Of a stretch of DNA of 64,000 nucleotides, positions 1 through 64,000 are shown piece by piece. Every line of letters starts with the position of its first letter. The stretch's first letter is position 1. A program made the position numbers and the translations under genes. Origin of the DNA: Salpingoeca rosetta (Eukaryota > Protista > Choanoflagellata); contig JAWQFM010000018.1 of the NCBI GenBank assembly GCA_033442325.1, positions 777,730 to 841,729 of the forward strand, read 5' to 3'. Below the pieces are notes generated by a model. It ran no database searches. It worked only from the letters and a program-made list of their open reading frames with translations, and was not told where the DNA came from.

Positions 1-5936
<5,936 letters not shown>

Positions 5937-7635
5937 GGTTGTGCGCTGTTCGTCGTCGTGCACAACAGCAGCAGCTTCCGCAAACCGCCGCGGTCTACGA
6001 CAGCACAAATAATGTGCAAACTCACACTGCGGAAAAACAAGTTTGATCGTGTTTGAGCGCCGATTGCGCAAATACAATTGAAACGCCACCACACAAAATG
6101 CGCGTTTCGCTCCACAGGTCTGAAGTGATTATTGGTGGAAGATTTCCACATGATTCCAAAGGAGCTTGGTCAACCGCAAACCCATTTCGATACAGCGTTG
6201 TGTGGTGTTGAGGTTGTGTCGAGCTTGTAGAGTCTGTGGGGCAGATGGACGCCGTCCCACTCGGGTTCAAACCGCGTCTGCACCGCATTTTTTCCCACCC
6301 CACAAACATACCACCTATTCCAACCAACAGGGGGCGCCACTCTGCCCCACAACCGTCCAACACCTTGCCGACGTTTGTTTGTATTTCGCAAAGGCACGCC
6401 GTCCTGTCCTCCTTGCTTGCTTGACGCGACCTCGCTCTCGCACAACACTCAACCCACCAACCAAACACAAGGCGCAAACGCGAGCAACGCACAGCTGCTG
6501 TGTGCAGCGAGGCAACCTACCACGCCCTCTTTCCCTCAGCTCTCTGTCTGTCTCTGCCTCTCCCTCCCCCTCTCCCTGCTCGCCCTTGCGACCTTCGTCA
6601 CCACATTCCCCAACAGCAATAAATATAAATACAAACACAAACAAAGCACAAACCTTCGGGGCAAGAAGTGGGACACACTGTGTTTACTTCTTGTTATGTG
6701 TGTGCCTTCGTTGGCGTCCTCCCCTTTCCGTCTGCCTTGCTGATTCTCCCATGCCCCGCCCACCAAAGCACCGAGGTCCGGCATGATGACCACAACTGAC
6801 CCACGAGTTCTCCCATAACCACACCTTGAACACCGCACAACGTGTTGCCGACAGCACGATGTCGACAAACCCCACCCAACAAGCCAGCCAGCCACCACCA
6901 CGCACCGACCTACCGCATTGCGTCTGGGTTTGGCTTTGTTTGGCTTGCTTGGCTTTTTGTTTGTTTTCCCCCCCTCCTCCTCCTCGTTGCACGCTGTTGA
7001 TGGTGGTGCTGGTGGTGCTGGTGGTGCTGGTGCGGTCTTCTTCTTCTTCTTTTTTTTCGCCTTCCCCCCCTTCCCACCTCTTCCGTTCGTCTTCACACTG
7101 ACCGCCATCGCAGTGGCGTCGCTGTCCTTGTTTGTTGTCTCTTCTGCCTCCGCCTTTTCCATTCACGCGTTCTCGCACCTTCCCTCTCTCCCTCCCACCA
7201 CCCACCGATCGATCGACCGGCAAGCAAGCGTGTGCATTCTTGCTTCGTGTCCACGGATCCTCTCAGCGCACCCCCCTGCACCAGCTAGCTGATCCAGCCT
7301 CGACCGTGTCTCTCCCTCCCACGCACCTTCCTTCATCCTTCATCCTTGTTGTCAGATCCCGTGTTTGATCCGCGATCCGCGATCCCTTCCCCCCTCCATT
7401 CCCTCCCTGTCCTGTTGTCGATCTCATCACAGCGACAGTCCTCCTTCCACAACATAGTGCCCACTGTCACCGCCCCCCCCCCTCTGCATTTGCACTGCGG
7501 TTCCTTGTCCTCTCATCGACTTCTTTCTCCATCTCTCAGTTCTCTCTCCCCGCCCCCTCGCCTCTAGTCCCTCCACGTCGTCCTCCTCTTCGTCGGCAAC
7601 ACCACAACACACCCACCTCGACTGTGTCCCCCACG

Positions 7636-9783
7636 ATGCCGCTCCTGCACTCACAGCATCGCAGCAGCGACGAAGCCACGGGCCGCCCACCAACGCCCAC
7701 CAACGACGCTGGCCTGTCTGCCCAGCCACCGGCCTTGCGCCTCAAGGCTCCCCTCCACGAACGTCGCATGGCAAAGCCCCTGAGTGTTGGCCTCGTCGTT
7801 CCCACAAACGCGGAGCAGCGCCGCCCTTCCTTCTCAGACTCGTACCTCTCCCCAATGTCGGCGTCGTCGGCCACCACCTCCGCCCCGCCCTCTGCCTGGT
7901 CGTCGGGGTCCGTGTCGTCTTCCTTGGACAGCACCCCGTACTCCCAGCGGTCAAGTGACGTGTCTGCACTCTCCTCCCCGCCGCAGGGCTGGGCCAACCC
8001 CTCCACCTCAAGCGCAAATTACCCTTCCACGGGCGTCGACTCGAGCTCCCTCGCATCCATCATCAACGACACCTTGCTCGGCGACTTCTCCTCCCTGCCA
8101 ACCTCAGGTGCGCCTCGCTTGCATGATTGCTTTGCACCGTCAAAGAAGACCCAGAAGAGGAAGAAGAAGAACTGAAGGAAGAGCGAGATGATGAAGAAGA
8201 TGATGAAGAAGAAGGAAGAGCGAGAGTAAGAAGAAGAACGAAGAGCGATATAATGAAGAAGGAAGAATGATATGTTGATGATGAAAGAAGATAATCATGA
8301 AGTGCCTGCCTATTCTGGTCACCCTTTGACCTGTGTGCTCTCCTTTCCTTTCTTCACTCATTCTCACCATTCCTCTCCCTTGTACATAAACACACACACG
8401 CCTTTCCCTCACATCTCCAACCAACCAACCAACCAACAGACGACGGCTTTGCGCAGTGGGGCTTGCCGTGCGAAATTAGCAACCCTCAGCTCAGCAACCT
8501 CATGACGCCGGCCTCAGACTACCCACAGCAGCAGCAGCACCACCACCACCAGCATCATCCCGAACACGACGTGATCACCACCACGTCCTCCTTCTCATCA
8601 AGCGCGTTTCCCAGCTTCGCCCACTTTGACAGCGCCGCCACCCCGCTCGCCTCAGTGGACAAGGACAGCTTCGTTGCGCCCCACTTGTTCCACGACGCTT
8701 CAGACCACCCAGGCACAATCAGCAGCACCTCCACGACAACCTGCAACAGCACCAGCGGCGCATACATCTCGAGCAACAACGCCGCCAGCGGCTGCAGCAG
8801 CAGCAGCAGCAGCAACGACGACAAAGGTGATGCCTACAATGTTGGCGGGGACCAAGACAGTGTGCAGGACATACTCCAGTGGCTCAAGCACGACGCCCCA
8901 ACGGCAAACCTTGCCCTGCCAACGATGGGGCCCCGCTTCCCCAACGCGCCACCACCAACGCGCAGCCCAAACCACCCGTCATCCTCCTCCACTTCAACGG
9001 GTGATGCCGGCAAGCATCGTGACTCCTCTTCCTCTGCTACCGCGCAGCCACCAATGCTTGCAAGCACTCACCCACGCAGCGGCAGCAAGCCCGTCGCCAA
9101 GCGGCAGCGCCGCAAGTCCGCGGGCAGCAGCAACCCAAAGAACAAGAGCAAGCGCTCATCCTCAGCCTCTACCTCCTCCTCCTCCTCCTCTTCCCCTGCA
9201 AAAGGTCAGGGCAACATCTACAAGAAGCAGTACACAACACCAACCCGCTCGAACCCGCGCCGCACTTCGCACGTGCGGACCCGTGGCGCCGTCACCACCA
9301 CCACCACCACCACAGCCAAAATCCAGGACCGTGCCCTCTCTGGCGAAGGGCAGCCGCCCCTCAAGGTGGCCAAGATCGACTCCCGCGGCTCCTGCAGTGA
9401 CACCGAGGGTGGTTCTCCGTCTTCCCTCTCCTCCTCCTCATCATCATCTTCTTCTTCGGCATCCACCAGCGCCACTTCCACCAACTTCACAAGCACGGTG
9501 CACAGCGATGCTGCCATGAACTTCTTTGCGGTTCACGCGCAGAGCTGCCCCACCTCCACTATCCCTGCAAAGGATTATGACGTGTACTATCCCGAGAACG
9601 ACAGCAGCGAGGACGAGGACGGGTCCGACGACGACGACGACGACAACGCAATTGACACGGACGATTCTCAGGATGAGGATGAGGAGCAGCAGGACGACGA
9701 CGATGACGACGACGAATGGGTGCCTGCAAGCACCGCTCGTCGCAATTCAACAAAGACGAAGAGCACGAGCACGCTGTCGACGG

Positions 9784-9829
<46 letters not shown>

Positions 9830-10013
9830 GAAGAACAAGAAGAAGAAGGCCTCGAAGAAGCGCAAGAGTGCCACCTCCCGCTCGGGTCGCCCGGGCACCC
9901 GGCCCACGTCCTCCAACCAAATTATCTGTCCCATCTGCCACGGCGTCGGCCGCAACAGCAAGCGCAAGTGCGTGCGTGCGTGTGTGTGTGTGTGTGTGTG
10001 TAGTAGTAGTGTA

Positions 10014-10069
<56 letters not shown>

Positions 10070-10691
10070 GAGCCTTTTGCGTTGCCTTCGCCATTATCTG
10101 TGGCTCGCCATGGTTTTCTCCACATGGCTCTCACGTTTGCCCTCTGCTTCTCCTCCCCTGTCTTCACCACCACCAACCAGGATCTGCGGCATCTGTTACA
10201 GTGGCCTGTACAACGATGTCAAGAAGGTGGTCCGGGCAAAGCTGCACTTCCGGCTCGGCAAGGATCCAGTCGCTAACCGCGATGGCCTCAAGCAAGGTGC
10301 GTTCTAAATGCGTTTAGCTGGGATGTTGCCCTATCACACCCATGTGGTGCGGTGTTGGCCGTGCCCATGAAATGTGGGCAACCCTTCACGCGCCCACCAC
10401 ACGCCGTTGGCAGCGTGCTTGATCGATTGGTTCCTTATCTTGCTTGCTTTGATTGGGTGTTTGTATTTCATCTCACTGTGTTTACTCACCACGCCTCTCA
10501 CGCCTGATGCGTGTGTTTCATCCATGCCTTCATCAACAGCTCTGAGGAAGCTGCAGCGTGGCTGCAAGCGCAAGTACAAGTGCAAGGAATCTGCCTGGCG
10601 CTACAGCCTTGATCCCGCCGCAAAGTGCACCCGATGCAGAAGCATCCACGTCATCGACGCCATCCCCGACCTGGCCGATATCAGTGCGTTC

Positions 10692-10772
<81 letters not shown>

Positions 10773-11019
10773 ATGTGTGTGTACATGTGTGTATGTGTGT
10801 ATGTGTGTGCATGTGTGCATGTGTGCATGTGTGTGCACATGTGTGTGTTTGTTTGTTTGTATCTTTTTGTGCCCTGCCTTGCCCTGTCTTGCTTTAGCCT
10901 TGTTGCTGCTTCGTCACTGCTCAATTTAATGCTCACTTTGCTCATTCTGGTTTCCTTTTCGCCACCACCTCCCCCCCCCCACTACTTGCTGCTTTGCAGC
11001 CATGTCCTCCTTGTTCTGA
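7636..11019 (+). CDS. Ser/acidic low-complexity protein with C-terminal 8-Cys (C4-C4) zinc finger; putative transcription factor
   Basis: Exons ~7636-8107, 8440-9967, 10181-10296, 10540-10684 and 11000-11019 join in phase at GT/AG. The C-terminus reads CPICHGVGRNSKRKICGICYSGLYNDVKK..LQRGCKRKYKCKESAWRYSLDPAAKCTRCRSIHV. A basic NLS-like stretch KKNKKKKASKKRK precedes it. The 5' end is uncertain. Confidence 0.7.
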
Positions 11020-12313
11020 GCCAGATCTACCAGCCCATATGAACCAACAGCACTATTTTCCTCCTCCCAAGTCGTCGTCATCCTCCTCTAACACACTCTC
11101 CCTCGTCGTGACACGTGCGTGCAACCGCCCACGTCTCGACCCCCAAGATTGCCAGACGTTCGCTCCTCGTCCTGTGTTATGTTCCTCTCTACCTCCACGC
11201 CCCACGTGTTTGTGTTTTTGTTTGTGTTTGTGCCGTCTGTGGTTTTGACCTTTAGTGAGAGGATTCTTCCATCTGCCTCAGCTCCTTCCACCTTCTGCTG
11301 CTGCTGCTGCTGCTTCATATTTGCTGTTGTTCTTGTGCTGTGACACGCGCGATGGTGGCCGTGTTGTTGCAGTGCACCCATGTACCAATACGCGTGAAGT
11401 GCACGACATTCAGACGTGCTGGCGTGTGCTCGTGGTGCCGAGCTCCCCACTTCACCTCTTCTCCGTCCCTCCTCCTTGGGGGGAGGGGGTGCCTCCTTCT
11501 TGGGCTGTCGCCCAGTTTGCACTCTCCCTTTGCACCACCTCTCCCAACTTCTTCCCCTGCCCCGTTTCCCAGTCGTGATAGCTGTGTATCTGCGTTTTGC
11601 CTTCCGTTTCGATGTTCGTTTCACGGCAAACGCATCGCCTATGTGAGTGCTACCGGTTTTGCACTGATCTCGTTTGCAGCGCTGCACGTGCTTTTCTACC
11701 GCTTGCGCTCGTTCCTGCCGTCTCTTGCGCACACGATTCTCTTGTTCTTGACCCTTTTTCGTTGACCTTTCTTTGATCTCTGCTTTTCATTCGATTTGAT
11801 CTCACAATGATGATTTCTCCCCGCGTTACACCCTGCCTTCTTCGGCCATGCTTTCGTTATCACCTGCCATATGCGGCAGACACACCACAACACGATTTTG
11901 AGTTTCTCTCTTTCTTAGCTTATTTTCTTTTTTCCTTGCCTGCCTTATTTTTGCTTTGTTGGTTCGCGTTGCCGCGATCACACACCACGTGCCAGTTGCA
12001 CGACGCACGAGTGTTCTTCCGTTGCTGGTTTATCTTTGTATTGGGTGTCTGTGCCTCCTCTTAGAACTCTGCACCGTCATTTAGCGCATGTGCACATGAT
12101 TGTGGCAAGTGGGCGTTGCTTTCGTTCCGTAGTTCATTGATGCAACCATTCGGCTTACCCCATTGAAGCAACGACAACAACGACAACATGTGCGTGACTG
12201 ATGCAAGCGCGAGGCAATGTACCACGAATCCAAGAGGGTTTGTGAGTGTGTGTGTGTGAGTGTGTGTGTGTGTGTGAGTGTGTGTGTGTGTGTGAGTGTG
12301 TGTGTGTGAGTGT

Positions 12314-12389
<76 letters not shown>

Positions 12390-12409
12390 TTTAATTATAA
12401 TTTTTTTAT

Positions 12410-12509
12410 NNNNNNNNNNNNNNNNNNNNNNNNNNNNNNNNNNNNNNNNNNNNNNNNNNNNNNNNNNNNNNNNNNNNNNNNNNNNNNNNNNNNNNNNNNN
12501 NNNNNNNNN
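12410..12509. other. Assembly gap (N run) flanked by (GT)n
   Basis: Run of n in the sequence. Confidence 0.99.
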
Positions 12510-12568
<59 letters not shown>

Positions 12569-12653
12569 TGCGTGCGCGCGCGTGTACAAGAGAACGTGAA
12601 GAAGAAAGCGAAGAAGGGATGAGATGGGTGCCATCTACCCGAGCCACACCACG

Positions 12654-13528
12654 TCACAAGCGCGGATATGGGTTGCGCCTCGAGTGTAGGTGATGGTGCT
12701 GCTCCCTGGCCAACCCGTGCTTGTCGTCCGCCTGACCACGCCCCCGATCGTCTCCCCCAATCGCTCCATGACTACTCCCGTGCACTCGCCCCGGTTCAGC
12801 ATGCTCCTCGCCCCTTCGTTCTCCAGCACCACCATTGCCACCACCACGGCCACCGCCACGGTTACCACCACGTCCACGTCTGCTGCGCTGATGTTTGCGG
12901 TTGCGGCTCTTCCGTCTCTGCAGGCGATTACCATCGCCGTCACCGCGGTCACCACCACGGCCACCGCCACCATGCCGATCACCGCGGTCACGATGCACAG
13001 CAGCTGCACCACGGTGCTCGCGCTGGCTGTGGCCGTCACCATCCTCTGCATGCCGCTCAAAGTGCTGCGAGTCGCGATGGTGGTGGTGGCGGGAGTAGCG
13101 GTCGAGTGGCTGGGACGGTTGGTGCTGCAGTACATGCTGCTGCTGCTGCTGCCGCTGTTGATGCTGCTGTTGTCGATGCTGGTGCTGCTGCTGTTGATGC
13201 TGCTGCTGCTGTCGATGCTGCAGTACATGCTGTTGATGCTGCTGCTGCTGTCGATGCTGGTGATGCCGCTGTTGCTCAAACTGGAGGGGCGGCGGGTGTT
13301 GTGCATGGTGCACACGCTGCGTGGCGAGGCCACCACCACGCTCCCGTGCTTCGCCCACTGCCACATCACCACGTGGGACTTCGCTCTGTATCAGCTGCGT
13401 CAGGCTGTCTGCCAGGTCATGCACGGTGACGCTTGCCAGCCCCTCTGTCCTCGCCGCAACCTGCAGACCTTGGTCGTTCGTCAGCAGCAGCGCCTTGTCA
13501 AACTGCAGCGGGTTGTGTGTGTGTGTGC

Positions 13529-13585
<57 letters not shown>

Positions 13586-13590
13586 CGTGC

Positions 13591-13634
<44 letters not shown>

Positions 13635-15480
13635 CACACAACGATCAGCCAGTGCATGTGGTCGAGGTGCGATTCACTCTACTTGACCGCCACACACACA
13701 CACATTAACGCACATACACGCACACACACACATGTGCACACACACATGTACACACTCACTCACACACACACACACCTACCTTTGGTCTCGCAAGGCGTTG
13801 TTTTGCAAACAGGGCACACTCCATGATTCGATGGTCATTTGTCAATTGCTTCTGCTCCCACTTGGCAAACACCTGTGGCAGGTGGATGGTGTGTACGTGC
13901 ATGCAACAGGGAAGGTGAACAACAGCACCGCAGTCTTTCTCTTCACAGCCTTGAACACGAGTTATGTTTGCTGCTGCAGCAACAACAACAACAGCAGCAT
14001 CATCATCAACAGCAGCACGATGGGCCTTACCCGGTCCTGTACGCGTTGCACTTGCACCTGTGGATCCTGTCGCTCCAGCCGCCGACGCAAGAACCGAATA
14101 AACGAGCGAGCATGGTACCCGCGCTCAGTGTTGTTCTCCTGCAGTGCCGCGTGGTGCGTGTTGCACCGCGAGTTGGATGTTGGGCGTGATAATGGACGTG
14201 TGGGAATGAATGTGAGGTGATGGCCGGGTGTTTGAGTCGATGGCACAGGATGCAGTGGCAAACTGCGAGTGATCAAGGGTTCTTGAGATTGTGGCAGAGG
14301 AAGAAATATTGACTTGAGAACATTCACACACACACGTACACACACACACGTACACACACACACACACGTACACACACACACACACACACACGTACACACA
14401 CACACACACACACACACACGCACGCACGCACACATGCACACACACACACACACGCACACATGTACACACACACACATGTACACAAACGCACATGCACACA
14501 CACACCTTCATGCGCTCGAGCTCCTTCATGACGATGCGCGGGACGATGATCACAAGTGATCGGTACCAGTCCAGCAGCTGCAGCAGCGTTGTTACATCCT
14601 ACACTCACACGCGCGCGCGCACACACAAACAGTGGCAACGGTTTTAACTTGTGCAGCACGCGAGAAGAGGGCAGAACGACGCTGGATTCAGCACACGACC
14701 CACACACACCCACACACACCCACACACCCACACCCCCCCCCCCACACACACACACGCAACTGACCATTGGGTTGAGGGCGATGCACGTGTCGATGACAGC
14801 GAAAACGGTGCTGACGTCCAGCTGCGGGTTGATGCGCGCACGTGCGCTGGAAGGACTCGCCAGTTTTCCTTTGGACAGCGCGCTCGCCAGCGTATGCTCC
14901 GCAGCCAGGGGCGGAGGTGGCGGCGCACTGCGCTGTTGCTGTTGGTGTTGCGGTTGCTGTTGGGTGTGGTGTTCGTGTGGATACCGTTGCTGGCGCTGCT
15001 GTTCGTGCGTGTATTCTCCCTGCTGCTGCTGCTGCTGCTGCCCCTCCCCATAATCTGGCATGAGAAGGTGCGACCTTGGCTGGTGGTGGTGGATTTCACG
15101 GCGTGTTGCATGGGTGGCGCTGCGTGTCATTGATGGCGACACAGTGCCCGTCTCCCTGAGCCGTTGCGTCCGCACAAGCTGTGGCAGGGGTGAAGAGGTC
15201 ATTTCTCCTCCACCGATCGCGGAGTGCGACAACCCCTGTGACCGTTGCTGCTGCTGCTGCTGCTGCTGCTGGACGGATTCTTCGTGTTGCATGGCACTTC
15301 GAAGCGGCGACAGCGAAATCCCAGCAAACATCGTGTTGAGTGTCTCTGCGAGGGCACGTGCATAGTCATGTACGTGTGATACACATGCAATTGGGTGAGA
15401 ACAGAGGCGACAGCCTTTTAGACTCTCCAATGCGTCCACAACGGATGAGCCAACACGAGAGGCCTGTTTCTGACTCATCA

Positions 15481-15547
<67 letters not shown>

Positions 15548-16643
15548 GCTAACCTGCATTTGGGTCTTGGCGCTTGAGGTGCTGCAGGAGGAGGTCTGTG
15601 TTTCTGAGGAGGGACGCGGGCGCATTGTTGAGCTTGGGGCACTCGCGGAACCACAGTGCTGTCAGCGTGCCCGCTATTCTCCACAGCGACACGGGCAGCG
15701 ATTTCAGGTGCGGCTGCGTACCAATACCAAGTTCGCGCAGGCTCTTCAAGTCGCCAAGCTGTTCGGGCAGCTGTACCAAGTGGTTGTCGTCGACGTTCAG
15801 CACCTGCAGTCGGTGACACTGCGTGATGGTGGTCGGCAGCGCTGTCAATGCGTTGTGGCTCACGTCCACGACTTGGAGGCGCGGCAAGGTGTGCAGGGCA
15901 TCTGGGAGGGTCTGCAGGCTGTTGTGCTTGGCGGAGAGCCGCCGCAGCTGCGTCAGGCACGTCAGCTCATCAGGGAGCGAGCACAGCCTGTTGCGGTCCA
16001 GCACCAAGTTCTGCAGTAGAGCAATGGGCACGGGGTCGCTGAGCCAGCTCACACCATAGCCGACAGTGCGCGGGAAGTAGGCGAGGTTGTTGTCGCTGAA
16101 GTCGGCCGTGAATGTCGTGCGTGCAGCCAGCATGGCCTTGTGAATGAGGGCATGCTCATCCTCAATCATGCTCGCCTGTGCCTGTGCTGTGGCCTGCAAC
16201 ACGTCTTGCTGGATCAGTTCATACTGCTCTTGTTGTTGCTGTTGTGGTGCTTGTTCTTCCCGCTCTTGTTTCTGTCGCTGCTCCTCTTGTTTTTGTTGCT
16301 GTTCCTGGTGGTGGAATTCAGGGACATGCTCACTGTCACCCCCATCATCAGTCTCATCATCTCCCACGACAGGCCTTTGTCCAACACCAACGCTGTCCTC
16401 AACTTCCAGCCCCTCCACCTCTCGCTCTTCTCCTTGCTCTTCTCCTTGCTCTTCTCCTTGCTCTTCTTCTAGTTCGTTATTTGCTTGCTGCTGGATGTGG
16501 GCGACAATGGCGCGAATGATGTCTGCTTTGACACCTTTTGGAGGGCAGCATTTCGGCCAACCAACACCGGGCTGCTTGATCCCAAGGTCCACCGCCAGCT
16601 CCTGCAACTCAACCTTGCTCTTCTCTTCCAACTCAACCTCCAT
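12654..16643 (-). CDS. Rho_N/HeH-like + leucine-rich repeat + PIN (SWT1/SMG6-type) nuclease-domain protein with Q/H- and RGG-rich tail
   Basis: Exon 1 (16643-~15553): [26 protein letters not shown], then about 6 LRRs ([38 protein letters not shown]..). Exons ~15346-14765, 14577-14506, 14138-14031, 13872-13780 and 13502-12654 splice in phase to [73 protein letters not shown], a complete PIN signature. Confidence 0.85.
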
Positions 16644-16761
16644 CGTGTGTCACGACAGCGTCGGCGTTGTGGCAGCAACACAAAACAGTTCACTGACTGA
16701 CTGTGCCACAGTGCAAGTGCAAAGTGTTTTCTCTTATTTCCTCCGCGAAAAAACGGTAACG

Positions 16762-16796
16762 ACTGAATTCAGTGAACCATGTACTCTAGACTGAAA

Positions 16797-16801
<5 letters not shown>
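16762..16801. promoter_or_regulatory. Two ACTGAnnTCAGT motifs upstream of the LRR-PIN gene
   Basis: ACTGAATTCAGT at 16762-16773 and ACTGAAATCAGT at 16790-16801, about 120-150 bp upstream of the ATG at 16643. Confidence 0.4.
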
Positions 16802-24197
<7,396 letters not shown>

Positions 24198-24478
24198 GGC
24201 GGAAGGGAGCAGGTGGTCTCGACTGCTGTGGACTGCTGTGGTCTGGACTGCTGTGGTTGCTTGTTGGTCAGTCGGTCAGTTGAGCCGTGTTGTGTTGTTT
24301 TGTTGGCGGTGGAGAGGCACGAACGAAAAACGCAAGCACAAAGCAAGCAAGCAAGAAGGAAGAAGACGAAGACGAAGAAGAAGAAAGTGCGTGCATTGTC
24401 AGCAACGCCAACCAACAGACACCACCGCTATCTTCCCATCACACGCACACACACACAAGCAACACACGTGCAGTGGGC

Positions 24479-25562
24479 ATGTTCCGGCGGAACAGGAGAC
24501 GGCAAGGGAGCGGCAGCTCGGGCCCCGGTGGGAAAGCAGGCGGTAATGGCGGCAACGGTGGTACGTCGAGGCTGCTGATGAAGGCAAACCTGCGTGGCCC
24601 ATCTGCGCTTGATCGCAACCGTGCGCCGGCATCGGAGACGCTGGCCATCCGCCGCGGTGGACTTGCGGCCGCAGCCAAGACAGCAGAGGTGTCGGCGGAG
24701 CGGCCCAAGTTTGAGCTGCCGCCAGATGACCCGAGCCACCCCTACGACGCCATGACGCTGGTCAAGGGATCCATGGGCGCAGCCCAGTGCCACATCCTTT
24801 CCTTCGTCGGCACCACCGCCAGCGCCAACCTGCACCGGCTGCCGCGGCCGCTGCAGTTCTGGAAGCAGCTGCCCGAGGAGCTGTTTGAGGAGCGCGACGT
24901 GCACGAGGGCGAGGGCAGTGAGTTTGGCTCGCGGCAGAGGGAGCAGGCCCGCCGCCGCCGATACGAGCGTCGGCTCCAGAACCACCCAGAGCTCAGGGAG
25001 GCTGCGCAGCTGTGCTTTGAGGACGGCGAGTCAAAGGAGTACGTCAGCACACGGCGCTCCAGCAAGTCGTCTGGGTACCGCTACTTCTTCGTCATGCCCG
25101 GGGCGGAGGAGGGCGTGTTCCAGGCGGTGCCGGCCGACAACTACTACGAGGTGCGCGCCAAGCCGAAGATGACAACGTTCACGGAGGAGGAGGCCGAGGA
25201 GCTCATGACGAAGAAGAGCATGACCGTCACCAAACTGGAGCGGAAGCTGGAGGACAAGCGCCAGCAGGAGATCTTTGAGCGGCGGCAGCTGCGCGAGCGC
25301 ATGAAGCTCGTCGATAACCCCGATGAGGACGAGCCCGCATATGACGACGAGGAGTCGCGTGATCTCGCGCGTCTTGGCCGCAGGCAGCGCCGCACCAACG
25401 ACGTGAGCCTGGTCAAGTCCATTGAGCAGGACGGCGAGGACGACATTGACAACGTCGAGGACGGGTTTGAGCCGCCAGCAGAGGACCAGGTCTACGCCAT
25501 CCCAGACCAGTCAGGTGTGTGTGTGTGTGTGTGGTTGGGGGGGTGTCTGTTTTCGTACTTTC

Positions 25563-25630
<68 letters not shown>

Positions 25631-26937
25631 ATGTGTGTGTCTGTGTGTCTGTGTGCGTGTGCACGTGTGTCTGTCTGTCTTCTATTTGTGCCCTCGCCTG
25701 AAGCCAAGCGGCTTGTGTCCAGAAACGCTCACATGCCACCATCACCACCATCACGGGGGATCAGACCGGGTGGGGATGGTGCAAGACAGCACGCTTGAGA
25801 GCGGGGAGCAGCGGCTGGAGATGCAGCGCTACTTTGGCGAAAAGGAGGAAGAGGATGAGGACGAGGACGGTGAGCCCGTTGACGAAGACAACGACGATGT
25901 GAAGGAGCAGCAGCAGGAGCGCGAACACGAGCTCAAGTGCGTACACATGTGTTGTGTGTGTGTGTGTGTGTGTGTGAGTGTGTGTGTGTTTGCGATGGGG
26001 TGTGTGTGTGTGTGTGAGTGAGTGTGTGTTTGCGATGGGGTGTGTGTATGTGTTTGCGATTGTGTGTGTGATAGTGAGTGAGTGTGTGTATGTATCTGTG
26101 TGTGTATACGTGAGTGCGCATATAGATGTTTGCATTCGTGCCAATTGCGTGCTTCTTGTTCGGCTCAACTCCACTTGCACAATCACGCTGTGCGTCAGGG
26201 TGTTGCACGGCATTGAGGAAGAGAAGGAGCAGCGCGATGATGAAGAGGAGGAGGAGGAAGGAGGAGGAGAGGGAGAGGAAGACGACGACGATGTGCCTTC
26301 AGACTTTGACCGTAAGTGAGACTGAGCATGTGTGTGTGTGTGTGTGCTCTTTGTCGTGTAATGGAACACATCGCTTGCTCCCGTGCCGCCATCGCTCAAC
26401 TGCATCCACCCTACGCTGCACACATGCACGTATGTATGTGTGTGTGTGTGTATGTGCCTGCAGCTGATGAAGAGCCGGATGACTTGGAGATGGAGGACGA
26501 GGAGGATACGTCCGCGCAAAAGGTGAGTCACGCTGCAAGTGCGGCTGTGTCCGCGTGTGCTCTGTCTTGCATCAATTTTCAGCCTGTTCACGCACATACT
26601 CACACATACTCACACACACACATACACACACATGCTCACAATGACATGCCCATGTTTCGCCTGCGTGCGTTACAGCCTGCATCACAGCGCGGCCGGAAGA
26701 AGAAAGGACAAACAGGTGAAGAGCGCGGGTGGTGTTGAAGGTGGTGGTGTCGGTCGCATGGACGTGCGTTGGGATGACTGCGTTACACTTGCTGTGTGTT
26801 CTTCATCCTGCTCACGCTTCTGCATCCAAATGTGTGTGTGTGTGTGTGCGTGTGTGCGTGTTGTTGTTGTTGTTTGCTTTCTCGTCGCAGGTGCACAAGA
26901 GTCAAAGCGCAAAACAAGGTGAGATGACCGCAACACG

Positions 26938-26976
<39 letters not shown>

Positions 26977-27067
26977 GGCTCATGTCGTGCTCACATGCGT
27001 TCATGGTGTGTGCGTATTTGAATAAAGGGGCCGGCCGCCATCGTCGAAGCGAGCGAAACGCGGATAG
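24479..27067 (+). CDS. GTF2F1: General transcription factor IIF large subunit (RAP74/TFIIF-alpha); 3' end approximate
   Basis: GEGSEFGSRQREQARRRRY..YFFVMPGAEEGVFQAVPADNYYEVRAKPKMTTFTEEEAEELM parallels RAP74 GAGSEFNRKLREEARRKKY..YYIF..GAFEAFPVHNWYNFTP..RTLTAEEAEEEW. Acidic exons follow. Confidence 0.8.
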
Positions 27068-27237
27068 GGATCTTCATGCTGTTGTCATTGCTGCTGCTGT
27101 TGATGATGAGGGTTGATAGTGCATACCTTTGTCTTGTTTGTCCAATAACCTGCCATAGCACACACATTCCCTTTCCGTACTCTCCCCTCATTATGGCATG
27201 TGTGCAAAAGAGTGGTTCAGTTCCGTTACTTTATCAG

Positions 27238-27271
<34 letters not shown>

Positions 27272-27477
27272 GCAGAAGAAGCAAAGCAGGTTGGAGTAGA
27301 CAACCACGTTCCCAATCACACAGGCGGCAAACGCCAGACATAACGGCGAAACAAAGTTCACACGCGCGTTCGCCGCAGGAATGGCAGTGCAGCCTGTGGT
27401 TGGTGTTGCCATGGTGATAGTGCACGTGTTGTGGCCACGTGGATGGATTGAGCCAGCGACAGCACAGACTCAATTGA

Positions 27478-27548
<71 letters not shown>

Positions 27549-27880
27549 CGGTACATGACGCGCAATGGTGTGACGGATCGCAACACTACAGCACAAGATA
27601 CAAGAGAATCGCAAGACACGGCAAAACAAGAAATAGCAACGCACGATGGGAAGATGCAATCCCATCAGGCGAACGAGCAGCACAACCCAGACAGGAGCGA
27701 ATAGTAACAAAGCATCACAGCAACAAAGCAGTAGTGGTGGTGGTGGCGAGCAGAGCCCACACGCGAGCTTGATGGAGGTCCAATATACACGATGGAAGGG
27801 GGAAGAGGAATGGGAGCAATGGATGATGAAAAAAGGGGGGGGGGGGGAGGGGGAAGGGAAGACTGTTTGGGAGCTTGTGC

Positions 27881-32641
<4,761 letters not shown>

Positions 32642-33213
32642 GTTGGTTCACTCCTGCGTGCTGTGTATGTCTGAGCGACGTTGGCTTCACGCAGAGGGTG
32701 GGAGGAGGAAGAACAAGGAAACACAAGAAGCAAAGCCTCGAGGCTGGGATGGGCTGGGTGGCTTGGATAGATGCCTGGGATGGATGAATGAGAGGCGCTG
32801 TTGCTGTCGGGTGTTGTTGCTGTCGGGTGTTGTTGCTGCGCTTCGCCGATCAGACCACCGAAGCTCTGGCTGGTGGGTGAGGACGCGAAGGATCACAGCA
32901 GCGGATGCAGAAGCAAGCCGTGCTGCTGACTACAGCAACGAGCAGCAAGAGGGCAGGGGAAGGAAGGGAGGAGAAGGGGGAGGGAAGATGGGATGGGAAG
33001 AATGGCGATCATGTGCTGATAATCGCTTGGTTGCACGACGCCAACTCTTGCTTGGCCTTTGTGTCGTGCGGTGTTTTGTTTCTGCGTGGGTGTCATCTCA
33101 CGATGATGTTGGTGATGGGTGGCGGTGGCCGCGAAAGGTTGATGCCTCAAAAGAACGTGGTCGCGCGTGATAGTGGTATGCAAGAACGCATATGTTACTG
33201 TGCTACAGTGGAA

Positions 33214-33475
33214 NNNNNNNNNNNNNNNNNNNNNNNNNNNNNNNNNNNNNNNNNNNNNNNNNNNNNNNNNNNNNNNNNNNNNNNNNNNNNNNNNNNNNNN
33301 NNNNNNNNNNNNNNNNNNNNNNNNNNNNNNNNNNNNNNNNNNNNNNNNNNNNNNNNNNNNNNNNNNNNNNNNNNNNNNNNNNNNNNNNNNNNNNNNNNNN
33401 NNNNNNNNNNNNNNNNNNNNNNNNNNNNNNNNNNNNNNNNNNNNNNNNNNNNNNNNNNNNNNNNNNNNNNNNNNN
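33214..33475. other. Assembly gap (N run)
   Basis: Run of n. Confidence 0.99.
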
Positions 33476-33567
33476 CCGCCCGAGCGAGGTGTGTGTATAT
33501 GCGAGATGTGCGAGCGCAAGGGGCGTAGAGAGTGGAGAGTGTGCTGCAACAACGCGCGATGATGGTG

Positions 33568-33658
<91 letters not shown>

Positions 33659-33782
33659 CAGGTGAGAGGGAACACACACGGGTTAGCTGTCGAGAACTCA
33701 GTCATCTCCTGCGTTGCCGACTCTTGTGTATGTGTGCATGTGCAGAGACGTTTGCAGAGAAACTTGAGAACAAGCAAGAACC

Positions 33783-36391
<2,609 letters not shown>

Positions 36392-36871
36392 TGGCAGCAG
36401 CTGTTGCAACCTCGTCAACAAGGGCCCTTCTCCCCTCTTGCTCTCTTCATCCGTCCTTTTACATGTCCCATCTTTGTCCTGCACCACCCCCAACCCACAT
36501 ATGTTCTTGATTTTGCGCCACTTCTGACCTTTCAAGACACTCCTTCAAGCCCCCTCTTGCCCCATCTCCCACACACCAACGTTCCTCTCCCTCTTCAGCC
36601 ACTGGTTTCCCTCTTTTCCAAGTAAACACACCTTGTTCCAGTGGATGTACTCTTGATACAGGAAGGCAAGAAAGCGGGACAGAGACAGACAGGTAGACAG
36701 ATCAACAGAGACACACAGAGAGCAGGTACACACACACACACTCACTCACACACTCACACACACTCACTCACACACACTCACACACTCACTCACACACTCA
36801 CTCACACACATGCCCAAATTCCACCCAACACAACTCAAACGAAGCAGTCAAGCAAGCGCGAAAGGCAGCAG

Positions 36872-37118
36872 TCACTCTTGGTCCAATCTCGTCTTGTGCA
36901 TGTAAGCCATGACCGTCGCCAGCACAGCAACCCTATGCATGGATGAAGACGGGAGGACGTAATGAGCCAGTACAAAAGCACAAATCAAGTGCCGTAGATG
37001 CGTGTCGTGAGCGTGGCAGCAGCATGTTCAAGCGCGAGTACAGTGTGCACACGCACAAGAACAAACACGTCCAACGTGACTGCACCCAGCAGCACCACCA
37101 GTACCACCAGCAACTACC

Positions 37119-37149
<31 letters not shown>

Positions 37150-38008
37150 GCAACCAACAACAGCAGCAGCAGCAGCAGCAGAAGCAACGAGTGCCACGAG
37201 AAACTCACGGGACTTGTGTGAAGCTGGAGTAGTCGCCGCTGTACTTGTGGTTGGCCAAGCCAGAGGCGGCGCAGAAGATGGCCACCCATCCAAGCGCAAT
37301 GCTCTGTTGAGAAGAGGGCAACGTGCGTGACGGTCAAGGGAGGCATTGCCACATGAAAACAAGATGCCGTGGGGCAGTGTGAGGAAAACATGAAGAGCGC
37401 ATTCACACACAGCGACACAAAAGAGGCGCAAGCATGGTCGGCAATAGCGTGGCATCTCACCCTGAAGAAGAACGCGCCCATGGCACTCAACAGAACGAGA
37501 ACGTGCATCACTGCAGTCGGCAGCGATGCAAGGGTGTCAGAGTAAGTGGTGACAATGTGCCGGGCAAGTGTGCGCATGATCACGCAGCGTTTACAAGAGC
37601 GGACGGCGTACACACACGCACGCACATACACAAGCATACACGCACACACGCACATACACAAGCATACACAAACGCACGCACATACACACATGCATCTCCA
37701 CTTTGCGTTACCATCTTGTGAAGGTTGGTCCTTGTATGGAGACACGTACTTGCGCCACCTCGCCGCCTCGAATCTGCAACAAGTGCATGTGGTCGTGTGA
37801 TTTACAGTTATTGGATTGTTGGGTGATGATTCGCCTGTGTCTGGTCGTGCTTTGCACACGTCGCAGTGACAGACACGAACATGCAAAGTGCACAGCTCAC
37901 TCACGAGTGGTGCGGTGTGCGCTTGTGAGTGGGCTTTGGATCCATTTGCTGCGATTCCTTCTCAGCACCAGCAGCACCAGCTGCTTTCGTCGCCGCACCG
38001 CCGCTCAT
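36872..38008 (-). CDS. WDR83OS: PAT complex subunit Asterix/PAT10 (UPF0139) small membrane protein; exon 1/2 junction not fully resolved
   Basis: Not in the ORF track as a unit. Small exons splice to ..RWRKYVSPYKDQPSQD VMHVLVLLSAMGAFFFR SIALGWVAIFCAASGLANHKYSGDYSSFTQVP VAVLATVMAYMHKTRLDQE*. This parallels human [55 protein letters not shown]. Confidence 0.7.
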
Positions 38009-38161
38009 CTTGGGTGGTTAACTTTTATGCTGTCGTAAACCAAAAACTGACTTCAGTTTGCAGAGATGAGGAACTGCTTCTCTGCTAACACCACAACGTC
38101 ACGTCAACGCATTCACTCACATCAACGCACATACACACACGCGCGGTTGTCATGTCACACG

Positions 38162-42123
<3,962 letters not shown>

Positions 42124-42958
42124 ACTAGTAGTGGTTGTGCTTGAGGTAGTGGTGGTTGGGGTGGTGGTGGTAGAGGTGGTGGTGGTAGAGGTGGTGGTGG
42201 TGGTGGTGGTGGTAGAGGTGGTGGTAGAGGTGGTGGTGATGGATGGTGGGGAAAATAATGCCTCTGTTCAACGAATGTGGCAAGTGGTTGATGGTTGGTG
42301 GTGGTTTGATGGGTGGTTGGTTGTGATGTGAATGAGACAGAGAAGGGCAAGCGCCACAGAGGCAAGGGCAAGTGATGCAAGGGTAATCGATGCAAGCAAG
42401 GACAATTAATGTGAGGCAAGCGCTTTCCAAGAACGGTGGTGGGAAAGCGAGCTCGTGGGTGTGATACGACATTTGACAGACAACGCCACCACAAAGCGGG
42501 AAGACGTGACACGACGGTGCTGTGCTTGACTTACAGCTTACAGCAAGGCCCAGTAATGTCGTGCTGAAATGAAGGAAAACTGCAATGATCTGGCGAGAAG
42601 GAGTAGGTCACTCCTGTTGTGTGAATGTGCGTGCAATTGCGTTTTGAGTGGGGGGGGAGTGTGAGTGCGCGCAATCAATCGTGAGTGCGTGCAATCGTGT
42701 GCACGTCAGTGAGTATGAGCGGGAAGCGAGTGCGTGGGAGCGTGCGACGAAGTGAGGAGAGGCTAATCGATTCCAGGAATCCAAACCAAAACAACACGCA
42801 CAACAACAACACAAAGAGCGATGAGCAGAATCGGGCGCACCGCCACCTTGGTTGAAGAGAAATGGTGGGCATCTTTCGTTGATCTTCTACAACGAAGCTC
42901 AAGGGGAGCAAAAGGTCAGCCAGTGCGGCGTTTGGGTGGGTGTTGCGCACTTGCTTAG

Positions 42959-44770
<1,812 letters not shown>

Positions 44771-44810
44771 TGCAGCAACACCTGTGTGAGCATCGAGATG
44801 TGACACGTAC

Positions 44811-44870
<60 letters not shown>

Positions 44871-44875
44871 GTGTG

Positions 44876-44914
<39 letters not shown>

Positions 44915-45456
44915 GTGTGTGTGTGTGTGTAGTGCAGTGTCGTTTGTCTTCTACTTTCGTGTTTGTAGTTGTGTGTGTGTGTGTGTCGTGTCGTGTGTCT
45001 CCTACTTTTATGTTTGTAGTTGTGTGCAGTTGTGCGTCAACATTGTGCATATGTCGAAGGGTGCCTGAGTGTGCACTTTGTCTCCTCTTGCGTATGTGGC
45101 CCCATTTGCTTTCGAGTAGTGTATCATTTACTTGCTTCAATAGACCATCGCAACAACAAGATAGACCGGCTATCGATTGCGCGGCGATGCAGAAGGGGAA
45201 AGTGGGCAACAGGGTGACAATGGCACGCTCAGCATGCGCACGGCCGCCACACAGGAGTGGAAGCATGTGAAGTTCAAAACGTAGAGGAAACAGATGCTAC
45301 GCACGAGAAGGAAGAGCACTGGAACGCGGATAACACCCGAGCGTGCCTTTCAAGACAGTCACGTACGTACTGACAGACACACACACGCTTCTACAACACA
45401 CACACACACACACACACACACACTATCACACGCACATGCACACACACACACACACA

Positions 45457-45525
<69 letters not shown>

Positions 45526-45536
45526 CCAATTTGCAC

Positions 45537-46296
45537 TCATGCTGGCGGCCGCAACGAGAAGGTTGGTCCTCGCTGTGCTTTTGCGGCTTCAACCACCTTT
45601 TTGCGGTGCTCTCGATATCGCTGCCTGCGCTCTTCCTTGTACTTCTTCAGCCGTTCCACCTCCTTTGCCGGGTCCTGTTTGGCATGTTCCCACCGCAGCG
45701 TTGGGTTCTTCTCCAGCATTCGAATCCGCTCCAGCTCCTGCACAAAGGAAAGGGCAGCGATGGAGAGTGAGAACGAACGAAGGATTGTGCGTGTGCGTAT
45801 GCAAGTGAGTGTGCGTGTGCGTATGCGAGTGAGTGTGCACGTGTGTGCGCGTATGTGTGTGCATACGTGTATGGGTGCGTGTGTGTGTGTGTGCTGTTGG
45901 GTAAAAAGAAGATGTGTCGGATGAAAACAAAAGCAAAAGCAAAAGCACATCGTACAATGGTGATTGGGTTCTTGGCTGGGGCCTTCTTCTTGTTCTTCTT
46001 CTTTGCTTTTGGGCTCGTGCCCCCGCCGCCACCGGCACTGCTACTCGACGCTTCTACACATTGATGTGCATGTGATGTGTATGTGATGTGCATATGTCAA
46101 ATTCAAAAAAAAATGACTCCAATCACACCTTATCCGCGCAGACTCGCATACAAACGAACACCTGCAAACACACACATACACATGTCACACATACACACAT
46201 GTACACACGTGAGACACCACACACGACACACATGTACGCACTCTTCTTCTTCTTGTCCTGCTTCTTCTTGGAGTGCTTCTTGGACTCGTCCCCCAT
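45537..46296 (-). CDS. Small lysine-rich protein with LIAT1 (ligand of ATE1)-like domain
   Basis: Three exons: MGDESKKHSKKKQDKKKK / ..KAKKKNKKKAPAKNP / ELERIRMLEKNPTLRWEHAKQDPAKEVERLKKYKEERRQRY. The last resembles the Liat1 motif SLRW....DPE.E.ER...YK.NRRKRY. Confidence 0.65.
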
Positions 46297-46384
46297 CTTT
46301 GTTGGGAGCGGTGGAAACAGTCGATCGTCGTTGGGAAGTGACCGCCGTCTGCAACAGCATAAACCGCATTTCTCTCCACCTCTA

Positions 46385-46402
46385 TCGACTGAATTCAGTC
46401 GA
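46385..46402. promoter_or_regulatory. 18-bp perfect palindrome TCGACTGAATTCAGTCGA in the divergent LIAT1-like/DHX16 promoter
   Basis: Seen directly; it lies near the middle of a 216-bp head-to-head intergenic region. Function is inferred. Confidence 0.45.
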
Positions 46403-46512
46403 ATCGATACCACCAGCACACAACAGAGACGAGAAGCGGAAGCGGAGAACGTTCCACTCGCACACTCACATCACACGCTCGCACGCTTCACATCACACCA
46501 CACACAGCCACG

Positions 46513-54767
<8,255 letters not shown>

Positions 54768-54810
54768 GATTGATGTTGTGTGTATCTGTGCGTGTGTGTG
54801 TGTGTGTGTA

Positions 54811-54853
<43 letters not shown>

Positions 54854-55043
54854 GTCTGCATGTCTGTCTGTCTGTGTACGGTTCTGTAGGCTTTGTATGT
54901 CGTCACGGACAATGAAATGAACCCTCTTCCCTCGAACCAATGCCACCTCGCCACACACAACACACACACGCACGCACGCAAGACTTCCTTCTTTTCTTGG
55001 TTGTGTATTGTTTGATTCATTCTCAAAGCAAGACCAAACGACG

Positions 55044-55074
<31 letters not shown>

Positions 55075-56030
55075 CACAAACGGAAGCGACACGTGTCGTC
55101 TGTGACACCAATGCAATGGTTGTGAAGGCGACATGCGATCACCACACCATGTCATGTCACATACAGACAAAAGACACAAAAGACACAAGACACAAGACAC
55201 AAGGACTACCAACCAACAACAAGCCAGTAAGTAAAACAAGGACGTCGTCGCAACGTGCTACACAAAACTGAAGAAGACGTCTGCTGGTGACAAGTGTATC
55301 CACAAGAGAGACGCAGCACGCAACACGCAGGGCAAACACACACACACACAACGGTGCGTTCACAGCAACAAGAGTACAACAAGTACAAGAGAAGCGCAAA
55401 AGAGTCAAGATGCAGCTTCATCAGGGGAGGATGGATGCGTAACATAACGACGCACGCGACGACGGGTACAGAACAACAAAGACACACACACACGCACACA
55501 TAAAGCACTAACATGTACAACCAGCAGCACAGCGAAACGTGCACACAGTTACACTACATGCACGCACGAGTGCAGGGGAAAAGAATTGGGGCCCCCAGAC
55601 CAGTAACCACGCCCATGGTTGATACAGGCAATTGCTTCCTTCCTCGCTCTCTGCAGCACATGTCATCCCTTCATCATCAACATCGCCGCTACCACCACCA
55701 TCATCATCAACAACAACAACAACAACAGAACCAGCATCATCCACAAACCACAGCACCATTCAACATGCGAGTGTCACCATCGTCTAAGGGAGAATACGGG
55801 GGATGGGGCACGAAATGGAGGAAAGAAAGCAAAAGAACACCACAAGCGCGGATGGAAGTGGAGGGGGGTAAGGGAAGCAAGGAAGGCATGCAAGGTGTAA
55901 TGGATACACCACTGGACACAAAAGAAACAGTGACTTAGAGAGATACAACACAAAGACATGCGCGTCACCAAGCAAATGGGGATAACACATACGCATGCAT
56001 GTGCGCGGGTGCTGTGCATGTGCGTGATGC

Positions 56031-59000
56031 TTACGCGGGTGTCTTGAAGATCTCAATGTTGTCCACTACAACCTGACCCGTGCCTGTACCAGCGACGAAG
56101 CTGAGCACCATGTTCTCGCCATCAACGCCCTCTGGGACAGTGAAGTCGACAGCAAAGATGGTGAAGCGGCCCGCGGGCACCTGGTTCCGCTCGACTGTCA
56201 TGCTTGACAGCTGCGTGGTGGTGTCGGAGGTGGTGACGAGGACAGTGCACTGGAGCATGTCCAGGCTGGTGCGGTGGCCGAAGGAGAGGGTGATGGTGTA
56301 GTGCTCGCCAGAGGAGACGGCAACCGTCGATGTCTGTTCCGCCGTTGCGCCCGCGGTCATGTACAGCACCTGTGCGCCCTCCGGTGTGGGGTCGGTGAAG
56401 AAGCCCTCGGCCTTAAGCACGCCAGCGGACGATGTGACCGCCCAAGCAAAGGCCTCACCTGGCTGGAACATTGACTCAAACGAGTCGAGCTCGAAGCTTG
56501 GGTTGACCAGGGCAGACACGAGCTGGGTGGTCGACGTTGTTGTGGTGGTTGTCGTTGTTGTGGTGGTGGTGGTGGTTGTCGTTGTTGTGGTGCTTGTGGT
56601 GGTGGTTGTCGTTGTTGTGGTGCTTGTGGTGGTGGTTGTCGTTGTGGTGGTGGTTGTGGTCGTTGTCGTGGTCGTGCTCGTGGTTGTGGTGGTCGTGGTG
56701 GTTGTAGTCGTGGTTGTGGTGGTGGTGGTTGTTGTGGTCGTCGGCAGCTCACGCTCGCAGACAAAGGAGCGCTTGCGGTTGCAGCGCGTGTCCTCCCACG
56801 TGCCAATTGGGTTGTTGTCGGCGTCGCGCACGCTCATGAGAAGGCAGTTCTCGTTTGCCTCGCCAGTTGGCTCGCCCTCCTCCCATGGCAGACCAAAGTC
56901 AACGACGTCCGTGCCGTCAACCCACTCGAGCTGCCCTGGCGTGTTGAACACGCCGCCAATCCAGACCTCGTTGTTTGTTGTCATGCTGCGCGCAAACACC
57001 TCCAGCCAGTCTTGCTCGTCCTGGGAGGTGACGACAGCCAGGTGGCCGCCGTTGTTCTCGCAGGTGGACTCAGCGGAGCCGAAGCCCACCTTGTCCACGC
57101 CATACACTTGATACTCGGAGTTGCCAAACTCGACCCACAGAGGGGTGGTGGTCGTCGTCGTCGTGGTTGTGGTTGTGGTGGTTGTGGTTGTCGTAGTCGT
57201 GGTGGTTGTGGTGGTTGTGGTTGTGGTTGTGGTGGTTGTGGTGGTGGTTGTAGTGCTCGTCGTCGTGGTTGTGGTCGACGTGGTTGTGGTGGTAGTCGTC
57301 GTCGTGGTTGTGGTTGTCGTCGTGGTTGTGGTGGTCGTGGTCGTGGTCGTGGTCGTGGGAATGGGACGCTCACAGATGTAGGAGCGGGAGCGGCCGCAGC
57401 GCAGATCCTCCCACGTGCCCGTGCGAACATCGTTCTCGTTGCGCGCGTTCAGCAACAGGCAGCCTTCCTGCTTGTTACCGGATGGCTCGCCCTCCCTGAA
57501 TGGCAGGTCAAAGTCGACAACCTCCGTGCCATCGATCCAGGCGAGCTCGCCCGGTGTGGGGAAGATGCCACCAATCCACAGCTCGTTGTTTGGTGTGCGA
57601 CCAAGAGCGAAGCCAGTCACCCACGCGTGCTCGTGCTGGGACGTGATGACAGCAAGGTTACCGCCAAAGCCCTCGCACGCGGCCTGGGCATCGCCAAAGC
57701 CGAGCTTGTTCTCGTCGTACACGTTGTACTCAGACTCGCCAAACTCAACCCAGCCAGAAGACACACCATCAAAGACGGTGACAGCGAACGTGGTTGTGGT
57801 TGTGGTTGTTGTGGTGGTGGTCGTGGTGGTGGTTGTGGTTGTGGTCGTCGTGGTTGTGGTTGTGGTTGTGGTCGTGGTGCTGGTGCTGGTGACAAAGACG
57901 CTCGAGGCGTATGACGACGAGGCAAAGGAGCCTGTGGTGGTCGTGGACGTTGTCGTGGACGTGGTGGACGTCGTTGTCGTTGTTGTGGTGGTGGTGGTTG
58001 GGATGGGGCGCTGGCAGATGTAGGAGCGGGTGCGGCCGCAGCGCAGGTCCTCCCACGTGCCCGTGCGAACATCGTTCTCGTTGCGCGCGTTCAGCAACAG
58101 GCAGCCCTCCTGCTTGTTACCGGATGGCTCGCCCTCCCTGAATGGCAGGTCAAAGTCGACAACCTCACTGCCGTCGATCCAGGCGAGCTCGCCCGGTGTG
58201 GGGAAGATGCCACCAATCCACAGCTCGTTGTTTGGTGTGCGGCCGAGTGCAAGGCCGGTGACGAAGATGTGCTCGTAGTAGGAGAGGACGACAGCGAGGT
58301 TACCGCCAAAGCCCTCGCACGCGGCCTGGGCATCGCCAAAGCCGAGCTTGTTCTCGTCGTACACGTTGTATTCGTAATCGCCAAACTCGACCCAGCCGTC
58401 CGGACCGTCGAACACGGTGACTGGTGGCAGGGTGGTTGTGGTCGTTGTGGTGGTGGACAGGGTAGTCGTGGTGGTTGTGGTGGTGGTTGTGGTCGTCGTG
58501 GTGGTTGTCGTTGTCGTCGTGGTGGTCGTGGTCGTGGTGGTCGTTGTCGTGGTGGGTGCAGGCCTCTCGCAGATGTAGGAGCGGGAGCGACCGCAACGCA
58601 GATCCTCCCACGTGCCCGTGCGAACATCGTTCTCGTTGCGCGCGTTCAGCAGAAGGCAGCCTTCCTGGGAGTTGCCGGATGGCTCGCCCTCCCTGAATGG
58701 CAGGTCAAAGTCAACAACCTCACTGCCGTCGATCCAGGCGAGCTCGCCCGGTGTGGGGAAGATGCCACCAATCCACAGCTCGTTGTTGGTGGTACGGCCG
58801 AGTGCAAAGCCAGTCACCCACACGTGTTCATGGAAGGATGTGACGACAGCAAGGTTACCGTCCACGGCTTCGCATGCGGCCTGGGCATCACCAAACGACA
58901 GCTTGGTGTCTGCGTACACGTTGTACTCTGAGCCTTGGAACTCCACCCAGCCGGAGGAGGGGCCATCGAAGACGGTGACGACGAGGGTCGTGGTTGTGGT

Positions 59001-62000
59001 TGTCGTGGTGGTGGTGGTAGTAGTTGTGGTTGTGGTTGTCGTGGTGGTGGTAGTGGTGGTTGTGGTTGTTGCGAGGACGCTTGAGGCGACTGAGGACGAG
59101 GCGAAGGAGCCCGTTGTGGTGGACGTCGTGGTAGTGGTCGTGGTCGTGGTCGTCGTGGAAACGACACGGCGTGCGCGGTGGCCTGAGGCAGCGCTCAGGA
59201 TGGTGCGATATGAAGACAAATCCTCGCCTGGAGGTTGCGGGGTGGTGAAGTGTGTCGTGGGTGGGCGGAGGTAAGTGGTGAGGGGGGTGGGGTGGGGATT
59301 TGGAAAGAGATGAAAGGTGAATTCGACAATCGCAACTCCAAGTTGAACATACTGAGCTGGACGACGTCTGAATGGTCCATGCGCAGGCACCACTGCTCGT
59401 TGCTTGCAGGGAGCTGTTGGGACGGTGGGTGGGTGTTGGGAGAAGGGGTTGGGGAGAAGAGGGGGGATAATGGAGAAGGGGAGATGGGATGTGAGGAAGA
59501 GTGGGATGTTGGGCTGTGCATGATGTGTGGTTGGGGTTGGGAGGGAGAGAGGGAACTAGGGAAAGGGGGGGAGAGACACAGAGAGCGAGAGAAGAGATGC
59601 AGTGTGTGTGTGTGTGTGTGGTGCAAAACAAGACGCACCGAAGAGTGGATCATCTGCATGTGTGTCCAGTCTGCGGACGCGGCGGCCGGGGTCAGCGTGG
59701 AGATGGTGGTGACCTCAATGTCGTCTGAAGAGATTTTGTTTTTGTTTTTGGGGGGGGTTGGGAGGACAGCGGAGGTGAGGAATGAATGATGATGCAGGTG
59801 TGGGGTAGGATGGTGACGATATCACGCGGTGGAGGTGTTGCTGATGTACTTACCATCGAGGGTGATGGAGAGGAGGGTGTGACCGCAGAAGTTGCCGTTG
59901 TTGTTACTGCCAACAAGGGCGTGACCACCAGCGAGGATGGACGCCGAGGAAGCTACCAAAAGGAAAGGGGGGAGGGTGGAGGAGATGTGCATTGGAGTGT
60001 GAGTGTTTGTGTGTGTGAGTGTGTTTGTGTGTGTGTGTGTGTGTGTTTGTGCGTGTGTGTGTGTTTGTGCGTGTGCGTGTGCGTGTGTTTGTGTGTATGT
60101 GTGTGTGTGAGTGCCAAGGACGCACATGCGCTGGGAGGTGCCAATGGGTTGTTGTGTGGATTTATGTTTTGCAAGGCACGAGGAGAACCGAACGGTCGGT
60201 GGCAAGGTGCCCACACCTTTGGAGAGCGCGGCGAAGACGGTGAGGGCGTCGGGGGCATCGGCGAGCTGGGCAGAGGAGAGGACAATGGAGGCCTCCAGCG
60301 CATCTGCAAGCACAGCCTTGTCGACACCAAACACAGCTGTTGTTTGTTTGTTGGTGGTGTGCGTGGGGGGGAGGAGGGGGTGAGTGAGCGGGTTGGTGGG
60401 GAGTTAGGAGAAGGGGGTGGGGAAGTGGCAACGTAAGCAGGTGACTGTGTCGGGGACGGTGATGTGTACCTTGGGAGACAGCGGAAACAGACGACTCAAG
60501 GTCAAGGCCTGTTGCCAGAGCGATGCTGGAGGTGCTCACATCACCGTCCATGCCAATGAACACCGCGGCGGATGTCTGAGGGTGTGTGTGAGTGCGGGGT
60601 GTGTGTGTGGGGGGGGNNNNNNNNNNNNNNNNNNNNNNNNNNNNNNNNNNNNNNNNNNNNNNNNNNNNNNNNNNNNNNNNNNNNNNNNNNNNNNNNNNNN
60701 NNNNNNNNNNNNNNNNNNNNNNNNNNNNNNNNNNNNNNNNNNNNNNNNNNNNNNNNNNNNNNNNNNNNNNNNNNNNNNNNNNNNNNNNNNNNNNNNNNNN
60801 NNNNNNNNNNNNNNNNNNNNNNNNNNNNNNNNNNNNNNNNNNNNNNNNNNNNNNNNNNNNNNNNNNNNNNNNNNNNNNNNNNNNNNNNNNNNNNNNNNNN
60901 NNNNNNNNNNNNNNNNNNNNNNNNNNNNNNNNNNNNNNNNNNNNNNNNNNNNNNNNNNNNNNNNNNNNNNNNNNNNNNNNNNNNNNNNNNNNNNNNNNNN
61001 NNNNNNNNNNNNNNNNNNNNNNNNNNNNNNNNNNNNNNNNNNNNNNNNNNNNNNNNNNNNNNNNNNNNNNNNNNNNNNNNNNNNNNNNNNNNNNNNNNNN
61101 NNNNNNNNNNNNNNNNNNNNNNNNNNNNNNNNNNNNNNNNNNNNNNNNNNNNNNNNNNNNNNNNNNNNNNNNNNNNNNNNNNNNNNNNNNNNNNNNNNNN
61201 NNNNNNNTTGGAGTGTGGGGTGTGAGTGTGTGTGTGAGGGTGTGTGTGTGTGTGTGTGAGAGAGTGTGTGTGTGTGAGTGTGTGAGTGTGTGACAGGTTG
61301 AGCATGGACGCGAGTTCATGTATGAAGCAGGCAAATTGCATGCGTGCATGCAAGAGAGAGGGAGGAGGCTCACCTCGAGGGAGCGCATGAGGGCGTCAAG
61401 GCCGGAAACGATGTAGGACTCGTCGTCGAGGACAACGCAGCGGCTGCACTCTGCCAATGCCGTGGCGATGGCCTGTGTGCAGTTTTTTTTTTGGGGGGGG
61501 GGAGGGGTAAGCAAGGGAGGGGGTGTTGGAGAGGGGGTTGAAAGGGGTGAGTGAGTGAGTGAGGAAGAGAGTGAGAGTGAAACAGTCAGTGACAGAGTGA
61601 GTTTGTGTGTGGGGGGGGGGGTGGTTGGGGCAACGCAGAGACGGCGTTGCAAGCGGACAACACGTGATGATGCACACACACACACACACGCACAAGTGTC
61701 GCAGAGCAGCGAAAAGTATGCACGCACCTTGGCGTGCGCCATGTCGGACTGGGAGCTGATGGACAGGGGCAGTGGGCGAGAGGCAACGCTGCCATACTCG
61801 CTCATCTCCGCCACGTCCGCATCATCCGCGAAGAACACCTACAGATGGAAAAGAGTCGGCGAAGTGGGGGGGGGGAATGAGCGGGTGAGTGAGTGAGTGG
61901 AGGGGCAGTAAAAGGGCAGGAAAGGGGAAGGGAAAGGGAAAGCGGATACCTGCAAGCAAGCAAGCAAGTACAGGATTGCAGAACAAAGCACACATGCGAA

Positions 62001-62784
62001 CACACTTCGATGGAGCCGTGGTAGTTGTCCTGTTGCCTGAGGTTCTGCACAATGACTTGTGCCCTGTTTCGAGTTGTGCGCGGCGGGGTTTGTGCGACGA
62101 GGTTAGTTGTGTGAGCTGCTGTCAGGAAGGACATCGGTGCGGTCAGGGTTTGTTTGTGGATGCATGCAAGCAAGCACGCGAGACAAGAAGGTGGTGTTGT
62201 GGAGAAGGGGACGTGGAGCGTGTACCTCGCAGTGTCTGTGGCGACGAGGACAAGGCCAAGGCCGGAGCCCTGGTTGAGCTGTAGTTGTGCTTGTTGGTTG
62301 TGCGAAGAAGACTGTTGTGCTCGTTGGCGAAGCTGTGCAAGGTTCAGCTGCATGGGAAGTGCTGGATGATGATAGGGGGGGAGGGGGAGTGTGATGGAGG
62401 TGGGATGTGAGGATGATGGGGGATGTGAGGAGAGGGTGTCTTTGCTTGATGTGTGTGGTGGATGGTTCGCATCATCACGAAAAGCACATCGTTGGCCAGT
62501 ACAGTGCACCAGTCTTGCGTCGTTGTGTATCGCATGCAGTGCCGTGAACTCCACCAATCGATCACACACACACACATACACATACACATATACACACGAC
62601 AACAAACGAACATGCTAACATGCGCTGCGTGCGCACACACACGCACACGCACCCACGCACGCATGCATGCTGGCAGGGCACATCCACCACCATCGCACAA
62701 CGACTCACGTCGAGCGGCGACCAGGAAGGCGAAGCACAGCACAAGCGCTGCGCATGCCTGCACACCATGCGATGACAAGCGCAT
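56031..62784 (-). CDS. Secreted mucin-like lectin: putative signal peptide, degenerate GT71-like domain, RARR site, 4 C-type lectin domains in poly-Thr linkers, C-terminal CBM-like beta-sandwich; 5' exon uncertain
   Basis: Large last exon (~59229-56031) with four CTLDs ([46 protein letters not shown]). It ends in [36 protein letters not shown]. Eight small upstream exons (62348-59352) join in phase. Candidate signal [24 protein letters not shown] at 62784, but its phase to the next exon is unresolved. Confidence 0.8.
57365..58950 (-). repeat. Three near-identical ~390-bp intragenic repeats (CTLD1-3)
   Basis: Blocks ~58563-58950, ~58010-58395 and ~57365-57752 share long identical stretches such as ccacgtgcccgtgcgaacatcgttctcgttgcgcgcgttcagc. 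Confidence 0.9.
60617..61207. other. Assembly gap within an intron of the lectin gene
   Basis: Run of n. Confidence 0.99.
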
Positions 62785-63895
62785 GGCTGGACGGTGGCTG
62801 CTGCTGTGATGGGAACAAGGAAGCTGGCTCGGGCTCGCTGTGGATGGATGGATGGATGGAAGCGGGGGGTTGGTTGGTTTTGGCGCAACAAGCAGAGCAA
62901 GGTGAATGAATGAACGAGTGTTCGAGGTGGGGGTTGGATAGATGCAACCACTACGAGTGGACCAACAGGCACAATGAATGAACTGCGCCGAATGAATGCA
63001 ATAGCGGCAGTGGATGGATGGGTGGGGCTTTGAGGGTGGTGCTTGCTGGTGCAAGCTCGCACAACTGCTGCTGTTGCTTGTGAGTGGGTGGGTGAGGAGG
63101 GACTCACCTTCAAAACTGATGGGCACCACGCCGCAAGTACAAAATGGATATGGTGGCGGGGGGGGGAGCGGAGCGGAGCGTGGTCGGAGGAGAGGGTGGG
63201 TGCACAAGACACACAGGCGTGAGCGGAAGCGATGTGGAGGTAGGTGAGAGAGGGTGTGGAAAGGATTTTGGTGGTCGCCAACACAGTGCACGGGGAATGT
63301 GGTGTGCACATGAACAAGACGAGGCAGAGGACGGACCAAACACACACGCACAAGGGGACGGACAAACCCGCACGCACGCATGCAGGGGAGGGCGAGGCAC
63401 ACACACAGCGATGCAAGCAAGACACACAGCCGCACCCCACCTGGCTCAAGCGTCGCACGACAAAACACCAACGCGCGTGTGTGTGAGTGTTTGAATGAGT
63501 GGCTGTGGCTGGTCAGGTGTCAGTGAGTGAGTGAGTGAGTGAGTGTGGAGTGAGCGGGTGCAGTCAAAACAACACACACCCAAAACAGCGTGCGTCGCCA
63601 AAACAATCACAACGCCAAGTTTTTCTTCTCTCTCTGTGTGCGTGTGCGCTGTGGCCGCGGCGGGGCGCAGGCGGAATTTTTAATTTTTTTGCCTCTTTGC
63701 TGGTGGCGTTTTTGCTTGCATGCAACCCGCACGACGCACCGCCCAGCAGAGAACAATGGCCTCTCTGTTTCATTTTGGCGTTGGAGAGTGCGCATTTTGG
63801 TTGGATGCATGGAGATGGTGGATAGACGACACAAAGTATATGTGTCGGTGTGAGAATTTGTGGTGTCGTGGTGGAGGTGTGTTTGGTGTGTGTGT

Positions 63896-64000
<105 letters not shown>

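Follow-up and report, generated by a model that had tools for sequence, protein, structure and literature searches.

Eukaryotic RNA quality control depends heavily on PIN_4 endonucleases such as SMG6, SWT1 and the PIN of Dis3, whose specificity derives from accessory modules. In CCR4/CNOT6 an RNA nuclease is placed behind a short intracellular LRR, through which it is attached to CAF1 within CCR4-NOT; this nuclease is an EEP exonuclease and its fold is unrelated to that of the PIN endonucleases. Dis3/Rrp44 carries its N-terminal PIN in the context of the exosome RNB architecture. SMG6 (EST1A), which is linked to NMD and contains an EST1/14-3-3-like TPR domain, cleaves single-stranded RNA in a Mn2+-dependent fashion. 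The active-site residues of SMG6 are D1251, E1282, D1353 and D1392 (PMC5499597). SWT1 (yeast Swt1/human SWT1), a perinuclear mRNP quality-control endonuclease, joins PIN_4 to a non-catalytic recognition module and its defining feature is a HEPN dyad (Pfam SWT1_3rd) at the C-terminus, behind the PIN (PMC3710099).

Here we report on a predicted gene of the choanoflagellate Salpingoeca rosetta in which a PIN_4 domain follows an LRR. A preliminary description of this DNA held that eukaryotic PIN proteins are not known to carry LRRs, and indeed we found no account of the combination in the literature and no instance among the nearest ESM Atlas clusters. The gene model is well supported by comparative sequence analysis, and the domain combination that it predicts is unusual but plausible.

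Exon structure of the predicted gene

The window, by which we mean the whole stretch of DNA analysed, comprises 64,000 nt of S. rosetta assembly GCA_033442325.1 (contig JAWQFM010000018.1, 777,730-841,729 of the forward strand). The predicted LRR-PIN gene occupies 16643..12654 on the minus strand and consists of six exons that form a single spliced frame with a 937-aa product. From the N- to the C-terminus, the model contains a SAP/HeH-like head, an acidic/Q-rich linker, 5-6 LRRs, a disordered linker, PIN_4 and, in a Q/H-rich tail, an RGG box:

16643-15554, minus strand: exon 1, opens with the ATG at 16643 and covers codons 1-363 plus 1 nt; head, acidic/Q-rich linker and LRR; donor G|GTTAGC
16622..16494, minus strand: head, aa 8-50; helix, conserved 'IKxPGxGWPxCCPPxG' loop, second helix
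16109..15567, minus strand: LRR domain, aa 179-359; five regular repeats of 23 residues and a degenerate one, helical C-cap
15345-14765, minus strand: exon 2, aa 364-557; 11-residue conserved motif, Q-rich disordered linker, conserved 'KLASPxSARxRINP', first PIN strand
14789-14791, minus strand: D549, VIDT motif, exon 2
14598-14506, minus strand: exon 3, aa 558-588; PIN segment with E583; matches PIN_4 profile 11-38 (E 0.096) and Barroeca PIN residues 21-53 (E 2.6e-4)
14521-14523, minus strand: E583, KELE motif, exon 3
14138-14031, minus strand: exon 4, aa 589-624; PIN helical insert; matches Barroeca PIN residues 52-90 (E 2e-8; 64% identity)
13872-13780, minus strand: exon 5, aa 625-655; includes a 15-residue PIN segment with D637; matches PIN_4 profile 83-103 (E 0.12) and Barroeca PIN residues 89-123 (E 1.1e-11)
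13834-13836, minus strand: D637, TNDH motif, exon 5
13502-12654, minus strand: exon 6, whole, stop codon included
13502-13377, minus strand: exon 6, first part, aa 656-697; last PIN strand and helix (a 13-residue stretch) with D665; matches PIN_4 profile 107-131 (E 3.2) and Barroeca PIN residues 120-155 (E 8.8e-5)
13473-13475, minus strand: D665, LTND motif, exon 6
13376-12654, minus strand: exon 6, tail, aa 698-937 and TGA at 12654-12656; Q/H/R/G-rich low complexity
12837-12881, minus strand: RGG box, residues 863-877 (15 residues)

All five introns (208, 166, 367, 158 and 277 nt, in order) have GT..AG borders; intron 1 is in phase 1 and introns 2-5 are in phase 0. A CA-repeat lies inside intron 5 (13713-13759).

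An independently predicted orthologue of 662 aa, P0239 of Barroeca monosierra, is collinear with the S. rosetta model in a global alignment. The head (59% identity), LRR (57%) and PIN (65%, with 175/175 positions aligned without a gap) are strongly conserved while the linkers and the tail diverge freely. In the genomic DNA of the two species, introns 1 and 2 lie at matching positions and in matching phases; for intron 1, about 330 nt long in Barroeca, this also holds in a Tara contig from an uncultured marine relative. The orthologous exon-1 ORFs, P0001 from Tara and P0106/P0239 from Barroeca, run up to a donor that agrees in position and phase, and a Barroeca contig contains exon 2 with identical borders. 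No transcript contigs encoding P0239 are on record.

As for the S. rosetta locus, the presumptive RNA assemblies X6-X11 contain 0.65-0.70 of its words, where a fully spliced mRNA would be expected to yield about 0.67. None of the words of intron 3 occur in assembly X6 and all of them occur in X4, an assembly from the same study, which suggests intron retention or pre-mRNA in the latter. Taken together, the fitting splice phases, the collinear and gap-free alignment of the Barroeca protein, the conserved intron positions and the shortness of the introns, which at 158-367 nt leave no space for an internal promoter, place the LRR and PIN exons in one predicted gene, their co-transcription resting on the comparative evidence and the RNA word shares. 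The preliminary description had likewise assigned LRR and PIN to one gene, and every string that it quoted is present on the minus strand in the one spliced frame.

Domains of the predicted protein

The PIN domain is predicted to span exons 2-6, of which exon 2 supplies just the last ~17 codons of its own length. P0239 matches PIN_4 (PF13638) over profile positions 2-131 with an E-value of 1.5e-19 (71 bits; gathering score 21.9 bits), and the S. rosetta domain is assigned to the family via its gap-free identity to P0239 and via its exons: exons 3, 5 and 6 match segments of the profile in collinear order, each of them sub-threshold individually, and the assignment goes far beyond chance because three ordered matches fall on one among 24,736 Pfam families. 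Conversely, the Barroeca PIN searched against the whole 55.4-Mb S. rosetta genome recovers exons 2-6 in collinear order, at E 1e-11 to 0.06, and no further true locus. A weak PIN match on another contig (C14) sits in a P-type ATPase gene and was dismissed as chance. PIN_4 makes up 89 of the 100 nearest ESM Atlas clusters. Among solved structures, the PIN of human SMG6 is nearest by sequence (2hww, E 0.05), and in that alignment E583, D637 and D665 fall on the KELE, ND and TxD motifs of SMG6; searches of PDB sequences with single exons of the PIN gene gave no match. The acidic tetrad D549, E583, D637 and D665 is identical in Barroeca and hence intact in both full-length proteins. The domain is thus, by sequence, of the PIN_4 type, SMG6/SWT1-like and with a complete acidic tetrad, and both the division of the PIN over five exons and the presence of all four acidic positions had been recognised correctly from the letters of the DNA. 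An AlphaFold model of the Barroeca PIN region (P0239:466-662), built on a two-deep alignment, reached a pLDDT of 43, too low for a fold search. MAFFT misplaced the exon fragments in alignments A3-A5, and alignment A6 is without exon 3.

The LRR is readily detected in exon 1 by Pfam (LRR_8, E 1.3e-13; LRR_14, E 4.6e-11), and AlphaFold models six beta strands spaced ~23 residues apart (179-306) with a pLDDT of about 90. These results bear out the earlier count of about six LRRs ahead of the PIN, at 5-6 repeats. Foldseek places the modelled domain with SHOC2, RSU1 and Leptospira LRR proteins (E 1e-7 to 1e-9), and the top matches by sequence and fold include LRRC40, PIRL, RSU1, SHOC2, LRRC10/18/20 and similar proteins. 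The LRR is, as judged by sequence and model, a short intracellular docking module of the SHOC2/RSU1 type.

The two ends of the protein are less clear-cut. The head had been described as Rho_N/HeH-like; the quoted motif is present, and the head is near-invariant across three species and modelled with two helices (10-19 and 39-65, pLDDT 58-77), but all Pfam scores are sub-threshold, so that the assignment is weaker than claimed. Rho_N reaches 16 bits on the S. rosetta head (E 0.012; gathering cut-off 24.9); the head of the Tara orthologue P0001 scores 17.7 bits with SAP (E 0.0027; cut-off 23.9) and 16.8 bits with Rho_N, and that of Barroeca has no SAP, HeH or Rho_N match in Pfam. The profile match covers the first helix only, and the head contains an insertion, a conserved Cys-Cys loop of 14 residues. 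At the C-terminus, the tail region has just one fully open frame. The RGG box that had been reported there exists in S. rosetta, but the Barroeca protein stops 46 aa past the PIN without RGG, and the RGG tail is probably a lineage-specific part of the predicted protein, a weaker feature than first proposed.

The gene is single-copy in the S. rosetta genome and has 1:1 orthologues, found in three lineages: S. rosetta, B. monosierra and the uncultured marine relative from Tara metagenomes. In a homologue search with exon 1 the Tara ORF P0001 was the sole orthologue, the rest being generic LRR proteins; with an exon-1 profile, giant LRR proteins dominated the matches among protein representatives and only P0001 and P0106 were orthologous. 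Word-based searches with the exon-2 tail (length-filtered) and with the Barroeca PIN region (against candidates of 364-1158 aa) gave no match; these negatives carry little weight, given the word matching, the length filter and a Barroeca cluster representative that is a 345-aa fragment. The metagenome scan gave a single locus, an LRR locus unrelated to the gene. As far as these length-filtered and LRR-swamped searches reach, the architecture appears lineage-restricted.

Relation to described systems and probable function

In its domain content the predicted protein falls outside the SMG5/6, SWT1 and NLR families. With SMG6 it shares the Pfam family, the four acidic positions and the KELE/ND/TxD motifs, and by analogy the same cleavage chemistry would be expected; it differs in having a SAP-like head and an LRR in place of the TPR domain, and of the two only SMG6 is known to be linked to NMD. 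Pfam finds neither EST1 nor EST1_DNA_bind in the LRR-PIN exons or in P0239. S. rosetta has its EST1_DNA_bind genes at another place, on contig C9. The pairing of PIN_4 with a non-catalytic recognition module is common to SWT1 and LRR-PIN, and a SWT1 cluster is among the nearer ESM Atlas neighbours (score 0.83); a nuclear surveillance role is plausible on this analogy. SWT1 has the HEPN dyad and is without an LRR, whereas LRR-PIN has an LRR and no detected HEPN dyad: SWT1_3rd (PF21693) has no match in P0239, which continues for just 46 residues past the PIN, and the S. rosetta tail is of low complexity. A genome-wide search with PF21693 returned no match, as did the control profiles. As regards the LRR, CCR4/CNOT6 is the best functional analogue, but homology is confined to the generic repeats and no EEP domain is found by Pfam in the LRR-PIN exons or P0239. 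The SHOC2/RSU1/LRRC scaffolds have the same 23-residue 'LxxLxLxxNxLxxLPxxL' repeat as LRR-PIN, yet they lack a nuclease, and SHOC2 has ~20 repeats compared to 5-6. The Dis3/Rrp44 PIN, another PIN_4 of the S. rosetta genome with a similar 'LLTND' motif, belongs to a separate gene (contig C3) and shows no significant similarity to the PIN of LRR-PIN by tblastn.

We give roughly even odds to the proposal that LRR-PIN is a metal-dependent RNA endonuclease docked to a partner by its LRR and encoded by a single-copy modular gene for constitutive RNA surveillance or decay. The PIN would cut single-stranded RNA in a Mn2+/Mg2+-dependent manner like SMG6 and Swt1, and substrates would be targeted via the LRR solenoid, docked on a partner protein or RNP, rather than by the PIN's own specificity, by analogy with the CCR4 LRR that brings its nuclease onto CAF1/NOT. 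The head may help by anchoring LRR-PIN on chromatin or nucleic acid, and in S. rosetta the RGG tail may add RNA binding. The likeliest role would be in the constitutive surveillance or decay of RNA, perhaps in the nucleus, as a functional analogue of SWT1.

The preliminary description favoured a sensor-coupled RNase, an undescribed RNA-decay or innate-immune-like effector; on such a reading the LRR would sense a foreign ligand and free or activate the PIN against foreign or self RNA. Ligand sensing by LRRs is familiar from TLRs, NLRs and VLRs, the Foldseek list has VLR and TLR3 chains further down, the architecture is lineage-restricted within the reach of the searches, and prokaryotic PIN nucleases act as toxins and defence effectors (PMC5499597). 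However, the handful of repeats is of the intracellular docking type, the unexpanded gene displays none of the expansion or hypervariability of immune receptors, its orthologues remaining 1:1 at 57-65% identity, and Pfam finds no NACHT, NB-ARC, TIR, death, CARD, signal peptide or TM segment. Membership among NLR/TLR-type receptors is rejected on the same counts (no signalling domain by Pfam, no long ectodomain, a single copy) and a role in immunity or defence is improbable; of the original claim, the LRR-PIN pairing in one gene holds, no description of it having been found, and the immune part is unsupported. A similarly low probability attaches to a chromatin- or DNA-directed nuclease, tethered to DNA by its head, whose PIN would cut flaps, R-loops or chromatin-associated RNA instead of free mRNA. 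DNA or nucleic acid is the usual ligand of SAP, HeH and Rho_N folds, the head is conserved as much as the catalytic domain, and structure-specific DNases occur within the PIN-like superfamily (PMC5499597); against this, the characterised PIN_4 members (SMG6, Swt1, Dis3 PIN and PhoH2) are RNases, and the head assignment is itself sub-threshold.

Two further explanations concern catalysis and the gene itself. Were the PIN a binding module as in SMG5, the protein would be a non-catalytic adaptor; some PIN_4 members (SMG5) are reported to have become inactive and to work via PIN-PIN contacts (PMC12923823), but the retention of four out of four acidic residues in both full-length orthologues, despite ~35% divergence of the PIN, makes such a scaffold decidedly improbable. 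That two adjacent genes are involved, one with the LRR exon and the other with the exons of the PIN, or that the tail is untranslated, is very improbable indeed: the annotated S. rosetta protein is absent among the length-compatible matches and the tail is neither conserved nor complex, yet the phases fit, the junctions align gap-free to Barroeca, intron positions are conserved across species, and intron 1 is short in both.

Possible implications for RNA surveillance near the animal root

Choanoflagellates are the closest living relatives of animals, and transfection and genome editing are established in them, making direct tests of LRR-PIN feasible. There is a slim chance that HeH-LRR-PIN represents an undescribed family of RNA endonucleases near the animals, with an LRR that recognises either an RNP partner, in a new surveillance pathway, or a foreign ligand, as a new immune effector. 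An LRR serving as a conserved accessory module would, if true, be a new mode of targeting a PIN_4 nuclease. Should the partner of the LRR be an RNA-processing complex, the protein would be a lineage-specific decay factor; should it be a foreign ligand, the gene would represent an immune architecture of a new kind close to the animal root.

Gene model and splice structure

The window is eukaryotic DNA of about 56% GC, and its introns are short and full of (GT/CA)n microsatellites. A 364-codon ORF on the minus strand runs from an ATG at 16643 to the donor G|GTTAGC at 15554/15553, and choosing canonical acceptors and donors that preserve the frame extends it into the following model, whose spliced product comprises 937 amino acids.

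Exons of the LRR-PIN gene (in-frame canonical splice model)
16643-15554, minus strand, exon 1
15345-14765, minus strand, exon 2
14598-14506, minus strand, exon 3
14138-14031, minus strand, exon 4
13872-13780, minus strand, exon 5
13502-12654, minus strand, exon 6

All five introns are GT-AG, measure 208, 166, 367, 158 and 277 nt (phases 1, 0, 0, 0, 0) and are too short for a promoter. Long (CA/GT)n microsatellites occupy four of them (15346-15553, 14599-14764, 14139-14505 and 13503-13779; one such tract is 13713-13759), with CTG/GTT repeats in their place in intron 4; intron 1 of a marine Tara relative also opens with a GT-rich tract. The strings quoted in the preliminary description all occur in the product, namely the head up to KADII, VIDT (D549), KELE (E583), TNDH (D637), LTND (D665) and the RGG string (residues 863-877).

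The upstream neighbour (16797-17513, minus strand) ends about 150 nt before the ATG, leaving a very tight intergenic space; its final exons carry a GAS2/GAR domain (Pfam GAS2, E 7e-5, scoring above the cut-off). Within 12240-12570 a 100-N assembly gap (12410-12509), bordered by long (GT)n tracts, follows the stop codon at a distance of about 150 nt, and the poly(A) site and 3' UTR of the gene may fall within or next to this gap.

Orthologues and the integrity of the gene

Exon 1 as a query recovered an ORF on seven short marine metagenome contigs, Tara and other, with 52-59% identity over its full length. A profile search found the exon-1 ORF of the choanoflagellate Barroeca monosierra (P0106), whose 90% cluster includes a 662-aa protein of that species (P0239, EukProt EP01147). 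P0239 matches PIN_4 at residues 481-616 (profile 2-131, E 1.5e-19, 71 bits) together with LRR_14 and LRR_8, and is collinear with the spliced model in a global alignment computed locally.

Identity of the spliced model to P0239 (global alignment)
Head: 59%
LRR: 57%
PIN: 65%, 175/175 positions aligned, gap-free
Two linkers: 21-31%
Tail (240 residues): absent from Barroeca

Because the PIN match runs gap-free over four junctions, it validates these splice junctions. Searched against the whole 55.4-Mb genome, the Barroeca PIN matched precisely the five PIN exons of this gene, in their proper order (E 1.1e-11, 2e-8, 8.8e-5, 2.6e-4 and 0.061), bearing out the earlier claim of a domain spread over five exons; the gene is single-copy. 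The sole further match, a weak one at C14:705839-706129, is due to chance and falls in a minus-strand P-type (Na/K- or Ca-type) ATPase gene. The LRR-PIN gene, with its PIN split across exons, is invisible to a six-frame PIN_4 search of the genome; the sole signal of that search (C3:1602036-1602810) comes from a Dis3/Rrp44-like gene, of which it is the N-terminal PIN ('ILPDTNVILHQLDVLE', 'VILLTNDAANLKLA').

In the Barroeca genomic contig the last codons of exon 1 encode SQA, with one further base ahead of GTATGA, and exon 2 begins after CCTCAG and ends in ALKPQ, followed by GTATGC; introns 1 and 2 are thus identical in position and phase to those of the window gene, and the intron-1 donor is also shared by the Tara contig. 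Among presumptive RNA assemblies, X6-X11 contain 0.65-0.70 of the sampled sequence words of the 3,990-nt stretch, about 0.67 being expected from fully spliced mRNA; X6 has no intron-3 words, and the share in DNA-like assemblies is 0.96-1.00. These shares agree, indirectly, with a single spliced gene. X4 and X6 come from one study but are not alike: X4 contains every intron-3 word and 0.75 of the locus, whereas X6 lacks all intron-3 words and contains 0.70 of the locus, a difference that would fit retention of intron 3, or pre-mRNA, in one of the samples. The collinear Barroeca protein, the common intron positions and phases and the short introns argue that LRR and PIN belong, as proposed, to one gene, and we regard an artefact of the gene model as very improbable.

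Domain architecture

The head, with its odd GWPxCCPP loop, is nearly invariant in three species, and AlphaFold models it as two helices (10-19 and 39-65, pLDDT 58-77); its SAP and Rho_N scores stay below threshold and concern the first helix only. For the Rho_N/HeH-like head previously described, 'HeH/SAP-like' is therefore a reasonable but unproven label. Exon 1 matches LRR_8 (E 1.3e-13) and LRR_14 (E 4.6e-11) in Pfam, and its LRR model, with six beta strands about 23 residues apart (179-306) and a helical cap (pLDDT about 90), agrees with the original count of about six repeats. By fold it comes closest to Leptospira LRR proteins, SHOC2, RSU1 and LRRC8, and its best neighbours by sequence and language model are LRRC40, PIRL, LRRC10/18/20/39 and RSU1; both sets consist of intracellular protein-docking solenoids.

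The three short PIN exons each match PIN_4 at collinear profile positions (11-38, 83-103 and 107-131; E 0.096, 0.12 and 3.2), with a joint chance of about 1e-10 (per-family probabilities, 24,736 models). Human SMG6 PIN is the closest solved chain by sequence (E 0.05), its KELE, ND and TxD motifs aligned, and PIN_4 accounts for 89 of the 100 nearest Atlas clusters, headed by a eukaryotic 'PINc' cluster (0.91), with an SWT1 cluster at 0.83. Judged from its sequence, the domain belongs to PIN_4, and the four acidic residues reported for it (D549, E583, D637 and D665) are intact in the spliced model. The tail, the only fully open frame in its stretch, includes 41 Q, 40 R, 39 G and 34 H among its 240 residues and five RGG motifs; the RGG string is real, but the tail is of low complexity and not conserved. 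Conservation between species also covers two short motifs that lie outside the Pfam domains, one right behind the LRR cap (aa 364-375, 15343-15308; RLTSMFGVISL in one of its two versions) and KLASPxSARxRINPxL right before the PIN (aa 523-540, 14869-14816); they could serve as a linear docking motif or extend the PIN at its N-terminus.

Novelty and predicted function

A literature search found no mention of LRR-PIN, PIN-LRR or PF13638 with LRR, a single paper, on polymorphic toxin systems, names PIN domains, leucine-rich repeats and choanoflagellates side by side, the PIN superfamily classification paper (PMC5499597) mentions neither LRR nor leucine, and no cluster among the 100 nearest in the Atlas combines PIN_4 with LRR. 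The architecture searches were limited, and 'undescribed' is to be read as not found there; all the domains are already known and only their combination is new.

Since Pfam detected no EST1 or 14-3-3-like domain in the window exons or P0239, the protein is not SMG5/6. EST1_DNA_bind matches on a different contig (C9:1788877-1788981 and C9:884532-884660) presumably mark SMG5/6/7-type genes, and PIN exons were detected at neither locus. SWT1 is defined by a HEPN dyad after its PIN (PMC3710099); Pfam found neither this dyad nor SWT1_3rd after the PIN of P0239, and the protein is not SWT1 either.

SMG6 and Swt1 are Mn2+/Mg2+-dependent ssRNA endonucleases (PMC5499597, PMC2613419), and from the intact acidic tetrad of its PIN_4 domain a like activity is predicted here. 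On their own, PIN_4 nucleases are not very specific and they rely on accessory modules, of which this protein would offer two conserved ones, a short docking-type LRR and the SAP-like head. The closest parallel is CCR4, in which an LRR docks the nuclease onto its complex, followed by SWT1, whose PIN is paired with an inactive recognition domain. Given the intact tetrad, the dependence of PIN_4 on accessory modules and these two analogies, we favour, at about an even chance, an LRR-docked endonuclease of RNA surveillance or decay, possibly nuclear.

The sensor-coupled, innate-immune-like RNase of the preliminary description found no support: Pfam revealed no NACHT, TIR or death domain in the window exons or P0239 and the family is not expanded, so the protein is not an NLR-like receptor, and we consider an immune role unlikely. 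A nuclease directed at DNA or chromatin appears just as unlikely, and an inactive scaffold, set against four intact acidic residues, somewhat less probable still. With a docked RNA endonuclease as its predicted function, the LRR-PIN gene represents a clean candidate that lends itself to testing, in a relative of animals that is experimentally tractable.

Follow-up and report, generated by a model that had tools for sequence, protein, structure and literature searches.

An expressed Salpingoeca rosetta gene joining a head domain of faint GT71 resemblance to a Thr-rich protein with four C-type lectin domains

Gene structure and transcription

The minus strand of the window (the whole 64,000-nt stretch of Salpingoeca rosetta DNA that was analysed) carries a gene made up of one 5'UTR exon and 11 coding exons. 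RNA contigs from three studies show a single transcript in which 11 GT..AG introns are removed to leave an uninterrupted ORF of 1382 aa. The features, in window coordinates and in the order of transcription, are as follows.

63108..63228, minus strand: 5'UTR exon; its 3' end is defined at 63108, and the loose-end consensus of the RNA contigs at 62839 resumes at 63110
63107-62838, minus strand: 5'UTR intron of 270 nt, canonical GT..AG
62709..62837, minus strand: exon 1, with the ATG at 62784, encoding the putative signal peptide (RNA, GT..AG)
62226..62361, minus strand: exon 2, Q-rich linker and then the first part of the N-terminal domain (a stretch of 15 residues); RNA joint 62709>62361, GT..AG
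61797..62266, minus strand: residues 58-104, the GT71-like block, spread over exons 2, 3 and 4 (profile alignment)
62006..62063, minus strand: exon 3 (RNA joints, GT..AG)
61728..61838, minus strand: exon 4, VFFADDADV...MAHAK (RNA joints, GT..AG)
61374..61472, minus strand: exon 5, opening with a stretch of 22 residues and bearing the DxD-like DDE (RNA joints, GT..AG)
60617..61207, no strand: assembly gap of 591 N inside intron 5; RNA joint 61374>60575
60470..60575, minus strand: exon 6 (RNA joints, GT..AG)
60217..60336, minus strand: exon 7 (RNA joints, GT..AG)
59854..59952, minus strand: exon 8, ending in a stretch of 13 residues (RNA joints, GT..AG)
59639..59724, minus strand: exon 9 (RNA run X7, record 2; GT..AG)
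59353..59413, minus strand: exon 10 (RNA joints, GT..AG)
56031..59227, minus strand: exon 11, 3197 nt in one open frame with the stop at 56031-56033, encoding RARR, Thr-rich mucin linkers, four C-type lectin domains (CTLDs) and the C-terminal domain
59166..59177, minus strand: RARR, aa 335-338, where the N-terminal domain gives way to the first run of Thr (sequence)
58545..58991, minus strand: CTLD1, aa 397-545 (Pfam Lectin_C)
57990..58442, minus strand: CTLD2, aa 580-730 (Pfam Lectin_C)
57348..57794, minus strand: CTLD3, aa 796-944 (Pfam Lectin_C)
56733..57152, minus strand: CTLD4, aa 1010-1149, which diverges most among the CTLDs (Pfam Lectin_C)
56034..56531, minus strand: CBM-like beta-sandwich, aa 1217-1382, at the C-terminus (Pfam HpiC1-like, AF2, Foldseek)

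A single canonical GT..AG placement exists for every one of the 11 introns, and the spliced CDS of 4149 nt has no stop until its end. The exact junctions are found in single RNA contigs of 1369 and 1411 nt (runs X4, X9 and X7, from three studies), which span the 5'UTR and exon 1 through to the mucin exon. In the 5'UTR exon stretch upstream of the start codon there is neither an in-frame ATG nor a stop. The exons were almost uncovered in one run of raw RNA reads (X21).

The assembly gap lies wholly within intron 5 (61373-60576), and RNA of three runs joins 61374 straight to 60575 (adjacent at record positions 655/656), passing from phase 0 to phase 0. In the contigs exon 6 thus follows exon 5 without interruption and in frame, which indicates that the expressed form has no hidden exon or missing coding sequence at this point. 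The RNA contigs were compared as far as 59100, near the start of CTLD1, and beyond that point it is the open frame that ties the head to the four CTLDs. A gap of 591 N within the locus, together with the lack of a single read reaching the CTLDs in the RNA stretch examined (which ends at 59100), could be taken to mean that the exons upstream belong to a different gene from the lectin exon, or that the locus is a chimera assembled across the gap. We consider this very improbable, because single RNA contigs from three studies cross the gap-bearing intron on their way from exon 1 to the mucin exon, and because the frame stays open as far as the stop at 56031. Upstream and lectin exons together form one real, expressed gene.

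The first-pass annotation, made from the letters of the DNA, had proposed that one polypeptide joins an upstream domain to a Ser/Thr-rich C-type lectin, and had named a separate upstream gene as the finding that would overturn this. The peptides that it quoted can all be read from the minus strand once the exons are spliced in phase, and the proposed union of an upstream domain of ~300 aa with a mucin multi-CTLD protein is borne out by the RNA contigs running from exon 1 into the mucin exon, by the continuous frame, and by four Lectin_C matches in the same exon and frame.

Architecture of the encoded protein

The protein begins with a putative signal peptide of ~25 aa, read by eye as MRLSSHGVQ followed by a hydrophobic core of 15 residues. 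A Q-rich linker leads into an N-terminal domain of ~260 aa (the head), which is rich in Ala, Ser, Leu, Val and Asp, low in cysteine, and appears by eye to alternate hydrophobic strands with amphipathic helices. The RARR that follows fits a dibasic furin/kexin-type consensus, at which the protein may be cleaved.

Thr-rich mucin stalks separate the four CTLDs, and Ser and Thr together make up 33% of the protein. The four stretches match Lectin_C in Pfam (PF00059; E 4.3e-52, 175.8 bits), and the four-Cys framework is kept in all of them. In every copy the sites read EPS/EPT...WED in place of EPN/QPD and WND; these Ca2+/sugar sites are non-canonical, so that sugar binding by the CTLDs cannot be assumed.

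The C-terminal 166 aa match the HpiC1-like family PF22825 (49.8 bits, E 5.6e-13, cut-off 27), with a weak match to DUF642. An AF2 model of this region has eight strands, with a pLDDT of ~75 over residues 55-166 and low confidence over the first 54 residues, and its best Foldseek matches are to CBM4, CBM16 and CBM22 (E 2e-6 to 1e-4). The beta-sandwich is followed by no hydrophobic tail. Word searches with the C-terminal region of the large ORF and with the exon 4-5 frame returned no protein, and exact look-ups for an annotated or transcript-derived protein turned up no entry.

Comparison of the head domain with GT71

The head had been described in the first-pass annotation as a degenerate GT71 (Mnn2/Couscous-like) mannosyltransferase in which the order of the family motifs is kept. 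The GT71 consensus used for that comparison represents real members of the family fairly well; the motif list matched 24 of 41 letters, against 18.0 +/- 1.2 in shuffles, a circular count that we replaced with a profile of real GT71 proteins. This surrogate HMM was built from 16 real sequences, 7 of which were checked and all of which (7/7) pass Pfam PF11051, the other 9 being giant-virus relatives found by tblastn. The spliced head domain scores 8.4 bits against it, where true members withheld from the profile reach 102-330 bits and the Pfam cut-off is 22, and it ranks first both among 2001 sequences (with 2000 shuffles) and among 460 (with 459 real-protein windows). By hhalign, the local P of the head against GT71 is 0.033.

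The similarity that exceeds chance is confined to residues 58-104, which align with profile columns 8-54, the GxGIV...LR...LPIE(V/I)(F/W) block, with the conserved Pro (P49) replaced by Ser. The profile alignment scores 28.6, compared with 13.3 +/- 1.7 for shuffles and 14.3 +/- 2.3 for 400 real windows (maximum 23.1). A GT71 representative was modelled with AF2, and in the PDB its model comes closest to yeast Mnt2 (7xjv) and next to GT8 enzymes; in that model this block forms beta1-alpha1-beta2 of the GT-A fold. Residues 105-330, the stretch with the apparent matches DDE, ESS/VDK, TVF and FCGH, reach 12.1 when set against the other 250 columns of the profile, which is at chance (shuffles 12.4 +/- 1.6). 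The claim that the motif order follows GT71 is confirmed in part, over residues 58-104, with the part of the head beyond them at chance.

The sequence VVLDDE (D-D-E) sits 15 residues past a Lys, a spacing as in GT71, and the DDE reaches the GT71 DxD columns (the invariant D113 and D115, after beta4) only when gap penalties are cheap, in a region that aligns at chance. The motif HGDKE(T)F(W) is absent from the head, where the colinear stretch is APDALTVF; HGDKE.F is invariant in the 15-16 GT71 sequences compared, in part because the pattern used to find them demanded it. The GT71 positions F126 and Y131 are also lost, and the spacing of ES...DK differs from that in GT71. As had been claimed, the head carries DDE and lacks GDKETF, with the placement of DDE on the DxD columns at chance.

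Searches with the exon pieces and frames gave no further lead. With single exon pieces and unspliced exon-bearing frames, Pfam did not report PF11051 at E<=10, and no family was found on any head-domain exon or exon-bearing frame. A PDB sequence search with the exon-bearing frames returned noise only; the exon 4-6 frame, compared with 1.84 billion representatives, gave 26 matches, all 26 on intron low-complexity sequence (TH/P runs) and 0 on exons. No match to the exon 5/6 junction was found in the metagenome contigs scanned, and an ESM-Atlas feature search on exons 5 and 7 yielded nothing informative. A specific relationship to GT8 (LgtC/WaaJ-like) was rejected, with -1.6 bits against an HMM of 78 bacterial GT8 sequences and an hhalign P of 0.33.

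Judged by its sequence, the head resembles GT71 only weakly and is not a demonstrable member of the family, and it is almost certainly catalytically inactive and not an enzyme. It might be a true but degenerate GT71 pseudo-enzyme of the Mnn2/Couscous kind, shuffled as exons to a position before the mucin C-type lectin, with its fold kept and its catalysis lost; we hold this to be possible, and on balance unlikely. It would account for a block that outscores all shuffles and real-protein windows and coincides with beta1-alpha1-beta2 of the GT-A fold, for a cheap-gap alignment that extends through K127 with the DDE on the DxD columns, and for a signal that is specific to GT71, with none from the bacterial GT8 or LivJ profiles; GT71-like genes, such as Couscous, do occur in choanoflagellates (PMC6322860). 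Against it are the score far below those of left-out members and the Pfam cut-off, the modest hhalign P, the remainder of the head at chance, and the loss of HGDKE.F, F126, Y131 and P49. The hypothesis was moreover drawn from the same sequence, and a P of ~1e-4 to 1e-5 would fail correction for a scan of ~25,000 families; a signal too weak for a scan of that size fits the blank Pfam result. What survives of the earlier description is that the head, if related to GT71 at all, is degenerate (HGDKE.F absent, DDE), while 8.4 bits, with no PF11051 match on the exon pieces and frames, do not establish membership.

Two other readings of the head are highly improbable. An active glycosyltransferase, working on its own mucin stalks or on nearby matrix glycans, is suggested by three motifs that pair a hydrophobic strand with acidic residues (IGMDGD and a further 13 residues), but nearly all conserved GT71 positions beyond the first block are missing and the head attains no family-level score. 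A different alpha/beta ligand-binding fold, for example one like the periplasmic-binding-protein/ANF-receptor group, is suggested by the by-eye alternation of strands and helices and is opposed by an HMM of the LivJ family, which ranks the real sequence 282 of 501, by an hhalign P of 0.56 and by a pairwise phmmer comparison that gave nothing. The LivJ profile is narrow, as a word search with E. coli LivJ gave near-identical enterobacterial proteins only, and the negative is accordingly weak; we rejected this guess on the absence of any HMM, hhalign or phmmer signal with that enterobacterial profile.

Proposed role and comparison with known systems

We think that the single expressed gene probably encodes a secreted mucin glycoprotein with four CTLDs, a non-catalytic head and a CBM-like tail, and with no membrane anchor. 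The protein would be exported by means of a cleavable signal peptide and heavily O-glycosylated on its Thr runs, and could serve in the extracellular matrix or the cell coat to bind and present glycans multivalently, with five putative carbohydrate-binding modules held on stiff mucin spacers, as proposed for Rosetteless. Cleavage at RARR may release or unmask the non-catalytic head. A more specific version, in which the head is a GT71 relic that has lost catalysis and provides the mucin tetra-C-type-lectin and its CBM-like tail with either a cleavable prodomain or a head that binds glycans or nucleotide sugars, is a tentative one that we would not favour. The roles suggested in the first-pass annotation, a prodomain for glycan binding or Golgi routing and a part in rosette development, are speculative.

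A multi-lectin candidate matrix protein with an uncharacterised head is a reasonable target for knock-out in a search for defects of adhesion or of the matrix. Should the head be a GT71 relic, one secreted matrix protein would unite modules of the Couscous and Rosetteless types, which are genetically required for rosettes, and this GT71-lectin fusion would be found in a close relative of animals; a dead GT71 would also mean that a glycosyltransferase fold has been reused as a non-catalytic extracellular module beside lectins. If the head is not GT71, a lineage-specific domain has been shuffled onto a common lectin/mucin scaffold, which is ordinary for such genomes.

The predicted C-terminal beta-sandwich resembles structures of CBM4, CBM16 and CBM22, and shares 10-20% sequence identity with solved CBMs. 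Compared with GT71 (PF11051 Mannosyl_trans3; yeast Mnn1/Mnn2/Mnt2 and Couscous), the first ~45 residues of the head match GxGIV...LR...(L)PIE(V)(F), and past a hydrophobic strand comes a DxD-like DDE, 15 residues from the conserved Lys as in GT71, in a stretch where the alignment is at chance; the absence of HGDKE.F, the different ES...DK spacing and the chance-level remainder set the head apart from the family. In Couscous the GT71 domain is paired with a PAN/Apple domain and not with lectins (PMC6322860).

Rosette development in S. rosetta is so far known to depend on two controlling gene classes, predicted glycosyltransferases and secreted C-type lectins rich in Ser/Thr (PMC4381721, PMC6322860), and Rosetteless (Rtls), of the lectin class, has a signal peptide, CTLDs and Ser/Thr runs (PMC4381721). 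The protein studied here, known from sequence and RNA contigs alone, differs from Rosetteless in having four CTLDs where Rtls has two, EPS/EPT...WED where Rtls has EPN, an extra N-terminal domain of ~260 aa, and a CBM-like C-terminal module in place of the RP1/RP2 repeats. Like Rosetteless and the Rtls-like proteins of animals, it combines a putative N-terminal signal peptide with tandem four-Cys CTLDs, long Ser/Thr runs and a presumed secretion into the extracellular matrix.

Structure and expression of the lectin gene

The lectin gene is encoded on the minus strand, as seen from six-frame translation and reading of the reverse complement, and the peptide strings quoted in the first-pass annotation are all present there as short open segments bordered by GT and AG. 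Comparing four RNA runs over window positions 59100-62860, we found the spliced form in the Logan contigs of three, X4, X9 and X7, each from a different study; raw reads of the fourth, X21, were almost absent from the exons. Single RNA contigs of 1369 and 1411 nt lead from a 5'UTR exon into exon 1, through all later exons and into the large exon, where they cover the first 127 nt (59226-59100) and then extend past. Every splice joint in the RNA contigs reads CT..AC on the plus strand, and exactly one canonical GT..AG placement exists for each of the 11 introns. The joined exons form a 4149-nt CDS of 1382 aa, open as far as the stop that ends it. A further non-coding exon lies upstream of the 5'UTR intron, and no in-frame ATG precedes the start within the visible part of the 5'UTR.

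Features of the gene (window positions)
62838-63107 (270 nt), minus strand: 5'UTR intron, from splice placement and RNA contigs
About 62839-62709, minus strand: exon 1, from RNA contigs
60617-61207: assembly gap of 591 N, inside intron 5

The contigs of all three runs jump from 61374 to 60575, the two positions being adjacent in the record (655/656 in X4), and the exon ends bordering intron 5 are both in phase 0. The expressed form therefore contains no exon hidden by the gap, and the frame is unbroken.

Summed contig depth reached thousands at 59100-59225 and 62628-62753, with mixed letters at 62653; both stem from Thr-codon repeats and CA/GT microsatellites common to many loci and not from expression of the gene. 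Several introns (59990-60110, 61210-61300) and the end of the window (63890-64000) are taken up by long (GT)n/(CA)n microsatellites, whose translation into TH/CV repeats draws spurious protein matches. Elsewhere on the plus strand, an apparently intron-free 548-aa ORF (43124-44767; Lyase_1 E 1e-56, ASL_C E 1e-37) is a bacterial PurB-type adenylosuccinate lyase, with a C-terminal extension of about 130 aa and a translated (TH)n run directly upstream; the gene-position collection held no record of its exact product. A 357-aa ORF from ATG (49705-50775, plus strand) has a weak P-loop NTPase signature, with matches to nSTAND3, AAA_22 and T2SSE all under the cut-off. This ORF probably represents a single exon within a larger gene, and no record of its exact product was found.

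Architecture of the lectin protein

The upstream exons had been read as fused to a mucin C-type lectin, and this fusion is real: the contigs splice into the large exon and the ORF is continuous.

N-terminal part of the protein
Residues 1-25: signal peptide, typical by eye
Residues 26-56: Gln-rich stretch
Residues ~57-320: head domain, rich in Ala, Ser, Leu, Val and Asp
Residues 335-338: RARR site

The head domain contains four Cys, and no N-glycosylation sequon occurs within residues ~57-320. Everything after RARR is encoded by one 3.2-kb exon. Four stretches match Pfam Lectin_C (E 4.3e-52), each of these CTLDs (C-type lectin-like domains) keeping all four framework Cys, with Thr/Ser runs between the domains that measure 14-67 residues. 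For the final 166 residues Pfam gives HpiC1-like at 49.8 bits (cut-off 27) and, weakly, DUF642; AF2, run on the single sequence, models this tail as a beta-sandwich with a pLDDT of about 75 in residues 55-166, and the model's best PDB matches are CBM4, CBM16 and CBM22 modules. The protein thus carries four CTLDs and a CBM-like C-terminus, and has no C-terminal hydrophobic segment. Its lectin, mucin and CBM portion clearly belongs to an ordinary kind of secreted matrix glycoprotein. The putative signal peptide would direct secretion, the Thr runs may be O-glycosylated, RARR is a candidate cleavage site, and the variant CTLDs and C-terminal module are putative glycan binders; the protein would serve in the matrix, and any role given to the head domain is inferred.

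Relationship of the head domain to GT71

The head domain had been interpreted as a degenerate GT71 (Mnn2/Couscous-like) mannosyltransferase. The GT71 family (PF11051) is described mainly from fungi. Scanning metagenome contigs with a degenerate DNA pattern for HGDK[ED]xFW gave 120 loci, most of them unrelated bacterial genes; at seven, ORFs carry VHGDKE(T/S/F)FW and the other expected motifs, and all seven belong to PF11051 (E 1e-24 to 1e-58). Adding nine giant-virus relatives from a profile scan of viral contigs gave a 16-sequence HMM. The relatives on IMG/VR giant-virus MAG contigs (L203-L211) are clear PF11051 kin (tblastn E 1e-8 to 1e-27), and the short metagenome members L125 and L187 group with them by motif (IELWQIGQE). 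The GT71 consensus given in the first-pass annotation proved essentially correct, since GIV, LR, LPIE, K..F, LDAD, ESG..DK and GDKETF recur in the collected sequences. An AF2 model of one member (15-sequence alignment; pLDDT around 90, residues 10-140) matches yeast Mnt2 (7xjv) best in the PDB, followed by GT8 enzymes, among them XXYLT1, UGGT, glycogenin and LgtC, so that GT71 has a GT8-like GT-A fold; in the model GIV...LR...LPIE forms beta1-alpha1-beta2.

For the head domain, neither the exon-bearing frames nor any single exon matched Pfam, the frames matched no PDB sequence, and the frame of exons 4-6, queried against 1.84 billion representatives, matched only through translated low-complexity intron. 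With only 20-45 aa encoded per exon, such negative results carry little weight. Look-ups returned no annotated or transcript-derived protein or spliced contig matching the head domain. The comparisons below were made locally, with the spliced domain joined by coordinates.

Head domain against GT71 and controls
hmmsearch, filters off, 16-sequence HMM: 8.4 bits; best of 2000 shuffles 5.7
Same HMM, real-protein windows: 8.4 bits, rank 1/460; next best 6.1
Smith-Waterman on profile log-odds: 28.6; shuffles 13.3 +/- 1.7 (max 22.8)
Same, 12-aa block shuffles: 28.6; 14.9 +/- 2.7
Same, reversed sequence: 28.6; 17.6
Same, 400 de-duplicated real windows: 28.6; 14.3 +/- 2.3 (max 23.1)
hhalign, local: P = 0.033

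Extreme-value extrapolation gives P ~5e-6 against shuffles and ~2e-4 against real proteins. In every test the aligned part was residues 58-104 only, a block crossing two splice junctions. Residues 105-330 score 12.1 against profile columns 55-301, compared with 12.4 +/- 1.6 for shuffles (270/500 reach 12.1) and 13.4 +/- 2.3 for real windows, so the matches at DDE, ESS...VDK, D..TVF and FCGH are no better than chance. The proposed GT71 motif order is thus borne out above chance in the first block only. The bacterial GT8 profile (78 sequences) gave -1.6 bits (hhalign P 0.33), and the likeness that is left is short, GT71-specific and confined to the first beta-alpha-beta. A periplasmic-binding/ANF-like fold, our first guess by eye, drew no support from comparisons with LivJ-family sequences.

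Among invariant or near-invariant GT71 positions the head domain retains L-R, K and, within DxD, the first D, and possibly D141 and E-S if insertions are permitted; P49, F126 and Y131 are missing, as is the whole of HGDKE.F, and Glu stands in for the last D of DxD. The suggested loss of catalytic motifs is borne out for HGDKE.F and less surely for E-S, while DxD reads DDE. Membership of GT71 is not upheld by the profile, where true members left out of it score 102-330 bits against 8.4, nor by the catalytic motifs. We regard a degenerate GT71 origin as doubtful, because the hypothesis arose from the very sequence tested, and P values of 1e-4 to 1e-5 would be lost in a family-wide scan. Catalysis by the head domain is very unlikely, whether it derives from GT71 or not.

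Comparison with known lectins

Sugar-binding C-type lectins carry EPN/QPD and WND, whereas the CTLDs here read EPS or EPT, plus WED. Closest in design is Rosetteless, which likewise consists of a signal peptide, CTLDs and Ser/Thr runs (PMC4381721); the present protein departs from it by its four variant CTLDs and its CBM-like tail.
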